DNA from: Velocimicrobium porci
Lineage (GTDB): Bacteria > Bacillota > Clostridia > Lachnospirales > Lachnospiraceae
Direction: 5' to 3'
Length of the DNA: 64,000 bases
NCBI RefSeq assembly: GCF_009696045.1
Contig: NZ_VUMT01000013.1
Span: forward strand, 14,816-78,815
Of the stretch, positions 1-64,000 are shown in pieces. Numbering within the stretch: the first letter of the stretch is position 1; every line of letters starts with the position of its first letter. The notes beneath the pieces were generated by a model. That model saw only the letters and a program-made list of their open reading frames with translations. It ran no database searches and had not been told where the DNA came from. Made by a program: the position numbers and the translations under genes.

Positions 1-247
1 ACATAACCGTAAATAACAATAAAAACAGAATCGGCTTTAGCCCTTTTACAATATAAGAAAAAGGTACTTTCGATAAGTGTATAATAACTGCCAAAAATAA
101 TCCCGCAATTAAATATGAAGCTATATTGTGAAATGCAAAAAGAGAAATAATATAAATTAATGTCCCCAATAATTTTACCCTGGGATCTAAACGGTGTATC
201 ACCGAATCAGCCGGATAATACTGTCCGATTGTTATATCTCGAATCAT
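1..247 (-). CDS. ecfT: Energy-coupling factor transporter transmembrane protein EcfT (partial, runs off window start)
   Basis: Manual reverse translation from the ATG at 247-245 gives MIRDITIGQYYPADSVIHRLDPRVKLLGTLIYII..., a typical EcfT N-terminus. It sits immediately downstream of ecfA1/ecfA2. There is no stop before the window edge. Confidence 0.6.
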   Translation of the reverse strand, partial: MIRDITIGQYYPADSVIHRLDPRVKLLGTLIYIISLFAFHNIASYLIAGLFLAVIIHLSKVPFSYIVKGLKPILFLLLFTVM

Positions 248-256
248 ATCTGCCTC

Positions 257-1123
257 CTATGTTAGTAAGATTCCTTTTTTCTTTGCCCATCGAATAATCT
301 CTTCGCATGCTTCATCCACAGTAGTTGGTTCTGTATTGACACTTTGTCCACATTCCTTCAGCCGATTCATTACATAGGTAACCTGTGGTGCTGCAAGACC
401 TATCTGTTCTAACGCCTTATAGTGGGTAAATACTTTTTTCGGCTCATTGTCAAACATTATTTTTCCATGATCCATCACAATTAACCGTTCTACATAATTT
501 GCCACATCTTCCATACTGTGAGATACTAAAATAACCGTAATCTTATTTTCTTTATGAAGGGACGAAACTAAATTAAGAATTTCATCTCTTCCTTTTGGAT
601 CTAATCCGGCCGTTGGTTCATCCAATATCAATACTTCCGGCTTCATTGCTAATACGCCGGCAATTGCTACTCTCCGTTTTTGTCCTCCGGACAATTCAAA
701 TGGAGATAAATCAATCATATCCTCTCCAATGCCAACCTGTTTTAATGCCTCATAGGCTCTCAAATCAACTTCTAAAGCCGGAAGTCCTAAATTAGATGGT
801 CCAAACTTCACATCTTTAATTATAGATGTTTCAAACAATTGATGTTCAGGATATTGAAATACTAATCCAACTTTACTTCTCAATTCTTTCAAGTTATAAT
901 CAGAATCATAAATGTCCTGCCCGTTGTAATAAATACAGCCTTCCGTAGCTTTCATAAGCCCATTCAGATGCTGAATCAACGTTGATTTTCCTGATCCGGT
1001 ATGACCAATTAAACCAATAAATTCTCCATCTTCTATTTTAAGATTAATATCTTGCAAGGCATGCTTTTCGTATGCAGTCCCCTGGGAATAAATATAATTT
1101 ACATGATCTAATATAATTGACAT
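257..1123 (-). CDS. ecfA2: ECF transporter ATPase EcfA2 (CbiO family)
   Basis: ABC ATPase motifs are present: GHTGSGKST Walker A, LSGGQKRRVAIAG signature and ILDEPTAGLD Walker B. The likely start is the ATG at 1123 (MSIILDHVNYIY...) with AAGGA 5 nt upstream. The track ORF extends to 1162 and overlaps ecfA1. Confidence 0.85.
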   Translation of the reverse strand: MSIILDHVNYIYSQGTAYEKHALQDINLKIEDGEFIGLIGHTGSGKSTLIQHLNGLMKATEGCIYYNGQDIYDSDYNLKELRSKVGLVFQYPEHQLFETSIIKDVKFGPSNLGLPALEVDLRAYEALKQVGIGEDMIDLSPFELSGGQKRRVAIAGVLAMKPEVLILDEPTAGLDPKGRDEILNLVSSLHKENKITVILVSHSMEDVANYVERLIVMDHGKIMFDNEPKKVFTHYKALEQIGLAAPQVTYVMNRLKECGQSVNTEPTTVDEACEEIIRWAKKKGILLT

Positions 1124-1151
1124 TCTTATCCTTGCTTCCTTTCCCTGCTTT

Positions 1152-2000
1152 TTACAGCTCATTTAATTTAGTTACTAATTCATCTACTGATAAAATTCCC
1201 GGCGGAATTGGAAGCCCTTTTTTTCTCAACTCATAGGCAAGCAAAGTAACTTGTGGAACGTCCAAACGATATTTTTTCAGTTCATCAACTTGAGAAAATA
1301 TTTCCCTTGGTGCCCCCTGCATAACTATCTTTCCCTTATCCATAACAATTACTTTATCCGCATCTATAACTTCTTCCATATAATGGGTAATCAATAAAAC
1401 CGTTACTTTTTCTGTCTGATTTAATTCCCGGATTGTCTTTATAACCTCTTTTCTTCCATTCGGGTCAAGCATTGCCGTCGGTTCATCTAATACAATACAT
1501 TCCGGTTTCATTGCCATAATCCCGGCAATTGCTACTCTTTGCTTTTGTCCGCCTGATAACTTGTTCGGAGAATGTGTGCGATACTCATACATACCAACTG
1601 CTTTTAAACTATTTTCTACACGTTCCCAAATTTCCTCTGTTGGTACGCCCAAATTTTCGGGACCAAATCCCACATCTTCTTCAACTACATTTGCAATAAT
1701 CTGATTATCCGGATTTTGAAATACCATCCCCGCTGTCTGTCGAATATTCCAAAGATTTTCTTCCTTCCCTGTATCCATTCCATCTACCCAAAGTGTACCT
1801 TCCGTTGGGCTAAGTATTGCATTGATATGTTTTGCGAGGGTTGATTTACCAGAACCATTATGTCCTAAAATTGCAACAAACTGACCTTTTTCTATATCCA
1901 AATTAACATTATTTACTGCCCGGTTAATACCCTCTACATTTCCCTCTTCGTCACGTCTGATATACTCGAATATCAGGTCCTTTGCCTTTATTATTCCCAT
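1152..2000 (-). CDS. ecfA1: ECF transporter ATPase EcfA1 (CbiO family)
   Basis: Motifs [22 protein letters not shown] and LDEPTAMLD are present. It is operonic with ecfA2 and ecfT downstream of rplQ, the arrangement typical of Firmicutes. Confidence 0.85.
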
Positions 2001-2148
2001 CTTTTCCGAACCTTTCTGTTATCTCTTACAATATTCTTTCTTATTCTAGCCTATTTCAATCAAAATGTAAAGAACCCTTCACTCGTAGAAATACTTGACC
2101 CAAAACGCAGAAAAAAAGAACGCATCTCTTTTATAATTGCGTTCTCTT

Positions 2149-2487
2149 TTAGGAAAAATACCCTACATAATATTCAATTTCCTGACTTCTTTCATTTATA
2201 ATTGGCACCATCGTTATTGTCAATTTTAACATGCCCTGCATCGTTTTTATATTAAAAAAAAATGTAGATACATCAATTTTTTTTTCTTTTAACGTTTCTT
2301 TCCAACTGCAAAACCTCACTCTTTCTTGTGGTTCCAAAACTTCTTCTAAAAAACTAAACATATCGGTCTTTTCTTTGTTCTCACAGTCCAAGTGATATTT
2401 TTCAATAAAACACTCTGTATCAAATCCAGACTTTTTATTTTCATAATATTCAAAATATAGTAAATTGTTCATTGCCGTCTTTTCCAA
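2149..2487 (-). CDS. hypothetical protein (112 aa)
   Basis: An ORF with no recognisable motif. It is divergent from an XRE regulator and lies between rplQ and ecfA1. Confidence 0.35.
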   Translation of the reverse strand: MEKTAMNNLLYFEYYENKKSGFDTECFIEKYHLDCENKEKTDMFSFLEEVLEPQERVRFCSWKETLKEKKIDVSTFFFNIKTMQGMLKLTITMVPIINERSQEIEYYVGYFS

Positions 2488-2662
2488 TTAACTCCTCACT
2501 GCCTTTTGCTTTTCCATATATAGTTTATTATAACATTTTCCTTTTTTACTTTCAACAGCTATAACTAAATATATAGCTATCACTTTCTGTATAATATTCA
2601 CTATTCACGATATACTATTAAATAATATTCAGTAATTATGAAATAATAAATAGGAGTAATTT

Positions 2663-2989
2663 ATGGCAATAGACTATCATATTATTGGTCAACGAATTAA
2701 AGAAAAACGTCATGGTCTAAAAAAAACACAAGAAGACCTCGCAGAATTTCTTTCCGTTTCTGTTGGTTATGTAAGCCAGATTGAAAGAGGTATTACCAAA
2801 GTTAATCTTGACACTCTATCTAAAATCTCTATTTTTTTAGAATGCGACATCGCAGATTTACTTCATAGCACTTCTTATCAAAGTAATGATTATCTAAATC
2901 AGGAATTCTCAGAACTAATTTTGAAATTAAATGATTCAAACCGCAAGCTCGCATATGAGATACTATATATACTGTTAAAGAGTCAATAA
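2663..2989 (+). CDS. XRE-family helix-turn-helix transcriptional regulator
   Basis: The N-terminal Cro/C1-type HTH reads QEDLAEFLSVSVGYVSQIERG. The protein is 108 aa. Confidence 0.7.
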   Translation: MAIDYHIIGQRIKEKRHGLKKTQEDLAEFLSVSVGYVSQIERGITKVNLDTLSKISIFLECDIADLLHSTSYQSNDYLNQEFSELILKLNDSNRKLAYEILYILLKSQ

Positions 2990-3016
2990 TATTAACTTAT
3001 GTATAAGCAAATAGGG

Positions 3017-3053
3017 AAAAAAATAAGACATAGTTTGATTAACTACGTCTTAT
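3017..3053. terminator. Rho-independent terminator at the end of the alpha operon (bidirectional hairpin)
   Basis: The hairpin is ATAAGAC(N17)GTCTTAT. An A7 run lies on the plus strand, equivalent to a T7 run on the minus strand, immediately after the rplQ stop. Confidence 0.6.
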
Positions 3054-3076
3054 CTTTTTAATATTTTAACTTTGAA

Positions 3077-3613
3077 TTAAACTAATTCAATTAAAACTTC
3101 CATAGCAGCGTCACCTTTACGTTGACCAATTTTAACGATTCTTGTGTAACCACCGTTGCGGTCAGCATATTTTGGTGCAATTTCATTGAATAACTTATCT
3201 GTAAGATCTACAGTTTTTGTATTCTTTTTCTTTCCAGCATTTTCTGTTGGAACTTCTGTTACAGAGTAAAGAACTTTGTTCATTTGTTTTCTTGCGTGAA
3301 GACGGCTTGGGCTGTCTTTCTTAATTTCTTTTTGAACTTCGTCGTATACAGTTACTTTCTTTCCGTCTACAACTTCTTTTACTCTTTTTCCATCTTTATC
3401 TTTACGAGCAACTTTTGCTGTAACTGTAACTGTTTCAAAATTATCTTTTTCTTTTACAGCTAAGGCAATTAAATGCTCTGTCATTTTACGGATTTCTTTC
3501 GCTTTTGCTTCTGTTGTAACAATTTTACCATTGTAAAGTAAGTTTGTTACTTGGTTACGAAGTAAAGCTTTTCTTTGGCTTGATGTTCTACCAAGTTTTC
3601 TATATCCTGCCAT
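3077..3613 (-). CDS. rplQ: 50S ribosomal protein L17 (with lysine-rich C-terminal extension)
   Basis: The N-terminus [21 protein letters not shown] is a typical L17 start. The gene follows rpoA. Confidence 0.9.
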
Positions 3614-3674
3614 TACATTTTCCTCCTATAATGTTAATAATCAACGCTTCCGGCTGTTCCCTAACGCGTGATGA

Positions 3675-4634
3675 TTATTCATCTCCTAAGTTAAGGGATA
3701 AACCAAGCTCTTTCAGTTTTGAAAGTACTTCCTCTAATGATTTACGTCCAAGGTTTCTAACCTTCATCATGTCCTCAGAAGTTCTATTGGTTAATTCTTC
3801 AACTGTATTGATACCAGCTCTCTTTAAACAATTGTATGAACGAACGGATAATTCCAATTCATCAATATTCATCTCAAGAACTTTTTCCTTTTCATTGTCT
3901 TCTTTTTCTACCATAACTTCTGCAGTCTTGGCATTTTCAGATAAGTCAATGAAAGAATTAAGATGTTCGCTAAGTACTTTAGCTGCTAAGCTTACTGCTT
4001 CATCTGGTTCTAATGTTCCATTTGTATATACATCTAAAGTAAGTTTATCATAATCTGTAATTTGACCAACACGAGTATTTTGAACTGTTAAGTTAACGCG
4101 TTCAACTGGTGTATAGATGGAATCGATTGGGATAACGCCGATTGGTAATTCTTCGTTCTTGTTCTTATCAGCACTGATATATCCTCTGCCTTTTGTAATA
4201 GTCAATTCCATATATAACTTGCAATCGGAACCGCCGCTTAATGTAGCGATTACCTGTTCCGGATTCAAAATTTCAATATCCGGGTCAACTTGAATGTCTC
4301 CTGCAGTTACAACACCTTCACCTTCGAACTCAATATATGCAGTCTTAGGTTCGTTTGTCTCACATGTATTCTTAATTGCCAGACTCTTAATGTTCATAAT
4401 GATTTCTGTAACATCTTCCTTAACACCAGGAATTGCACTGAATTCATGTACGACACCTTCAATTTTAACTTGACTAACAGCTGCGCCAGGCAATGATGAC
4501 AGCATAATTCTTCTTAAAGAATTACCCAAAGTTGTACCGTAACCTCTTTCGAGGGGTTCTACTACAAAACGTCCGTATTTTTTATCTTCAGAAATTTCTG
4601 CAATCTCTATTTTTGGTTTTTCAAAATCAAACAC
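3675..4634 (-). CDS. rpoA: DNA-directed RNA polymerase subunit alpha
   Basis: The sequence [53 protein letters not shown] is the conserved RpoA N-terminal domain. Confidence 0.95.
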
Positions 4635-4699
4635 TACTGGACCCTCCTTTTGGGATTATGCTATTGGCTTAGTCGTCGAATAACTATGATAGCCTTAAA

Positions 4700-5296
4700 T
4701 TATTTACTATATAACTCGACGATAAGCACTTCGTTTACAGGAACATCGATTTGCTCTCTTGTTGGGATTTCTAATACTTTACCAGAAAGATTTTCATGGT
4801 CAGCTTCAAGCCAAGCAGGAACTAATCTACCGTCTGTTACTTCTAAGATATCTTTGTATCTCTGAGCTGATTTATATTTTTCATCGATTTCGATAACATC
4901 ACCAACTTTAACTTGGTAAGAAGGAATGTTTACTGTTTTACCATTTACTTTTACATGTTTATGGTCAACAATTTGTCTGGCTTCTTTTCTTGTTCTTCCA
5001 TAGCCTAAACGGAACATAACGTTGTCTAGTCTTAACTCAAGAAGAATCATTAAGTTTTCACCAGTAGTACCATATTTTAATTTCTGTGCTTTAGCAAAAT
5101 TGTTTCTAAAAGGTTTTTCTAAAACACCATATATAAATTTAGCTTTTTGTTTTTCTCTTAACTGTAAGCCATATTCGCTCATTTTCTTATTTGCTCTCGC
5201 AGTTGAACGATTTGATTTCTTGTCGATTCCCATGTATACAGGATCAATTCCAAGAGCTCTACATCTTTTAAGGACTGGAGTTCTATCTACTGCCAT
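4700..5296 (-). CDS. rpsD: 30S ribosomal protein S4
   Basis: The ORF is 198 aa with S4-like motifs [16 protein letters not shown]... and [21 protein letters not shown]. Confidence 0.95.
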
Positions 5297-5321
5297 ATTA
5301 TCTTACCTCCTATAATCAATA

Positions 5322-5723
5322 TTACACACGTCTACGTTTTGGTGGTCTACATCCGTTATGTGGAACTGGTGTTACGTCTCTGATACTTGTAACTTCGATT
5401 CCGCAAGCTTGAAGAGCACGAATTGCTGCTTCACGTCCTGAACCAGGACCTTTAACCATAACTTCTACTGATTTTAAACCGTGTGGTAAAGCTGCTTTTG
5501 CTGCTGTTTCAGCTGCCATCTGTGCAGCGTAAGGAGTTGATTTTCTGGAACCTCTGAAACCTAAACCACCTGCACTAGCCCAAGAAAGGGCATTACCTTC
5601 TGTATCTGTCAGCGTAACGATTGTATTATTAAAAGATGACTGAATATGTGCTTGTCCACGATCGACATTTTTCTTAACACGTCTTTTTGTCACTTTTTTT
5701 GCTACTTTTTTAGCCATTGACAA
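5322..5723 (-). CDS. rpsK: 30S ribosomal protein S11
   Basis: A conserved S11 core is present: [26 protein letters not shown]. Confidence 0.95.
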
Positions 5724-5775
5724 ACCCTCCTATTGGATTTTAATAATTCTTTTTTTATTTTTTAGCTTTTATCTA

Positions 5776-6144
5776 TTATTTCTTCTTGTTAGCTACTGTA
5801 CGCTTAGGACCTTTTCTTGTTCTAGCGTTTGTTTTTGTCTTCTGTCCACGAACTGGAAGACCTTTTCTATGACGGATTCCTCTATAGCATCCGATTTCTT
5901 GTAATCTCTTAATATTAAGTGCGATTTCTCTACGTAAATCACCTTCTACTGTCTGTGTTTCGTCAATTACGTCACGAATTCTTCCTACTTCTTCGTCTGT
6001 TAAATCTTTACAACGAGTGTTAGGATCAACATTTGCTGCCGCAAGAATACGATTGGAACTTACTCTACCAATACCGTAAATATAAGTTAAACCAATTTCA
6101 ACACGCTTTTCTCTTGGTAAATCTACACCACTAATACGAGCCAT
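5776..6144 (-). CDS. rpsM: 30S ribosomal protein S13
   Basis: The start is the ATG at 6144 ([26 protein letters not shown]) with a GGAGGTG RBS. The track ORF begins 12 codons upstream. Confidence 0.95.
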
Positions 6145-6559
6145 GCGTTTGCACCTCCGATATTTTTTTAAATTCAACAAGTTCTGTTTCCAGAACTACT
6201 CTCAATAAGTCTTTCACTGTTTATAATTTCTACGTTCCTATAAATCATAAAGCAGTATACGATAAAAATGATTATGCAACAGTCATTGTCCGTAAGAACA
6301 AAACTGGTGCATCAGCCGCTTTAAACCATGATGCTAAGGACATCCAATTCCCTAGCACTAGAGATAGCGATAATGACACTTTTCTCTAAAACGGGTAATC
6401 ACTCCGTCCACAGTATCACGCTGTCCTCTCTGAATAGAAATAATGACATAACTATTCGACAGCCGTAACACAAAAAGCAAGTACTATTCTTATATTAAAC
6501 ATGAGAAAAGCCAAAGCAGGTAACTTACCTTCCTTGGTTCTCTTTATGTGATATATTTA

Positions 6560-6673
6560 TTAGCCTTGTCTTTGTTTGTGTCTTGGGTTTTCGCAGATTA
6601 CTCTGACGCTTCCTTTTCTTTTAATGACTTTGCATTTTTCGCAAATCGGTTTTACTGATGATCTTACCTTCAT
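6560..6673 (-). CDS. rpmJ: 50S ribosomal protein L36 (not in the ORF track, found by manual translation)
   Basis: Reverse-strand translation gives [37 protein letters not shown] followed by TAA. The RBS is AAAGGAGAG, 7 nt upstream of the ATG. Confidence 0.9.
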
Positions 6674-6801
6674 TACAATCTCTCCTTTCGCAAAAGTCCA
6701 CTTGCTATTTTAACATAAGATTTTACAAATTGCAAGCACTTTTTTTATTCTTTTTTTCATTTTCCACACTATAATTAATTTACAGATTTTTGTATCTTCT
6801 G

Positions 6802-7530
6802 TTAAATATTATTGAATTTATATCTGCTGCCTACCATATATTGTCGTCCGATAAAAACCGGGTTATCAGCTTCATCTCCAAAATAAACATTCATATAAAA
6901 AAGCGGTTCTCCGATAACAACATCTAAATCCCTTGCATGATGCGATTCCGCTTTAACAATCTCAAGTGTACTTTTTACAGACTTGCAGGCATGTAAGCCA
7001 TGCTTTTCAAGTACTTCAAATAAAGAAGTGTTTTCTAATGTTTCATCTTGCAGAAATTTGAATTTTTCAAACACATAAAAATTATTTTCCAACATGATTG
7101 GCGTATCATCTGCCGTAAGAACCCGTTTGATATATAATATTTTTGTTTTTTCATCGACATGAAAAAAGTTCTGCTCATCCAATCTTGCAAAACTAATTTG
7201 ATAGTCTAACACTCTCGCTCCAGGCTTCATACCATTTTGTCTGCATGCTTTTGAAAAACTTAGCACTTCATTCGAACGTTCTATTTTTCGAAGTAATTTC
7301 GGTTTACAGACAAACGTTCCTTTACCTTGCTTTTTAATTAAATACCCTTCATTACACAATTCGTCCACTGCCCGTCTGACCGTAATCCGACTCACGCCAT
7401 AATCGGCACTTAACTCTGGTTCGGTCGGTATTTTGTCATCATAATTATACTTCCCATTCTCAATTGAATATTTAATATCTTCCATTAATTGTTGATATAA
7501 TGGCGTCAAAGACGTTTCATTTAATTTCAT
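6802..7530 (-). CDS. GntR/HutC-family transcriptional regulator (winged HTH plus UTRA effector domain)
   Basis: The N-terminal GntR HTH reads IPTEPELSADYGVSRITVRRAVDELCNEGYLIKKQGKGTFV. The probable start is the ATG at 7530 with a GAGGTG RBS. Confidence 0.8.
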   Translation of the reverse strand: MKLNETSLTPLYQQLMEDIKYSIENGKYNYDDKIPTEPELSADYGVSRITVRRAVDELCNEGYLIKKQGKGTFVCKPKLLRKIERSNEVLSFSKACRQNGMKPGARVLDYQISFARLDEQNFFHVDEKTKILYIKRVLTADDTPIMLENNFYVFEKFKFLQDETLENTSLFEVLEKHGLHACKSVKSTLEIVKAESHHARDLDVVIGEPLFYMNVYFGDEADNPVFIGRQYMVGSRYKFNNI

Positions 7531-7907
7531 AATCCACCTCATATCCCTCGTACTTTCTATCATAATCTCATATAGACATAATATCCCTACACTGCTTTTT
7601 TGTACTATATCGTCAGTTTTAACATTGAAGCTAGTATAAATCGCCCTCCTAAAACTTCAACTAAAATTCCTTTTTCTAACAAAATCTGAACTTATTATGA
7701 TATTTCTTCCATCTGTATTTTTTCTTTTTTAATCATTTTCCTACTCCTTTTCCTATTATTTTAATTTACTACAATAAGATACCATTCAAACCTAAAAGTT
7801 ACAACCATTTCCGACAATTCCAACATAAATGGAAAACAAAAAACAAGCGTTGCAATATCAACCGTTTCCTTTGTATTGCCGAAATGACTGCATGCAATTA
7901 ACAGACT

Positions 7908-8261
7908 TTGCTTTCCCAATTACCAAATCAAACACCTAACAAACTATTTCAAGACATAAAAGACAAGCAAATTGTCGTAAGGGTCCAATTTACTCAAATC
8001 ACAGGAATACACAATATTACTGCTGCCTTCTATTCGCCAAACGGAAAATTATATGAATACAGCGAAAATATACTATTTCAACCTGAGGAACAGGAAAATG
8101 TATTTTTATGGTTTTGGGTTGATATGCAGGAGATAAAAGCAAATGTTTCTTATGAAGGTACCTGGTTTATTCGGTTATTTATAAATGGGGAACATATATT
8201 GGAAGATACTTTTTCTATAAAAAAAGAAATTGAAATCACACCAATCCAAAGTTTTATTTAA
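7908..8261 (+). CDS. hypothetical protein (117 aa, TTG start, no clear RBS)
   Basis: Only an ORF. It precedes the giant lysine-rich gene on the same strand. Confidence 0.3.
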   Translation: MLSQLPNQTPNKLFQDIKDKQIVVRVQFTQITGIHNITAAFYSPNGKLYEYSENILFQPEEQENVFLWFWVDMQEIKANVSYEGTWFIRLFINGEHILEDTFSIKKEIEITPIQSFI

Positions 8262-8317
8262 ATCGATTGGAATTTATTTTTACAAAACAAAAAAGCGTAG
8301 AAAGGTAAAAAAATACT

Positions 8318-11068
8318 ATGAGTAACAAAATCTCTGGCAAAAGCCATTCGCATTCAAGCTATCATGCAGCAACACCAAGCAGAAATACTGCTAAATCCTC
8401 TCCTTCGAAAACCTCAAGCTCTTCAAGTAAAAACAGCACTAGCACTTCATCAAAAGCAACAACTAGACCAGCAGCTAAAACGGTAACTAAGCCTGCCACT
8501 AAACCAGTAACTAAAACGACAACTAAATCAAATACTTCAACTTCGTCCTCAAAAAAAACGGATAAGAAAATTAGTTCTAATGAAGTTAAAAAAAACTCCA
8601 CAGACTCTTCAAAAAAGGATGTAAAATCGAAAGAAAAAAATATAGCGAAAAATTTCATTAGTTTAAACTCTAAACAATCAGCAAAACCCAAAAAGCCACA
8701 TAAACCTGTACCCACTTCAAATCAAAAAATAGAAACAGGTCTTCCATTTCCTACAATACCAATTGCTCAATGTGATTTTTACATAAAGGCCATAAAGGAA
8801 TGGTATAAAACTCATGCTGAAGCTCCTGCAAATGGAAATTATACAGGTTTTACTTCGGAAAATTTAAACTCTTATGACAGCTTTATTCCAATTAATAATC
8901 CAATACAAAAGGAGCCCCCGAACCAATTAAATTCCAGCCCAGTCAATTTCCATCCGATAAACCCTGGCATGACCAAACCAAATCTCTCCAACAATACTTC
9001 ATCAAAAAAAAATGAACCTTCCAAAAATATTATTATTTCAAGCAAAGATGTTGTAGTATTAAAGACAAACACGGGTAATAAAACTCCTGTCTCAAAAAAA
9101 CAGGAGAAAAAGAAAGTATTTTTTAATTCAAAAAAAGAGGAAGTACAGTGGACACCAAAAAAAGAGAAGGTAAATAAAAGTGTCCTAACAACAAAAGCAA
9201 CCATCAAACAAGTTATTTCAAAAACAAATGTTAAAAACAAGCACGCTTCTATCTCCCAGCTTCCTATTGAAAAGAATAAGCAAACAAATTCCTTAAGTTC
9301 TTGGAATAAAAATAACCTTTTTAATCATATTCGTTCAGAAAAGAAAAAAGCACTTAATCCTCTTTCTTCTCTTATCCCTGAAAAACAGACGATAACAGAA
9401 ATTATAAATAAGCAAGAGGCAAAGCGAACCTTGTCTTTCGCAAAGACTTTAATCGCTTCCTTAAATCAGGCAACAAAACGTAAATCACACACAACAGGCT
9501 ACTACGCTTCTTTAGAAAAGGAAAAGCAACTCCAAGAACAGGAAAAGCAAAAGAGAAAAAAGGCAGAACTAGCAGAAAAAACAAAAAAAGAAACCAATAA
9601 GAAACTCGAAACAAAGCAAAATTATGATAAAAAACACCACATTGATTTTGGAAAAATAAACGCTACGATTCATTATCGTGGCACAGGAAGTTCTAATAAG
9701 TCCAGAAATCAAACTATTAGGAAACCATCTTTAACATATTCCGGATTAATACACCCTTTGGAGTATCATAAGCCAAACCTAACAAAACTATCACAGCCTT
9801 CTAAAGCAAAACGTTCCTCTTCTAGTAAGCATAAAGGAAAGAAAAAGACAAAGAATACGAAAAGTTCAGAACAAAAAAACGATGGATTTATAGGAAAATT
9901 CTGTAGCAATATAAAGAGTGGACTACACACACTAAAGAACAAGGTAAATCATGCTTATCATGATACAAAATCCAAAGTAACAAATTGGTTTATGAGCAGG
10001 AAAGTAAAACAAAAAACAAAAACAAAAAAATCCAAGACTCATAAAAAAAATAACACTTCCAAAAACCATTCACATCCACATGCGATAAAAGTAAAAGTTA
10101 AAAACTCGCAAAAAAAAGCACACTCCGCAAAACCTGGCAAGCATCATACTATTGCAAAAAAACCGACAGTCCATTCAACTCACTCCTCGCAGTCAAAAGC
10201 AAATGCAAAAAAAGCAACAAAAAACGGTCATGTCATAGATAACGTCCAAACTGCTTTAGACTTCGCCGGTATAGTGTTTGATGGAGCAGATTTAGTAAAT
10301 GCCGGAATTTATTATGTAAGAGGAAAGAAACTGGATGCAACCATATCCGCATTAGGTTCGCTCCCATTTGTAGGAGAAACTGCAAAAGCTGGAAAATATG
10401 CCATAAAACTTTCCAAAGGTGCAAAACTGGCGAAAGGTACAAAGTATGTTGCAAAAGTTTCAAAAACAGAGAAAGACGTCGTACATATTTACAAAATAGG
10501 AAAAGACGGAAAAAAACTCCTCAAATATAAAGGAACCATCCAAGCAATTGGAAAAGGTAGCAACCGGCTAAAAAATAGTGAAAAGGTCTTGAAAAAGGCA
10601 ACGGAAAAGGGGTATCATGTTGTAAGAAATGCCCCAAAGGTAAAAAAAGCAACAAAAGGAACAAAGAAAGCAACTTCCTTGGAAAAGGGACTAAAGGGTG
10701 TTCGTGGTTCGAAAGTAAAAAATAGTAAGAAGGTAGCAAAAAAGCATAAGAGTGGTAGTGGCTCTGTAATAAAAAATATACAATCAAAATCTCCACAGCA
10801 ATTAATTGAAGATGGATGGGAAGACATTACAAATCCTAAAATGGCAGCAAACACAAACTCAAGAGAATTTTATGACCCAAAGTCAGGTTTAAAAATAAGA
10901 TTTGATAAAGGGGTTGATGGTGCAAATGGATTTGAAGCAGTAGACCATTATCATGTAATGAATCCAAATTATACAAACAAAAAAGTTGATTATTATTTGG
11001 ATATAGATGGAAAACCTGTCGGAAAAGGGTCAAAGGCATCTCATATCGTAATTAAAGGAGAAGAATAA
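8318..11068 (+). CDS. giant lysine/serine/threonine-rich protein with a pre-toxin-TG-like motif and a C-terminal toxin-like module (polymorphic-toxin candidate)
   Basis: The ORF is 916 aa and uninterrupted, which is notable in very AT-rich DNA. The N-terminal ~130 aa are S/T/K low complexity, with no signal peptide and no TM segment. Near residue 640 the motif ALDFAGIVFDGADLVNAGIYYVRGKKLDATISALGSLPFVGETAKAGKYA resembles the PT-TG pre-toxin domain. KKATKG-type basic repeats follow, then a compact ~85-aa C-terminal module (GLKIRFDKGVDGANGFEAVDHYHVMNPNYTNKKVDYYLDIDGKPVGKGSKASHIVIKG). Confidence 0.6.
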   Translation: MSNKISGKSHSHSSYHAATPSRNTAKSSPSKTSSSSSKNSTSTSSKATTRPAAKTVTKPATKPVTKTTTKSNTSTSSSKKTDKKISSNEVKKNSTDSSKKDVKSKEKNIAKNFISLNSKQSAKPKKPHKPVPTSNQKIETGLPFPTIPIAQCDFYIKAIKEWYKTHAEAPANGNYTGFTSENLNSYDSFIPINNPIQKEPPNQLNSSPVNFHPINPGMTKPNLSNNTSSKKNEPSKNIIISSKDVVVLKTNTGNKTPVSKKQEKKKVFFNSKKEEVQWTPKKEKVNKSVLTTKATIKQVISKTNVKNKHASISQLPIEKNKQTNSLSSWNKNNLFNHIRSEKKKALNPLSSLIPEKQTITEIINKQEAKRTLSFAKTLIASLNQATKRKSHTTGYYASLEKEKQLQEQEKQKRKKAELAEKTKKETNKKLETKQNYDKKHHIDFGKINATIHYRGTGSSNKSRNQTIRKPSLTYSGLIHPLEYHKPNLTKLSQPSKAKRSSSSKHKGKKKTKNTKSSEQKNDGFIGKFCSNIKSGLHTLKNKVNHAYHDTKSKVTNWFMSRKVKQKTKTKKSKTHKKNNTSKNHSHPHAIKVKVKNSQKKAHSAKPGKHHTIAKKPTVHSTHSSQSKANAKKATKNGHVIDNVQTALDFAGIVFDGADLVNAGIYYVRGKKLDATISALGSLPFVGETAKAGKYAIKLSKGAKLAKGTKYVAKVSKTEKDVVHIYKIGKDGKKLLKYKGTIQAIGKGSNRLKNSEKVLKKATEKGYHVVRNAPKVKKATKGTKKATSLEKGLKGVRGSKVKNSKKVAKKHKSGSGSVIKNIQSKSPQQLIEDGWEDITNPKMAANTNSREFYDPKSGLKIRFDKGVDGANGFEAVDHYHVMNPNYTNKKVDYYLDIDGKPVGKGSKASHIVIKGEE

Positions 11069-11069
11069 T

Positions 11070-11399
11070 ATGTTAGTAACAGAATTAGTAAAGAAAATAA
11101 ATTTTAATGATAGCTGTGTAAATGAGTTGGTTTATGCAAATGGAACAGTGATACTGAATATTGATTTATGCATGTGGAAGCAAAATGAATATCAAGATGG
11201 TGACCCCGAATTAAAGGAAGTTATTTTAAAATTTTTGAATTCAACAAATTATAATTGGGATTCAGAAAAAAGAGAAGATGAGATTGATTATGATTCAATT
11301 GTTGATGTTACATGTGAAGAAAGTACTGTAAAAATAGTATTAGAAGATGAAGTCGTTTCTATATTGACATTTGAGTGTAGTGAGGTTCAAATTGATTAA
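11070..11399 (+). CDS. small acidic protein, candidate immunity protein for the upstream toxin-like gene
   Basis: It starts 1 bp after the upstream stop, with a GGAGAAG RBS inside the upstream gene's 3' end. It is 109 aa and D/E-rich. Confidence 0.45.
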   Translation: MLVTELVKKINFNDSCVNELVYANGTVILNIDLCMWKQNEYQDGDPELKEVILKFLNSTNYNWDSEKREDEIDYDSIVDVTCEESTVKIVLEDEVVSILTFECSEVQID

Positions 11400-11484
11400 A
11401 TTATATCATCCATGAACAAATAATGCTTTGGTGTTAATTGTAGCTATACAATAATTTATGTTGAACATAACTCCTTTAAAATAA

Positions 11485-11537
11485 CTGTATCACCTATCTG
11501 TCCATGAAATGAATGATATGTAGGTGATACAGTTTTT
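11485..11537 (+). terminator. putative terminator after the toxin/immunity-like pair
   Basis: A perfect 12-bp stem, CTGTATCACCTA(N24)TAGGTGATACAG, is followed by TTTTT. The loop is long, so confidence is only moderate. Confidence 0.4.
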
Positions 11538-11721
11538 AGTCTATTAGCAATTAGAGAAAACAGTGTTGAAAATTATACGATTACTTGCTCAAATATTATC
11601 CAGCAGAATTGTGTCTTGGTATCATATTGTCGATTACTGATTATAAGTTCCGTATCCTCTTTTAGGAGAACTTTTTGAAAGTAATGCCCTTTATCCATGA
11701 AATAACATGCCAGTTTCATTT

Positions 11722-12096
11722 TCATGATATGTTCGGCATCTTCTCTATTGAAAGTGCTATCTGATTTCGGTGGTGTGCTTCGGCAATAGCATATTCAATT
11801 ATTTGACTGTGTGTATTCGAAGAATGTTGTTCCTGTAACATATCCAGTAGTCCGTCATAAACAGCAATTGTCATGGATTTATATGCAGATGGAACAAACT
11901 GGTCTGGATGTTGGAGTGCCAGATACAAATTTTCTGCCTTGCGTAATTTGTTCTTCTTTTTATACAGAGCCAGTAACATAATAATCAATATGCAGTCTGT
12001 TTTACAATATTTCTTTCCAAATTCATTTTCTATCTTTTTCAGAGCCATCTCCCAAAGAATTTCGTTGATTTGAATTTTAATATCCTTTTTTCTCAT
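11722..12096 (-). CDS. hypothetical protein (124 aa)
   Basis: Only an ORF. It is the last coding sequence in the insertion. Confidence 0.35.
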   Translation of the reverse strand: MRKKDIKIQINEILWEMALKKIENEFGKKYCKTDCILIIMLLALYKKKNKLRKAENLYLALQHPDQFVPSAYKSMTIAVYDGLLDMLQEQHSSNTHSQIIEYAIAEAHHRNQIALSIEKMPNIS

Positions 12097-12770
12097 ATTG
12101 TTCTGTCTCCTTGAAGGTTTATTTGACCTCTGAGGAGCAGAAGATATATGAGTATGTGAAAAAGGTAGATTGAATAGTTAGCACAAATATCAATTTCCGT
12201 TTATATTCTGCCCCATGAAAGACCACAGAATATAAGCCGAGATGAGTATTCTAAAATGAAAGTATATTTTTTATTATGAGCGGTAGAATTATATAAAATT
12301 TCCGTTTGAAAAGCGGTAATTTCGACTCTAATATTGCTTCAAAAGGTGGTAAATCAAATACAGATTTTTGCCAGAAAAACGGTATCGGATTCTTTTGATT
12401 TTGCTATCAAAGATATTTCAGGATCCCTTTTTCCTTTAGAAATCTAGCCATTTTACAAGATTCTTTCACAATTAAGTTTTACTTCAAGATGAATTATGAC
12501 ATTCACAGACAGGTTACTGACAATTCGCAGGGGTCTCATGAATACAGACAACTTAGACAATGATGGATAATCCCCAGTAATCTTAAACTATCATCCGTTG
12601 ATACCATCGAAATTCTCCAATCTTAATCCGCACATCCTAACATCACACCTCTGTTTTGATTCATTCTGATTTGTAACTACACAGAACCAAGTAAATATGA
12701 TGGAAAAGTTTCCTATAAAGCAAAAAAAAGCCCCTGCCATTCCAGCAAGAGCCATTCTAAATCTCTATTC

Positions 12771-12989
12771 TTATTTATCTCTCCAAATAATTCTACCTTT
12801 TGTAAGATCATAAGGAGAAAGTTCTAATGTAACCTTATCTCCTGGTAAAATACGAATAAAGTTCATTCTTAATTTACCACTGATGTGAGCCAATACTATA
12901 TGTCCATTCTCCAATTCCACACGAAACATTGCGTTTGGCAATTTTTCAACAACAGTTCCTTCGATTTCAACTACATCTGCTTTTGACAT
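12771..12989 (-). CDS. infA: translation initiation factor IF-1
   Basis: The 72-aa ORF reads [53 protein letters not shown]. Confidence 0.95.
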
Positions 12990-13033
12990 TTCGATTCTAA
13001 CCTCCTATCATATCTCACGATTACTGATTATTT

Positions 13034-13789
13034 CTATTTCACCAAAGATAATATCTCAGGCTCACCTTCTGTTATTAAAACAGTATTCTCATAATGGGCA
13101 GATAGAGAGTTATCCTGTGTTACCACAGTCCAATCATCTTCTAACCACCATACATCATAAGCACCTGCATTTACCATTGGTTCAATTGCTAAAGTCATTC
13201 CCGGCTGTAAACGAAGACCACGTCCGATTTGCTTAAAGTTAGGTATCTGAGGTTCTTCATGTAACTGACTACCAATTCCATGTCCGACTAAATCCCGCAC
13301 AACAGAAAATCCGTTTTCTTCTACGTATTTTTGTACCGCTTTTGATATATCGTAAAGATGGCAGCCGGCTTTGGCGTATTTAATTCCCTCAAAAAAACTT
13401 TGTCTTGTAACATCAATCAGTCTTTGTGCTTCACTGCTTATCTCTCCTACTGCATGTGTTCTGGCAGCATCAGAATGATAACCTTTATAGATTACACCTG
13501 CATCAAGACTTACAATGTCACCTTCTTTAAGAATTCTTTTCTTACTTGGAATTCCATGTACTACTTCATCATTTACAGATACACAGATAGAAGCCGGATA
13601 TCCATTATAATTTAAGAAAGAAGGAATGCAGTCATAACTTCTTATAATTTCTTCGCCTAATCTGTCAATATCTTTTGTTGATATACCAGGTCGAATGGCC
13701 TTCTCAAGTTCATCGTGAACAGTAGATAGAATCTTCCCTGCCTCACGCATTAATTCGATTTCTCTGTTCGATTTTATTGTCACAGACAT
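13034..13789 (-). CDS. map: type I methionine aminopeptidase
   Basis: Metal-binding motifs of MetAP type I are present: DIVSLDAGVIYKGYHSD, VGHGIG and EPMV. Confidence 0.9.
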   Translation of the reverse strand: MSVTIKSNREIELMREAGKILSTVHDELEKAIRPGISTKDIDRLGEEIIRSYDCIPSFLNYNGYPASICVSVNDEVVHGIPSKKRILKEGDIVSLDAGVIYKGYHSDAARTHAVGEISSEAQRLIDVTRQSFFEGIKYAKAGCHLYDISKAVQKYVEENGFSVVRDLVGHGIGSQLHEEPQIPNFKQIGRGLRLQPGMTLAIEPMVNAGAYDVWWLEDDWTVVTQDNSLSAHYENTVLITEGEPEILSLVK

Positions 13790-13794
13790 ATTTA

Positions 13795-14436
13795 TCACCC
13801 TAAGATTCTAATTATGGCATCAAATACTTGTGCCATTTCCAATGTACCATCTACAACTACAACTTTGTCTTGTTTTGTATAATAATCAATTAAAGGCTGT
13901 GTCTGCTCATGATATACATCTAACCGTTTTTTTACAGTTTCCGGCTTGTCATCATCTCTTAATACAAGCTGACCACCACAGGAATCACAGATTCCTTCTA
14001 CCTTTGTTGGATTAAATACAACATGGTAAGTACCACCGCAATTTAAGCATGCTCGACGTCCTGACATACGTTCTACAATTACTTCATCCGGTACTTCCAC
14101 ATTTATTGCAAAATCAATGTCTTCATTGCGTTCCTTCAAAGCATTTGTAAGTGCTTCCGCCTGTGGAATTGTTCTTGGGAAACCATCCAGGATATAACCC
14201 TCTTTTGTATCCTCTTCTGTCAGACGGTCTACAACCAAATCTACAACCAGCTCATCTGGAACTAATAAACCTTGATCCATATATTTTTTTGCTTTTTTTC
14301 CAAGTTCCGTCTCATTTTTTATATTTGCTCTAAAAATATCGCCTGTTGAAATATGAGGTATTCCATATTTCTCTGAAATCATCTTTGCCTGTGTTCCTTT
14401 ACCCGCACCCGGTGCACCTAACATAATTATCTTCAT
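13795..14436 (-). CDS. adk: adenylate kinase
   Basis: The start is the ATG at 14436 ([17 protein letters not shown]) with a GAGGAG RBS. A CxxC...CxxC zinc lid is present. Confidence 0.95.
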
Positions 14437-14519
14437 CTTGCTTCTCCTCTTTTTTACACTTATGGGGACCACGAAGAAGCTTCGTCGTCCCCCATATGAT
14501 ATTACTCTATTATCGATTC

Positions 14520-15854
14520 TTAATCATTTAAGAAACCTTTGTAGTGACGAACTAACATCATAGATTCAATTTTCTTCATTGTTTCAAGAACAACACCAAC
14601 GATAATGATTAAAGATGTACCACTGAAAGATACACTTGCATCAAAAGCGCCGGAGAAGAAAATTGGAACGACTGCTACAATTGTAAGGCCTACAGCACCA
14701 ATAAAAATTATATTGTTAAGAACTTTTGTAAGGTAATCTGTAGTTGGTTTACCAGGACGAATACCTGGAATAAAACCACCCTGTTTCTTCATGTTATTTG
14801 ATACTTCAATTGGATTAAATGTAACTGAAGTATAGAAATATGCAAAGAAAATTACCAATACAATGTATGCAACAAGACCTAAAGTATACTTAAATTCATG
14901 AATATTTGAGAAATTGCACCATGAACTCTGGTTGAATATCTTTAAAATCTTTTGTCCAAGAGAAGCACCTGCTCCTGAAGCCGGGCTTACTCCCATAAAC
15001 TGTGCAATTACGATTGGGAAAGACATAAGGGAACTAGCAAAAATTACAGGAATAACACCTGCAGTATTTACTTTTAATGGGATATTAGAGGATTGTCCTC
15101 CTACCATTTTCCTTCCTTGAACTTTCTTAGCGTATTGTACTGGAATTCTTCTCTCTCCATCCTGTAATACAATAATAAATACTACCATACCAAGAATTAC
15201 TGCTAAAATAACAACAGCTGCAATGATTTTGTTTACTACAGTTGCACTTGCGATGAACTGATTGTAAAGAGAAGTTAAATCATTTGGTATTCTGGATACG
15301 ATGTTAATTAATAAGATGATAGAAATACCATTACCAACGCCTTTTTCGGTAATACGTTCGCCTAACCACATTAAGAATGCACTACCGGCTGTCATAGACA
15401 CAACGATTACCGTTACATTAGTGAAAGTGATTCCACCTTCAAGTAATCCCTGATTACCAAAACCAACTGACATTGCAATACTTTCGATTAAAGCTAAACC
15501 GATTGTTAAGTAACGAGTATATTCTGCAATCTTCTTTCTTCCATCTTCACCTTCTTTTTGCATTTCCTCTAACTTAGGAATTGCAATTGTTAAAAGCTGA
15601 ATAATAATGGAAGCTGTAATGTATGGAGTAATATTTAATGCAAATATAGACATTTGTGTAAAGGAGCCACCTGTCATCGCATCAAAAAAGTTAAGTGCGG
15701 TTTGTTGTTCAAACCAGCTTGCAAAGTAATTTCTGTCTACCCCCGGAACAGGAAGCTGACATCCGATTCTGACAATTATTAATGCCATAAAAGTATATAG
15801 TAACTTAGTTCTAATATCTTTTATTTTTAGAGCATCACGGAGTGTCTTTATCAT
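14520..15854 (-). CDS. secY: preprotein translocase subunit SecY
   Basis: A 444-aa polytopic membrane protein, located between rplO and adk. Confidence 0.95.
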
Positions 15855-15857
15855 CCC

Positions 15858-16298
15858 CTAGATCACCTCAGCATTTCCACCAAGAGCTTCAATTTTCTGC
15901 TTTGCACCCTCGCTATAAGCGTTAACTTTAACTGTAAGCTTCTTAGTTAATTCTCCATTTCCAAGAATTTTAACACCATCTCTTGGGTTTTTAACGATTC
16001 CTGCTCCAACTAATGTTGCTACAGTTACTTCTGCACCATCATCAAAACGATTGAGCATATCTACATTAATACCAACGATTTGTTTGCTGTTTCTACATGT
16101 GAAACCTCTCTTTGGCAATCTTCTGTATAATGGCATCTGACCACCTTCGAAACCTGGTCTTGGAGCACCTGAACGTGCTTTTTGTCCTTTATGACCTTTA
16201 CCAGCAGTTTTACCATTTCCTGAACCATGTCCACGGCCTCTTCTAAAATTATCATTGTGCTTTGAGCCGTCAGCAGGTCTTAATTCTGATAAGTTCAT
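15858..16298 (-). CDS. rplO: 50S ribosomal protein L15
   Basis: The start is the ATG at 16298 ([39 protein letters not shown]) with a GGAGGTG RBS. Confidence 0.9.
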
Positions 16299-16452
16299 CC
16301 TGCGCACCTCCTTATAATATTTCCTGAATCCACAGAACTTCCTTATCCAAAATGGATAAGGATTACCGTGCATCAATTAATCTACAATAGTTTCTTTATC
16401 AATCATTCATAAAAAATATATTGATAACCTATAAAAACTTATAATCTATTAA

Positions 16453-16635
16453 TTAGATTTCTTCGACTTTTACTAAATGTCTTACCTGCCAAACCATACC
16501 TCTTACAGCATCGTTGTCTGGCATTTCAACTGTCTTATTTAATTTTTTAAGACCTAAAGCTTCAACTGTTTTTCTGTGCTTTGGAATTGCACCGATTGTT
16601 GACTTTACTAAAGTAATTTTTAATTTACCAGCCAC
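16453..16635 (-). CDS. rpmD: 50S ribosomal protein L30
   Basis: MAGKLKITLVKSTIGAIPKHRKTVEALGL, 60 aa. Confidence 0.9.
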   Translation of the reverse strand: MAGKLKITLVKSTIGAIPKHRKTVEALGLKKLNKTVEMPDNDAVRGMVWQVRHLVKVEEI

Positions 16636-16676
16636 TTGATTACACCTCCTGATATTGTGCTACAGCTTAAAAGTTA

Positions 16677-17186
16677 TTAACCTAACATTTCTTCTACTGA
16701 AATACCACGAAGCTTAGCAACTTCTTCTGGAGTCTTTAATTGGCTTAAACCTTGAATTGTAGCAAGTACAACGTTTTGTTTATTATTAGAGCCTAAAGAC
16801 TTTGTACGAATGTTTTTGAATCCTGCAAGCTCAAGTACAGAACGAGCTGGACCACCAGCGATAATTCCAGTACCTTCTGGGGAACGTTTCAGCATTACAG
16901 AAGCACTGCCGAATTTTCCAACATAGTCATGTGGTACACTACCATTTTCATCTAAAGGTAAGGTAATTAACTTTTTAATTGCGTCTTCTTTTCCTTTACG
17001 GATTGCTTCTGGAATTTCTGCTGCTTTTCCTAAACCAGCACCAACGTGTCCGTTCTTGTCACCAACAACTACTAATGCAGTAAAACGGAAGTTACGACCA
17101 CCTTTTACTACTTTAGTAACACGTTTGATTGATACTACTTTATCTTCTAATTCTAATTGACTAGCATCAATTATCTCACGTTTCAT
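16677..17186 (-). CDS. rpsE: 30S ribosomal protein S5
   Basis: Conserved S5 motifs [22 protein letters not shown] and [11 protein letters not shown] are present. Confidence 0.95.
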
Positions 17187-17205
17187 GTATAAATTTCCTC
17201 CTTAC

Positions 17206-17574
17206 CTAGAATTGTAAACCAGCTTCTCTGGCTGCATCTGCTAATGCTTTAATTTTTCCTTGATATATGAATCCGCCTCTATCAAAGACAACGTTTGTAA
17301 TACCTTTATCTAATGCTTTTTTTGCAATTACTTCGCCTAATTTGGCTGCTGCATCAACATTATTTGTTTTTTCTAATTCTGCCTTTACATCTTTTTGAAG
17401 AGTAGAAGCTGATACTAAAGTATTACCAACTGTGTCGTCAATAATTTGAGCGTACATATGATTATTACTTCTAAACACAGCTAAACGTGGTCTTTCTGCA
17501 GTTCCTGCAAAACGATTACGAATTCTTCTATGCTTATTTTCACGAATTTTACTTCTTGATTCTTTTTTAACCAT
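17206..17574 (-). CDS. rplR: 50S ribosomal protein L18
   Basis: [18 protein letters not shown] and [24 protein letters not shown]. Confidence 0.95.
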
Positions 17575-17593
17575 CGTTTTTTCACTCCTTCAA

Positions 17594-18136
17594 TTATTTT
17601 TTACCAGTCTTACCAACTTTACGTCTGATAACTTCATCAGCATATTTGATACCTTTACCCTTATATGGTTCTGGAGCTCTCTTCTCTCTGATTTCAGCAG
17701 CGTATTGGCCAACTTTTTCTTTATCAATACCTCTAACAATAATCTTATTCTGTCCATCAACTGTAATTTCAAGACCTTCTGGATCTTCCATTACAACTGG
17801 GTGAGAATATCCTAAAGATAATGTTAATGTCTTACCTTGTTTTGCAGCTCTGTAACCAACACCGTTGATTTCAAGAACTTTTTCGTAACCATCTGTTACA
17901 CCGATAATCATGTTATTAATTAATGTTCTTGTTAAACCATGTAATGATTTCATTTTCTTTAAATCATTTGGTCTAGAAACAGTAATTTCAGATCCTTCTA
18001 ATTTGATTTGCATCTCTGCAGGTAATACTCTTTCAAGTGTACCTTTTGGACCTTTTACAGTCACTTTATTATTTTCTGCAATATCAACAGTTACTCCTGC
18101 TGGTACCGCGATAGGCATTCTTCCTATACGTGACAT
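17594..18136 (-). CDS. rplF: 50S ribosomal protein L6
   Basis: [19 protein letters not shown]...GYSHPV...PEPYKGKGI. Confidence 0.95.
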
Positions 18137-18269
18137 GCCCGCACCTCCTGTATTAATATAGTGAAGAGTTAAGCTTTTAATAAGATTAACTCTTACGCTT
18201 CATTGTTACCTTTTGTCTGACTTCGTCTGACATTTTTGCATCTATCTAAATGACCAATATGCTTTTTTA

Positions 18270-18671
18270 TTACCAGATGAATGCTAATACTTCTCCACCA
18301 ACGTTAGCTTTTCTAGCTTCTTTGTCAGTGATAACACCTTTGTTTGTAGAAATAATAGCGATACCTAAGCCACCAAGTACCTTTGGAAGTTCTTCAGCGT
18401 TTGCGTATACACGAAGACCCGGTTTGGAAATTCTCTTAAGACCTGTAATAATTTTAACGTTTTTATCTTTACCATATTTCAATGTGATATGAATTGACTT
18501 AAATCCGCCAACTTCTTCAATGGAATAATCTTTAATGTAACCTTCTTTTAAAAGGATATCAGCGATAGCTATCTTCATTTTAGAAGCAGGTACATCTACT
18601 GTATCGTGTTTTGCAGTATTTGCATTACGAATTCTTGTAAGCATATCTGCAATTGGATCGCTCATTGTCAT
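18270..18671 (-). CDS. rpsH: 30S ribosomal protein S8
   Basis: [18 protein letters not shown]... Confidence 0.95.
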
Positions 18672-18714
18672 TTGGTTGTTCCTCCTTATTTAAATGATAT
18701 GCGAATCTATCTAA

Positions 18715-18900
18715 TTACCAGCTTGCTTTCTTAACACCTGGGATTTGTCCCTTGTAAGCTAATTCACGGAAGCAAATTCTGCAAATTCCGTATTTTCTTA
18801 AATAAGCATGTGGACGTCCACAGATTCTACAACGATTGTACTCTCTTGTAGAGAACTTTGCAGGGCGTTGTTGTTTTACCTTCATAGACTTTTTAGCCAT
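18715..18900 (-). CDS. rpsZ: 30S ribosomal protein S14 type Z (zinc-binding)
   Basis: The ORF is 61 aa with CRICGRP...CRIC cysteine pairs. Confidence 0.9.
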
Positions 18901-18916
18901 GAAATTTACCTCCTAA

Positions 18917-19456
18917 CTATTTTTTAAATGGCATACCAAATTGTGTCAATAATTCACGAGCTTCTTCATCTGTGTTCGCTGTTGTTACGAAAATGATATC
19001 CATACCTCTTACTTTATCAACCTTATCATATTCGATTTCTGGGAAGATTAACTGCTCTTTAATTCCTAAAGCATAGTTTCCTCTACCGTCAAATGCGTTA
19101 GGGTTAACACCTCTAAAGTCACGTACACGAGGCAATGCTAAGTTGATAAGACGATCAGCGAATTCATACATTCTTTCGCCTCTCAATGTTACTTTACATC
19201 CGATTGCCATACCTTCTCTGATTTTGAAGTTAGCTACAGATTTTTTTGCTCTAGTAAGAACTGCTTTCTGACCAGCGATTGTTTCAAGGTCTTTTACAGC
19301 TGCTTCTAAAAGCTTCGCGTTGTCTTTTGCTTCACCAACGCCCATGTTAATTACGATTTTTTCAAGTTTTGGAACTTGCATTACGTTTTTATATCCGAAC
19401 TTTTTTTCCATGTTAGCAACGATTTCATTGCTGTATTTATCTTTTAAACGAGCCAA
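18917..19456 (-). CDS. rplE: 50S ribosomal protein L5
   Basis: [43 protein letters not shown]. Confidence 0.95.
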
Positions 19457-19479
19457 AGTCTACGTCCTCCTCTCTTCAA

Positions 19480-19785
19480 TTAGTCGATTACTTCGCCAGT
19501 TGCTTTTGCGTAACGAACTTTCTTATCTCCGTCAAGCTTGAAACCAACTCTTGTAACTTTACCTTTATTTACATACATAACGTTTGAAATATCAATAGCT
19601 GCCTCTTGGTGAATGATTCCACCTTGTGGGTTAGCCTGGCTTGGTTTTGTGTGTTTTGTTACTGTGTTAACGCCTTCCACTACAACTTTGCCATTTTTTA
19701 CGGAAAGAACTTTTCCTTCTTTTCCTTTATCTTTTCCAGTGATTACTTTTACAGTATCACCTTTCTTAATCTTGCTAGTTGCCAC
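19480..19785 (-). CDS. rplX: 50S ribosomal protein L24
   Basis: [23 protein letters not shown], a KOW motif. Confidence 0.95.
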
Positions 19786-19799
19786 TTTACGACACCTCC

Positions 19800-20168
19800 T
19801 TATAATACTTCTGGTGCTAATGAAACGATTTTCATGAATTGTTTTTCTCTTAACTCTCTTGCAACTGGTCCAAAAATACGAGTTCCTTTTGGATTTTTGT
19901 CATCTTTAATGATAACAGCTGCATTTTCATCAAATCTGATGTAAGAACCATCTTTACGACGTGTTCCATTTACTGTACGAACAACTACCGCTTTAACTAC
20001 ATCACCTTTTTTAACAACACCACCAGGTGTTGCATCTTTGACCGTAGCAACAATTACGTCTCCGATAGCCGCATATCTTCTAGTTGAACCGCCTAATACA
20101 CGAATGCAAAGTAATTCTTTTGCTCCTGTATTATCAGCAACTCTAAGTCTTGATTCCTGTTGGATCAT
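19800..20168 (-). CDS. rplN: 50S ribosomal protein L14
   Basis: [28 protein letters not shown]. Confidence 0.95.
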
Positions 20169-20256
20169 AGCTTAATTTCTCCTTTCAAAGTCCTGTCAGA
20201 TTCTTTTCATTACAATCATCTTACAAAGGGAAATGAATCTGCTGAAGCAAAATGAC

Positions 20257-20511
20257 TTATTTTGCTTTTTCGATAATCTCTACAAGTCTCCATCTCTTAT
20301 CTTTAGATAAAGGTCTTGTTTCCATAACTTTTACTCTATCACCGATCTTGCATTCATTGTTCTCGTCATGAGCTTTTAACTTATAAGTTCTTTTAACGAT
20401 TTTGTTGTAAAGAGGATGCTTTACGTTATCAACAACTGCAACAACGATTGTTTTATCCATTTTATCACTTACTACTTTACCAGTACGTGTTTTTCTTAAA
20501 TTTCTTTCCAC
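20257..20511 (-). CDS. rpsQ: 30S ribosomal protein S17
   Basis: [21 protein letters not shown]...[16 protein letters not shown]. Confidence 0.95.
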
Positions 20512-20540
20512 AACAAATTCTCCTTTCTATCAATCAAGAT

Positions 20541-20750
20541 CTATTTGCTTTGAGCAGAAATAACTGTCTGAATTCTTGCGATATTCTTTCTTACTTCTTT
20601 GATTCTGCTTGTATTATCTAATTGATTTGTTGCGTTTTGGAATCTTAAATTGAAAAGTTCCTTCTTAGCAGCTACTAAATCTTCATTTAGTTCAGCAATT
20701 GATTTTGTTCTTAATTCTTCTAAATATGTCTTAGTTTTCACTGCCCGCAC
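20541..20750 (-). CDS. rpmC: 50S ribosomal protein L29
   Basis: [26 protein letters not shown]. Confidence 0.9.
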
Positions 20751-21168
20751 CTCCTTCTAAGTCTGCGCGAGAAACTACTTTACATTTTACTGGTAATTTA
20801 TGAGTTGCAAGACGTAACGCTTCTCTAGCTGTTTCTTCTGCTACACCAGAGATTTCAAACATAACGCGTCCTGGCTTAACAACTGCTACCCAGTATTCAA
20901 GTGTTCCTTTACCGGAACCCATACGAGTTTCAGCTGGTTTTGTTGTTACAGGTTTATCTGGGAATATTTTAATCCAAACTTTACCACCACGTTTGATATG
21001 ACGAGTCATAGCAATACGGGCAGCTTCGATCTGGTTAGATTTAATCCATGCTGGCTCTAAAGCCACGATACCATATTCACCGTTCGTAATCTTATTTCCT
21101 CTAAGTGCTTTTCCTTTCATGGAACCACGGAATTGTTTACGACGTTTTACTCTTTTTGGCATTAACAT
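20731..21168 (-). CDS. rplP: 50S ribosomal protein L16
   Basis: [15 protein letters not shown]... The start overlaps the rpsC stop, as is usual. Confidence 0.95.
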
Positions 21169-21827
21169 TATTTATCGCTCCCTTCCTTTTTTGTTCCTTT
21201 TGTTGGAAGTACTTCACCTTGGTAGATCCAAACTTTTACACCAATTTTACCATAAGTTGTATCTGCTTCTGCAAAACCATAATCAATGTTTGCACGTAAT
21301 GTCTGAAGTGGAATAGTACCATCACTATAGAACTCTGTACGAGCCATATCAGCACCACCAAGACGTCCGGATACTGCAGCTTTGATACCAAGTGCTCCAG
21401 ATTTCATTGTTCTGGACATACAAGATTTCATAGCTCTTCTGAAAGAGATACGGTTCTCAAGCTGTGTAGCAATATTTTCTGCTACTAACTGAGCATTGCT
21501 GTCTGGTCTTTTTACTTCTTTGATATCTACTAAGATTTTCTTATCTGTATATTTCTTTAATTCAACTTTTAATTTTTCAATTTCAGAGCCACCTTTACCA
21601 ATTACTACACCAGGTTTAGCTGTGAAAATAATAATTTTTACTCTATCGGCAGATCTTTCGATCTCAATTTTAGCGATTCCAGCGCTGTATAATTTCTTTT
21701 TCAAGAATGTTCTGATGTTGTAGTCTTCAACTAAATAATCAGCGAAATCAGCATCTGCATACCATCTGGAGTCCCAATCATTAATAACTCCGACTCTTAA
21801 GCCATGAGGATTAACTTTCTGTCCCAT
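21168..21827 (-). CDS. rpsC: 30S ribosomal protein S3
   Basis: [24 protein letters not shown]..., KH domain. Confidence 0.95.
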
Positions 21828-21838
21828 GTTTGCCCTCC

Positions 21839-22228
21839 TTATCTTTCATCAAGCACAATTGTAATGTGACTCATTCTTTTTTCGATTCTATAAGCTCTAC
21901 CTTGTGCTCTTGGTCTAATTCTCTTCATTGTTGGTCCTTTATTTGCATAACACTCTGCAATATAAAGATTTTCTGGGTTCATTCCGTTATTGTTTTCAGC
22001 ATTTGCAATTGCTGATTTTAACAATTTTTCTATTAATGATGAAGCATATCTTGGATTATATGCTAAAATACCAAGTGCTGTCTGTACATCCTTGCCTCTG
22101 ATGGCGTCCAATACGAAACAAGCTTTCTGAACAGAAACTCTTGCGTAAGATAACTTAGCAGATGGTCTTGTTTCTCTCTGGTTCGCATTTCTTTCTCTTT
22201 TTATTTGAGATCTATGTCCTTTAGCCAT
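21839..22228 (-). CDS. rplV: 50S ribosomal protein L22
   Basis: [27 protein letters not shown]. Confidence 0.95.
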
Positions 22229-22276
22229 GGATGAAGCCTCCTTTCAAATATCTATCTGTTCTATGGGTATCAATGA

Positions 22277-22555
22277 TTATTTTCTACCCTTTTTCTCGTC
22301 TTTACCATGTCCTCTGTAAGTTCTTGTTGCTACGAACTCACCAAGTTTGTGTCCAACCATATCTTCTGTTACATATACAGGTACATGTCTTCTACCATCA
22401 TGTACAGCAAAAGTATGACCTACAAATGTAGGGAAGATAGTGGAACGACGTGACCAAGTTTTGATAACTTGTTTATCGCCTGCCTGATTCATTGCATCTA
22501 CTTTTTTAAGTAAATGTGCATCAGCGAATGGTCCCTTCTTTAATGAACGTGCCAT
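22277..22555 (-). CDS. rpsS: 30S ribosomal protein S19
   Basis: [19 protein letters not shown]...[28 protein letters not shown]. Confidence 0.95.
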
Positions 22556-22582
22556 GTATATACCTCCTTAATAACGAAACGA

Positions 22583-23428
22583 TTATTTGGATAAAGCTTT
22601 TCCGTCTCTTCTTCTTACGATCATCTTGTTTGACTGTTTGTTTTTCTTTCTTGTCTTTAAGCCAAGTGCTGGTTTACCCCAAGGTGTACATGGACCTGGA
22701 CGACCAATACCTGTCTTACCTTCACCACCACCGTGTGGATGGTCATTAGGGTTCATTACAGAACCACGAACTGTTGGGCGGATACCCATGTGACGTTTAC
22801 GTCCTGCTTTACCAATGTTGATTAACTCGTGATCAATGTTTCCAACCTGTCCAATTGTTGCTCTACAGATAATTGGAACCATTCTCATTTCGCCAGATGG
22901 AAGTCTAAGTGTTGCATACTTTCCTTCTTTTGCCATTAACTGTGCGCTGTTACCAGCGGAACGAACTAACTGTGCGCCTCTTCCTGGATATAATTCAATA
23001 TTGTGTACCTGAGTACCTACTGGAATTTCAGAAAGTGGTAAGCAGTTACCTACTCTGATTTCTGCTTCTGCACCATTCATTACTTTTTGTCCAACTTTTA
23101 ATCCGTTAGGAGCAATGATATATGCTTTCTCACCGTCTGCGTAGCAGATTAATGCGATATTAGCAGATCTATTTGGATCGTATTCGATTGTTTTAACTGT
23201 TGCTGGAATACCATCTTTATTTCTTTTAAAATCAATAACTCTATATTTCTTTCTTGAACCACCACCACGGTGTCTTACTGTAATCTTTCCTTGATTATTA
23301 CGACCAGAATTTTTGTTTAAGGAAACAAGTAAAGATTTTTCTGGAGTACTTGTTGTGATTTCAGAAAAATCAGAACTGGTCATATGTCTTCTGGAAGGTG
23401 TATATGGGTTAAACTTTTTAATTCCCAT
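22583..23428 (-). CDS. rplB: 50S ribosomal protein L2
   Basis: The start is the ATG at 23428 ([17 protein letters not shown]) with an AAAGGAGAA RBS. The track ORF carries a spurious 33-codon N-terminal extension. Confidence 0.95.
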
Positions 23429-23550
23429 GCCAATTCTCCTTTCAATAAGTAAGTTTCTTATCACACTGCTTCTGTGTATACATTGCGTCGCGTTGCGTCG
23501 CGTTGGAAGTTTGCAAGCAAACTTCACTCAAATTCTCATATATCTATTTC

Positions 23551-23850
23551 TTATAGTCCTTCGAAGATTTCGATATCTGCACTATCTTCTGTTAACTGAA
23601 CGATTGCTTTTTTGGATTTAGCAGTTCTTCCAACTACTGCTCCACGTCTGCGTTTTTTACCATCAAGGTTCATTGTGTTAACGCTTTTTACTTTTGCACC
23701 GTCGAATAATTTTTCAACAGCTTCTTTAATCTGATTTTTAGTAGCTTCTGTATGAACATAGAAAGTATATTTCTTTTCGCTCATAGCGTTCATACTTTTT
23801 TCTGTAATAACTGGTTTAAGGATTACATCATAATATTTTAAATCTGCCAT
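23551..23850 (-). CDS. rplW: 50S ribosomal protein L23
   Basis: [20 protein letters not shown]. Confidence 0.95.
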
Positions 23851-24470
23851 TATGCGTACACCTCCTCAAGTTTTGCTACTGCGTCCTTAGTGATAACGAC
23901 TGTATCATATTTTAAGATATCATATACATTGATTGTATTTGTGAATGCAGCTCTTACTGTTGGAATGTTTCTTGCAGAAAGTACTACGTTCTCATTCTTA
24001 TCTGCTGTTACAACTAATGCTTTGTTTACATTTAAGTTGTTTAATACAGATACCATTTTCTTTGTCTTGATTTCATCAAAGTTTAATTCATCAAGTACAA
24101 CGAATTTGTTTTCATTTACTCTTGAAGATAAAGCAGAACGAATAGCTGCTGCTTTTTCTTTTTTGTTCATTTTGAAAGAGTAATCTCTTGGCTTTGGAGC
24201 GAATACAACTCCACCGCCTGCCCATTGAGGAGATCTTGTTGAACCTTGTCTTGCATGACCTGTTCCTTTTTGTCTCCAAGGTTTTCTTCCGCCACCGCTA
24301 ACTTCTGAACGTGTCTTAGCGCTTTGTGTTCCCTGGCGTTTATTTGCAAGCTGTAATACTACAGCCATGTGAACTAAATGTTCATTTATAGGAGCAGCAA
24401 ATACTTTATCGTTAAGTTCCATAGAACCAACTTCTTTGCCTTCCATATTATAAACAGATACGTTTGCCAT
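23850..24470 (-). CDS. rplD: 50S ribosomal protein L4
   Basis: [24 protein letters not shown]..., 206 aa. Confidence 0.95.
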
Positions 24471-24495
24471 CTGTGTGTTCCTCCTTCCTTAAAGC

Positions 24496-25128
24496 TTAGT
24501 TTGCCTTTACTGATTCTTTTAACATTACCATGGATTTCTTAGGTCCTGGAACTGCACCTTTTACTAAGATAACATTGTTTTCAGCATCAACTCTAACAAT
24601 TTCAAGATTTTGGATTGTAACTTTTACTGCACCCATTTGACCTGGCATCTTTTTGCCCTTAAATACTTTACTTGGGTCAGATGCTGCACCGTTAGATCCT
24701 GCATGTCTGTGGAACTTAGAACCGTGAGTCATAGGTCCTCTGGACTGTCCGTGACGCTTAATAGCACCCTGGAATCCTTTACCTTTTGACTTAGCAGTTG
24801 CATCAATCTTATCTCCTGCTGCGAAGATATCCACTTTGATTTCCTGTCCTACCTGGTAATCTTCAGCATTGTCAAATCTAAATTCTTTAAGATATCTCTT
24901 ATTGTCAACACCTGCTTTAGCGAAGTGTCCTTTTTTTGGCTTATTCACTAATTTTTCTCTGATGTCACCAAAACCAACCTGTACTGCGCTGTATCCATCA
25001 TTTTCTTTTGTCTTAACCTGTGTTACTACACAAGGACCAGCCTGTAATACAGTTACTGGAGTTAATACTCCGTCTTCATTGAAGATTTGAGTCATTCCGA
25101 CTTTAGTAGCTAAAATAGCTTTTTGCAT
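24496..25128 (-). CDS. rplC: 50S ribosomal protein L3
   Basis: The start is the ATG at 25128 ([16 protein letters not shown]) with an AGGAGGTG RBS. The track start at 25137 is a GTG inside that RBS. Confidence 0.95.
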
Positions 25129-25340
25129 ATTGCGCACCTCCTGTTTAATCTACAGCGGAGCGTTGTCGACCTGATTAATTCCTTGCCATTGTAAGCAATC
25201 TCTAAGTCCTAACGCTCATCCTAGACGGTCATATAACCGAGTGCTTGGTATCCACAGCAATTAAATATGCTCTTCGTTGCTTGGACTCTATATATAAACC
25301 CTAAGGATTGTTTCCTAACTTTAGTTTCGAAAATTAAGAA

Positions 25341-25658
25341 TTATTTGTTTTTCATTTTAATATCAATATTTACACCTGCTGGCATTTCTAATCTTGATAA
25401 TGCATCCACAGTTTTTTGAGATGGGGACATAATGTCGATTAATCTCTTATGTGTTCTCTGTTCAAATTGTTCTCTGGAATCTTTATATTTGTGAACCGCT
25501 CTTAAGATTGTTACAACTTCCTTCTTTGTTGGAAGAGGTACTGGTCCGCTCACCTTAGATCCTGTCTTTTTTACAGTTTCGATAATTTTTCCGGCTGATT
25601 GATCGATTAATTGATGATCGTATGCCTTCAATGTAATTCTCATTACTTGACTTGCCAT
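25341..25658 (-). CDS. rpsJ: 30S ribosomal protein S10
   Basis: [34 protein letters not shown]. This is the first gene of the S10 operon. Confidence 0.95.
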
Positions 25659-26096
25659 AAAAAAAGCCGCCTCCTTTTCGCACTTAATATCAGTACGACA
25701 AGTGGTGACTGTACACTCATCCGTGTGTATCGCGAATAATTCATTCCGATTTCCTTCACACGCTCTGCCCTAGGCAGAAAATATCCGTTTGTACAGTGAC
25801 TTGTCGCCAGTTTCCTAACTTGACATTCGCTCCACGGAAAACCTGTCATATTCAAGACAGCAACCTCACGCTTCTTAGCTATCATGCCACAGCAATTGTC
25901 ATTATACTATAACTTTTTTATTTATGCAAGAGTTTTTTTGAATTTTTTTGAATTTGCAAATTCAAATTATTCTTCCCGTAGCAAAAGCTCACTGTGTAAA
26001 TCGTGGAAATACGTAATAAGTCCATCTATTTTTCTTCGAATATTGTCCCATTTATACATTTTTTCTTTTCCCAATTATTATATTTGATACAAAAAA

Positions 26097-26141
26097 AGCT
26101 TCAGATTATAATAAAAACAATTATAATCTGAAGCTTTTTTA
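26097..26141 (-). terminator. Rho-independent terminator (bidirectional) upstream of the S10 operon promoter region
   Basis: A perfect 17-bp stem, AAGCTTCAGATTATAAT(aaaaaca)ATTATAATCTGAAGCTT, is flanked by an A-run and a T-run. The minus-strand read ends in TTTTTTT, 18 bp after the stop of the 26159..27664 gene. Confidence 0.8.
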
Positions 26142-26158
26142 CAATCCCTTTTTATAAA

Positions 26159-27664
26159 TCATATCATTACCTGGGCAATCAACATCACTGCACTAAATGC
26201 TGTTATAATTCCCATTAATGGCATAATGAACTTTAACCATTTATCATAAGATACATCTACCATTGCTAAGGTTGCTAAAATCAAACCGGTTGGTGTGATA
26301 AAAGAAATTAATCCCAAACCATACACATATGCAGATATAATAACATCTCTTGATAAGCCTACTGCATCCGCTAATGGTGCCATAATTGGAATTGACAGTG
26401 TTGCCAAACCGGAAGATGATGAGATAAAGAATCCCAAAACAATAAATATGATTAACATCAATAGAATAAATACAATTGGATTCATTCCGGAAATTCCGCT
26501 AGAGAAAAATTCCAAAATTGTATCGGAAACTAAACCATTTTCTAATATGATATTTGTTCCTCTGGCTACACCTACTACTAATGCAACACTCATCAAATCG
26601 GCTGCACCGATGATAAACTGATCAATATATTCGCTTTCCTTAATTCCTGATACAAATGCAAGAATAATTGCACAGGCAAGGAACAATGCTGTCATATTAT
26701 CAAACCACCAGCCTTTGGCAACTAAGCCCCATACAAGAACTAAAAATGTTGCTCCAAAGATTCCTAATGATAATTTCATTCTAGTTGTAAATTCCGGCAC
26801 TTCCCCTTCAAAGCCAAATTTTTTCTCTAAATGTTCCTTTTGGTCATAACAAAGTGATTTAGATGGATCGTCCTTTACTTTTTTCGCATAGCGTAATATG
26901 TAAACAAGTGTAATTAGTGTACCTAATATTAAGGCTACAAAACGAAATCCCATTCCATCAGCCAGGCTGATTCCGGCTGCATTGGAAGCTGTTCCAACAG
27001 AAAACGGATTAATTGTAGAATACATTGTACCAATTGAAGACCCCATATAAATTGCTGCAATACAAACCAAAACATCATAGCCTGCTGCCAAAAAGACCGG
27101 CACCATAATTGGATATAAGGCAATTGTTTCTTCTGCAAGCCCAAATGTTGTTCCTCCCGCCGCAATTATAAATGTGATAAACACAATTAAAATGTACTCT
27201 CTTCCCTTCGTTAATTTAGAGAGTGCTGCAATACCTGCACTAAATGCCCCCATGTAGTTCAAAACACCAATAATACCACCCAGTATAAATACGAATAAAA
27301 TAATATCAATGGTATCGTACACCCCTAGAATCGATGCAAGTAAGAACTCGATAGGTCCTTGAGGCTGTTGTTCAACCTTTTCATAGGTACCTGGAATTGC
27401 AACTGGTTTACTAAGACTGCCGTCTAAAAATTTGTTTAAATTTCCTGTCACTTTAAGTTTATCAAGTGACTCTTGAGTAGGCTCCATTTCTATTACTTTG
27501 CCACTCGGTTCCGTTACCTCAAACATGTTACTGTCTGCATTGTAGGTCAGCTTAGAATATAAACCTGCCGGCACAATGTACGTTAGGACACACGCAAAAA
27601 CAAGTACAATAAATAATACTGTTATCGCAGATGGAAAAGACAGTTTTTTTTTCTTTTTACTCAT
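26159..27664 (-). CDS. YfcC/DcuC-family membrane transporter (C4-dicarboxylate anaerobic carrier-like)
   Basis: About 500 aa and polytopic. The N-terminus KLSFPSAITVLFIVLVFACVLTYIVPAG is typical of YfcC proteins. The start is the ATG at 27664 (MSKKKKK). Confidence 0.6.
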   Translation of the reverse strand: MSKKKKKLSFPSAITVLFIVLVFACVLTYIVPAGLYSKLTYNADSNMFEVTEPSGKVIEMEPTQESLDKLKVTGNLNKFLDGSLSKPVAIPGTYEKVEQQPQGPIEFLLASILGVYDTIDIILFVFILGGIIGVLNYMGAFSAGIAALSKLTKGREYILIVFITFIIAAGGTTFGLAEETIALYPIMVPVFLAAGYDVLVCIAAIYMGSSIGTMYSTINPFSVGTASNAAGISLADGMGFRFVALILGTLITLVYILRYAKKVKDDPSKSLCYDQKEHLEKKFGFEGEVPEFTTRMKLSLGIFGATFLVLVWGLVAKGWWFDNMTALFLACAIILAFVSGIKESEYIDQFIIGAADLMSVALVVGVARGTNIILENGLVSDTILEFFSSGISGMNPIVFILLMLIIFIVLGFFISSSSGLATLSIPIMAPLADAVGLSRDVIISAYVYGLGLISFITPTGLILATLAMVDVSYDKWLKFIMPLMGIITAFSAVMLIAQVMI

Positions 27665-27804
27665 TCTTCTTTCTCCTTTGAACATTTCTTTTTATCAATA
27701 TTGTACACTCAAACTTTCTCCCCTCGTTTTTTTTGTGCAATATTAACATTTCCATTTTATCACAAAAAGTGAAATCATTCAATGAGCATTTGCTTTTTAT
27801 TATA

Positions 27805-28665
27805 TTATTTACTCCATCTGCCAGATGCTCCACAAGGAAGCACTAACCCATTCGAACTAACTGGAAGACCAATTTCCTCTGATTCTACCTTGCCTCCAAA
27901 ACGGGATACAATTTCTGTTCCTATTAAATAGGAAAGAACTGCCGGTTGTAATCCCGTTGTATAAGAATTTATTAAGAAGAATAATGGGTCATCGGATAAA
28001 ATTTTGGCACATGATTGTACAAATGGATAAATGCTCTCTTCTATTTTCCAGATTTCCCCTTTTGGTCCTCTTCCATAAGATGGCGGATCCATAATAATTC
28101 CATCATATTTGTTTCCCCTGCGTATTTCACGTTCTACAAATTTTACGCAGTCATCTACAATCCATCGAATTGGTGCATCTTCAAGCCCCGAGGACACTGC
28201 ATTTTCCCTCGCCCACGTTACCATTCCTTTTGATGCCTCTATATGAGTCACACTTGCTCCCGCTTTTGCTGCCGCTAAGGTAGCTCCTCCTGTATATGCA
28301 AATAAATTTAATACTTTAACCGGTCTGTTTGCTTTTCTTATTTTTTCTCCAAACCAGTCCCAGTTGACCGCCTGCTCTGGAAATAATCCCGTATGTTTAA
28401 AACTAAACGGCTGAAGGTTAAATGTCAACTCTTTATAATGAATCTGCCATTGCTTTGGCAAATCAAAAAATTCCCATTCACCGCCACCTTTTTTACTTCT
28501 ATGATAATGTGCATTTGGCTTTTTCCAGCCTGCGTGTTTCTTTTTCGTATTCCATATGACCTGTGGGTCGGGACGCACTAAAAGATAATCACCCCATCTC
28601 TCTAATTTCTCTCCTTGGGAGGAATCAATCACTTCATATTCTTTCCAACCATCTGCAATCCACAT
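27805..28665 (-). CDS. class I SAM-dependent RNA methyltransferase (RlmI/YwbD-like catalytic domain)
   Basis: VLNLFAYTGGATLAAAKAGA is a SAM-binding motif I, followed by IIMDPPSYGRG, the DPP motif IV. Confidence 0.65.
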   Translation of the reverse strand: MWIADGWKEYEVIDSSQGEKLERWGDYLLVRPDPQVIWNTKKKHAGWKKPNAHYHRSKKGGGEWEFFDLPKQWQIHYKELTFNLQPFSFKHTGLFPEQAVNWDWFGEKIRKANRPVKVLNLFAYTGGATLAAAKAGASVTHIEASKGMVTWARENAVSSGLEDAPIRWIVDDCVKFVEREIRRGNKYDGIIMDPPSYGRGPKGEIWKIEESIYPFVQSCAKILSDDPLFFLINSYTTGLQPAVLSYLIGTEIVSRFGGKVESEEIGLPVSSNGLVLPCGASGRWSK

Positions 28666-28858
28666 GTTTATCTCTCTCTTTCTTTTCTACAAATCTTTTT
28701 TCTTATTATAAACGCTTACCTTTTACTTTATCATAAATCACCCTATCTTCCAAGTTTTTTCCATTGATTCATTATAAAAAATAAATTTCTTGCTTTTCTT
28801 TTTGAGAACCGCTACACTTAACTTATATAAAATTTTCTGAAAAGAAGGAGGAAGATGA

Positions 28859-29536
28859 ATGAATATTTTGACAAGATTTAAAGATATTATGAGCGCTAAT
28901 GTAAATGCATTATTAGATAAGGCAGAAGACCCAGAAAAAATGGTGGATCAATGTCTTCGAAATTTGAATAATGACCTGGGAAAGGTAAAATCTGAAACTG
29001 CTGCAATTATGGCAGAAGAACAGCGGGCAAAACGAGAGCTTGATGAGTGTAAGGAAGATATCGAAAAAATGCAACGCTTTGCAATAAAGGCAGTAGAAGC
29101 CGGAAACGATAACGATGCCAAGAAGTTTTTAGAAAAAAAAGCACTTCTTACTTCAAACCAAATCAGTCTTGAAGCAAGCTATCAGACAGCTTCCGAAAAC
29201 GCAATGAACATGAAAGCAATGCATGATAAGCTTGTAGCGGATATTGAGCAACTGGAATCTCGAAAAAAACTAATTAAGGGAAAAATGGCTGTTGCAAAAA
29301 CACAGGAGCGAATGAATAAAATGACTTCTTCTGTTAATGGTGCAAATAATTCAATCAAAGCATTTGAGCGAATGGAACAAAAGGCAAATGAAGCATTAGA
29401 CCACGCAAATGCGATGGCTGAACTTAATAAGTCATCTGATGACGACCTTAAAGATTTAGAGGCGAAATATTCCGATTCTCCTTCAAGTGCCGTCGATGAT
29501 GAATTAGCTGCTTTGAAACAAAGTCTTGGAAAATAA
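28859..29536 (+). CDS. pspA: phage-shock protein A / IM30 (PspA/LiaH family)
   Basis: MNILTRFKDIMSANVNALLDKAEDPEKMVDQ..., a coiled-coil PspA N-terminus. The gene is followed by ydjG/H/I-like genes, as in B. subtilis. Confidence 0.8.
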   Translation: MNILTRFKDIMSANVNALLDKAEDPEKMVDQCLRNLNNDLGKVKSETAAIMAEEQRAKRELDECKEDIEKMQRFAIKAVEAGNDNDAKKFLEKKALLTSNQISLEASYQTASENAMNMKAMHDKLVADIEQLESRKKLIKGKMAVAKTQERMNKMTSSVNGANNSIKAFERMEQKANEALDHANAMAELNKSSDDDLKDLEAKYSDSPSSAVDDELAALKQSLGK

Positions 29537-29539
29537 GGA

Positions 29540-30598
29540 GTGAGTAATACTTTGGTAATCCAATACAAATGCCCTTCATGTGGCGCAGATATGACCTTTG
29601 ATGCCAAAAGCGGAACTCTGTTATGTGAAAGCTGTGGCAATACACTTCCCGTAGAAAACTATCCAGTTCCGGATTTCGAAGAATTTACCGAAGAAACAAC
29701 TACTTCTACTTTTGAATCCGAATCCGCAAAACAATACTATTGTAATAACTGTGGTGCTGTTTTAATAACCGATGGAGATACCTCAGCGACAACTTGTAGT
29801 TTTTGCGGTGCACCTATGATTCTGGCTGACCGCCTTACGGGAGAATTGGCTCCGGCTAAAATTATTCCATTTGAAATAACAAAAGAGCAGGCACAAGAAG
29901 CCTTTCAAAAATGGTGTAAAAAAGGACGCCTTACACCAAAAGGTTTTATGAATGCAGAACGGATTAAAAACATCACCGGCATTTATGTTCCATTCTGGCT
30001 CTATGACTTAAATGGACAGGGAGAAGTTAAAGCAAACTGTACGAAAGTTTACAGAAGAGAAGACAGCAACTATATTTATACAGACACGCACCATTATGAA
30101 GTATATCGAAAAGTTGACTTAAATTATTTAAAAATTCCGGCAGATGCCTCTGCTAAAATGAATGATGAAATGATGGATAAGTTAGAACCTTTTCATTATG
30201 ATAACCTAAAAGAGTTTAAAGTTCCTTATTTAGCTGGTTACATTGCTGAAAAATATAATTACACCGATAAAGATTTGCTACCAAGGGTAAAACAACGAGT
30301 GGAAGAATATGTGAATGATTATATTAAATCTCTTATAAATGGCTATGACACGATAACCTACCGCCACAACTGGATTGACGTAAAGCAAAGAAACGCTTAC
30401 TATACATTAATTCCTGTCTGGATGATTTGTTATGATTATAAAGATTCAGAGCATACGTTTGCAATGAATGGACAGACAGGAAAAGTTGTTGGAAAACCTC
30501 CTATCAGTAAGAAAAAAGTTTGTGGCTGGTTTTTCGGAGTCAGCAGTATTGTTTTTCTTATTTTAGAATTACTTTTAATTATTGGAGGTGCTTTATGA
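29540..30598 (+). CDS. YdjG-like zinc-ribbon membrane protein
   Basis: Three CxxC pairs are present (CPSCGADM...CESCGN, CNNCGAV...CSFCGAP), plus a C-terminal TM helix. The gene is operonic with pspA. Confidence 0.6.
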   Translation: MSNTLVIQYKCPSCGADMTFDAKSGTLLCESCGNTLPVENYPVPDFEEFTEETTTSTFESESAKQYYCNNCGAVLITDGDTSATTCSFCGAPMILADRLTGELAPAKIIPFEITKEQAQEAFQKWCKKGRLTPKGFMNAERIKNITGIYVPFWLYDLNGQGEVKANCTKVYRREDSNYIYTDTHHYEVYRKVDLNYLKIPADASAKMNDEMMDKLEPFHYDNLKEFKVPYLAGYIAEKYNYTDKDLLPRVKQRVEEYVNDYIKSLINGYDTITYRHNWIDVKQRNAYYTLIPVWMICYDYKDSEHTFAMNGQTGKVVGKPPISKKKVCGWFFGVSSIVFLILELLLIIGGAL

Positions 30599-31482
30599 AG
30601 TGTTTTATAAGAAAAAAACCTGTATATTCACTTTTTTTAGTTGTACTTTTGTTCTGTCTTTGTTTTTGTCATTCATTCACAATATATGCAAAGAAAACTT
30701 CTGAAGCCTCCGCTTCCAAAAAGAATACTGTAAAATTTATTTATGACAATGATAACCTATTTACAGATGAACAGGCAGATAAATTAAAGAAAAAATGTAA
30801 AAAACTAAAAAAACTTTATGATTTTAACTCCGTTATTTTGACAGATGGCGAAACATCTGACGATCCGCAAATACGTGTGGAAGATTTTTATGATGAAAAC
30901 GCTGACATATTAAATGATGCAGTAATTTTATATATTAATATGACAGATCGTAATGTCCGCATTGATGGATTTGGGGCATGCCAATACATCTTTGATAACA
31001 AAACAATTGATTCTATCTTAGATGAATTAATCCCTTATCTTGCAGATGAAAATTGTTATAAGGCTTCCGTTCATTTTTTAAATCGTGCAAATGATTTTGC
31101 TGTTACAGATACATCTTCAACCGCCTACTCAGAAGATACTAAAAATAATAATTCTTCAAGCACGGATGAGGAGATTTCTTTCGGTGGGAAAACATTAATT
31201 GTATTTGGCATTTCTATTTTAATCGGTGCAGTTACCGTTGGTATTATGCTCTATAATTCCAGTGCCAGAATAACCACAACAGGAAATACATACCTGGATC
31301 CAAGAAATGCCAGAATTTTAGCCCACTGGGATCGTTATGTCAGAACTACTACTACCCGGACTCCAAAACCAAAAGATGATTCCAATCACAACAATAGTTC
31401 TACGAACTTCGGTGGCGGTAGTGGCGGTGGAGGTGTTTCTTCCGGCGGACATTCCCATTCCGGAGGCGGCCGGTCATTTTAA
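30595..31482 (+). CDS. TPM-domain protein (YdjH/YgcG-like)
   Basis: The ATG at 30595 overlaps the upstream TGA, with a GGAGGTG RBS. The protein has a signal peptide, a TPM-type core, a TM segment and a Gly-rich tail, FGGGSGGGGVSSGGHSHSGGGRSF. Confidence 0.65.
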   Translation: MKCFIRKKPVYSLFLVVLLFCLCFCHSFTIYAKKTSEASASKKNTVKFIYDNDNLFTDEQADKLKKKCKKLKKLYDFNSVILTDGETSDDPQIRVEDFYDENADILNDAVILYINMTDRNVRIDGFGACQYIFDNKTIDSILDELIPYLADENCYKASVHFLNRANDFAVTDTSSTAYSEDTKNNNSSSTDEEISFGGKTLIVFGISILIGAVTVGIMLYNSSARITTTGNTYLDPRNARILAHWDRYVRTTTTRTPKPKDDSNHNNSSTNFGGGSGGGGVSSGGHSHSGGGRSF

Positions 31483-31516
31483 TCAAAATTTTTAGGATAA
31501 AGGAGAGAACTATACA

Positions 31517-32485
31517 ATGGGTCTATTTTCGGGACAATTTGCAAATGTAGTAGAGTGGGAAGAATGGAATGACCAAATGATTTTTTATAAATGGTCAAAC
31601 AAAGAAATCAAAAAAGGCAGTCGCCTAATACTCCGCCCAGGACAAGATGCCATATTTTTATACAATGGAAAAATTGAGGGTATTTTTAAAGATGATGGTG
31701 AATATGATATTGAATCTCAGATTATTCCTTTTCTTTCTACATTAAAGGGCTTTAAATTTGGCTTTAACAGTGGAATAAGAGCAGAAGTTCTATTCGTAAA
31801 TACAAAAGAATTTCTTGTTAAATGGGGTACTAAAAATCCAATTAACATTCCGACTCCGGCACTACCTGGCGGAATGCCAATTCGTGCCAATGGAAGTTTT
31901 ACATTTAAAGTAAAAGATTATGTTTCCTTAATTGATAATATTGCAGGCACAAAAAAACAATATCTGGTAGACGATGTCAAACAACGAATTCTTGCAATAT
32001 TAGACCAATTACTTATGTGTTGGATTTCAAAAGAGGGAAAAGATATGTTTAATCTTCAGGCAAACGCCTTTGAAATTGCCAGAGGAATCCGTGATGACCT
32101 GGATATGGAAATTATGCGTGACGGCTTAACAATTACTAATTTTACAATTATGAGTTTTAATTACCCGGCTGAAATCCAATCTATGATAAACAAAACTGCT
32201 TCTCACAGTATGATTGGAAATATGAACACCTATACACAAGCATCTATGGTAGAAGGAATGACATCCGGTAAAATGCAAGGCGGTGGTGCTGCCTCTGATA
32301 TGGCAGGAATGATAATGGGAATGAACATGGCAAATCAAATGATGCAAAATATAAGTCCATTGAATTCCGCAGCATCCAATCAGGCTCCTGCAACAGAATC
32401 TAAACCAAATTTCTGTCCAAATTGTGGACAAAAAACAGGAGATGGTAATTTCTGCTCAAACTGCGGACAGAAATTAATTCCATAA
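31517..32485 (+). CDS. YdjI-like SPFH/band-7 superfamily protein with C-terminal double zinc ribbon
   Basis: It lies 3' of the TPM-domain gene and ends with CPNCGQKTGDGNFCSNCGQK. Confidence 0.55.
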   Translation: MGLFSGQFANVVEWEEWNDQMIFYKWSNKEIKKGSRLILRPGQDAIFLYNGKIEGIFKDDGEYDIESQIIPFLSTLKGFKFGFNSGIRAEVLFVNTKEFLVKWGTKNPINIPTPALPGGMPIRANGSFTFKVKDYVSLIDNIAGTKKQYLVDDVKQRILAILDQLLMCWISKEGKDMFNLQANAFEIARGIRDDLDMEIMRDGLTITNFTIMSFNYPAEIQSMINKTASHSMIGNMNTYTQASMVEGMTSGKMQGGGAASDMAGMIMGMNMANQMMQNISPLNSAASNQAPATESKPNFCPNCGQKTGDGNFCSNCGQKLIP

Positions 32486-32532
32486 TATTTTTATACAATA
32501 ATTTTTCATACAAAGACAATTACTCGAAGAAA

Positions 32533-32578
32533 CAAAGTGGAGCAAGTCCCTCACTCATGAGGGACTTGCTCCACTTTG
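32533..32578. terminator. 46-nt perfect palindrome between the convergent ydjI-like and GH114-like genes (bidirectional terminator or binding site)
   Basis: CAAAGTGGAGCAAGTCCCTCACTCATGAGGGACTTGCTCCACTTTG forms a 21-bp perfect stem. Confidence 0.5.
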
Positions 32579-32659
32579 CGTGCCAGATGCGCGTTGCATG
32601 CTTTTTGCAACAATACTCCTTTCGCATCTGTGCACATCCTCGCGGAGCGTTTTTGCTAC

Positions 32660-33550
32660 TTACTTATCCCCATTCAATTCATATGATGACGCGATATACC
32701 AAATATATCCTTTTTTCTCACAATATGTTTCAGTCTTCTTTTGCAATTTCAAATTGTTGCCATACTCTGTCAAAAATACTTGAAGCTCTTTTTTACTGCA
32801 GGCATTTAAATATTCCTTGAAATATTTTGTAACTTTTTTATCCTGTGCCTTATATGTTTTTTTCTTAAAATCAATTACAGTAAATACCGTTTCTTGATTT
32901 ATTGCAGTTATCAACCCGGAATACCAATCCTTAGAAGAAATTAACTTTGATACAAAAGTATCGCCACCATTGATTATAATATCTTTATCATATCTCTTTA
33001 ATCCTTTTAAAATCTTTATTAACCCATTATAGATTTTTTTTCTTGGATATTGATAAAATACATCGGTATTATCTACAAAAAAGCCATCAACACCTTTATA
33101 GACCAGACTTTTTCCCAATACAGATATTACATACTCCTGCCATTTTACCTGGGAAACATCTATCCATTTTTCATCTTCCCAATTTTCATATTTCCCCAAC
33201 GTAATATCCTGAAACTTTTTATAATAATTACGGAACTTTTCAAGCGAGCCAATATTCAAATAGCTATATACAATATGCCCTTCTTTCTTTAGACTCTGAA
33301 TTTCCTTTTTAGAAAAATAAGATGCATCAATAACAATGATATGATAATTCTTTAAAATCTTTTCATTTAAATTATCAATCCCGATAAAAACTCCATATTC
33401 ATTCGGAAATTCTATCTTTTCCTTTCCTTTGCACATCTGGTTCTGCATTAAAATAAGTGCAACAACCACTAGAATAATCACATACTTTTCTAGATTAATG
33501 TTATTAGTGATATACTTCTCCATTAATACGTGCCTTTCCGGTTTTAGCAA
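32660..33550 (-). CDS. putative glycoside hydrolase family 114-like TIM-barrel protein, membrane-anchored
   Basis: An N-terminal TM helix is present. Motifs GVDGFFVDN and LTEYG resemble GH114 (endo-alpha-1,4-polygalactosaminidase family). The assignment comes from motif memory only. Confidence 0.4.
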   Translation of the reverse strand: MLKPERHVLMEKYITNNINLEKYVIILVVVALILMQNQMCKGKEKIEFPNEYGVFIGIDNLNEKILKNYHIIVIDASYFSKKEIQSLKKEGHIVYSYLNIGSLEKFRNYYKKFQDITLGKYENWEDEKWIDVSQVKWQEYVISVLGKSLVYKGVDGFFVDNTDVFYQYPRKKIYNGLIKILKGLKRYDKDIIINGGDTFVSKLISSKDWYSGLITAINQETVFTVIDFKKKTYKAQDKKVTKYFKEYLNACSKKELQVFLTEYGNNLKLQKKTETYCEKKGYIWYIASSYELNGDK

Positions 33551-34634
33551 TTAAATCCATATCAATAATGGCATGAAAACCATTGTATCTTCCTGACAAA
33601 TTCACAATTTGAGCTGTTTCATAATCTTCAATATCATCAGGAATCGTTTCTTTCTTAAACGTAGAATATGTTATAAATAATGTTTTTCCTGCCTTCAAAG
33701 AAATACTGTCAGTTCCACTTAATTCCGTCCAATCTTTCTGATTCCAGCTATATTTTATCGGAATCACCTCAACCGAACTTACTTCATCCTGTTTTGATTT
33801 TTGATACTCATAGTCAGCCACATAATACAAGTCTTCCAACTTCGTAACTCCATTATCTTTATCACTTGTAATGGATATCGTAATTGATGTCGGATCATTT
33901 TTTTCTCCTGAAACACTTTTTACGATATACTTTCCTTCAGAATTCACAGCTGATAAACTTTCCGCATTTGTATAACTACTATAAACCTTTTGTCCATAAA
34001 TTTTTTTATAAGAACGGACACGATAAGTATAGGTCTGTCTTGCCTTTACTGTTTTGTCTATGAATTTTATATAACTTTCCTTTTTTGTATTTTTCAATGT
34101 TTTAATCTTCTTATATTTAGTTTTTGCTGTTTTTCGATACACTTCAAAACCATCCGGACAAATCCCCTCGCTTACATTGAACATTAACGTAATTGCTGAA
34201 GTTGAAATCTGTGCATCTACCGGAAAATACTCATCCCAAACTACACTACCCACTCCTATATAAGCCGCTGCTTCCCCTTCATACTTATAAACTTTTTTCC
34301 CATTCTTCTTTTGATAACCTTTTATCAAATAAGAATACCTTTGTTTATAAGCTACTTTCGTACTGTAAGAAGTTTTACTACCAGATACAGAAGCAATATA
34401 TGTATATTTTCCTACCGCTTCATTTTTACCTACTTTTGCACGATAAATATCATATCCGGCAACAGACTGTTTCTTCCAATGAAGTGTTACCTTACTTGGA
34501 GATTTTACATCTGCCCATGCTATCATATACCATGTCATATTTTCACGTTCTGCCGAAATTGTTGCAGGCATTGCTGCAACAATACAGATTACTGTCATAA
34601 AAAAGCATATTATACTTCTTAATTTTTTTATCAT
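33504..34634 (-). CDS. secreted protein with signal peptide and beta-sandwich (FN3-like) repeats
   Basis: A signal peptide, MIKKLRSIICFFMTVICIVAAMPATISA, is followed by repeated Y/K/T-rich beta-strand segments. Confidence 0.45.
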   Translation of the reverse strand: MIKKLRSIICFFMTVICIVAAMPATISAERENMTWYMIAWADVKSPSKVTLHWKKQSVAGYDIYRAKVGKNEAVGKYTYIASVSGSKTSYSTKVAYKQRYSYLIKGYQKKNGKKVYKYEGEAAAYIGVGSVVWDEYFPVDAQISTSAITLMFNVSEGICPDGFEVYRKTAKTKYKKIKTLKNTKKESYIKFIDKTVKARQTYTYRVRSYKKIYGQKVYSSYTNAESLSAVNSEGKYIVKSVSGEKNDPTSITISITSDKDNGVTKLEDLYYVADYEYQKSKQDEVSSVEVIPIKYSWNQKDWTELSGTDSISLKAGKTLFITYSTFKKETIPDDIEDYETAQIVNLSGRYNGFHAIIDMDLIAKTGKARINGEVYH

Positions 34635-34637
34635 TTT

Positions 34638-37423
<2,786 letters not shown>

Positions 37424-37431
37424 AATTCCAC

Positions 37432-39336
<1,905 letters not shown>

Positions 39337-39542
39337 TCAACAAGTAACCACCCTTTTTATAACTGTCGTTTTTCAAGATAAGCGCTTATCCTTTTCTATC
39401 TATACCATATCATCTCTCAATTTTACTGACAATCCCCTTCTATTTTTTCTATCAATACGTTAAATTTAACTAAAAATTTATTCTCTTTTTTCTCAAAAGT
39501 TATAAAAAATAAACATACTTTTAAAATTTTTTTAAAAGTATG

Positions 39543-40577
39543 TTAGTGATAAATATATTTTGTTTTATCAAATACACTATTTCCTTCTAACAATCTAGTC
39601 TTATAGTATACTCTGACAATCTCATCTTCCTGCTCATCATCAATATGACGAAGTAAATGCTTCACTGCTGCCAAATGCCGTTTTGTATGTGTTCCTTTCA
39701 CTAACGTCAAATCAATTCCCAATAAACTAACCGGAGGCAATGCATCAAATCCAATTAAAGAAATATCTCTTGGAATACGAATCTGCCGCTCCAGTAATGC
39801 TTTACTCACTCCCAATGAAATAACCGAGCTTTCCAAAAGAAATGCTGTGGTTCCTTTCACTCCTTCGTCTAAATATTGTTTCATCGATTGATATACTTCT
39901 TCCACTGTATTTCCTAAATGATGAATACGATTTCCCGCATCCCCACATTCTCTTCTTGCCATTTCCAGTACGAAAGCTTTTCTCCGTTCAACGAAATTAA
40001 ATATATCTATATTTTCTGCCAAATAAACAATATTACTATGTCCCTTATCAACTAAATAATCAACTCCTGCACAAATACCCTCTTTATTATCAATCAAAAA
40101 ACTGTCAATGCCTTGCTCATAAAACAAATTATCTCCAACGACAATTGGTATTTTTAATTGTAAAAACGGATAGATGTCGCCCTCTGTCATCTCAGCTGCA
40201 AGAATATAAATTCCCTTTATCATTTCGTTTTTACAACGTTTTAGCAGTTCTTCCAGATTATCTCTCGTTTCATAAAATTCTACTGATTGGAAATCAAATC
40301 CTGCCTGATTTACTGTTTGCTCCATTTTTTTCAGAACCGTTGAACTTCCCTTTGCCCGCTCCAATATAACTCCATTTTTTATATATTGAAGCATCATAAC
40401 CGTTCCTTTATTCTGTCCTGCTCTACTATGCTGGTATTCCATTTCCATTTTATCAATATAATCTAAAATTTTCTTTCTGGTTTCCCCCTTCACCCCTGGT
40501 TGATTATTCACAGCCAGCGAAACCGTCGCTGGTGAAACATTTAACTCTTTCGCAATATCTTTAAATTTTATCCGCAT
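39543..40577 (-). CDS. LacI-family transcriptional regulator
   Basis: An N-terminal HTH, IKFKDIAKELNVSPATVSLAVNN, is followed by a periplasmic-binding-protein-like domain. Confidence 0.85.
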   Translation of the reverse strand: MRIKFKDIAKELNVSPATVSLAVNNQPGVKGETRKKILDYIDKMEMEYQHSRAGQNKGTVMMLQYIKNGVILERAKGSSTVLKKMEQTVNQAGFDFQSVEFYETRDNLEELLKRCKNEMIKGIYILAAEMTEGDIYPFLQLKIPIVVGDNLFYEQGIDSFLIDNKEGICAGVDYLVDKGHSNIVYLAENIDIFNFVERRKAFVLEMARRECGDAGNRIHHLGNTVEEVYQSMKQYLDEGVKGTTAFLLESSVISLGVSKALLERQIRIPRDISLIGFDALPPVSLLGIDLTLVKGTHTKRHLAAVKHLLRHIDDEQEDEIVRVYYKTRLLEGNSVFDKTKYIYH

Positions 40578-40800
40578 AATTACCATTTCCTCCTAGTTTA
40601 CTACCACATGATTTCATGTAACAGTTCAGCCATACTCATTCATAAATTATTAGAGTATACATTGTCAACATAATATTTATTATTTCGTCTAAAAATTCTC
40701 CCCATAGCACTTTTTTACCGAAAAATAAAAAAATAGATTTAGATACAGTGCGAAAACCGGTAAAAAAATGAAATTTATTATGCAATTAATCAAATAATTA

Positions 40801-40829
40801 TTGCAATAGTGATGTATTTCAGATATAAT
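40801..40829 (+). promoter_or_regulatory. consensus sigma-A promoter for the RHH gene
   Basis: TTGCAA, a 17-bp spacer, then TATAAT, located 45 bp upstream of the ATG at 40875. Confidence 0.55.
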
Positions 40830-40874
40830 ATAAGCAACTTAGTTTATATTATATTAAGAATAGGAGAAAAAACT

Positions 40875-41024
40875 ATGGCAGTTGGAAATGATAAAACAAG
40901 AATCTTAGTAAATATTCCAATTGAGTTAAAAAAACAATTGGAAGACAAAGCAAAACAAGAAAATCGTTCATTAAGTAATTACATCGTTACAGTTTTAATT
41001 AAGGAATTAGAAAAAGACCAGTAA
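40875..41024 (+). CDS. ribbon-helix-helix (CopG/Arc-family) DNA-binding protein, 49 aa
   Basis: MAVGNDKTRILVNIPIELKKQLEDKAKQENRSLSNYIVTVLIKELEKDQ has an RHH beta-strand plus two helices. The RBS is AGGAGAAAAAAC. The track ORF starts upstream inside the promoter. Confidence 0.55.
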   Translation: MAVGNDKTRILVNIPIELKKQLEDKAKQENRSLSNYIVTVLIKELEKDQ

Positions 41025-41157
41025 AGTTTGATATGCCCCTTGTCAAATAGACAGGGGGCATATCAGGTAAAAGAGCCCTAATTGCTAAGTTTAACACAAC
41101 ACTAAGGACATCTTCTTGTTCTTTTTCTCTCTTATCTTCTATCAAATTTTACACAAA

Positions 41158-42024
41158 TCACGCTTTTCCAACAGAACCAAATAATTCCATTTTTTCTTTT
41201 ACTGTCGCTTTAATTGCTTCTGTACCAGGTGCTAACAACTTACGTGGGTCGAAACCTTTTCCTTCTTTATCTTTTCCTGCTTCAATGTATTCACGTGTTG
41301 CTGCTGCGAAAGATAACTGACATTCTGTATTAACATTAATTTTAGCAACTCCAAGAGAAATCGCTTTTTTAATCATGTCTTCCGGAATGCCTGTACCACC
41401 ATGAAGTACTAATGGCATACTACCTGTTTTCTGCTGAACGGCATCTAGCGTTTCAAAGCTGAGTCCTGCCCAGTTTTCAGGGTATTTTCCATGAATGTTA
41501 CCAATTCCTGCTGCAAGCATTGTTACACCAAGATCAGCGATTGCTTTACATTCTTCTGGATCTGCACACTCACCGGCACCAATTACTCCGTCTTCCTCAC
41601 CACCTATGGAACCAACTTCTGCTTCGATAGAAAGACCTTTTTCATTACAAATTGCTACTAATTCTTTTGTTTTTTCAACATTCTCTTCAATTGGATAATG
41701 AGAGCCATCAAACATAACAGAAGAGAAACCAGCTTCGATACAAGCTTTTGCTCCTTCATAAGAACCATGGTCTAAATGAAGTGCAACCGGAACAGTAATG
41801 TTTAATTCTTCTAACATCCCATTCACCATACCTACAACTGTCTTATAACCACACATATATTTTCCTGCACCTTCTGAAACGCCAAGAATAACCGGTGATC
41901 TTAATTCTTCTGCAGTCAATAAAATAGCCTTTGTCCATTCAAGATTATTGATGTTAAACTGACCAACTGCATATTTTCCTTCTTTTGCTTTGGTAAGCAT
42001 TTCCTTTGCTGATACTAATGCCAT
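41158..42024 (-). CDS. fba: class II fructose-1,6-bisphosphate aldolase
   Basis: MALVSAKEMLTKAKEGKYAVGQFNINNLEW...LHLDHG... Confidence 0.9.
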   Translation of the reverse strand: MALVSAKEMLTKAKEGKYAVGQFNINNLEWTKAILLTAEELRSPVILGVSEGAGKYMCGYKTVVGMVNGMLEELNITVPVALHLDHGSYEGAKACIEAGFSSVMFDGSHYPIEENVEKTKELVAICNEKGLSIEAEVGSIGGEEDGVIGAGECADPEECKAIADLGVTMLAAGIGNIHGKYPENWAGLSFETLDAVQQKTGSMPLVLHGGTGIPEDMIKKAISLGVAKINVNTECQLSFAAATREYIEAGKDKEGKGFDPRKLLAPGTEAIKATVKEKMELFGSVGKA

Positions 42025-42150
42025 TTGTAATTCCTCCATATGTCTTTTTTTAACAATCTATGTTTTACATATTTTGTGTTCCGAGTTTATTATAATCGTT
42101 ATAGTCAAATTTGTCAAAGTTTTAGCAATGTATCCCGCCCCATTTTTTTA

Positions 42151-43374
42151 TTACATTAGTGGCAAATAACTAGGTACTCCACCTTTATACTCTAACATAA
42201 CTTCACCCTGAATTAATGGAGTCAAATAATTAATCATCGTTCCATTTACATGATTTCCTTCTTTATTAATCCACTCTCTTGGTACTAAACGTTCTTTATT
42301 TGCAGATTCATGCACGTCAACTGTACCAATTCTAACCTGATAAGAATTACCCGGAACCCGCTCATAAGTTAACATAATACCATTATTGCCTTCCAAAGCT
42401 TTTCCTACTGCACTTCTTCCTATTAAAAATGCTTCTTTTAAATCCGTTTCGGACGCACAATGCATACAACTTCTTTGAAGTACATTAATTTCAACACTCC
42501 GAACCTTGCACTGAAAATGATTTGCTGCGATTTTTTCTAACGCCTTTCCAGCACCACTTCTGGAAATATGTCCAAACGCGTCTACCTGTCCTGATATTTC
42601 TCCATCTTGAATGTAATTACCTTTTTTATCTTTGATTCCTTCTGATACAGCAACCAACACCTGCTTTTTCTTTGTCTGCAAAATATAATCGACATCATTT
42701 AAAAACTGATCAACATCAAATGCCAGCTCTGGAAGATAAATCAAATCAACCCCTTCCATTGCCTCTGTTTTTGCAAGAGCTGCTGCCGCCGTCAGCCAGC
42801 CGGCATTTCTTCCCATTATTTCTACAATTGTAATGCTAGGTTTATTATAAATAGCACAGTCATACATAACCTCTAGCATTGTAGTCGCAATATATTTTGC
42901 CGCCGACCCAAATCCTGGTGTATGATCCGTTCCGACAAGATCATTATCAATTGTTTTTGGAATACCAATAAAACGAATTGGCGAATCAATCTGTTTTCCA
43001 TAATCGGATAACTTAAGAATTGTATCCATAGAATCATTACCGCCAATATAGAAAAAATCATCAATTTGAAAGTTCTCTAAGATAGAAAAAATTTTAGAAA
43101 GGGTCTCTGTATCATTTGTATCCAATTTGTACCTGCAGGAACCAAGGTACATTGCAGGAGTTTTTCTAAGCCGCTCAACCAAATCAAGAGTAGTAAAACG
43201 CTCAGAAAGATTTACAATCTGAAGGTCTAATAATCCCTCAATTCCATTTCTCATACCATAAATCCGTTCATACATCGAGCTTGCGATTGCACCGTCAATC
43301 ACTCCCGCCAGACTGGAATTAATTGCAACCGTTGGACCGCCCGATTGTCCAATGATACATCTTCGTTTCTTCAT
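42151..43374 (-). CDS. 6-phosphofructokinase (long PPi-type/group III PFK family)
   Basis: MKKRRCIIGQSGGPTVAINSS...PKTIDNDL, about 407 aa. Confidence 0.85.
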   Translation of the reverse strand: MKKRRCIIGQSGGPTVAINSSLAGVIDGAIASSMYERIYGMRNGIEGLLDLQIVNLSERFTTLDLVERLRKTPAMYLGSCRYKLDTNDTETLSKIFSILENFQIDDFFYIGGNDSMDTILKLSDYGKQIDSPIRFIGIPKTIDNDLVGTDHTPGFGSAAKYIATTMLEVMYDCAIYNKPSITIVEIMGRNAGWLTAAAALAKTEAMEGVDLIYLPELAFDVDQFLNDVDYILQTKKKQVLVAVSEGIKDKKGNYIQDGEISGQVDAFGHISRSGAGKALEKIAANHFQCKVRSVEINVLQRSCMHCASETDLKEAFLIGRSAVGKALEGNNGIMLTYERVPGNSYQVRIGTVDVHESANKERLVPREWINKEGNHVNGTMINYLTPLIQGEVMLEYKGGVPSYLPLM

Positions 43375-43513
43375 AATAGCCTCCATTAAGTTATTTTTGA
43401 TAACCTGTACCTCTATTTCTCTTTACCAACAGCTATGATTATACAAAAGGAAGAGATAGAATGCAATAATTAACAAATAGTGGCGAGAACCTTGATTCTC
43501 GCCATCACTTTGT

Positions 43514-43960
43514 CTATTGCATCATACCACCCAAAATTTCGTTTACTAATTTACCATCTGCCTTCCCTTTTACTTTAGGCATTAACTCTTTCATAATTCT
43601 TCCTTTATCTTTTCCCGTAGGCGTTTCAATTGAAAGACCAGCTAACACTTCTTTTATCACAACTGTAATTTCTTCTTCATTCATCATTTTTGGTGCATAA
43701 GCTTCCATAACCTGAACACGGAACTTACACTGCTCAATAATGTCAGTACGATCTGCAGGTGTAAGTTCAAGCGTTTCATTAATTTGTTTAATTTCTTTTA
43801 ATACAACTGTATTCTCTTCTTCTTCCGTCAAGTCCGCTCTTTTATCAATTGCTTTATTTTTTAATGCTGATAATAATAAAGATAGTGCCTCTTTTTTCTC
43901 CTTTTCTCCAGCCTTCATTGCTGCAACCATATCACTTCTTACTGTATCTATTTTAGACAT
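43514..43960 (-). CDS. GatB/YqeY domain protein
   Basis: The 148-aa ORF has a YqeY-like composition (MSKIDTVRSDMVAAMKAGEKEKKEALSLL). Confidence 0.7.
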   Translation of the reverse strand: MSKIDTVRSDMVAAMKAGEKEKKEALSLLLSALKNKAIDKRADLTEEEENTVVLKEIKQINETLELTPADRTDIIEQCKFRVQVMEAYAPKMMNEEEITVVIKEVLAGLSIETPTGKDKGRIMKELMPKVKGKADGKLVNEILGGMMQ

Positions 43961-44066
43961 ACTCTTAACCTCCTAAATGTATTATTTATTCTATTTGTTA
44001 TCGTTCTGATTCATTTTATATATTTTATCTGGTATGACAAATAATCAAAATATTTATAAACTAAGA

Positions 44067-44912
44067 TTATTTTGCAACTGCGTGAACCGATTCAATATAT
44101 GCTACCGCTCCATCCAACCATTCACCATTAAGACCTTCTACATTTTCCTTGTCAATTGCTTTGCTAATTACCGGGTCTAACGGAAGCTGTGCTAATACCG
44201 GAATGTCAAACCGTTTTGCGGTTTCTTCCACCTTGCTTTCGCCAAATACACTGATTTTTTCACCACAATGTCCACATTCGACATAACTATAGTTCTCAAT
44301 AATACCGATTACCGGAATATCCATTGACTTTGCCATATTTACAGCTTTTGCTACAATCATGGACACTAAATCCTGTGGAGAGGTAACGATGACAATTCCG
44401 TCTAACGGAATGGATTGGAATACGGTAAGTGGAACATCTCCGGTTCCCGGAGGCATATCTACAAACATATAATCAACATCGCCCCACATTACTTCAGACC
44501 AAAATTGTTTTACTGTTCCTGCAATAACAGGTCCTCTCCAAACAACCGGTGTTTCTTCTGAATTCAATAATAAATTAACAGACATCATTTTTGTTCCTTT
44601 GGAACTTTCTGATGGAATAATTCCTTCTTCTGTTGCATTCGCAAGTCCATGAACACCAAAAGCCTTAGGAATAGACGGTCCTGTCACATCAGCATCCAAA
44701 ATTGCTGTATTATAGCCTTTTCTCTGAAATAAGGTTGCTAAATAAGACGTTACAAATGATTTTCCAACGCCACCTTTTCCGCTTACAACACCGATTACTT
44801 TTTTTATATTACTCTTCTCATTTGCCGGCACTAAAAAGTCTTCCCTTTTTGGTGCATGGGAACTGCACGAAGATGAACAACTCTCGCAGCTTCCTGAACA
44901 TGTATCACTCAT
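44067..44912 (-). CDS. Mrp/ApbC-family Fe-S cluster carrier ATPase
   Basis: An N-terminal Cys-rich segment, a GKGGVGKS P-loop and a CGHC pair are present. Confidence 0.85.
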   Translation of the reverse strand: MSDTCSGSCESCSSSCSSHAPKREDFLVPANEKSNIKKVIGVVSGKGGVGKSFVTSYLATLFQRKGYNTAILDADVTGPSIPKAFGVHGLANATEEGIIPSESSKGTKMMSVNLLLNSEETPVVWRGPVIAGTVKQFWSEVMWGDVDYMFVDMPPGTGDVPLTVFQSIPLDGIVIVTSPQDLVSMIVAKAVNMAKSMDIPVIGIIENYSYVECGHCGEKISVFGESKVEETAKRFDIPVLAQLPLDPVISKAIDKENVEGLNGEWLDGAVAYIESVHAVAK

Positions 44913-45008
44913 TCTCGTATTACCTGCCTTTTCGCTTATTATTTTTCGATACTTATATGATAAGATAGACCGTTTCGATTGTCAATGTAAGAAATCATCT
45001 GAACTTTT

Positions 45009-47504
45009 TTAAATACTTGCTTCTCTTAATTGCTCAATTAAACTGCCTTTTCGTAAAACATGGTAAGATACAATTGGAACAATAATACAAATAATAAAGC
45101 TGACAGCAAATACCATCCCATTTTCTAATATCGGAATCGCAAACGGAACTTGATATTTGTTTGTAATTGTAAATACAAAATAACTAAGCGGAGTTCCTAT
45201 CAAAACGACGAATATCCCTGTAATAAGCCAATATCCCAAGCCTTCTAAAATAAGAATTTGCTTTAACTGTCTTGATGTCATTCCTATACTTTCCAGTGTT
45301 GCAAACTCTCTCATTCTATCCTGTATTCCTGAGGCCGTCATGTTTGCATAATTCAGAATTGCAAGTATTGCTAAAATCAATCCAATTCCTCGTCCCAAAA
45401 TCATAATTTGCTTTTCCGACTGTTTCATTTCATCATAATCACTCATTTTGGAACTAAAAGAAACTAACTTTGCTTTCCCATGAAAAATTTTTTTAATTTG
45501 TTTGTCTATTTTACTTTGAAAAGGTTTATCGTAAACAATATTTAAAAGTTCAATAAGAGGCTCTTTCTTTATTTGTTTCAGATAAGCATCACTTACAATA
45601 AAATCCGGCATTATACCTGCTGCATAATAATTTGGACCTTTTTCCGCTTCAGCATCAATCTTAATAGAATGTGACTCTTTCTTATTCTCTCCCGGAAAAT
45701 AAAACATTATATCTTTTCCAACCGATTCTTTCGCAGAAATACCGAGTCCCGGCTCAACGATAGCAACTTTCCCTGCAAAAAACTCTTTTTCATCGACCTG
45801 CTTTTTTAAACACTTATTTATCATCTCAAATCCATTTTTATCTACAGCTACAATTTTTCCCAAAAACCTACTGTTTTCAGGATGCAATTTATATAACTTC
45901 AAATCCTCTTTATAATCTCCCACGGCAACCGGAGAATTATAAGCCCGCTTCAAAAATGCACCAAAAGCCTTATCGTTATACGGAATTACTACATCTGATG
46001 ACATTACCTTCTGTACAGAACTAACTCCTTTCACTTGTTCTATTTCCTTAATCAAATCATCTGTCAAAGCCTGTTGCTCTTTGTCAGAAGATATCGTTTC
46101 ATTTAAAACCCGAAAATCATAGCCGTAATATGTATTTAAGATTCTCTCTGCACTGTTTGCTTTTACTAATGTATTTACAGTCACAAAGCTTGTAAGTGCT
46201 ACAAAAAATGAAAGAAATATAATAACTGCCTGTTTCTTATTCCGAAACATATTTCTCCAAGCAATATGAATCAATTTTCCACCATTCGTACTTTTGCTAA
46301 ATTTCTTTTTTTCTTTGACCTCATTATACCTTAAAGCTTCAATCGGAGAAATCATTCCTGCGATTTTAATTGGTCTTCTGCTGCTTACATATACTGTCAC
46401 AAGGGCAAATACAACTGCTACAATAAATATTTCCAAGGAAAGTCCTGTCGGTTGTCCTGCCGTTATCGTTGAGTTTGCGATTCGCAATATTGCAGGAACT
46501 ATAAAACCGGACACCGCCCCTCCTAAGAATAGTCCCAAGGCAACTCCAATCATTGTATCCTTTGATATCTGTTTATAAACAATTCTTTTTATTTCTTTTG
46601 ATGTAAAACCAATCGTCTTTAATTGTCCATAAAACCTTATTTCTTTTGAAACAGAAATATATAAAATATTATAAATAAAAAGATATCCACTAAGAATAAC
46701 AAGAAATGCCAAAATAAAAATTGCTATAGCAAACTTCATAAAATTACTTAATAAATCATAGTCTGCAAAAATCATTTGGTTATTTTCCATTCCAATCTGC
46801 TGCTCCAACATTTGAATTTGTGATTTTGAATACAGCGGATTTTTTAATGAAATATTCAAATACCCTTGTGTTAAATCTGTCTGTTTAGCACCAGTAGTAT
46901 CATAAAAAGCCTCCGATACAAATCCTTTGGATTGTCCGGAATAATCCCGGAAATATCCGGAAAGGTACAACTCTTTTTCGTTCAACTGTCCATCTTTTGA
47001 CAGCTCTTGATAAGTAATATCCAGTTTCATTCCAATTTCCGGTTCCTTAATACCAAGCTCTTTCAATGTCTGTGTTGACATCATAACTTCATTTTCTTTT
47101 TCCGGATAGGTACCTTTAAGCATTTCAAATGCAGGAATACACTGATAGTTCCAGTTTGTTTCATCGCTCCAAAACAAACGAACATGTACAGGCTTTTTTT
47201 CATATGACTCAATTACTGCACATTTTACATTTATACCGGCATGTTTAACCAAACCTATCTGTCTTGCTTTTTTTACCTGTGCTTTCGTCGGCTCTGGAAG
47301 CTGTACATCATATTTCATTCCTTCCATCATACAGGAACGCCTTGAAATAGCATTCCAATAACTGATTCCCATACTGCTTATGACTATTATCATAAAAGTT
47401 GTCAATACAATCGCAACAATAATTAATACATTTTTACCTTTATCAACCAAATACTTTTTATTGGATAAATCTCGTATTACATCATCCTTTTTTACATTTT
47501 TCAT
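45009..47504 (-). CDS. ABC transporter permease with two FtsX domains (MacB/YtrF-like, 831 aa)
   Basis: Two TM bundles separated by large extracytoplasmic domains. A 4-bp start/stop overlap links it to the upstream ATPase remnant. Confidence 0.8.
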   Translation of the reverse strand: MKNVKKDDVIRDLSNKKYLVDKGKNVLIIVAIVLTTFMIIVISSMGISYWNAISRRSCMMEGMKYDVQLPEPTKAQVKKARQIGLVKHAGINVKCAVIESYEKKPVHVRLFWSDETNWNYQCIPAFEMLKGTYPEKENEVMMSTQTLKELGIKEPEIGMKLDITYQELSKDGQLNEKELYLSGYFRDYSGQSKGFVSEAFYDTTGAKQTDLTQGYLNISLKNPLYSKSQIQMLEQQIGMENNQMIFADYDLLSNFMKFAIAIFILAFLVILSGYLFIYNILYISVSKEIRFYGQLKTIGFTSKEIKRIVYKQISKDTMIGVALGLFLGGAVSGFIVPAILRIANSTITAGQPTGLSLEIFIVAVVFALVTVYVSSRRPIKIAGMISPIEALRYNEVKEKKKFSKSTNGGKLIHIAWRNMFRNKKQAVIIFLSFFVALTSFVTVNTLVKANSAERILNTYYGYDFRVLNETISSDKEQQALTDDLIKEIEQVKGVSSVQKVMSSDVVIPYNDKAFGAFLKRAYNSPVAVGDYKEDLKLYKLHPENSRFLGKIVAVDKNGFEMINKCLKKQVDEKEFFAGKVAIVEPGLGISAKESVGKDIMFYFPGENKKESHSIKIDAEAEKGPNYYAAGIMPDFIVSDAYLKQIKKEPLIELLNIVYDKPFQSKIDKQIKKIFHGKAKLVSFSSKMSDYDEMKQSEKQIMILGRGIGLILAILAILNYANMTASGIQDRMREFATLESIGMTSRQLKQILILEGLGYWLITGIFVVLIGTPLSYFVFTITNKYQVPFAIPILENGMVFAVSFIICIIVPIVSYHVLRKGSLIEQLREASI

Positions 47505-47962
47505 AACTTGTCACCATAAATCTTTCCGTCTTCTAACCGAATCTTTCGCTCCGCCAGTTCTGCTATCCCGTTATCGTGTGTAATCATTATAATTGTCTGC
47601 CCAAATTTTTTACTTGACATCTGAATCAGGTCCAAGACATCCTGACCTGTTTTACTGTCTAAGTTTCCAGTCGGTTCATCCGCAAGAATAATTGCAGGTT
47701 TTGTCACAAGTGCCCGCGCCATTGCAACCCGCTGTTGCTGACCTCCCGATAAATGATTTGGCATAGTATGTATTTTAGAACGAATTCCAAGTGCTTCTAT
47801 AACAGTATCTACATACTCTTTATCAATTTTTTGCTTATCAAGTTGAATTGGCAAAACAATATTTTCATAAACGTTAAGTAATGGAAGTAAATTATAATTT
47901 TGAAAAACAAAACCAATATTTCTTCTCCAAAAATATGTATATTTATTCCGTTTTTGCGAATA
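47501..47962 (-). pseudogene. 5'-truncated MacB-type ABC ATPase (Walker A region absent)
   Basis: The reading frame is open only from 47962. It encodes ...RNKYTYFWRRNIGFVFQNYNLLPLLNVYENIVLPIQLD..LSGGQQQRVAMARAL..ILADEPTGNLD. An in-frame TAA lies at 47963-47965, inside a -10 box. There is no ATG or GTG start and no Walker A. The ~75 N-terminal residues have no coding space before sigA. Confidence 0.5.
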
Positions 47963-47990
47963 TTATAAATCCATTTTTTGCATATGTCAA
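47962..47990 (-). promoter_or_regulatory. perfect consensus sigma-A promoter (TTGACA-17-TATAAT) abutting the truncated ATPase
   Basis: The minus strand reads TTGACAtatgcaaaaaatggattTATAAT. Confidence 0.55.
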
Positions 47991-48098
47991 TTTTTTCCGT
48001 TCTACATTTTTTTACATTATTCTACATTAATTTTCTTCCCGTTCTCGACACCATTTCCCCGATTTCCTCATTTTTCTACTGGAATTTTACAACAATTT

Positions 48099-48107
48099 AT
48101 GATATAA
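48099..48107 (+). promoter_or_regulatory. putative sigA promoter with an extended -10 element
   Basis: TGATATAAT (TGnTATAAT) lies ~40 bp upstream of the sigA ATG. There is no good -35 element. Confidence 0.35.
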
Positions 48108-48146
48108 TGATATTTGGTGACAATTTTGCCAACTGGAGGAACTAAC

Positions 48147-49280
48147 ATGAGTGATACAATTACAAGCTTTGAAGAAAAGCTACGTGCTTTAGTGAAATTA
48201 GGAAAAGATAATAAAGGACTTTTGGAACTTGAAAAAGTAAATGACTTTTTTAAGGAATATAATCTTGATGCAGATCAAATTGATAAGATCTACGAATATC
48301 TGGAAACAAACAGTATTGTTGTACTACAAAACAGCGATCCGGACGAAGGTCCAAATGATGATGCCTTATTGGAATTGGAAGATTCTGATTTAGTAGAAGA
48401 TATTCATGAAGATTTTAACGAAGACTTAATGGCAGGCAGTGGTGTTATTATGTCTGATGACCCTGTGAAACTTTATTTAAAAGAAATTGGAGGCTATCCT
48501 CTTCTTTCAATTGAGGAAGAAATTGAATTAGCAAAAAAAATTGAACAGGGAGATGAAGCTGCTAAAAAAACTTTGGCAGAATCGAATCTACGTCTTGTTG
48601 TAAGTATCGCAAAACGATATGTAGGACGTGGTCTTTCTTTTTTAGATTTAATTCAAGAAGGTAACCTTGGTCTTATTAAGGCCGTAGAAAAATTCGATTA
48701 TACAAAAGGATATAAGTTTAGTACATATGCAACATGGTGGATTCGCCAGGCAATTACCCGTTCCATCGCGGATCAGTCAAGAACAATCCGTATTCCGGTT
48801 CATATGTCTGAAGTAATTAATAAAACATATCGTGTATCCCGAAGCTTACTTCAGGAATTAGGTCGTGAACCTACCGAGCAGGAATTAGCAGAAGCTATGA
48901 AACTTCCCGTTGAAAAAATTCGTGAAATATTAAAAGTTTCCGCTGACCCAATTTCTTTAGATACTCCAATTGGCGAAGAAGATGACAGCCATTTAGGCGA
49001 CTTCATCAAAGACGATACAATTGTAGGACCTGAAGATGCTGCAGCTTATTCGGTTCTCCAAGATCAGATTTCTAAGCTTCTTGACACATTAACTGAACGT
49101 GAACAACGTGTCCTAATTTTAAGATTTGGTTTAAAAGATGGTCGCACCCGGACATTGGAAGAAGTCGGAAAAGAATTCAATGTTACAAGAGAGCGTATCC
49201 GCCAAATTGAAGCAAAAGCACTTCGTAAATTAAGACATCCTAGTAGAGCCAGAATGTTAAAGGGCTATGATAATATATAA
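48147..49280 (+). CDS. sigA: RNA polymerase sigma factor RpoD/SigA
   Basis: Region 2 ([13 protein letters not shown]), regions 3 and 4 ([38 protein letters not shown]). The start is the ATG at 48147 with a GGAGGA RBS. Confidence 0.95.
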
Positions 49281-49395
49281 TAATAAGCACTTGAACCTCC
49301 CATCACTAAAGTGAAAAGATTCTTAAAATAATAACCATCTTTTATTGATATATTAACTAATAAAAGATGGTTATTTATGTAACTCAAAAATTATT

Positions 49396-50418
49396 CTATT
49401 GATATCCATCAGGATTCATACTTTGCCATCTCCAAGAATCCACACACATTTCTTCAATCCCATATTGTGCTTTCCATCCCAATTCTTTTTCCGCTTTGGA
49501 AGGATCTGCATAACACTGTGCAATATCCCCTGCTCTTCTAGGTTTAATTGCATAATTTATCTTCCTTCCACATGCTTTTTCATAGGCTTTCACAACATCA
49601 AGTACACTATAACCTTTGCCGGTTCCAAGATTATAAATAGAAACTCCTTCTTTCGCATTCAGTTTCTCAATTGCCTTCACATGACCAATCGCTAAATCAA
49701 CGACATGAATATAATCTCTGACACCAGTACCATCCGGAGTATCATAGTCATTTCCAAACACTCCAAGACAATCTAATTTTCCAACCGCAACCTGTGCAAT
49801 ATATGGAACAAGATTATTTGGAATTCCTTTCGGATCTTCTCCAATTAAACCACTTTTATGTGCTCCAATTGGATTAAAATACCGAAGTAATATTACATTC
49901 CATTCGGAATCCGCTGTATGAATATCCGTTAAAATCTGCTCTAACATACTTTTCGTCTGTCCATACGGATTGGTAATGACTCCTTTTGGACAATCCTCTG
50001 TAATTGGAACAAATGCCGGATCTCCATATACCGTAGCAGATGAGCTAAATACAATATTTTTTACTCCAAACTTTTTCATAACCTGGCAAAGAATCAATGT
50101 GCCTGTGATATTATTATGATAATATTCCAATGGCTTTGCAACAGATTCTCCAACTGCTTTCAGTCCTGCAAAATGAATAACGGAATCAATTGATTCTTGT
50201 TCAAATACCTTAATAAGCGCTTCTTCATCTAATAAATCAACTTGATAAAATTTAACCTTTTTCCCCGTAATTTCTTCAATCCTGCTTACAGCCTTTTCGC
50301 TGGAATTACAAAGATTATCAACAATAATAACCTCGTACCCCTGATTTAATAATTCTACACATGTATGACTTCCAATATATCCTGCTCCACCTGTTACTAA
50401 TATAGACATAGTATTCAT
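49396..50418 (-). CDS. galE: UDP-glucose 4-epimerase
   Basis: ILVTGGAGYIGSH and YxxxK (YGQTKSM), NAD-dependent epimerase family. Confidence 0.85.
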   Translation of the reverse strand: MNTMSILVTGGAGYIGSHTCVELLNQGYEVIIVDNLCNSSEKAVSRIEEITGKKVKFYQVDLLDEEALIKVFEQESIDSVIHFAGLKAVGESVAKPLEYYHNNITGTLILCQVMKKFGVKNIVFSSSATVYGDPAFVPITEDCPKGVITNPYGQTKSMLEQILTDIHTADSEWNVILLRYFNPIGAHKSGLIGEDPKGIPNNLVPYIAQVAVGKLDCLGVFGNDYDTPDGTGVRDYIHVVDLAIGHVKAIEKLNAKEGVSIYNLGTGKGYSVLDVVKAYEKACGRKINYAIKPRRAGDIAQCYADPSKAEKELGWKAQYGIEEMCVDSWRWQSMNPDGYQ

Positions 50419-50605
50419 CTCCCTTTATAATTCGTATCAATTACTAATGATACCCCATAATATTTTTGTAACCTGAAAATCATTTTACATTTTCTTATTC
50501 TATCATTTTTTCTAGCTTCTTTAAATAGCAAAAAATCCAAAACTTGTATACTATCCGCTCAACTTTATAATAACCACATGATTCTAAAAAACATCTTGCG
50601 AACCT

Positions 50606-51598
50606 TTATCTCCATAGATAATCCGGATATAATCCTTCCTTTTTCAATTTTTGGATTGCCTTCACTACCATTTCCTTGTCTTCACGATATGTAACCCCAT
50701 ACCAGCGATCCATTGATTTCATAACTTCAACCGTTGCTTTTTCTTCGTCTAGCAGCTGTCCTACAACGGATGGAAGGAAATATTCACATTTTAAAGGATT
50801 GTTAACAAGGTTTTCTTCTAAAAACGGAGCAAAACGTTCCTCTAACTCTTTCATAACACTTTTTCCAAAGCCCCAAAGATTCATAGACACTGTACTTTCC
50901 TTTGGAATTACTGTCCATGATTCTCCTTCATCCTCAGTATAGGCAGCACCACCATTTCTCTTTTCAATATGAACACGTTCATTAATGTTCTGAAGGTATC
51001 CATTCTTATCGATCTCACAAACCCCTCTTGCCACATGACCATTTTCAGTCAGTGTATTTTCTAACACATAGCCTACCATTGCATAACGATATTTTTCATC
51101 GTCTTGTTGGCTGCATAAGAAATTATACATCATCTTATAAGCATGCTTACCATAATAATCATCCGCATTGATAACAACGAACGGACCATCAATCATGTCA
51201 CGACAGGCAAGAATTGCGTGCCCTGTTCCAAATGGTTTTATTCTTCCTTCCGGAACTGCAAATCCCTCCGGTAAATCTGTTAACTCTTGAAACGCATATC
51301 GTACATTAATAAATTTTTCAACCCGATTACCAATACACTCTCTAAATTCTTTCTCATTTTCTCTCTTAATAATAAAAATAACTTCCTCAAATCCAGCTTC
51401 TATCGCATCATAAATTGAAAAATCAATAATAATATGCCCTTCATTATCAATTGGATCTATTTGTTTTAATCCACCATAACGGCTTCCCATTCCTGCTGCC
51501 ATAATGACTAATACTGGTTTCTTCATCTTTACACCAATGCAGTCCTCAATCCAAGCTACTTGGACATCCTGCACATTTTCCTTTCTTTCTTGATTCAC
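50606..51598 (-). CDS. sugar-phosphate nucleotidyltransferase (NTP_transferase superfamily)
   Basis: PVLVIMAAGMGSRYGG is the glycine-rich nucleotide-binding loop. The gene is adjacent to galE. Confidence 0.6.
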   Translation of the reverse strand: MNQERKENVQDVQVAWIEDCIGVKMKKPVLVIMAAGMGSRYGGLKQIDPIDNEGHIIIDFSIYDAIEAGFEEVIFIIKRENEKEFRECIGNRVEKFINVRYAFQELTDLPEGFAVPEGRIKPFGTGHAILACRDMIDGPFVVINADDYYGKHAYKMMYNFLCSQQDDEKYRYAMVGYVLENTLTENGHVARGVCEIDKNGYLQNINERVHIEKRNGGAAYTEDEGESWTVIPKESTVSMNLWGFGKSVMKELEERFAPFLEENLVNNPLKCEYFLPSVVGQLLDEEKATVEVMKSMDRWYGVTYREDKEMVVKAIQKLKKEGLYPDYLWR

Positions 51599-51825
51599 TC
51601 TTATACAATATATATTAAAAACATCTGCTATACAAATTCAGTTGTTTTACTAATCGGTTTGGAGAAAAACCTGTCTACATTATATTCATCTTATTCCCAC
51701 TTGTAAATAACCTACTTCCAACAAATATGAATTTATTCTCTTTCTTTACCATATTCATACTCATATAAAATGTTACGCAAAAGCTTTCTTTCCTAATATC
51801 CTTTAAAATTAATTTAAGTAGAGGG

Positions 51826-52050
51826 TTACCCCTCTACTGCTCTAATAATCCTTTGAAAAAATTGTTCCAGTTCTTCCATCATAATTCGATTATTTCTGTA
51901 CTCTTGTCTGATTACAAGCTTCCCATGCTCTACTGATACATCCAGCTTACCATTTGTATCTTTGCAGTACTCTTTCATTAATTGATTTAGCTCTTCTGTC
52001 TGATTTTTTATTTTAAAAAATAACTCATTCTTTCTCTGTTGTTCCTTCAA
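51826..52050 (-). CDS. hypothetical small protein (74 aa)
   Basis: Only an ORF. A perfect hairpin, GTAGAGGGttacCCCTCTAC at 51818-51837, overlaps its stop. Confidence 0.3.
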   Translation of the reverse strand: MKEQQRKNELFFKIKNQTEELNQLMKEYCKDTNGKLDVSVEHGKLVIRQEYRNNRIMMEELEQFFQRIIRAVEG

Positions 52051-52265
52051 ATCAATAAGACACTCCTCCTATGTAATTAATGATTTCTTTTAACGTTCTC
52101 TATTATAGAACAGACGTTCTTTAATGTCAAATTATTCTTTTCAAAATATTTATAACAAAAGAGGCTTTCGCTATAAACACATTATATCTTTCTTCCACTT
52201 AGAAAGAAAATGTGCTAGAATGAATTAATATCACAATACTAAAAATAGTATAGGAGCTGAATAAT

Positions 52266-53435
52266 ATGGTTTCATTACTCGCTAGATTTTTTATCAAGGA
52301 CTACAAAAACACAAATTCTCCTAATGTACGAGAATCTTATGGTATTTTATGTGGTTTTGTTGGTATTGCCTTAAATGTTCTTTTATTTCTCGGAAAATTT
52401 TTTGCAGGTACATTAAGTCATTCGATTTCTATTACAGCGGATGCTTTTAATAACCTGTCTGATGCAGGTTCATCAACGGTAACCCTAATTGGCTTTAAAT
52501 TAGCCGGTCAAAAACCTGACACCAATCACCCATTCGGACACGGACGACTTGAATACATCTCAGGTCTAATCGTTTCCGGTGCAATCCTGCTGATGGCTTT
52601 TGAACTGATTCGTTCTTCCGTCGGCAAAGTAATTCATCCAGAGACGATCGAATTCAGTCTGCTTGCAACTGCCATTCTTATTATTTCTATTTGTGTCAAG
52701 TTATATATGGCATATTACAATAATCAGATTGCAAAGCGCTTCGATTCTGCTGCCATGAAAGCAACCGCAACCGATAGCCTAAGCGACTCCATCGCAACCT
52801 GCGTTGTTTTACTTGCGTCCTTTATTAACAAATGGACGGGGTACAATATTGATGGTTACTGCGGTATTCTTGTAGGATTATTTATTTTATATGCAGGAAT
52901 CAGTGCAGCAAAAGATACACTAAACCCACTGCTTGGCCAACCACCTAAAAGAGAATTTGTAGACCAGATTTACTCCATTGTTTTAGCACACAAAGAAATT
53001 TTAGACATTCATGATTTAATTGTACACGATTACGGTCCCGGACGGGTCATGATTTCCCTTCATGCAGAAGTTTCTTCTGATGGAAATATTCTTTTTCTTC
53101 ATGACATAATTGATAACGTAGAAAAGGAACTAAAATCAAAATTATCCTGCGATGCTGTTATACACATGGATCCAGTCGCTGTTAATGATAAATTCGCAAC
53201 CGATCTAAAGATGCAGGTAATTTCGATTATCAAAGGAATCGATCCGATACTGTCCCTTCACGATTTCCGAATCGTTACAGGTCCTACCCATACAAACATT
53301 ATTTTTGACCTTGTAATCCCATTTTCCTATTCTATAGAAGATGAAAAATTACTTTTACAAATTCAGCAAAAAATGAAAGAATTAAATCCGACCTATTTTG
53401 CGATAATTCAAATTGATCGAAGTTCTACTTTATAA
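52266..53435 (+). CDS. cation diffusion facilitator (CDF) family metal efflux transporter
   Basis: A six-TM N-terminal domain with HS...D and H..D motifs, plus a C-terminal cytoplasmic domain. Confidence 0.8.
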   Translation: MVSLLARFFIKDYKNTNSPNVRESYGILCGFVGIALNVLLFLGKFFAGTLSHSISITADAFNNLSDAGSSTVTLIGFKLAGQKPDTNHPFGHGRLEYISGLIVSGAILLMAFELIRSSVGKVIHPETIEFSLLATAILIISICVKLYMAYYNNQIAKRFDSAAMKATATDSLSDSIATCVVLLASFINKWTGYNIDGYCGILVGLFILYAGISAAKDTLNPLLGQPPKREFVDQIYSIVLAHKEILDIHDLIVHDYGPGRVMISLHAEVSSDGNILFLHDIIDNVEKELKSKLSCDAVIHMDPVAVNDKFATDLKMQVISIIKGIDPILSLHDFRIVTGPTHTNIIFDLVIPFSYSIEDEKLLLQIQQKMKELNPTYFAIIQIDRSSTL

Positions 53436-53550
53436 CTAGTATACCCTTTTAAAAAGTTAAGAATTGTTTTTAAGTTTTTTTATTTGACGTATCTATTAAA
53501 AAGTAATACAATTGCAAAAGATATTACTATATAGATAAGAAGGGAAAATT

Positions 53551-53946
53551 ATGAAATATATCCGACAATTCGGAATTATCCTAGTCATCACCTTTGTAGG
53601 AGAGCTTTTAAAAGCTTTCCTACCACTTCCAATACCTGCAAGTATATATGGTTTATTACTTATGCTTGGACTTTTAATCACCAAAATCGTTCCACTAGAA
53701 CAGGTAAAAGAGGCAGGAGATTTTCTAATTGAAATAATGCCACTAATGTTTATTCCAGCCGCAGCAGGGATTTTACTTTCTTGGAATACAATGAAAGAAA
53801 TTTTAATTCCTTTAATATTAATCACAGTAATTACCACAATTCTTGTAATGGCGGCTACAGGAAAAGCCACTGAACTCATTCTAAACCTTGGCTCGGCAAA
53901 AAGCAAAGAAACGGAGGATATCTGTCATGAAGAATCTACTATGTAA
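53551..53946 (+). CDS. lrgA: CidA/LrgA-family holin-like protein
   Basis: A 131-aa four-TM protein, MKYIRQFGIILVITFVGELL. Confidence 0.8.
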   Translation: MKYIRQFGIILVITFVGELLKAFLPLPIPASIYGLLLMLGLLITKIVPLEQVKEAGDFLIEIMPLMFIPAAAGILLSWNTMKEILIPLILITVITTILVMAATGKATELILNLGSAKSKETEDICHEESTM

Positions 53947-54619
53947 TTCCCTTTTCTTTGGAGTTGCAATTAGCATAATTGGTTACGAAATTGGTCTTTC
54001 TTTAAAGCGTAAATTTAAATGGAGTATCTTGAACCCACTGCTCATTTCAATTATCATCGTTATTGCTTCACTTTTAGTTTTAAAAGTAGACTATGACAGT
54101 TATTACAGTGGTGCCAAATATTTGAGCTATCTCTTAACTCCGGCAACTGTATGCCTCGCAATTCCGCTTTATCAACAGCTGGAATTATTAAAATCCAATT
54201 GGAAGGCAATTATTGCCGGCATAACCGCAGGCGTGATAACAAGTCTTACAACCGTCCTGATTTTATGCTTTATCTTTCACTTCAATCATGCTCAGTACGT
54301 TACCTTACTTCCGAAGTCCATTACAACCGCAATCGGAATGGGTATATCGGAAGAACTAGGCGGTATTGTTACAATCACGGTTGCTGTCATTATTATTACA
54401 GGTGTTTTCGGCAATATCATTGGCGAATTTGTGCTACGTATTTTTGTAATTGAAAATAAGATTGCCAAAGGACTTGCTTTGGGAACTGCTTCCCATGCAA
54501 TTGGAACTGTAAAAGCGATGGAATTAGGGGAAATAGAAGGAGCAATGAGCAGTCTTGCCATTGTTGTTTCCGGACTTTTAACTGTAATTGGAGCTTCTAT
54601 TTTCTGCAATTTTTTATAA
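53927..54619 (+). CDS. lrgB: LrgB/CidB-family membrane protein
   Basis: The start is the ATG at 53927 with a GGAGGA RBS, overlapping the lrgA 3' end. The protein is polytopic. Confidence 0.8.
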   Translation: MKNLLCNSLFFGVAISIIGYEIGLSLKRKFKWSILNPLLISIIIVIASLLVLKVDYDSYYSGAKYLSYLLTPATVCLAIPLYQQLELLKSNWKAIIAGITAGVITSLTTVLILCFIFHFNHAQYVTLLPKSITTAIGMGISEELGGIVTITVAVIIITGVFGNIIGEFVLRIFVIENKIAKGLALGTASHAIGTVKAMELGEIEGAMSSLAIVVSGLLTVIGASIFCNFL

Positions 54620-54708
54620 ACAAAATGCTTAATCAAAACATTTGTACATCAATCATAGCAATATAATACAAAACAGAAAGGATAGATATTTTCTATAGGG
54701 TGAAAATA

Positions 54709-55368
54709 ATGGGAAATTACACAACTGTTATCTTTGATTTAGATGGAACTTTATTAGCAACATTAGAAGATCTTACAGACAGTGTTAATTATGCACTTGC
54801 CTTTTATCATTTTCCTTTAAAATCAATAGAAGAAGTGCGTCAGTTTGTTGGCAATGGTGTACGCCGCCTAATGGAACTTTCCGTCCCTAATGGTACACAA
54901 AATCCAAAATTTGAAGAAACATTTGATTTGTTCAAAAAACATTATAATTCCAACTGTCAGAATAAAACAAAACCTTATGATGGAATTTATAACATGCTCT
55001 CTACGTTATTAGAACATCAGTATAAAATTGCAATTGTTTCAAATAAGATTCATTCTGCCGTTGCTGAATTGAATCAATATTATTTCAAAGATTTTGTCAC
55101 GGTTGCAATTGGAGAAAAAGAGGGAATTGCCAAAAAACCTGCTCCTGACACCGTAAACGAAGCACTGCGACTTCTTGGCTCAACTAACGAAGAAGCTATT
55201 TATATTGGTGATTCTGATGTTGATATCGAAACTGCAAAAAATGCTAAAATGCCTTGTATTTCTGTTACATGGGGTTTTCGAGATAAAAATTTCTTACTTG
55301 CTCATGATGCAAAAATATTAATCGATAGACCAGAAGAATTACTTGCGACTTTAGAAAATATAGAATAA
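54709..55368 (+). CDS. HAD-superfamily hydrolase (phosphoglycolate phosphatase / PpaX-like)
   Basis: FDLDGTL motif I, SNK motif, GDSDVD motif IV. Confidence 0.8.
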   Translation: MGNYTTVIFDLDGTLLATLEDLTDSVNYALAFYHFPLKSIEEVRQFVGNGVRRLMELSVPNGTQNPKFEETFDLFKKHYNSNCQNKTKPYDGIYNMLSTLLEHQYKIAIVSNKIHSAVAELNQYYFKDFVTVAIGEKEGIAKKPAPDTVNEALRLLGSTNEEAIYIGDSDVDIETAKNAKMPCISVTWGFRDKNFLLAHDAKILIDRPEELLATLENIE

Positions 55369-55375
55369 TCAAAAA

Positions 55376-55440
55376 TAAAAAGCAGAATTTTGTAACTAAA
55401 ACCGCTAAGACAAATACATATTACAAAATTCTGCTTTTTT
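55376..55440. terminator. bidirectional terminator hairpin between the convergent HAD and patatin genes
   Basis: AAAAAGCAGAATTTTGTAA(N25)TTACAAAATTCTGCTTTTT is a 19-bp stem flanked by A and T runs. Confidence 0.55.
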
Positions 55441-55455
55441 TATCTTTAAAGTTTG

Positions 55456-56295
55456 CTACACCTCAAACAATTGTTTAATTTCATCCATTCGCTGTTTTGC
55501 CAAACGCACTCCCTCGTCATAAGCAAATTGCAGCTTTTTCGTGTCCTTTTCAAAACTATTGATTGGCACTTCCGGACGAATAACAACTGCTTGTCCTTCT
55601 CTTTCCAATTGATTACAAAATGCAACTGTTTCGTTATACGCTTCATGCCGATGCAATAAAATCTTAGCCAGTTCTGGATATTTTTTATTCATCAGTTTTG
55701 CCGTTAGTCTGGTTGAACGACCCAATTTCTTTTGATAATCCGCCGTTCTCGTAAGCACAATCAAGTGCTTCTGATTCCCATCCTCAATTGCCTTCCGAAT
55801 CGGAATTGGATCACAAATACCACCATCAAAGTATGGTATATTGTCTAAGTAAATTGCTGGAAAGAACATTGGCAATGCACAGGTTGCTCTTAACATCGTG
55901 AAATTTTTATCCATCTCAAGTCCATTTTTATATTCTGGCTTTGCTGTTAAGGCATTACTAACGCCAACTAATATTGTTCCTTCATAGCTTTGATACGTCT
56001 CCCAGTCAAAAGGCTCCAATTCATTCGGTATCTCCCCAAAGATAAAATCTAACCCAAATAAACTCTTCTGAACCTTATAATTTTTGACTCCTAAATAACG
56101 CTTATCATTTCTGTATTTCATTCCTATATCCAAATTCCGCTTTGCCTGTTTGGATATATAAGAGATTCCATTCGATATTCCAGCAGACACTCCTATACAA
56201 TACGGAAACATTATCTCTTCCTCTAATAACGCATCCATAACTCCACAACTGAAAATTGGTCGAAATGTACCTCCTTCTAGTACTAAGCTAGGCAT
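55456..56295 (-). CDS. patatin-like phospholipase
   Basis: The MPSLVLEGGTFR...GVSAG patatin motifs are present. The start is the ATG at 56295, with GAGGAG 9 nt upstream. Confidence 0.8.
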   Translation of the reverse strand: MPSLVLEGGTFRPIFSCGVMDALLEEEIMFPYCIGVSAGISNGISYISKQAKRNLDIGMKYRNDKRYLGVKNYKVQKSLFGLDFIFGEIPNELEPFDWETYQSYEGTILVGVSNALTAKPEYKNGLEMDKNFTMLRATCALPMFFPAIYLDNIPYFDGGICDPIPIRKAIEDGNQKHLIVLTRTADYQKKLGRSTRLTAKLMNKKYPELAKILLHRHEAYNETVAFCNQLEREGQAVVIRPEVPINSFEKDTKKLQFAYDEGVRLAKQRMDEIKQLFEV

Positions 56296-56558
56296 TTTGG
56301 TCATCTCCTCATTTTTTCTATTCACATCTTATTAGTTTTTCCAAAAATTTTGTCTTCTTACAGTGCATAGTAATTACTATACCACTTTCTCTCTCAAATG
56401 TCTTAAGCAAATAGAAAAATTTTCAGATATTCCATGCCTTAAATATTAACTGCTCCTAATACGCTAAATAACTTACGCACATTTATTAATACACTTCTCT
56501 CCCTAATCTCCCATTTCATATTACTACACTTGGTTTTCATACTATGTAGAACCCAATC

Positions 56559-56672
56559 TTATAAATTTTCTGGCTCTTTTGGCTGTTTCATTGCCCACAA
56601 AGAAGCTGAGCCAGCAGCTGCATGAGCTACATGAATACCCAAAAGTGACAATAGTTTTTGCAATAATTGCAT
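56559..56672 (-). CDS. agrD: candidate AgrD autoinducing-peptide precursor (37 aa, not in the ORF track)
   Basis: Manual translation gives MQLLQKLLSLLGIHVAHAAAGSASLWAMKQPKEPENL. The RBS is AAGGAGGTGGAG, 7 nt upstream. The gene lies 78 bp downstream of agrB. It has an amphipathic N-terminal leader and a charged C-terminal tail, but no cysteine. Confidence 0.45.
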   Translation of the reverse strand: MQLLQKLLSLLGIHVAHAAAGSASLWAMKQPKEPENL

Positions 56673-56750
56673 TTTCTCCACCTCCTTAACAATACTAATC
56701 ACCAATACACAAAATATAACTCCCTAAATTTTATGGTTATACATTTGCAA

Positions 56751-57332
56751 CTATTTACTCACAGCCTCCCTTCCGTAAATTTCCTTTATCATTAAAATTG
56801 CAACCATAAATAAAGTTACAATTATCATGATACCAATCTCACTATGTTTTAATACCAACATAATTCCTGAAACACTCCAAAATGCCATAAGCGCCTGGCT
56901 AATCTTTCTGCACTTTTTTTTCTTTTGAACTGTTAAAATCTTATTAGGATTTTCTATTGGTGCAAACCATATGGTACAGACACAATAGACTGTAAGCATT
57001 AGGAATAGAAAAATTGTACTTCCACCCGACTCTTTTAAAATATATACTACGCTTTCATAAATTAAGAATGTCATAGCCAAGCATAAATTACATGCCAAAT
57101 AAGTCTGAGCATGATAACCACCCGTATACATTCTCGTAATAACAAAAACTACAAGAAATACTATTCCTTCTTTAAGGCTGCCACTTAATACACTTAAAAG
57201 TAATACTATTGTATAGCCAACAATAGTAGAAATTAAAACTTCGTAACCGTATTGACAAATCGCCCGTTCTTCTTCCTTTATACAGTTTTTAGATACTAAA
57301 AAATCAGCCATCATTTTTGCAATTATTTCCAT
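56751..57332 (-). CDS. agrB: accessory gene regulator protein B (AgrB peptidase)
   Basis: A polytopic 193-aa protein with RMYTGGYHA, matching the AgrB catalytic His/Cys region. Confidence 0.8.
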   Translation of the reverse strand: MEIIAKMMADFLVSKNCIKEEERAICQYGYEVLISTIVGYTIVLLLSVLSGSLKEGIVFLVVFVITRMYTGGYHAQTYLACNLCLAMTFLIYESVVYILKESGGSTIFLFLMLTVYCVCTIWFAPIENPNKILTVQKKKKCRKISQALMAFWSVSGIMLVLKHSEIGIMIIVTLFMVAILMIKEIYGREAVSK

Positions 57333-57383
57333 AAAACATCTCCCTTAGCAATATGATAACTGATTTTAAAATAAATTCAATAG

Positions 57384-57422
57384 TTTTGGCATACTTGGTA
57401 AGTTTTTGGCATAGTTGGTATC
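57384..57422 (-). promoter_or_regulatory. tandem direct repeats upstream of agrB (candidate LytTR/AgrA-type binding site)
   Basis: TTTTGGCATACTTGGTAAG and TTTTGGCATAGTTGGTATC are 20 bp apart start-to-start, ending ~50 bp upstream of the agrB start. Confidence 0.4.
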
Positions 57423-57470
57423 TTTTTCCTAGTTTTTTCCAAAATCCTATAGGAATTTCTATTCCTTTTT

Positions 57471-58814
57471 TTATAAAACAACATCACTATTTGTATTTGG
57501 CAAAAAAATATGTGTTATAAACCACCCATTTTTTTCATATTGTGTCATCATTCCTTCTTCCTCTTCTAATATCTGTTTAATACTTTTTAATCCATATCCA
57601 TGTAATTTCTTCTCTGATTTCGTTGTTCTCAACCCCGGATTAATTTTTAATACAGAGGTCTCAATAGAATTTTTAACACATATATCCAAATAGCCTTTTT
57701 GATTTGCAGAACTTATTACTATTCTAGGCTTTTTATCCTCCATTTTTTCACAAGCCTCCATTGCATTATCAAGTAAATTAGATATAATTATTCCCAAATT
57801 TAATGGGTTCTTATACCTTAACTCACCAAGAAATGCTGTTTCACAAGAAATTCCTTTTTCTCTGCAGATTGTAAATTTTGTGTTAATCACCGCATTAATT
57901 GTAGCATCACCAACATCTACAACCTCTAATATTAATTCTACCTTATTCTTTAAAAGCGAATTTAGATATTCTATAGCCTCTTCTGTATTTCCTTTTTGAA
58001 GAATACCAAGTGTAGTACTCAAATAATTTTTAATATCATGTCTTATTATTTGAAGTTGTTCAAATTCTTTTTCCCTATCTTCTAATAGTTGCCTTTGGCT
58101 TTTCTGACTTAATAGAATGCACTCATATTCTAATTGTCTTTCATGCACTGTATTTAACTGAAGCAGCATGAGGTATAATCCGACCAAAATGGCAAATAAG
58201 CCAAGATTAATTATTAAGACAAAAATTGCAATTCTTTCCTCAAACAACTGAGTTCTCATAATGACTAATAACGCAATTTCAATCATCAGGATTACAATAA
58301 AAGACCCCGCCATAATAAACCACTCTCGTCTTTGGAGCCGATTCGAAGAGCGTTTTAAAAAATGTAAAGCAGAAATAATCGAAAAATAATACACAATTTT
58401 ACATATTAAAACTACAATTACACGAATAATTCCCTTCCCTGGTTCCATCATTGAAGAAATTGGAATCCCCATTAACAAATTAACACCCAAAGGAACCAAC
58501 ATATTAATTAACCCTAATAATATGTATGCAACTGAAGCCGATATAAATATATCTTTTTTATTCCCGTCTATGCAAAGACACCCATATAACAAATAGCATA
58601 CAAATATAATAGCCGTCACACATTCCGTTAAAAATGAGTTATCATTTACGGCAATCATTCCGCAAAGCGTACAAAAAATAAAAAAAATTATTCTTCCCTG
58701 TACAATCTTTTCACTTTTTTTATTTTCACTGACAAAATGTTCAATAAAATACATTAAGATATAGCTGTCAATTACACAAGCCAAAACCTCAAATCCCCAA
58801 TAAACGATGCTCAT
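57471..58814 (-). CDS. agrC: AgrC-like (HPK10) sensor histidine kinase
   Basis: A multi-TM N-terminal sensor is followed by an RHDIKNYL H-box and a C-terminal GHKL ATPase (HGYGLKSIKQILEEEEG). A 4-bp overlap joins it to the upstream response regulator. Confidence 0.8.
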   Translation of the reverse strand: MSIVYWGFEVLACVIDSYILMYFIEHFVSENKKSEKIVQGRIIFFIFCTLCGMIAVNDNSFLTECVTAIIFVCYLLYGCLCIDGNKKDIFISASVAYILLGLINMLVPLGVNLLMGIPISSMMEPGKGIIRVIVVLICKIVYYFSIISALHFLKRSSNRLQRREWFIMAGSFIVILMIEIALLVIMRTQLFEERIAIFVLIINLGLFAILVGLYLMLLQLNTVHERQLEYECILLSQKSQRQLLEDREKEFEQLQIIRHDIKNYLSTTLGILQKGNTEEAIEYLNSLLKNKVELILEVVDVGDATINAVINTKFTICREKGISCETAFLGELRYKNPLNLGIIISNLLDNAMEACEKMEDKKPRIVISSANQKGYLDICVKNSIETSVLKINPGLRTTKSEKKLHGYGLKSIKQILEEEEGMMTQYEKNGWFITHIFLPNTNSDVVL

Positions 58815-59572
58815 TGGTATCTCCTCCCCATATACTCAGCCAATTGTTGTTTAACTTCCTCTTTTTTGCTCCGGCTTAAAGGAATGCTGATTTTATTTTC
58901 TAGCAGTAGCTCTTTATCTCCAACAAGATAAACCCATTCCGGATTTACTAAAAAACTGACATGAGGTCTTAAGAAATTGTATTGACCAAACTGTTCTTCC
59001 ATCTCTTTCATCGTTTCACGAATTTTATATTGTTTTTCGGCTGTATTAATAAAAATCCAGTGTCCTTTTACTTCCAAATATAAAATATCTTTTATACTTA
59101 TATTTCTCATAATTTTCTTGTCTTCAAACGTATAAACCATTCTGGACTGCAATATCTGTTCTTTGGCCGAAAGGTACGCCTCTTCTAATTCTTCCTCTAA
59201 ATATTGTTTTCTTATAAATCGAAATGGTGCATAATATAAAGATTGAAATACTTTATTTTCATAATTGGTAATAAATATCAGTAAGCTCTCTCGGCCGAGC
59301 TCTCGAATCCTTTTAGCAAGTTCCATACCATTCAGATTCGGCATTTCAATATCCAGACAAATAATATCAAAATCTTCTTGCTGAACTTTCTTTAAAAGTA
59401 CTTCACCATTAGTAAAAGTTTTTATTTTTAACTCGGAATCATCAGAAATAGAAAGTAACTTTTCCTTTTCCAATGATACCATTGTTTCTTCATCGTCACA
59501 TATTGCAACGCTAATCACATGCTCACCTACTTGTCCTAGTTCTCGATAATAAAAGATTACCACATTTTTCAA
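58811..59572 (-). CDS. agrA: LytTR-family response regulator (AgrA-like)
   Basis: A receiver domain (VAICDDE...DFDIICLDIEMPNLNG) plus a C-terminal LytTR DNA-binding domain. The true start may be the internal GTG near 59512, which has an AGGTGA RBS. Confidence 0.8.
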   Translation of the reverse strand: MKNVVIFYYRELGQVGEHVISVAICDDEETMVSLEKEKLLSISDDSELKIKTFTNGEVLLKKVQQEDFDIICLDIEMPNLNGMELAKRIRELGRESLLIFITNYENKVFQSLYYAPFRFIRKQYLEEELEEAYLSAKEQILQSRMVYTFEDKKIMRNISIKDILYLEVKGHWIFINTAEKQYKIRETMKEMEEQFGQYNFLRPHVSFLVNPEWVYLVGDKELLLENKISIPLSRSKKEEVKQQLAEYMGRRYQ

Positions 59573-59596
59573 ATATCATCTACTAATAAAACATAA

Positions 59597-59654
59597 AAAA
59601 ATGCAAATACAACTCTGAGTAAATATTCTTTCCCAAAATCATATTTGCATTTTT
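59597..59654. promoter_or_regulatory. 13-bp perfect inverted repeat between the sulfur-redox gene stop and the agr operon
   Basis: AAAAATGCAAATA(N32)TATTTGCATTTTT. On the minus strand it is followed by a T-run. It could be a terminator for 59669..60622 or an operator upstream of the agr operon. Confidence 0.4.
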
Positions 59655-59668
59655 ATAATATTACAACT

Positions 59669-60622
59669 TTAGCAAGTAGCCCCGCCTGTCATGTGTAAGT
59701 CGGCATCAAGAATTTCCTGTTTTCGCTCTAATAACTCATCGGATAGGAGCAGGGCTTCTACCTTATCAAAACCAACCCGATCGATTGTTTGTGAAAAACG
59801 CTCTCCTGTCTTTCCCTGTTCCCGATAAAATAGAATTGCCTTTTCAATTACATTTAACGCTTCTTCTTTATCTTTAAAGATTTTTCCAAGTGCTTTTCCC
59901 TGGGCAACTTTCTTTCCCCAGCGACCGCCGATATAAATTTTGTATCCTTGTACTCCATCTTCAATCGCATCAAAATGACAATTTCCGATGCAGCGACCGC
60001 AATTATTACAGACAGCTTTATCTATATTAAGAATACCATCCTGAACCTTCGCCGCCCCAACCGGACAGGCTTTCTCGATTGAACATTTTTTACAACCATT
60101 ACAGCTGTCCTCATCAAAATTGGGAATCCGCTGACCAATAATACCAAGGTCATTTAAATCTGGTTTTACACAGTTGTTAGGACATCCTCCAACTGCAATT
60201 TTAAACTTATGAGGCAGGCGAACAGAAGAATAACCTTCAAAAAAACGATGGTGAATCTCTTCTGATAATTCAAATGTATCAATCAGACCATATTGGCACG
60301 TTGTTCCTTTGCATGATACAATCGGACGTACTTTTGAGCCAGTACCTCCTGTAACTAACCCTTCCTTTGCAATATACGCTCTAAAATCTTCAATCTTATC
60401 ATATGGAATTCCCTGTACTTCAACTGTCAGGCGTGTTGTAAATGTAACAATCCCATTTCCAAACAATTCCGCTGCCTCTGCAATGCATTTATGCTGAGCA
60501 GCCGTAATTTTCCCGTTTATTGTAATAATTCTTCCAGAAAAATTATCTGTTCCTTTGTTACTTAAAAATCCTAACGCTTTTACTCTCTTTTCATCTTCTG
60601 CACTTACTGTTAATGTTGCCAT
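59669..60622 (-). CDS. small sulfite/nitrite-reductase-family protein with ferredoxin-like 4Fe-4S domain (Dsr-like protein / AsrC-like)
   Basis: The siroheme-Fe4S4 coupling cysteines (SCKGTTCQ...GCPNNC) are present, plus an inserted ferredoxin domain with CNGCKKCSIEKACP and CNNCGRCIGNC. Confidence 0.6.
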   Translation of the reverse strand: MATLTVSAEDEKRVKALGFLSNKGTDNFSGRIITINGKITAAQHKCIAEAAELFGNGIVTFTTRLTVEVQGIPYDKIEDFRAYIAKEGLVTGGTGSKVRPIVSCKGTTCQYGLIDTFELSEEIHHRFFEGYSSVRLPHKFKIAVGGCPNNCVKPDLNDLGIIGQRIPNFDEDSCNGCKKCSIEKACPVGAAKVQDGILNIDKAVCNNCGRCIGNCHFDAIEDGVQGYKIYIGGRWGKKVAQGKALGKIFKDKEEALNVIEKAILFYREQGKTGERFSQTIDRVGFDKVEALLLSDELLERKQEILDADLHMTGGATC

Positions 60623-60642
60623 CCATATCCTCCTTTATGTTC

Positions 60643-62271
60643 TTAAAATAGCTCCACTTCATTAAAAGTAGTTCCGCCTTCTAACACTAATGTGTTGGTA
60701 TAACCATAGTATTTTAATCTGTTTTGAAGCATATAAGCTCTTTTTCCTTTTGTACATACAAGTAATAACTTTGCATCTTTTTTATAATCGGGAAGTTCTC
60801 CCTCCACATCAATCAAATTTATAAATGGTGCCCCCTCAATAGAAGGTGTCATAGAAGCATCAATTATTTGATAGCCTTCTGCTTTTCCCTCTTTGTATTC
60901 CATTGGAGTCATTGTTTCAAACGTACCATCCATTTTATTGAGCAAAATATTAACGGTATGTGAAAATGGGTGAATTGCCGTAGAAAATGGTGGTGCATAA
61001 GCCAAATCCATATGCTCCAGCTGATTTAATGTTGCCTCCATCGTAATCGCCGTAACAGCAATATCAACTATTTTATCAACCTCGCCCTTTCCGGCAACTT
61101 GAATGCCCAACAGTTTCTTCGTTTCCTTCTCGGCAATCATTTTTATAATAAAATTAGATGCCCCCGGATAGTAATGAGCCTTATCGTCAACCACAGTAAT
61201 TACGCTGACAAAATCGTAACCTGCATCTTTTGCTGCCTGTTCTGTAAGACCAGTTCGCCCTACATTTAAACCTGGTAATTTGGCAACACCAGTTCCAAGC
61301 ACCCCCGGATATACATGAAGTCCTCCACTGATATTTTTTGCCACAAGACGTCCCTCAATATTGGCAGAAGAACCCATTGGAGACCAGTGAGGAGCTTTTG
61401 TAATTCTGTTTGTAACACAGGCACAATCTCCTAAAGCATAAATATCCTCATCATTTGTCTGCAGATATTCATTTACCTTTACCGTATTATTTGGCATACG
61501 CTCAATTCCTGTATTTTCTAAAAACTCTGTATTTGGTCGGATTCCCAAAGATAAAATGACAGCATCTGCCTTCATTGCCCGTCTGCTTGTCACTACTTTT
61601 TCTACCTTTTCTTCTCCAGCAATTCCTTCCAGTGCAGTATTGGTAAATGTCATAATTCCACGGTCTGCCAATTGATTTTCAACATATTCTGCAAACTCAC
61701 TATCAAATCCAGGAAGAATATGCGGTGCCATATCAATCACGGATACTTTTATTCCTTTCGAAGCAAGGTTTTCGGCTATCTCTAAACCGATAAAACCACC
61801 ACCGGCGACAACTGCCCTTTTAAGTTCGCCACGTTCTACTGCAGAACGCAATGCAACTGCATCTTCCGGTGTCCTCATGAAGTAAACACCAGCTAACTCG
61901 ATACCCTCAACCGATGGCTTCACCGGGGAAGCTCCAGAAGCAATCACCAGCTTATCATACTTATAGAAAGATTTTTCATTTGTTTTGCAATTAACCGCTT
62001 CAATTATTTTTTCCTCGCGATTTAAACTAACTACTTCAGTTCCCGTTATTACTTCTGCACCAGTTAACTTCGCAAATTTTTGAGGGGTATTTACAATCAG
62101 TTGTTCCCTCTCATGAATTAAATCTCCTACATAATAAGGAAGACCACAGCCGGCATAAGAAATATCATCACTTTTTGTGATAATTGTAACTTTAATATCC
62201 CTGTTCTCTCTCTTTAATTTTGCTGCCACTTTTGTTCCGGCAGCAACACCTCCAATAACTATAACGTTCAC
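60643..62271 (-). CDS. CoA-disulfide reductase / NADH oxidase fused to a C-terminal rhodanese domain (CoADR-RHD, NAD(P)H persulfide/polysulfide reductase-like)
   Basis: A GGVAAG FAD site and an SYAGCGLPYY redox cysteine are present, plus a second NAD(P) site, GGGFIG. The C-terminal rhodanese Cys loop reads LVCTKGKRA. Confidence 0.75.
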   Translation of the reverse strand: MNVIVIGGVAAGTKVAAKLKRENRDIKVTIITKSDDISYAGCGLPYYVGDLIHEREQLIVNTPQKFAKLTGAEVITGTEVVSLNREEKIIEAVNCKTNEKSFYKYDKLVIASGASPVKPSVEGIELAGVYFMRTPEDAVALRSAVERGELKRAVVAGGGFIGLEIAENLASKGIKVSVIDMAPHILPGFDSEFAEYVENQLADRGIMTFTNTALEGIAGEEKVEKVVTSRRAMKADAVILSLGIRPNTEFLENTGIERMPNNTVKVNEYLQTNDEDIYALGDCACVTNRITKAPHWSPMGSSANIEGRLVAKNISGGLHVYPGVLGTGVAKLPGLNVGRTGLTEQAAKDAGYDFVSVITVVDDKAHYYPGASNFIIKMIAEKETKKLLGIQVAGKGEVDKIVDIAVTAITMEATLNQLEHMDLAYAPPFSTAIHPFSHTVNILLNKMDGTFETMTPMEYKEGKAEGYQIIDASMTPSIEGAPFINLIDVEGELPDYKKDAKLLLVCTKGKRAYMLQNRLKYYGYTNTLVLEGGTTFNEVELF

Positions 62272-62439
62272 TTGACCACATCCCTTTTTCTATTTTGTAC
62301 TTTTTATCATCTTTAGTTACTCTGGTTACTTTTCTTAACGCCATTATAACACTTGTTTAACTTTTTAAAAAGTGATATTATTCTATTATAATCATAGGTA
62401 AAACCTATTAATATTTAATAACTATGGGGACTATTTAAA

Positions 62440-63363
62440 ATGACAATCCGACATCTGAAAATTTTTATCGAAGTGGCAGATTCAGGAAAAATGAGTCTTG
62501 CAGCTGCTAAGTTTTATATTTCACAGCCTACCGTCAGTCAGGCAATCCGGGAATTAGAAGAGCATTATGGTGTTTTACTTTTTGAGCGTCTTTCCAAGCG
62601 TCTTTATATTACTCCTGAAGGTAAAAAGTTGCTCTCATATGCCAGACAGGCAGTAAAACAATTTGACGAACTGGAGGAGGCAATGCAAATCACCAATCAA
62701 ACAAGGCAAATCCGAATCGGTTCTACTATTACAGTTGGTGTCTGTCTTTTGCCAACTATTATTAACGATTTAAAAAAACAATATCCAGATTCAGAAACTT
62801 ATTCCTTTGTCAGTAATACAAGAACAATTGAACAAAAATTATTGCAGTCTGAACTTGATGTCGGGCTTGTAGAGGGTACAATTAAGCACCGGGATTTGGT
62901 CAGTATTCCAATGATTGACGATTTCCTGGTTCTTGCCTGCAGCCCCAGCCACCCGTTTGCCACTAAAAAAACACTTCATCTCAATGAACTTGCAGACCAG
63001 GCATTTGTAATGCGAGAGCAGGGAAGTGGAACAAGGGAGTTATTTGAACAATACCTTAACAAATTTCATATTCCAATAAAAATAGCAGAAGAAGCCAATT
63101 GTCCGGGAGCAATTAAATATGCCATCCTTTTAAACCAGTATCTTTCTGCTATATCAATTCGTCTTTTAAAAGATGAAATAAACGAAAATAAAATCCATGT
63201 TATAAAAAATCATGAAAACGAATGGAACCGCCATTTTTATCTTGTATATCATAAAGATAAAGTCTTTTCTGATATGCTTTATTGTTTTACGGACATCGTA
63301 AAGGAATATAAAAGTCCTGAATTTTTAGACGGTTTACAAATGGGAGAATTGACAAGATTCTAA
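62440..63363 (+). CDS. LysR-family transcriptional regulator
   Basis: The N-terminal HTH reads MTIRHLKIFIEVADSGKMSLAAAKFYISQPTVSQAIRELEEHYGVLLFER. It is divergent from the CoADR-RHD gene. Confidence 0.85.
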   Translation: MTIRHLKIFIEVADSGKMSLAAAKFYISQPTVSQAIRELEEHYGVLLFERLSKRLYITPEGKKLLSYARQAVKQFDELEEAMQITNQTRQIRIGSTITVGVCLLPTIINDLKKQYPDSETYSFVSNTRTIEQKLLQSELDVGLVEGTIKHRDLVSIPMIDDFLVLACSPSHPFATKKTLHLNELADQAFVMREQGSGTRELFEQYLNKFHIPIKIAEEANCPGAIKYAILLNQYLSAISIRLLKDEINENKIHVIKNHENEWNRHFYLVYHKDKVFSDMLYCFTDIVKEYKSPEFLDGLQMGELTRF

Positions 63364-63392
63364 AATGTTGTATTCCTCTAATCTTACAGGAT

Positions 63393-64000
63393 TTACAAAA
63401 ATAATATATGGATTTTTCCATTTTTGTCTTTCACAATCTCCGTTTCCACCTCGTATACTTCACGTAAAAACTTTGGTGTTAAAATCTCTTCAGGACTTCC
63501 TTGCCCAACAATTTCTCCATTTTTTAACACATATAAGTAATTACAGTATGCCACAGCAATGTTTAAGTCATGAATTGCAGCAAGTATCGTAATTCCAAGA
63601 TTCTTTACAATCTCCATCAACTGCAGCTGGTGCGTTATATCTAAATGATTCGTGGGCTCATCCAAAATCAGGCATGAAGTATCCTGTGCTAATGCCCGTG
63701 CAAGAATTACCCTTTGCTGCTCTCCACCTGACAATGTAGAAAAACTGCGGTTAATAAACCTCTCCATTCCAACTCTCTTCAACGCCTCATGAGCAATCTC
63801 ATAATCCTTTGCATTATCCCTCTCAAATATTTTCTTATGAGGTGAACGCCCCATTAATACAACTTCAAGAACTGTAAATTCAAAGTTATAATAATTATGT
63901 TGTGCTACAACTGCCATTTTTTTTGCAGAAGCACGAACACTTATATCCTGTAGCCTTTCCCCATCTAACCAGATACATCCTTCCTTAGGTTTCAATACCC
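63393..64000 (-). CDS. ABC transporter ATP-binding protein (iron-siderophore/cobalamin FecE/BtuD-like), partial, N-terminus beyond the window
   Basis: LSGGEQQRVILARAL signature, ILDEPTNHLD Walker B and H-loop IHDLN are present. The ORF is open to the window edge. Confidence 0.8.
   Translation of the reverse strand, partial: VLKPKEGCIWLDGERLQDISVRASAKKMAVVAQHNYYNFEFTVLEVVLMGRSPHKKIFERDNAKDYEIAHEALKRVGMERFINRSFSTLSGGEQQRVILARALAQDTSCLILDEPTNHLDITHQLQLMEIVKNLGITILAAIHDLNIAVAYCNYLYVLKNGEIVGQGSPEEILTPKFLREVYEVETEIVKDKNGKIHILFL

Follow-up and report, generated by a model that had tools for sequence, protein, structure and literature searches.

In Bacillus subtilis and E. coli, the genes of the spc-alpha region follow the order secY-adk-map-infA-rpmJ-rpsM-rpsK-(rpsD)-rpoA-rplQ. 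Hotspots of horizontal transfer flanked by core genes, or regions of genome plasticity, were reportedly described by Oliveira et al. in 2017 (Nat Commun), and the polymorphic toxin systems of Firmicutes (LXG/WXG100-T7SS, RHS, PT-HINT, PT-TG) are said to have been described by Zhang, Aravind and colleagues in 2012. PT7(Bc)/PIM7(Bc), from Bacillus cereus, is a polymorphic toxin-immunity pair (PDB 8owu), in which PT7 is a Mg2+-dependent DNase toxin with catalytic residues D37 and H47 (bioRxiv 10.1101/2021.10.19.465003, 'Systematic discovery of antibacterial and antifungal bacterial toxins').

In the window, i.e. the whole stretch of 64,000 nucleotides analyzed, the canonical gene order is found on both sides of an islet, but, unlike in B. 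subtilis and E. coli, infA and rpmJ are 6.1 kb apart. Further differences are the apparent promoter and terminator-like hairpin of rpmJ itself, and the long structured leader of rpsM. The features of the locus are the following:

12771-12989, minus strand: infA (IF-1), closing a spc-type unit secY-adk-map-infA; Pfam eIF-1a match, E 3e-28
12720-12753, minus strand: terminator-like hairpin and U-run 3' of infA, from a consensus scan; infA-side edge of the islet
12097-12719 (to 12770 including the hairpin), no strand: stretch of about 620-670 bp without a convincing ORF
11722-12096, minus strand: ORF124, a 3'-truncated remnant, as judged from longer homologues
11483-11534, no strand: bidirectional terminator-like hairpin (inverted repeat I7) between the convergent ORF109 and ORF124
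11070-11399, plus strand: ORF109, acidic, PIM7-like immunity protein, from a structural match
8318-11068, plus strand: ORF916, entire, 916 aa
10754-11065, plus strand: ORF916 aa 813-916, C-terminal toxin domain, PT7-like from a structural match
10238-10753, plus strand: ORF916 aa 641-812, pre-toxin segment (PT-TG-like motif), then lysine-rich linker
8318-10237, plus strand: ORF916 aa 1-640, orphan low-complexity polycationic region
7908-8261, plus strand: ORF117, TTG start, a 5'-truncated remnant
7564-7907, no strand: divergent intergenic region between GntR and ORF117-ORF916-ORF109, presumed regulatory from the gene arrangement
6802-7563, minus strand: GntR+UTRA regulator of the HutC subfamily (Pfam), co-oriented with rpmJ
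6674-6745, minus strand: rpmJ promoter-like element and short 5' leader; rpmJ-side edge of the islet
6560-6673, minus strand: rpmJ (L36); Pfam Ribosomal_L36 match, E 1e-20
6504-6543, minus strand: terminator-like hairpin with a U-rich tail 3' of rpmJ, from its folding energy

The initial annotation had described infA and rpmJ as split by an insertion of about 6.1 kb, containing a GntR regulator, an ORF with a TTG start, a 916-aa ORF, an acidic ORF, a hypothetical gene and about 670 bp of non-coding DNA. Coordinates, gene order and content proved to be correct, and both junctions, infA/islet and islet/rpmJ, were recovered in independent assemblies. The statement that most of the insertion lies on the strand opposite to the ribosomal-protein genes holds for three of the five islet ORFs, about 3.4 kb, and not for GntR and ORF124, which are co-oriented with those genes. 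The islet, from about 6745 to 12720, is likely to be a lineage-specific accessory segment, located in a hotspot at a native operon boundary.

The infA|rpmJ junction was surveyed in the Lachnospiraceae by using one representative per species, and was considered disrupted when the gap exceeded 600 bp or the genes were unlinked. The gap is 600 bp or less in 64/75 species (median 145 bp), while unrelated cargo or an unlinked cluster is found in 11/75, so that, in this family, the insertion is not exceptional. At the neighbouring junctions, no species showed a gap larger than 600 bp (map|infA, 0/67; rpmJ|rpsM, 0/80; rpsM|rpsK, 0/78): the infA|rpmJ interval varies between related genomes, and the intervals around it do not. 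Cargo found elsewhere at this junction includes AgrB, a GHKL kinase and an IS3 fragment; an M14 peptidase; VanW; an N-acetyltransferase; a GH43/F5-8 protein; flagellins; and radical-SAM/ABC and RNPP genes. Relatives were looked up by exact match of the rpsM, not the rpmJ, protein, and compared over 10-kb flanks, where L001-L010, L033, L034, L065 and L089 may hold either long islands or rearrangements. The IF-1 protein is identical in L001-L010, a second lineage which carries yet other cargo. As in the described transfer hotspots, one core-gene interval hosts different accessory genes in each lineage, most variants have no integrase, and identity breaks at the islet edge; differently from them, the slot is embedded in the genome's most conserved gene cluster, and the evidence comes from species of a family, rather than from a within-species pangenome.

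A transcription boundary is predicted, for both promoters and terminators from sequence, in the same interval. The hairpin 3' of infA has a folding energy of -16.2 kcal/mol (z -2.9), and a hairpin followed by a T-run is found at this position in 39/81 loci, including every island-bearing locus listed. The promoter-like element of rpmJ, TTGCAA-N17-(TG)TAAAAT, with the -35 box at 6730-6735 and a TG-extended -10 box at 6707-6712, is kept, together with the leader, in the island-free relatives L026, L023, L029 and L045, and conservation of both extends to genomes that have an island. Promoter matches of at least 10/12 within 150 nt of rpmJ were found in 31/71 relatives' loci, versus 2.8 expected. 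Since a terminator-like hairpin (-16.7 kcal/mol, z -4.1) directly follows it, rpmJ looks like a self-contained mini-unit; a CCAAAG...CUUUGG-U-run hairpin is also found 3' of rpmJ in L021, L030 and L032. The long structured leader of rpsM is accompanied by a further promoter-like box. A search of the literature found nothing pertinent on an infA/rpmJ hotspot or promoter.

The insertion had been supposed to interrupt or re-route read-through into rpmJ and the alpha genes. It seems to have done neither, because a putative infA terminator and rpmJ promoter are already present in relatives. The islet would sit in the spacer that separates these two elements, a slot neutral for transcription, and rpmJ would be transcribed from its own promoter, making expression of the alpha-operon genes independent of read-through across the islet. 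With a natural terminator/promoter boundary, and other cargo at the same place in relatives, the islet is a mild curiosity, not a disruption; broken infA-rpmJ synteny is better read as an operon boundary in use than as damaged ribosomal-protein expression.

The 916-aa ORF, already noted as toxin-like, is a polymorphic toxin, and forms with ORF109 a toxin-immunity pair. The last 104 aa of ORF916 and ORF109 find their best structural match in the same crystal complex, that of PT7(Bc) with PIM7, and structural comparison assigns to them a PT7-like toxin fold and a PIM7-like immunity fold, respectively. As in PT7/PIM7, a small C-terminal toxin domain is directly followed by an acidic immunity gene of about 110 aa (ORF109 has 109 aa and a net charge of -17), the toxin family is also fused to LXG, and the toxin domain contains a conserved Asp/His cluster; its invariant residues are D51, E61, D64, H65, H67 and H97. 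The differences are an identity of only 23-24%, additional N-terminal helices (104 aa versus 76 aa) and a carrier protein whose N-terminus is an orphan polycationic region instead of LXG. Against the PDB, the toxin domain gave a weak match by Foldseek, and no PT7 chain at E values up to 10 by phmmer and profile search; the similarity to PT7 is of a structural kind only. The C-terminus of ORF916 is predicted, from this modelled similarity, to be a Mg2+-dependent non-specific endo-DNase, and ORF109 to occlude its active site and protect the producer. An HNH/EndoVII identity of the toxin, based on the truncated source name of P0049, was rejected for lack of model support.

The toxin domain (104 aa) recurs, at 56-99% identity, on LXG, WXG100, PT-HINT, RHS and PT-TG proteins, and is also present in Paenibacillus and many gut Firmicutes. 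In accordance with the Firmicutes polymorphic toxins, it behaves as a cassette, with a sharp identity boundary common to proteins with unrelated N-termini, and the immunity gene lies immediately 3' of ORF916. Immunity homologues of 109 or 115 aa are located 1-2 nt 3' of the toxin in L101 (84% identity), L102 (80%) and L104 (31%). ORF117, ORF916, ORF109 and ORF124 matched no significant family in Pfam, NCBIfam, PHROGs or PADLOC. The toxin and immunity families are widespread in gut Firmicutes, without a Pfam or NCBIfam model, and can now be given a name and a likely activity (PT7/PIM7-type DNase toxin, immunity).

The carrier of the toxin domain departs from the known systems. Residues 1-640 are composed of K (19.7%), S (13.6%), T (9.8%) and N (9.1%) to a large extent, with a net charge of +100 and no hydrophobic segment, and, when compared to 1.84 billion representative proteins, match solely P0051, a variant from the same species. 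No stop codon interrupts the reading frame of this region, whereas the two alternative frames contain 37 and 56. Differently from Firmicutes polymorphic toxins, Pfam and NCBIfam scans recognised in ORF916 no trafficking or secretion domain (LXG, WXG100, RHS), signal peptide or repeat scaffold, and no T7SS genes were seen near the islet. The PT-TG-like motif ahead of the toxin may be a further, weak, likeness: aa 641-812 match the pre-toxin region of P0036 pairwise (E 0.001), and neither P0020 nor the Pfam PT-TG model.

The GntR protein shows the wHTH plus UTRA architecture of the HutC subfamily (PF00392, E 1e-16; PF07702, E 3.5e-21), with NCBIfam matches all below equivalog cut-offs. A repeat search of the GntR/ORF117 intergenic region revealed no clear operator palindrome; judging from the divergent arrangement, the regulator may control itself, and perhaps also the toxin unit. 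ORF117 is the remnant of an AMPK1_CBM-domain protein of 228-249 aa, which has lost its 5' part. Of a protein of at least 211 aa, ORF124 retains the first 106 aa, and its homologues P0053-P0073 measure 150-211 aa; a 100% identical ORF124 protein carries the name Velocimicrobium porci. The continuation of the parent protein weakly resembles a D12-class DNA adenine methyltransferase, its MethyltransfD12 matches (E 0.0011 and 0.07) both falling under the Pfam cut-off. Most of the non-coding stretch (about 620 bp, 12097-12719) is probably a relic of earlier cargo; positions 12451-12591 in it share 87% identity with unannotated DNA of an Agathobacter rectalis plasmid, next to an array of TNT-toxin genes. 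Rfam scans of both non-coding stretches returned noise, without matches; in the window as a whole, an S10 leader was found at 25801-25884, the rest being noise.

The truncation of ORF117, that of ORF124 and the non-coding relic, three marks of decay, would also be expected if the islet were an eroded mobile element (a transposon, an integrative element or part of a prophage), which had inserted site-specifically beside rpmJ and later lost its recombinase and ends. DNA methyltransferases, which the ORF124 parent resembles, are common passengers of mobile elements, and the same slot contains an IS3-type transposase fragment in L021 and a tyrosine recombinase in L065. This origin is nonetheless unlikely. 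No integrase, transposase or recombinase was detected in the islet by Pfam, NCBIfam, PHROG and PADLOC scans, in agreement with the initial annotation, repeat searches gave nothing convincing as att sites, and window positions 1-30000 contained no tRNA. An imperfect direct repeat of 21 nt (81% identity) lies near both islet ends, at 6772-6792 and 12350-12370, but a 17/21 match in AT-rich DNA is compatible with chance. The islet matched no phage DNA and, among plasmids, only a 141-bp fragment, and no phage or plasmid backbone was found. The cargos at the junction share nothing suggestive of one element family. Composition is close to native: GC content is 32.8%, against 35.0% in the window, and the tetranucleotide distance from the window falls inside the window's own range. 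The AT-richness ascribed to the insertion is therefore marginal, and the label "AT-rich foreign DNA" was dropped. In the absence of integrase, att repeats, tRNA and deviant composition, the islet also differs from a classical integrase-mediated island.

The near-native composition could also be expected from a native arrangement, in which infA and rpmJ were never adjacent in this lineage and ordinary chromosomal genes lie between them; the content of the islet is the same in every conspecific contig recovered, and a second, diverged GntR allele (82% identical) occupies the same position beside rpmJ in contig L013. The comparison with relatives makes this quite improbable. Adjacency is the clear majority state (64/75) and, as had been assumed, the ancestral one of the family. 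The two closest species-level relatives found, L026 and L021 (about 81-83% identity in alpha-operon DNA), have no such content: L026, the nearest island-free relative, has an infA-rpmJ gap of 421 bp, and L021 carries different cargo (AgrB, kinase, IS3). L013 is 98.6% identical to the window over 1,089 bp of rpsM-rpsK-rpsD, with identical rpsM and rpmJ proteins, but the GntR stretch retains an identity of about 75-80%, with no further identity past it, the GntR region being far more diverged than the flanks. The toxin domain, finally, is a shuffled cassette, with homologues from Paenibacillus to gut Firmicutes. Overall, infA and rpmJ are contiguous in most relatives, and the content of the islet is not ancestral. 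On the rpmJ side of the islet, the identity break of L013 lies at about 6710-6770; it is the sole breakpoint seen.

An assembly or binning artefact joining unrelated contigs has a negligible probability: the metagenome assembly ERZ27230337 did break inside ORF916, producing L005 and L011, but the infA|islet junction is covered by L005 and the islet|rpmJ junction by L011, L108, L111, L019 and L020, at identities of at least 99.4%.

For a lineage-specific segment at a native operon boundary, acquisition and turnover would most likely have occurred by homologous recombination in the highly conserved flanking ribosomal-protein and translation genes, without a dedicated recombinase, as argued from the lack of alternatives and the one identity breakpoint. 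The infA/rpmJ spacer of Lachnospiraceae would be a recurrent site of gene gain. The working cargo would consist of the PT7-like toxin and PIM7-like immunity protein, next to debris of earlier cargo (ORF117, ORF124 and the 620 bp of non-coding DNA). The unit would be bracketed by terminator-like hairpins, 3' of infA and between ORF109 and ORF124; for the latter, the folding energy is -24.5 kcal/mol (plus strand, z -5.1) and -20.7 kcal/mol (minus strand, z -3.7), and both strands have U-rich tails. A permissive slot exists even in the most conserved bacterial gene cluster. A more far-reaching combination of two proposals seems doubtful: that the spacer is a family-wide, recombinase-free landing pad, which within the ribosomal-protein supercluster repeatedly captures genes for competition and surface functions, and that ORF916 represents a new toxin-delivery architecture, its orphan, disordered 640-aa N-terminus (+100) replacing the LXG/RHS/WXG module on a PT7-like DNase. 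The systems found are of known kinds and of modest interest, and leave current concepts unchanged.

The islet is probably still changing among strains, at a recombination hotspot between core genes, and adds a strain-variable locus of interbacterial competition to the ecology of pig and human gut Lachnospiraceae. A scan of metagenomes with GntR returned one conspecific contig. Contig L005 covers map-infA-ORF124-ORF109 and the 3' end of ORF916 at 99.8% identity; L011, L108 and L111 cover rpsM-rpmJ-GntR-ORF117 and the 5' part of ORF916 at 99.6% or better. Differences among conspecific contigs include an indel of 702 bp and a frameshift of 1 bp. The 702 extra bp, present in L106, L107 and L109 at about 7918-7921, restore a longer ORF117 and add a 67-aa fragment; this position is a deletion scar in ORF117. 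Because the 1-bp frameshift falls within ORF916 in one conspecific contig, the toxin may be decaying, or a homopolymer assembly error may be present in that contig.

The DNA separating infA from rpmJ is a real, derived insertion of a known kind, namely a small accessory islet in a hotspot flanked by core genes. It carries a polymorphic toxin-immunity module along with gene debris, and its location is a native operon boundary. Only two of its features are mildly surprising: the family-wide reuse of the infA/rpmJ junction and the toxin's orphan N-terminus. The canonical ribosomal-protein cluster lies on the minus strand, broken between rpmJ and infA, and its head is marked, as expected, by an S10-Clostridia leader (RF03136, 93 bits) at 25801-25884 (-).

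Genes of the cluster (from ORF listing and Pfam) and of the islet, in window positions.
3077-3613, minus: rplQ
between rplQ and rpsM, minus: rpoA, rpsD, rpsK
5776-6144, minus: rpsM
6560-6673, minus: rpmJ
6802-7563, minus: GntR/UTRA regulator (islet)
7908-8261, plus: ORF117, TTG start (islet)
8318-11068, plus: ORF916 (islet)
11070-11399, plus: ORF109 (islet)
11722-12096, minus: ORF124 (islet)
12771-12989, minus: infA, then map, adk, secY

The rest of the rpmJ-infA interval is about 670 bp without a convincing ORF. Both junctions recur in independent assemblies at 99.4% identity or more (contigs L005, L011, L019, L020, L108 and L111), so the islet is not an artefact; coordinates, the five ORFs and these assemblies all agree with the ~6.1-kb split described in the initial annotation. 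Its label "AT-rich" is a weak one, as the GC content of the islet is 32.8%, versus 35.0% for the whole window, and tetranucleotide composition is unremarkable. A second small interruption of the cluster was noticed at 2001-3076, where it separates rplQ from the ecfA-type ABC ATPase genes, with the lowest GC content among the stretches tabulated (28.3%); its genes, also found in L011 and L012, are these:
2149-2487, minus: ORF112
2663-2989, plus: XRE-type HTH gene

An S13 scan, with one genome per species, provided 80 Lachnospiraceae loci, 75 of which could be judged for the infA-rpmJ distance. The gap is 600 bp or less in 64 of them (range 16-543, median 145 bp), 0.8 and 1.3 kb in two and 2.3-6.1 kb in four, while in the remaining five infA is absent from the 2.2 to 9.6 kb examined upstream of rpmJ. 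Gaps above 600 bp were never observed at the control junctions map/infA (0/67), rpmJ/rpsM (0/80) and rpsM/rpsK (0/78). The cargo found at the infA/rpmJ junction is unrelated among species, and unrelated to that of the window.

Cargo at the infA/rpmJ junction in other loci.
L021: AgrB, GHKL kinase, IS3-type transposase fragment (L021 1-2243)
L030, Butyribacter intestini: M14 carboxypeptidase
L033: housekeeping genes
L034: arabinose operon
L040: two giant flagellins and an HTH protein
L062: 1333-aa GH43/F5-8/Big_3 protein
L065, Blautia caecimuris: integrase and capsule genes
L077: arylamine N-acetyltransferase
L078, Fusicatenibacter: VanW

L021 belongs to the closest species (82.8% alpha-operon identity with the window), and two further Blautia species are contiguous at infA-rpmJ. 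In a further lineage (contigs L001-L010), where the IF-1 protein is identical to that of the window and map 88% identical, infA is followed by ABC/RNPP/GH18 or radical-SAM/ABC/MFS cargo, and rpmJ is not within 10 kb. The closeness of the two genes in most relatives, together with the unrelated cargo elsewhere, argues that the insertion in the window is derived and not ancestral, and that the site has been used repeatedly and independently. Mobile-element traces in the same slot were seen in L021 (IS3-type) and in L065, where a tyrosine-recombinase-like gene (L065 1-934) lies ~8.6 kb upstream of rpmJ.

Directly 3' of infA, at 12753-12729, lie a terminator-like hairpin and a U-run; under a simple hairpin-plus-T-run criterion, 39/81 loci have such a structure 3' of infA, among them all island-bearing loci listed. 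Upstream of rpmJ the window carries TTGCAA-N17-(TG)TAAAAT, then AGCAAGTGGACTTTTGCGAAAGGAG, a block that many Lachnospiraceae keep, the island-free L026, L023, L029 and L045 among them. In 31/71 loci of relatives, a sigma-70-type match of at least 10/12 lies within 150 nt of rpmJ (shuffles give an expectation of 2.8); the element of the window reaches 9/12, with the extended TG in addition. Downstream of rpmJ (6504-6543, -) is a further hairpin, with a tail rich in U (-16.7 kcal/mol, z -4.1), which L021, L030 and L032 also have; with this terminator-like hairpin and a promoter-like element of its own (6674-6745, -), rpmJ seems to form a small, separate transcription unit. The infA hairpin and the promoter-like block in relatives suggest that the infA-rpmJ spacer is a pre-existing transcription boundary, where inserted DNA, as a sequence prediction, need disturb neither unit. 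The proposal that alpha-operon transcription is interrupted or re-routed is unsupported at such a predicted native boundary.

The toxin-like character first attributed to the large ORF was borne out by a recurring C-terminal domain and a linked immunity gene. The C-terminal 104 aa of ORF916 are found again, with a sharp identity boundary and at 56-99% identity, on proteins with unrelated N-termini (LXG, WXG100 in Paenibacillus, PT-HINT, RHS, PT-TG), and in three unrelated contexts an ORF109 homologue (84, 80 and 31% identity) follows the toxin domain by 1-2 nt. Judged from sequence, this layout is what defines a polymorphic toxin-immunity pair. Both families lack a model in Pfam and NCBIfam; alignment-based AlphaFold2 models were confident (pLDDT 91.5 and 93.8), and their best structural match is one crystal complex, PT7/PIM7 of Bacillus cereus. 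PT7 is an EDTA-sensitive, non-specific endo-DNase, whose active site is covered by the immunity protein (bioRxiv 10.1101/2021.10.19.465003). By this analogy, the ORF916 domain is predicted to be a PT7-type DNase; no sequence-level match to PT7 was found. The invariant residues D51, E61, D64, H65, H67 and H97 are candidate catalytic residues or metal ligands, and ORF109, with a net charge of -17, is the predicted inhibitor.

The first 640 aa of ORF916, rich in lysine, serine, threonine and asparagine (net charge +100), contain no hydrophobic segment or known domain, and among 1.84 billion representative proteins matched only the variant of the same species, P0051. Their reading frame is clearly maintained: it has 0 stops, and the two alternative frames have 37 and 56. 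The region may be a novel carrier, or the toxin may be heading to decay. In the conspecific contig L106, a 1-bp deletion at 9226 splits the ORF, giving the 325-aa product represented by P0051; this could be a real pseudogenisation or an assembly error. The HutC-type GntR gene is divergently transcribed from the toxin unit, and a search for its operator identified none.

On the infA side, similarity to relatives ends at the stop codon of infA; on the rpmJ side, it ends ~70-100 bp before that gene. Locus L013 shares 98.6% identity with the window over 1,089 bp of rpsM, rpsK and rpsD, and its RpsM and RpmJ proteins are identical; identity breaks at ~6710-6770, directly 5' of the -35 box of rpmJ, drops to ~75-80% across GntR (82% for the protein), and beyond it the sequences are unalignable. 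Such a trace would be expected from allelic replacement, with recombination taking place in conserved flanks. Conspecific contigs also differ by a 702-bp indel at ~7918-7921 (L106 2078-2779), which L106, L107 and L109 carry and the window, L011, L108 and L111 lack. With the additional sequence, a 249-aa AMPK1_CBM protein is complete again, and there is also a 67-aa ORF fragment without a Pfam match; this longer allele shows that ORF117 is the C-terminal half of an AMPK1_CBM-domain protein of 228-249 aa. ORF124, to which a 100% identical protein is labelled Velocimicrobium porci (Lachnospiraceae), corresponds to residues 1-106 of a protein that is at least 211 aa long and bears a weak D12-methyltransferase signature. 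The non-coding 141 bp at 12451-12591, single-copy in the window, are 87% identical to an unannotated stretch of the Agathobacter rectalis plasmid NZ_CP143948.1, which follows a gene for a "glycohydrolase toxin TNT-related protein" and a series of small hypothetical genes; the two stretches share no intact reading frame, and among the other loci compared the 28-nt core tested occurs only in the conspecific L005. No recombinase, convincing att repeat, tRNA, phage or plasmid backbone was found in the islet, in agreement with the initial report of no visible integrase or transposase. An imperfect 21-nt direct repeat (17/21) lies near both ends (6772-6792 and 12350-12370); in AT-rich DNA, chance could account for it, and it was not seen as an att site elsewhere.

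The 415-bp rpmJ-rpsM spacer (6145-6559) contains a conserved structured RNA candidate at 6273-6484 (-), upstream of rpsM, with a -10-like box ~8 nt upstream of it. Its three helices are common to 12 Lachnospiraceae sequences: P1 (UUGCUUU/AAAGCGG) is invariant, and P2 and P3 together show compensatory changes at 8 pairs. Of the cells of the alignment, 97.3% are paired, versus 31-60% in slid controls, and the covariation score was reached by 0/500 shuffles. The Rfam S4-Clostridia model (RF03140) matches this spacer in L037 and L086, and gave no match in that of the window, L022, L024, L027 or L030; the candidate may represent a variant of the S4-type leader, either divergent or new. In nearly all inspected spacers (L022-L086), the element GCGGCUG is followed by a hairpin with ACACC.GG...GUGUUGU; in one group of spacers its place is the 5' end, and in the group of the window it comes after helix P1.

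Follow-up and report, generated by a model that had tools for sequence, protein, structure and literature searches.

The window, the whole 64-kb stretch of DNA analysed here, comes from a gut Lachnospiraceae bacterium and very probably carries a polymorphic toxin in which a PT7-like DNase tip, followed by its cognate PIM7-like immunity gene, forms an exchanged cassette joined to an orphan head. The pair lies in a small island, and its parts, together with the sites at which other strains differ, are listed below in window coordinates.

6756..12770, no strand: island of about 6 kb specific to the lineage, flanked by rpmJ (6560-6673, minus strand) and infA (12771-12989, minus strand)
within 6756..12770: remnant of a CBM gene, island cargo beside the toxin and immunity genes
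6802-7563, minus: GntR/UTRA regulator, island cargo
8318..11068, plus: complete toxin ORF from the ATG start to the stop codon, which is included, 916 aa
8318..10237, plus: orphan K/S/T-rich N-terminal region (head), residues 1-640, without signal peptide, transmembrane segment or known domain
9225..9227, plus: site of a 1-bp deletion in sister-strain contigs L010-L013 (AAAAACAAATG becomes AAAAACAATG)
9996..9997, plus: break site of other assemblies of the species, at about codon 560, where contig L001 continues into the end of an IS3-like element
10253..10417, plus: conserved pre-toxin module, residues 646-700, resembling PT-TG and lying outside Pfam PF14449
10418..10747, plus: lysine-rich (histone-H1-like) linker, residues 701-810, recognised by composition
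10748..11065, plus: PT7-like toxin module, a putative DNase, residues 811-916
10904-10906, 10943-10954 and 11042-11044, plus: putative catalytic codons for D863, D876-H877-Y878-H879 and H909, respectively
10749..11526, plus: mobile toxin-immunity cassette, 778 bp, with 96.4% nucleotide identity to the end of an RHS toxin gene (contig L002)
11054..11069, plus: translational-coupling junction, with an RBS (AAAGGAGAAG) inside the toxin 3' end, the stop codon and a 1-nt spacer
11070..11399, plus: PIM7-like immunity protein, ATG start, 109 aa, pI 4.05, with D14-S15 invariant in the alpha1-betaA loop
11722-12096, minus: 124-aa ORF, island cargo

The frame at 8318-11068 encodes a real 916-residue protein. 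At the local composition a stop is expected with a probability of 0.072 per codon, which gives about 2e-30 for 916 open codons, and the longest open run among 2000 shuffles was 209 codons; because 916 codons far exceed such a chance run length, a fortuitous ORF was ruled out. The original prediction had given both ORFs with exactly these sizes and coordinates and had called the larger one almost certainly real, as the figures bear out. It had also described the large protein as basic and the small one as acidic, and the computed values agree: the 916-aa protein has a pI of 10.2, with lysine making up 14-29% of each 100-residue block, and its 109-aa neighbour has 25 Asp and Glu residues against 8 Lys and Arg. 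Within the larger protein the ALDFAGIV... segment begins at residue 646, and the DHYH motif occupies residues 876-879.

Homologues were sought with residues 636-916, since in a word-indexed search with the whole protein its low-complexity words flooded the list of candidates and no match came back. The toxin module at the C-terminus occurs on at least eight types of head, among them the LXG and RHS heads on which a search had been proposed, as well as WXG100, PT-HINT, PT-TG, MuF and DUF4157. An acidic downstream partner is conserved in 8 of 8 contexts, and toxin and immunity identities fall together. This recurrence, with the constancy of the partner, substantiates the predicted polymorphic toxin/immunity pair. 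The family comprises 89 toxin clusters and 58 immunity clusters, and in none of them does Pfam or NCBIfam recognise the tip or the partner protein. Homology to the RHS toxin contig L002 is confined to 10749-11526 and begins exactly at the toxin-module boundary. The locus accordingly has a tip found on unrelated heads, a downstream co-varying immunity gene and a recombining cassette, all of which define polymorphic toxins; the recognisable N-terminal trafficking or secretion domain that also belongs to that definition was not found in the 916-aa protein.

Residues 811-916, about 105 in all, are a divergent relative of the PT7 DNase in both fold and active site. PT7 and PIM7 form a toxin-immunity pair of Bacillus cereus, both present in PDB 8owu ('Systematic discovery of antibacterial and antifungal bacterial toxins', bioRxiv 10.1101/2021.10.19.465003), and PT7 is a Mg2+-dependent, non-specific endo-DNase toxin (Nachmias et al., bioRxiv 10.1101/2021.10.19.465003; PDB 8owu). 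The module has the fold of solved PT7 (8owu chain C), and hhalign to the PT7 sequence (P=1.9e-4, probability 47%, 68 collinear columns) pairs D37 with D863, H47 with H877 and H73 with H909. Mutation of D37, H47 or H73 abolishes PT7 toxicity (Table S11, Nachmias et al., bioRxiv 10.1101/2021.10.19.465003), and D863, H877 and H909 are invariant across 35 homologues. Pairwise phmmer scores between the module and PT7 are about 9 bits, and phmmer and hmmsearch with the toxin sequence and toxin profile (both at E<=10) or with the immunity profile did not find PT7 or PIM7 among PDB sequences; Foldseek against the PDB gave only weak matches to CdiA-CT (5t87). From the shared fold and active site we infer that residues 811-916 act as a DNase.

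The DHYH motif had been thought reminiscent of barnase or HNH nucleases. That likeness proved wrong, the structural relative being PT7, and a barnase/HNH identity of the C-terminal module was rejected. Pfam and NCBIfam searches with the full protein and four sub-segments gave no match to HNH, barnase, EndoU, GIY-YIG or PT-TG, and the 'VVHIYKIGKDGKKLLKYKGT' stretch, a GIY-YIG look-alike, had no profile support. That the module should cleave RNA and not DNA, as a member of the Barnase-EndoU-ColicinE5/D-RelE (BECR) group of RNases, is a proposal close to the barnase idea and in our judgement very unlikely. The further suggestion of a new toxin class finds no support, since the module and its partner are both related in structure to published PT7/PIM7.

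The 109-aa protein is a PIM7-like cognate immunity protein. It has the PIM7 fold (PDB 8owu chain E), and its gene lies directly downstream of the toxin: the toxin stop codon TAA (11066-11068) is followed by one spacer base and then by the immunity ATG, with GGAG 9 nt upstream of that ATG and within the toxin 3' end, just as an ORF starting 1 bp past the stop with its own RBS had been described. The invariant D14-S15 pair follows helix 3-9 and precedes strand 16-23 in the immunity protein model. In PIM7, D17 at the tip of the alpha1-betaA loop contacts the catalytic residues of PT7 (bioRxiv 10.1101/2021.10.19.465003; PDB 8owu), and the local hhalign register sets D14 opposite this residue, in an alignment that is not itself significant (P=0.32). 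The coupled acidic protein most likely shields the producer by blocking the active site, where the invariant Asp14 of the alpha1-betaA loop would act as Asp17 does in PIM7.

Upstream of the linker, the pre-toxin module can be aligned with its counterparts in about 25 further proteins that carry this toxin module (consensus ..IPG.D...DLA.IPVDL.RGDY.SAGL..LG.IP.VGE) and occupies the position of PT-TG, immediately N-terminal to linker and toxin. The segment had been claimed as a match to PT-TG (PF14449), and this was not borne out: against the gathering score of 23.5 bits, neither the full protein, nor residues 636-773, nor the other carriers of the motif matched PF14449 even at E<=10, whereas genuine PT-TG proteins run alongside them reached 25-53 bits. 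A comparison by hhalign of the 25-sequence motif alignment with five PF14449 segments was weak (P=0.0028, probability 11%, 32 columns), and in it the RG(D/K) of the module stands opposite the TG of PT-TG. An empty PT-TG profile search had been named in the original prediction as evidence against its own proposal; the toxin reading rests on other evidence. PT-TG has been surveyed by Becerra Soto et al. 2026 (mSystems, PMC13483458). Parageobacillus proteins with true PT-TG bear the same toxin module as the 916-aa protein, and these homologues appear as PF14449-only proteins in the architecture tables of Becerra Soto et al. 2026 (PMC13483458); the protein P0065 (WP_256833970.1) is likewise in a table of that survey (PMC13483458).

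The head has no recognised relatives. A phmmer search of 1.84 billion representative proteins returned only a same-species fragment (P0090), there were no matches in Pfam, NCBIfam, PHROGs or PADLOC or among PDB sequences, and the linker (residues 701-810) is species-specific, common to one other protein only (P0001). No 19-residue window of the 916-aa protein reaches transmembrane hydrophobicity (maximum Kyte-Doolittle 1.19, at the pre-toxin motif), and it therefore lacks a Sec signal or membrane anchor. Pfam and NCBIfam likewise found no LXG, WXG100, RHS, PT-HINT, MuF or DUF4157 domain in it (PF04740 and PF06013 without match). The absence of a signal peptide and of any known delivery domain had been asserted beforehand, and on both points the searches concur. 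Among the large ORFs of the window there are no T7SS components, and no secretion genes were seen; the neighbours of the toxin are the GntR regulator, the CBM remnant and ribosomal genes. The head may be a fast-evolving, largely disordered scaffold that possibly binds DNA or anionic cell wall and might conceivably serve in delivery. We consider it improbable that residues 1-810 (head, pre-toxin module and H1-like linkers) form a previously undescribed delivery device; such a device might be a polycationic carrier, independent of secretion systems or tethered to cell wall or DNA, that brings a PT7-type DNase into neighbours, and if so the swapped cassette would show the head in active use as a polymorphic-toxin chassis.

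That a protein without export signal or trafficking domain carries H1-like lysine-rich tracts, which could bind the cell's own DNA, and is encoded in a small variable island beside a transcription regulator could point to an intracellular toxin-antitoxin or abortive-infection-type module, a DNA-binding polycationic DNase checked by an acidic antitoxin with no interbacterial delivery. We hold this to be very unlikely, however: wherever else the toxin module occurs, it is attached to a head recognised as serving extracellular delivery (T7SS LXG/WXG100, RHS, MuF or eCIS), PHROGs and PADLOC matched neither the toxin, the immunity protein, the 124-aa ORF and the CBM protein nor any other island gene, and the order of toxin first and immunity second, with a pre-toxin module, is typical of polymorphic toxins and not of type II TA pairs. 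Low-complexity composition rich in S, T and K is also found in many surface proteins, and the original prediction had allowed for a structural surface or cell-wall protein with a non-toxic conserved C-terminus and an unrelated downstream gene. This has hardly any likelihood and is contradicted by the polymorphic-toxin heads of the module, its PT7 fold match and the lack of homologues of the head, which means that there is no family of structural proteins; moreover, the C-terminus is common only to polymorphic toxins, always with the same partner gene, and signal peptide and anchor are absent.

A polymorphic toxin in decay is harder to set aside. In related Lachnospiraceae rpmJ and infA adjoin, and the nearest relative (L014) holds different cargo at this site. 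The 1-bp deletion, seen in 11 sister-strain contigs from several runs, frameshifts the toxin gene near codon 303 to leave a 325-aa product (P0090); all frameshifted contigs end at window position 9995, and an ENA contig resumes at 9998 after the IS3-like end, a pattern that suggests an IS insertion at 9996..9997 in other strains. Comparison of the head between strains shows 7 non-synonymous against 2 synonymous changes, and the adjacent upstream gene is 5'-deleted in the window. The frameshift and presumed IS insertion in other strains make the toxin/immunity pair look less pristine than had been assumed. The same lesions, with a head that has neither homologues nor signal peptide and a window that has no secretion genes, favour a relic: the cell would retain the cassette and immunity gene to guard itself against the toxins of kin, or as a store for recombination, export of the 916-aa protein and its use as a weapon would have ceased, and the lysine-rich head would be drifting sequence and not a delivery device. 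We regard this as possible but doubtful, since here the ORF is intact over 916 codons, and by the probability given above selection kept it open until very recently; the catalytic residues of the toxin are also intact and the immunity gene is coupled, and the recent cassette swap placed the tip on a head with a conserved pre-toxin module, as active polymorphic toxins do. The relic reading and the preferred one overlap, their sole difference being whether the full-length protein works. Separately, P0001 was rejected as a 264-aa protein, as its frame is cut short by the IS junction that lies close to where contig L001 ends. GTDB genomes gave no hit to an exact 41-mer of the toxin gene, which means that they do not include the species itself.

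We thus favour the polymorphic toxin with a PT7-like tip. Residues 811-916 would be a small enzyme that kills the recipient cell by degrading its chromosome, with a predicted metal and catalytic site made up of D863, the D876-H877-x-H879 motif and H909. The 778-bp cassette has passed recently between different delivery proteins, its DNA being 96% identical to the RHS-toxin copy, and 5' of it come the pre-toxin module, which is conserved, the linkers rich in lysine, and the low-complexity polycationic head of 640 residues, which is confined to the species. In other strains the toxin gene is already being inactivated, with cassette and immunity gene persisting. Overall, the predicted toxin/immunity pair without a known delivery domain stands; the Pfam PT-TG domain, the barnase/HNH likeness and the new toxin class do not.

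By this analysis a sizeable unannotated family of tips and partners, distributed among the T7SS, RHS, phage MuF and eCIS weapons that gut Clostridia and Bacilli carry, receives a function-level assignment: the tips as PT7-type DNases whose catalytic residues can be tested, the partners as PIM7-type immunity proteins. A cassette that moved with little change, at 96% DNA identity, between an RHS protein and one with a fully orphan head offers a snapshot either of new toxin carriers arising or of toxin-gene decay with immunity retained. A functional head would mean that the interbacterial toxins of Gram-positive bacteria have a further, new mode of delivery; with a head that does not work, the locus would be an ordinary polymorphic-toxin island with slight erosion.

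Compared with PT7, the module here is about 22-25% identical, a relationship below HMMER detection, and is about 25 residues longer; it has an additional helical part at its N-terminus and, between its catalytic motifs, two insertions of 4 and about 6 residues, and it belongs to a large family of its own in gut Clostridia, Paenibacillus, Parageobacillus and Bacillus, without Pfam or NCBIfam annotation. The pre-toxin module is like PT-TG (PF14449) in being a short, probably loop-forming motif with invariant Gly, Asp and Arg between head and toxin, but its ..IPVDL.RGDY.SAGL..LG.IP.VGE.. reaches no Pfam score and the profile-profile similarity is weak. A Bacillus cereus plasmid protein of 962 aa (WP_168455230.1, NZ_CP042875.1), built of choline-binding repeats, PT-TG and PT7, differs in that its head has repeats recognisable as binding the cell wall (choline) and its PT-TG is a genuine PF14449 domain, whereas the 916-aa protein has an orphan polycationic low-complexity head and a pre-toxin module that fails PF14449. 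Both proteins exceed 900 aa and combine a head that is not of T7SS type with a pre-toxin module, a linker and a PT7-type C-terminal toxin, and in both the immunity gene lies downstream of the toxin, 15 nt away in WP_168455230.1. The modular logic of polymorphic toxins joins a head and a pre-toxin module to a swappable toxin at the C-terminus, accompanied by its immunity gene (Zhang et al. 2012, Biol Direct 7:18, PMC3482391). Although the 916-aa protein lacks the head domains of the Firmicutes T7SS LXG/WXG100 and RHS toxins, and the window their T7SS genes, it shares with them this same logic, the same toxin module and a cassette boundary that is detectable in the DNA.

The toxin-like gene and its small downstream partner lie between two ribosomal-cluster genes, as follows:

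6560-6673, rpmJ, island boundary
8318-11068, + strand, uninterrupted 916-codon ORF with a TAA stop
11070-11399, + strand, 109-codon ORF
12771-12989, infA, island boundary

Both ORFs are present and open as first noted, which confirms the observation. With this local composition stop codons should fall about every 14 codons, and a run of 916 open codons has a probability of ~2e-30; the longest open run among 2,000 shuffles did not exceed 209 codons. The second ORF starts one base past the TAA of the first, with a GGAG 9 nt upstream of its ATG. The 916-aa protein is strongly basic (pI 10.2, most 100-residue blocks containing 14–29% lysine) and its 109-aa neighbour is acidic (pI 4.05). The motif taken for a pre-toxin domain falls at residue 646 and the DHYH motif at residues 876–879, where they had been placed.

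Pfam and NCBIfam returned no match for the whole 916-aa protein or its segments. A homology search with residues 636–916, however, recovered 89 protein clusters, in which the last ~100 residues are common to LXG, WXG100, RHS, PT-HINT, true PT-TG, peptidoglycan-binding, MuF (phage) and DUF4157 (eCIS) heads. Nachmias et al. (bioRxiv 10.1101/2021.10.19.465003) discovered nine toxin domains, among them PT7, a Mg-dependent, EDTA-sensitive, non-specific endo-DNase carried on LXG proteins, with a fold that was new when described; alanine mutants of D37, H47 and H73 lost toxicity, and the immunity protein PIM7 uses Asp17 to block the active site. We obtained the PT7 sequence using the mutagenesis primers listed in that paper's supplement and a PT7 copy found on a Bacillus cereus plasmid. 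Alignment of our toxin family to this sequence with hhalign gave 68 collinear columns (P=1.9e-4), with PT7 D37, H47 and H73 facing the invariant D863, H877 and H909 and two short insertions between the catalytic motifs relative to PT7. Since plain HMMER searches did not detect this relationship, the module is a distant branch of the PT7 fold. The toxin/immunity reading is correct and can be narrowed: the toxin is a predicted PT7-like DNase, and its partner a PIM7-like immunity protein. Neither the suggested barnase or HNH likeness of the DHYH module nor the proposed new toxin class is supported, the module being related to a published one.

Residues 646–700 form part of a conserved ~60-residue module that recurs in about 25 further proteins carrying this toxin. 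Its assignment to PT-TG is not supported: neither the 916-aa protein nor the other carriers match PF14449, while true PT-TG proteins scored 25–53 bits in the same runs, and profile–profile comparison with five true PT-TG segments was weak (P=0.0028, probability 11%), with RG(D/K) facing TG. Judged by its position, the segment functions as a pre-toxin module. In the lysine-rich linker that follows, VVHIYKIGKDGKKLLKYKGTIQAIGKGSNRL (10475-10630, residues ~720–770) bears a GIY-(10–11 residues)-YIG...R likeness that we regard as superficial, lacking Pfam support; this stretch is missing from other toxin carriers. About 20 proteins of ~190 aa consist of pre-toxin module and toxin only. At L008:3354-4916, one such 191-aa form begins at the final stop-codon base of a DUF4417 gene, and the immunity gene follows it. 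A Parageobacillus thermoglucosidasius locus (CP063414.1, 397342-406448) encodes three tandem WXG-like/PT-TG toxins whose tips all differ (Tox-GHH, the PT7-like module, a bacterial RNase A-like domain). Behind each toxin comes a small putative immunity gene, CdiI_2 in the third case; the locus also holds a Tox-GHH fragment with its own small downstream ORF and a GAD-like/Tdi1 gene.

Positions 10749-11526 match the terminal part of an RHS toxin locus (L002) at 96.4% DNA identity; the match begins exactly at the toxin-module boundary and stops ~130 bp past the immunity gene, and an LXG locus is 85% identical across nearly the same span. The toxin tip and immunity gene thus move together as a ~780-bp unit, in keeping with polymorphic-toxin behaviour (Zhang et al. 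2012, PMC3482391). L002 also has, past its RHS toxin, nine small same-strand ORFs in succession (L002:1174-6054), one with a PTS_2-RNA (KptA/Tpt1-like) domain; they may represent a series of orphan toxin/immunity cassettes. In the window, immediately beyond the exchanged segment and on the opposite strand, lies a 124-aa ORF (11722-12096, −), conserved in a same-species contig (L001), for which Pfam and PADLOC were empty and the single PHROGs match was marginal (E 0.009).

The surrounding genes include ribosomal-protein genes, rpoA, map and infA; RpoA is 98% identical to that of a MAG labelled 'Acetivibrio sp.' and 84–95% identical to those of many Lachnospiraceae, which marks the organism as a Lachnospiraceae-type Clostridium. 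Related genomes have infA next to rpmJ, whereas here ~6 kb (6756-12770) lies between them, containing a GntR/UTRA regulator, a gene remnant, the toxin, the 109-aa gene and the 124-aa ORF. The closest relative (L014) carries different cargo at the same site (L014:1-2250): an IS3-like transposase ORF, part of a GHKL ATPase and a further ORF containing several hydrophobic stretches. The toxin pair thus occupies a small variable island, at an infA–rpmJ junction whose insertions vary within this lineage and which is empty in most related Lachnospiraceae. Inspection of the window's large ORFs turned up no secretion-system genes. In the same ribosomal setting, the L17 ORF (3077-3613, −, 178 aa) stretches the 97-position Pfam L17 profile over residues 16–177, which implies a ~60–65-residue insertion inside the domain.

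Upstream of the toxin, sister-strain contigs L010-L013 contain 702 bp missing from the window (junction 7918-7921), comprising the promoter and the initial ~132 codons for a 249-aa protein that bears a CBM48-like AMPK1_CBM domain (PF16561, glycogen-binding-like) and whose gene lies 57 nt ahead of the toxin. The deletion is bounded by short AATT microhomologies and leaves a 117-codon remnant (7908-8261). The toxin gene itself is damaged in other strains: eleven Logan contigs (99.4% identical) share a 1-bp deletion frameshifting codon ~303, and all stop at window position 9995. The same-species ENA contig (L001) matches only from 9998 on, preceded by the end of an IS3-like element, and an IS3-family element appears to have inserted in the toxin gene of other strains at 9996-9997. 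On its reverse strand, L001:1-119 shows an RBS and an ORF start (MATQYTEEFK) like that of the IS3 OrfA-like ORF of the closest relative (L014:37-414), and shares 23 nt with the region upstream of that ORF.

Residues 1–640, K/S/T-rich with short imperfect repeats, found a single match among 1.84 billion representative proteins (phmmer), a 325-aa same-species fragment; PHROGs, PADLOC and PDB sequence searches of this head were empty. Between strains it shows 7 non-synonymous against 2 synonymous changes. The head is therefore real, or ceased to be so only very recently, but is under little constraint. It may be a drifting remnant; that it is a new carrier is conceivable but improbable. No segment of the 916-aa protein is hydrophobic enough for a signal peptide or membrane anchor, and we found no indication of its export route. 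A B. cereus relative of 962 aa combines choline-binding repeats, PT-TG and PT7, so long PT7 toxins with wall-binding, non-T7SS-type heads exist, and by analogy it is a reasonable guess that the lysine-rich region here may bind the wall or DNA.

What the first reader, a model, noticed from the sequence alone, without database searches (positions are those of the whole stretch)
56559..59572. agr-type quorum-sensing locus in non-canonical order (agrA-agrC-agrB-agrD) with a cysteine-less AgrD candidate
AgrB (RMYTGGYHA motif), an HPK10 AgrC-like kinase and a LytTR regulator are clear. A 37-aa ORF with a strong RBS lies 78 bp after agrB. It has an AgrD-like leader helix and a charged tail (KQPKEPENL), but no Cys. 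The autoinducing peptide would therefore need a Ser-based lactone (candidate region GSASLWAM) or be linear. Gene order is RR-HK-AgrB-AgrD rather than agrBDCA. Tandem repeats TTTTGGCATA(C/G)TTGGTA (57384-57422) sit between agrC and agrB, where an autoinduced LytTR-dependent promoter would be expected. The adjacent patatin phospholipase, ending at 56295, could be a regulated target.
Basis: partly seen in the sequence, partly recalled or inferred. Interest (0 to 1): 0.6.

Follow-up and report, generated by a model that had tools for sequence, protein, structure and literature searches.

The report
Serine-type agr quorum-sensing locus
This is an ordinary peptide quorum-sensing (agr-type) gene set from the pig-gut bacterium Velocimicrobium porci, whose signal peptide closes its ring through a serine instead of the usual cysteine; this variant is already known and proved common among gut Clostridia.

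Summary
On the minus strand lie a LytTR response regulator (58811-59518), an AgrC-like kinase (57471-58814), AgrB (56751-57332) and a 37-aa ORF (56559-56672).

- **The ORF is AgrD.** It passes NCBIfam's AgrD model TIGR04223. The identical protein is already named "cyclic lactone autoinducer peptide [Velocimicrobium porci]" in NCBI.
- **The ring is predicted to close through Ser24.** Nine orthologous peptides lack Cys and keep A-S-x-W-x-M-KQPxEPxNL. Across 34 AgrD relatives, Ser24 sits in a column holding only Ser (23) or Cys (11), five residues before the conserved xQPxEP. The predicted signal is therefore a five-residue lactone, SLWAM. This matches the mass-spectrometry-verified Ser-lactone pentapeptide of Clostridium thermocellum.
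- **The gene order is usual for this clade.** RR-HK-AgrB is found in 21 of 36 related loci.
- **The repeats fit a LytTR-activated promoter.** They are non-random, conserved in all orthologs and sit 4 nt upstream of a conserved -35/-10. Many distant loci carry analogous repeats of different sequence.
- **The patatin link is weak.** That gene has its own conserved promoter, carries no repeat box, and is adjacent only in the close clade.

Verdict: a new, uncharacterised member of a known kind. Interest is low.

The parts
58811..59518 (-). agrA-like response regulator (receiver + LytTR DNA-binding domain), 235 aa from a GTG start. The mechanical ORF extends to a TTG at 59572.
   Evidence: Pfam Response_reg E=1.3e-16 and LytTR E=2.7e-19. 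The GTG start and AGGTGAG RBS are conserved, and orthologs are 235 aa.
59554..59562 (-). Putative extended -10 (TGGTAATCT) of the agrA-agrC promoter. It lies inside the spurious 5' extension of the RR ORF.
   Evidence: The block aTGGTAAnCT is conserved between the window and L003/L004/L006/L007. Its role as a promoter is inferred.
59594..59657 (-). Hairpin followed by a U-run: the terminator of the upstream sulfite-reductase-like gene. It insulates the agrA-agrC unit.
   Evidence: Inverted repeat I1. Fold energy -29.4 kcal/mol, z=-5.7 against shuffles.
57471..58814 (-). agrC-like sensor histidine kinase, 447 aa, with a polytopic N-terminal sensor. Its start overlaps the RR stop by 4 nt.
   Evidence: HATPase_c_5 E=5e-21. 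Its only PDB hit is AgrC 4BXI. Hydrophobic segments and the IRHDIKN H-box are shown.
57384..57419 (-). Two direct repeats, TACCAACTATGCCAAA (57419..57404) and TACCAAGTATGCCAAA (57399..57384), with a 20-nt period. Predicted binding site of the LytTR regulator.
   Evidence: non-random. Conserved in all orthologous loci at 20-21 nt period while the flanking DNA diverges.
57353..57380 (-). agrB-agrD promoter: -35 TTGAAT (57380..57375), 16-nt spacer, -10 TATCAT (57358..57353). It starts 4 nt after the proximal repeat.
   Evidence: Promoter scan. Both hexamers are conserved in orthologs, where the -10 is TATTAT.
56751..57332 (-). agrB: membrane cysteine endopeptidase/cyclase, 193 aa, with the catalytic pair H74/C81.
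   Evidence: PF04647 E=2e-36. R67, G71, G72, Y73, H74, A75, C81 and P125 are invariant in 22 homologs. The AF2 model is all-helical with pLDDT 91.8.
56559..56672 (-). agrD: 37-aa autoinducing-peptide precursor. Leader is residues 1-23, core is S24-M28, and the follower is KQPKEPENL.
   Evidence: TIGR04223 scores above its cutoff. Identical protein named in NCBI. A 37-aa gene is called in nine of the ten orthologous loci and lies inside a longer 64-aa call in L006. Variable sites by codon position are 15/10/30.
56589..56603 (-). Codons for the predicted ring S24-L-W-A-M28 (Ser-lactone pentapeptide).
   Evidence: The S/C-only alignment column lies 5 residues before the conserved xQPxEP. The geometry is the same as the verified C. 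thermocellum S25-F29 lactone (PMC5322536).
55456..56295 (-). Neighbouring patatin-like phospholipase (279 aa from ATG 56295). It has its own promoter: AAGACA 56404..56399 and TGgTATAGT ending at 56376. It is not shown to belong to the system.
   Evidence: Patatin and DUF6363 domains. The promoter block is conserved. It has no LytTR-box copy. No terminator lies between agrD and it.

Best explanation
This is a complete agr-type autoinducing-peptide quorum-sensing system of Velocimicrobium porci (Lachnospiraceae), organised as two units.

**Unit 1: agrA-agrC.** The two genes are translationally coupled by a 4-nt overlap. They are read from a conserved promoter with an extended -10 and supply the sensor kinase and the LytTR regulator.

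**Unit 2: agrB-agrD.** It is read from a promoter whose -35 is preceded by two 16-bp direct repeats with a 20-bp period.

**Proposed mechanism (inferred from family knowledge and comparison, not measured)**
1. The 37-aa AgrD associates with the membrane through its N-terminal helix.
2. AgrB (His74/Cys81) cuts after Met28. This removes KQPKEPENL and forms an acyl-enzyme.
3. The hydroxyl of Ser24 attacks, giving a five-residue lactone ring, SLWAM.
4. The leader is removed, plausibly at GSA|S. This would leave a tail-less pentapeptide with calculated [M+H]+ 589.280.
5. The exported peptide is sensed by the polytopic kinase, which phosphorylates the regulator.
6. The regulator binds the repeats and boosts agrBD transcription, giving positive feedback.

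The output regulon is unknown.
For: - **Domains:**
- **AgrD identity:** TIGR04223 scores above its cutoff, and the exact protein is annotated as a cyclic lactone autoinducer peptide.
- **Expression-independent coding evidence:** a 37-aa gene is called in nine of the ten orthologous loci and lies inside a longer 64-aa call in L006. The nine distinct coding sequences show third-codon-position variation of 15/10/30.
- **Ser24 as the ring nucleophile:** it is invariant in the nine distinct ortholog peptides, whereas Ser22 is not. In 34 AgrD relatives the same column holds only Ser (23) or Cys (11), always 5 residues before [YKH]QPxEP, and 32 of the 34 hit TIGR04223.
- **Experimental precedent with identical spacing:** C. 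thermocellum has a leader cut at A24|S25, an S25-F29 lactone, then Y30 and P35 (PMC5322536).
- **AgrB catalytic pair:** His and Cys are invariant.
- **Repeats:** they are non-random and conserved, together with the -35/-10, while upstream DNA diverges. They occur nowhere else as a pair in the window or the loci. About 12 of 19 distant loci have their own 19-21-bp-spaced repeats upstream of agrB.
Against: - Nothing here was measured: no transcription, peptide, ring chemistry or DNA binding.
- The N-terminal cleavage site is a guess.
- The AgrD score is only about 4 bits above the family cutoff.
- The genome outside the 64-kb window could not be checked for further agr loci.
- The repeat unit (16 bp, TACCAAnnATGCCAAA) does not resemble the S. 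aureus AgrA box in sequence. Assigning it to this regulator rests on position, spacing and conservation.
Confidence: 0.8

Rival explanations
1. The mature signal is not the lactone. It is a homodetic cyclic pentapeptide, cyclo(SLWAM). If the leader is cut directly before Ser24, the free amine of Ser could take over the acyl group (O-to-N shift). This parallels the S-to-N shift shown for tail-less Cys AIPs in Clostridia.
For: A small-residue motif (G-S-A / G-A-A) directly precedes Ser24 in all orthologs. The verified C. thermocellum peptide is tail-less. Molloy et al. show the S-to-N rearrangement for Cys peptides and state that the fate of tail-less Ser lactones is unresolved (PMC8251862).
Against: The N-terminal cut site is unknown. 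The C. thermocellum product was reported as a lactone and matched a synthetic standard. Sequence data cannot distinguish the two isomers.
Confidence: 0.25
2. The peptide is exported and sensed as a linear peptide. AgrB acts only as a protease or exporter, because there is no Cys.
For: The precursor has no Cys. Linear-peptide systems with LytTR regulators and HPK10 kinases exist (ComCDE-type; established knowledge).
Against: Ser occupies exactly the Cys column of the family. AgrB keeps the catalytic His/Cys pair. Three Ser-lactone AIPs are experimentally known. In C. thermocellum the linear version was inactive.
Confidence: 0.07
3. The ring uses Ser22, giving a seven-residue ring SASLWAM, rather than Ser24.
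For: The window peptide has Ser at both positions 22 and 24. Larger rings exist, for example the 9-residue ring of GBAP.
Against: Position 22 is Ala in 6 of the 8 other distinct orthologs, while Ser24 is invariant. The family S/C column aligns with Ser24.
Confidence: 0.03
4. The locus chiefly controls the adjacent patatin-like phospholipase. Control would be by read-through from the induced agrBD transcript.
For: The patatin gene follows agrD on the same strand in every orthologous locus long enough to show it. No terminator-like structure lies in the 263-nt gap.
Against: The patatin gene has its own conserved -35 and extended -10. No repeat box lies upstream. No patatin gene is found at the 36 more distant agr loci. 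The whole neighbourhood (HAD, LrgAB) is syntenic in the close clade, so adjacency carries little information.
Confidence: 0.2

Closest known systems
Staphylococcus aureus agrBDCA (the archetype)
   Same: It has the same four components: AgrB with the His/Cys catalytic pair, a short AgrD with an amphipathic leader, 5-residue ring core and charged follower, a polytopic HPK10 kinase and a LytTR regulator. Paired direct repeats sit next to the -35 of the autoinduced promoter.
   Different: The gene order here is A-C then B-D, in two units on one strand. No divergent RNAIII-type transcript is evident. [quoted passage not shown] The repeat sequence is unrelated.
Clostridium (Acetivibrio) thermocellum Clo1313_2818 AgrD-type cyclic pentapeptide (PMC5322536)
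   Same: It is a Ser-type AgrD with the same register: small residue | Ser, a 5-residue ring, then an aromatic or basic residue followed by QPxEP. The lactone pentapeptide was verified by LC-MS/MS against a synthetic standard.
   Different: That agrD is an orphan with no adjacent agrB/C/A. Here the full system is present. The ring sequences differ.
Enterococcus faecalis fsr (GBAP) and Staphylococcus pseudintermedius AIP
   Same: Both are Ser-based lactone autoinducing peptides made by AgrB-family enzymes (PMC12312760).
   Different: GBAP has a 9-residue ring and a 2-residue tail. The S. pseudintermedius AIP has a 4-residue tail. Both are from Bacilli with different gene order, and their precursors are not in the xQPxEP follower class.
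Clostridial agr variants (C. difficile agr2, named 'agrACDB/agrACBD'; separate agrBD and agrCA operons)
   Same: These are Clostridia in which agr organisation departs from agrBDCA and RNAIII is absent (PMC3754575, PMC4885068, PMC12312760).
   Different: Those studied use Cys-type AgrD. The names in the literature are not reliable statements of gene order, so the order comparison rests on my own survey.
Gut-microbiome AIP families mined at scale (PMC11953309)
   Same: AgrB/AgrD pairs are abundant in human gut Firmicutes. The authors explicitly allow Cys or Ser ring formation.
   Different: V. porci and this peptide family were not singled out. I did not check their supplementary family lists.

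Membership tests
agr-type autoinducing-peptide quorum sensing (AgrBDCA-like) | AgrB-family membrane endopeptidase with a conserved catalytic His and Cys | tested here: met
   PF04647 E=2e-36. H74 and C81, 7 residues apart, are invariant in 22 homologs.
agr-type autoinducing-peptide quorum sensing (AgrBDCA-like) | Adjacent short AgrD precursor: leader, ring core with Cys/Ser, charged follower | tested here: met
   TIGR04223 scores 22.5-23.6 bits against a cutoff of 19. The gene lies 78 nt after agrB with a strong RBS. The S/C column is in register.
agr-type autoinducing-peptide quorum sensing (AgrBDCA-like) | HPK10-type polytopic sensor kinase | tested here: met
   HATPase_c_5. About 6-7 hydrophobic segments and an RHDIKN H-box. 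The only PDB hit is AgrC 4BXI, at a weak E=0.005.
agr-type autoinducing-peptide quorum sensing (AgrBDCA-like) | Response regulator with a LytTR DNA-binding domain | tested here: met
   Response_reg plus LytTR domains.
agr-type autoinducing-peptide quorum sensing (AgrBDCA-like) | Autoinduction: the regulator binds paired direct repeats at the promoter of the peptide-production genes | tested here: inconclusive
   Conserved paired repeats at 20-21 bp period abut the -35 of agrB. Analogous repeats occur in distant loci. Binding and induction cannot be tested in silico.
agr-type autoinducing-peptide quorum sensing (AgrBDCA-like) | Secreted cyclic (thio)lactone peptide that activates the kinase | not testable with these tools
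   This needs LC-MS/MS and a reporter assay. The prediction is an SLWAM lactone with [M+H]+ 589.280.
NCBIfam TIGR04223 (AgrD family cyclic lactone autoinducer peptide) | Score at or above the curated cutoff | tested here: met
   23.6 bits for the 37-aa form and 22.5 bits for the 48-aa form, against a cutoff of 19.
Ser-lactone AIP subclass (C. thermocellum type) | Conserved Ser, not Cys, five residues before the follower cleavage site and ten residues before the second conserved Pro | tested here: met
   Here the residues are S24, M28|K29 and P34. In C. thermocellum they are S25, F29|Y30 and P35.

The most novel reading that the evidence does not exclude
Ser-type AgrDs may form a large, coherent and almost unstudied class in gut and rumen Clostridia. 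In my sample they have short amphipathic leaders, always lie downstream of agrB, and have followers of the form [YK]QPxEP. Their tail-less lactones, here SLWAM, might rearrange spontaneously by O-to-N acyl shift. The true signal sensed by the kinase would then be an all-amide cyclic pentapeptide. This would extend the 'cAIP' chemistry shown for Cys peptides to the Ser class.
Probability: 0.2. Interest if true: 0.45.

Novelty: new member of a known kind. Interest (0 to 1): 0.2.

Why it matters
The locus adds one more uncharacterised agr system in a gut commensal, with a concrete and testable predicted signal. The signal is the SLWAM lactone or its lactam isomer, and the predicted operator is two TACCAAnnATGCCAAA boxes.

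The modest wider point is that Ser-based AgrDs are usually called rare, yet they were the majority among the Clostridia relatives sampled here. Close orthologs show ring variants (SLWAM, SAWAM, SAWGM, SVWGM) that may define pherotypes.

None of this changes the understanding of how agr systems work.

Tried and rejected
- **Whole-library peptide search.** phmmer with the 37-aa peptide against 1.84 billion representatives gave only one true relative. It also gave one spurious repeat-protein hit, P0028, with a repeated GAGSVSLWDV...P motif. The peptide is too short for that search, so loci were reached through AgrB instead.
- **Word-indexed search.** The search with the 48-aa ORF returned only the exact NCBI protein.
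- **First locus scan.** The first search for related loci attempt, with the 22-sequence alignment, failed for lack of a conserved stretch. A narrower alignment worked, but V. porci itself was not among the returned genomes. Other agr loci in its genome therefore could not be checked.
- **AgrB structure.** PDB has no sequence relative. A confident AF2 model (pLDDT 91.8) found no fold match. There is no solved AgrB to compare with.
- **Rfam.** The scan of 55000-60000 found nothing meaningful. There is no RNAIII-like or riboswitch element.
- **Extra boxes.** A PWM scan for additional repeat boxes upstream of the RR gene or the patatin gene found none. The best other window hit (47756-47771) lies inside an ABC-ATPase coding sequence.
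- **Sigma-54 reading of the repeats.** On the opposite strand the repeats read TTGGCATAnTTGGTA. The GG-to-TTG spacing is about 3 nt too short, and the site points antisense into the kinase gene, so I rejected this by inspection.
- **TTG start at 59572.** I rejected it for the regulator in favour of GTG 59518.
Full report
**Anatomy.** All genes of the finding lie on the minus strand. Reading 5' to 3':

- **Response regulator.** It has receiver and LytTR domains (Pfam E=1.3e-16 and 2.7e-19).
- **Histidine kinase (447 aa).** Its ATG overlaps the regulator's stop by 4 nt. It has a HATPase_c_5 domain (E=5e-21), about 6-7 hydrophobic segments in the first 215 residues, and an IRHDIKN H-box. Its only PDB sequence match is the S. 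aureus AgrC catalytic domain 4BXI, at a weak E=0.005.
- **A 138-nt intergenic region.**
- **AgrB.** PF04647 E=2e-36.
- **A 78-nt gap**, then a 37-aa ORF preceded by AAGGAGG.

The regulator's listed TTG start (59572) is unlikely. GTG 59518, with RBS AGGTGAG, is conserved. The orthologs are all 235 aa. A conserved extended -10 (TGGTAATCT, 59562..59554) lies inside the supposed extension. Upstream of that, a strong hairpin with a U-run (59594-59657, z=-5.7) terminates the preceding sulfite-reductase-like gene.

**Identity of the small ORF.** The peptide MQLLQKLLSLLGIHVAHAAAGSASLWAMKQPKEPENL passes NCBIfam TIGR04223, 'AgrD family cyclic lactone autoinducer peptide' (22.5-23.6 bits against a cutoff of 19). 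The identical 37-aa protein is already in NCBI as 'cyclic lactone autoinducer peptide [Velocimicrobium porci]'. That also identifies the source as a pig-gut member of the Lachnospiraceae.

Ten metagenomic loci encode AgrB at 67-78% identity. In nine of them a 37-aa gene is called at the same place, and in L006 the same peptide lies inside a longer 64-aa call. The nine distinct coding sequences vary mostly at third codon positions (15/10/30 variable columns), as expected for a translated gene. Within the window there is no second AgrB or AgrD-like ORF.

**Which residue closes the ring.** None of the nine distinct ortholog peptides has a Cys. All keep A-S-x-W-x-M-KQP[KQ]EP[EK]NL. Ser24 is invariant, whereas Ser22 is Ala in most.

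I then collected 36 loci from species-representative genomes using AgrB patterns and extracted the AgrD-like ORFs next to agrB. In an alignment of 34 such peptides, the column of Ser24 contains only Ser (23) or Cys (11). It always lies five residues before a conserved [YKH]QPxEP. Thirty-two of the 34 hit TIGR04223.

The experimentally verified AgrD-type peptide of C. thermocellum has exactly this register: leader cut A24|S25, lactone S25-F29, then Y30 and P35 (PMC5322536). Here the corresponding residues are A23|S24, S24-M28, K29 and P34.

AgrB retains the invariant His74 and Cys81. These correspond, from established knowledge of S. aureus AgrB, to the catalytic pair. The best-supported product is therefore a five-residue Ser-lactone, SLWAM. 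Whether it carries a tail is unknown. The ring chemistry is inferred, not measured.

**Gene order.** Relative to S. aureus agrBDCA the order is different, but it is not unusual in this clade. tblastn of the window's regulator and kinase against the 36 distant loci shows both genes upstream of agrB, on the same strand, in the order RR-HK-AgrB in 21 loci. At least one of them is upstream in 27. The taxa include Ruminococcus, Eubacterium, Lachnospiraceae, Oscillospiraceae and Fusibacter.

Reviews already note that clostridial agr organisation differs from the staphylococcal one and that agrBD and agrCA can be separate operons (PMC12312760). C. difficile agr2 is written agrACDB/agrACBD, though such names are used loosely.

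**The repeats.** On the gene strand the sequence reads TACCAACTATGCCAAA-N4-TACCAAGTATGCCAAA, then ACTA, then TTGAAT, 16 nt, TATCAT. An AGGGAG RBS and the agrB ATG follow.

- Only one other place in the 64-kb window has a comparable repeat at 19-23 nt spacing, and none appeared in 30 shuffles.
- In all orthologs the two boxes (20-21 nt period), the -35 and the -10 are conserved. The DNA between the kinase stop and the boxes is not alignable. This is a phylogenetic footprint.
- A position weight matrix built from the 18 sites finds the pair only at this position in every locus.
- In 19 distant loci, about 12 have their own significant 12-mer repeats at 19-21 nt spacing, 70-135 nt upstream of agrB, with lineage-specific sequences.

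From established knowledge of LytTR regulators (AgrA, ComE, PlnC), paired direct repeats about two helical turns apart, next to the -35, are the expected operator. This fits an autoinduced agrBD promoter. Binding remains untested.

**The patatin gene.** It follows agrD after 263 nt in every ortholog that is long enough, and no terminator-like structure lies between them. Against a regulatory link:

- It has its own conserved AAGACA-17-TGgTATAGT promoter.
- It has no box.
- It is absent from the 36 distant agr loci.
- The entire neighbourhood (HAD hydrolase, LrgAB) is syntenic in the close clade, so adjacency carries little information.

I rate it a possible read-through target only.

**Comparison and novelty.** This is a member of the agr family by every sequence-testable criterion. 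Ser-lactone autoinducing peptides are known from S. pseudintermedius, E. faecalis (GBAP) and C. thermocellum. Large-scale mining of gut AIPs already allows for Ser or Cys rings (PMC11953309). The peptide is already correctly named in NCBI.

What is new is only the specific, uncharacterised system and its predicted signal and operator. The incidental observation that Ser-type AgrDs dominate among the relatives sampled comes from a sample biased by the AgrB search pattern.

One open chemical question applies. Tail-less Cys AIPs in Clostridia rearrange to all-amide cyclopeptides, and the fate of tail-less Ser lactones is explicitly unresolved (PMC8251862).

**Verdict.** It is a new member of a known kind, of low interest.

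Noticed in passing
P0020 (metagenomic AgrB homolog, 241 aa): The gene call fuses AgrB to a Ser-type AgrD-like tail (...KVCHGAASGYGMYQPKEPEAIKKLRK). This is either a real AgrB-AgrD fusion or a missed stop or frameshift. It recalls the old FsrB/FsrD in-frame arrangement.
   Followed up: no
Loci L011-L044: All 23 Ser-type AgrDs lie downstream of agrB and mostly have short, charged amphipathic leaders. Nine of 11 Cys-type AgrDs lie upstream of agrB and have longer hydrophobic leaders. The sample is small and biased by the AgrB search pattern.
   Followed up: partly
L014 4821-5189, L016 4789-5202, L017 4802-5266, L020 4772-5206, L024 4821-5303: In several distant Ser-type loci the gene right after agrD encodes a 120-160 aa protein with an N-terminal signal peptide and no obvious family. 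These are candidate co-regulated secreted products.
   Followed up: no
window 59669-62271 (minus strand) and 62440-63363 (plus strand): A sulfite/nitrite-reductase-like gene and a pyridine-nucleotide-disulfide oxidoreductase sit between the LysR regulator and the agr regulator. In orthologs L003/L004/L006/L007 the LysR gene is directly divergent from the agr regulator. This looks like a two-gene insertion in V. porci.
   Followed up: partly
Ortholog peptides from L001-L010 and kinases from L002-L007: Ring variants SLWAM, SAWAM, SAWGM and SVWGM occur among close relatives. The kinase sensor half is less conserved (50-67% identity) than the cytoplasmic half (66-73%). This is the pattern expected of pherotype divergence.
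   Followed up: partly
L027 2773-3058: Two tandem Cys-type agrD-like ORFs follow one agrB (…GQACSITYCQPKEPENL… and …SSSQACWWWYNQPKEPEGM…).
   Followed up: no
L015 (contig CAVAPS010000039.1): The contig is filed under a 'Desulfovibrio piger' bin. It carries a Clostridia-type RR-HK-AgrB locus nearly matching L014/L016 (Ruminococcus/Eubacterium), so it is probably mis-binned.
   Followed up: no
window 9514-9550: This is the only other 16-nt direct repeat with at most 1 mismatch at 19-23 nt spacing in the window (AGAAAAGGAAAAGCAA / AGAACAGGAAAAGCAA, 21-nt period). It is purine-rich and I did not examine it further.
   Followed up: no
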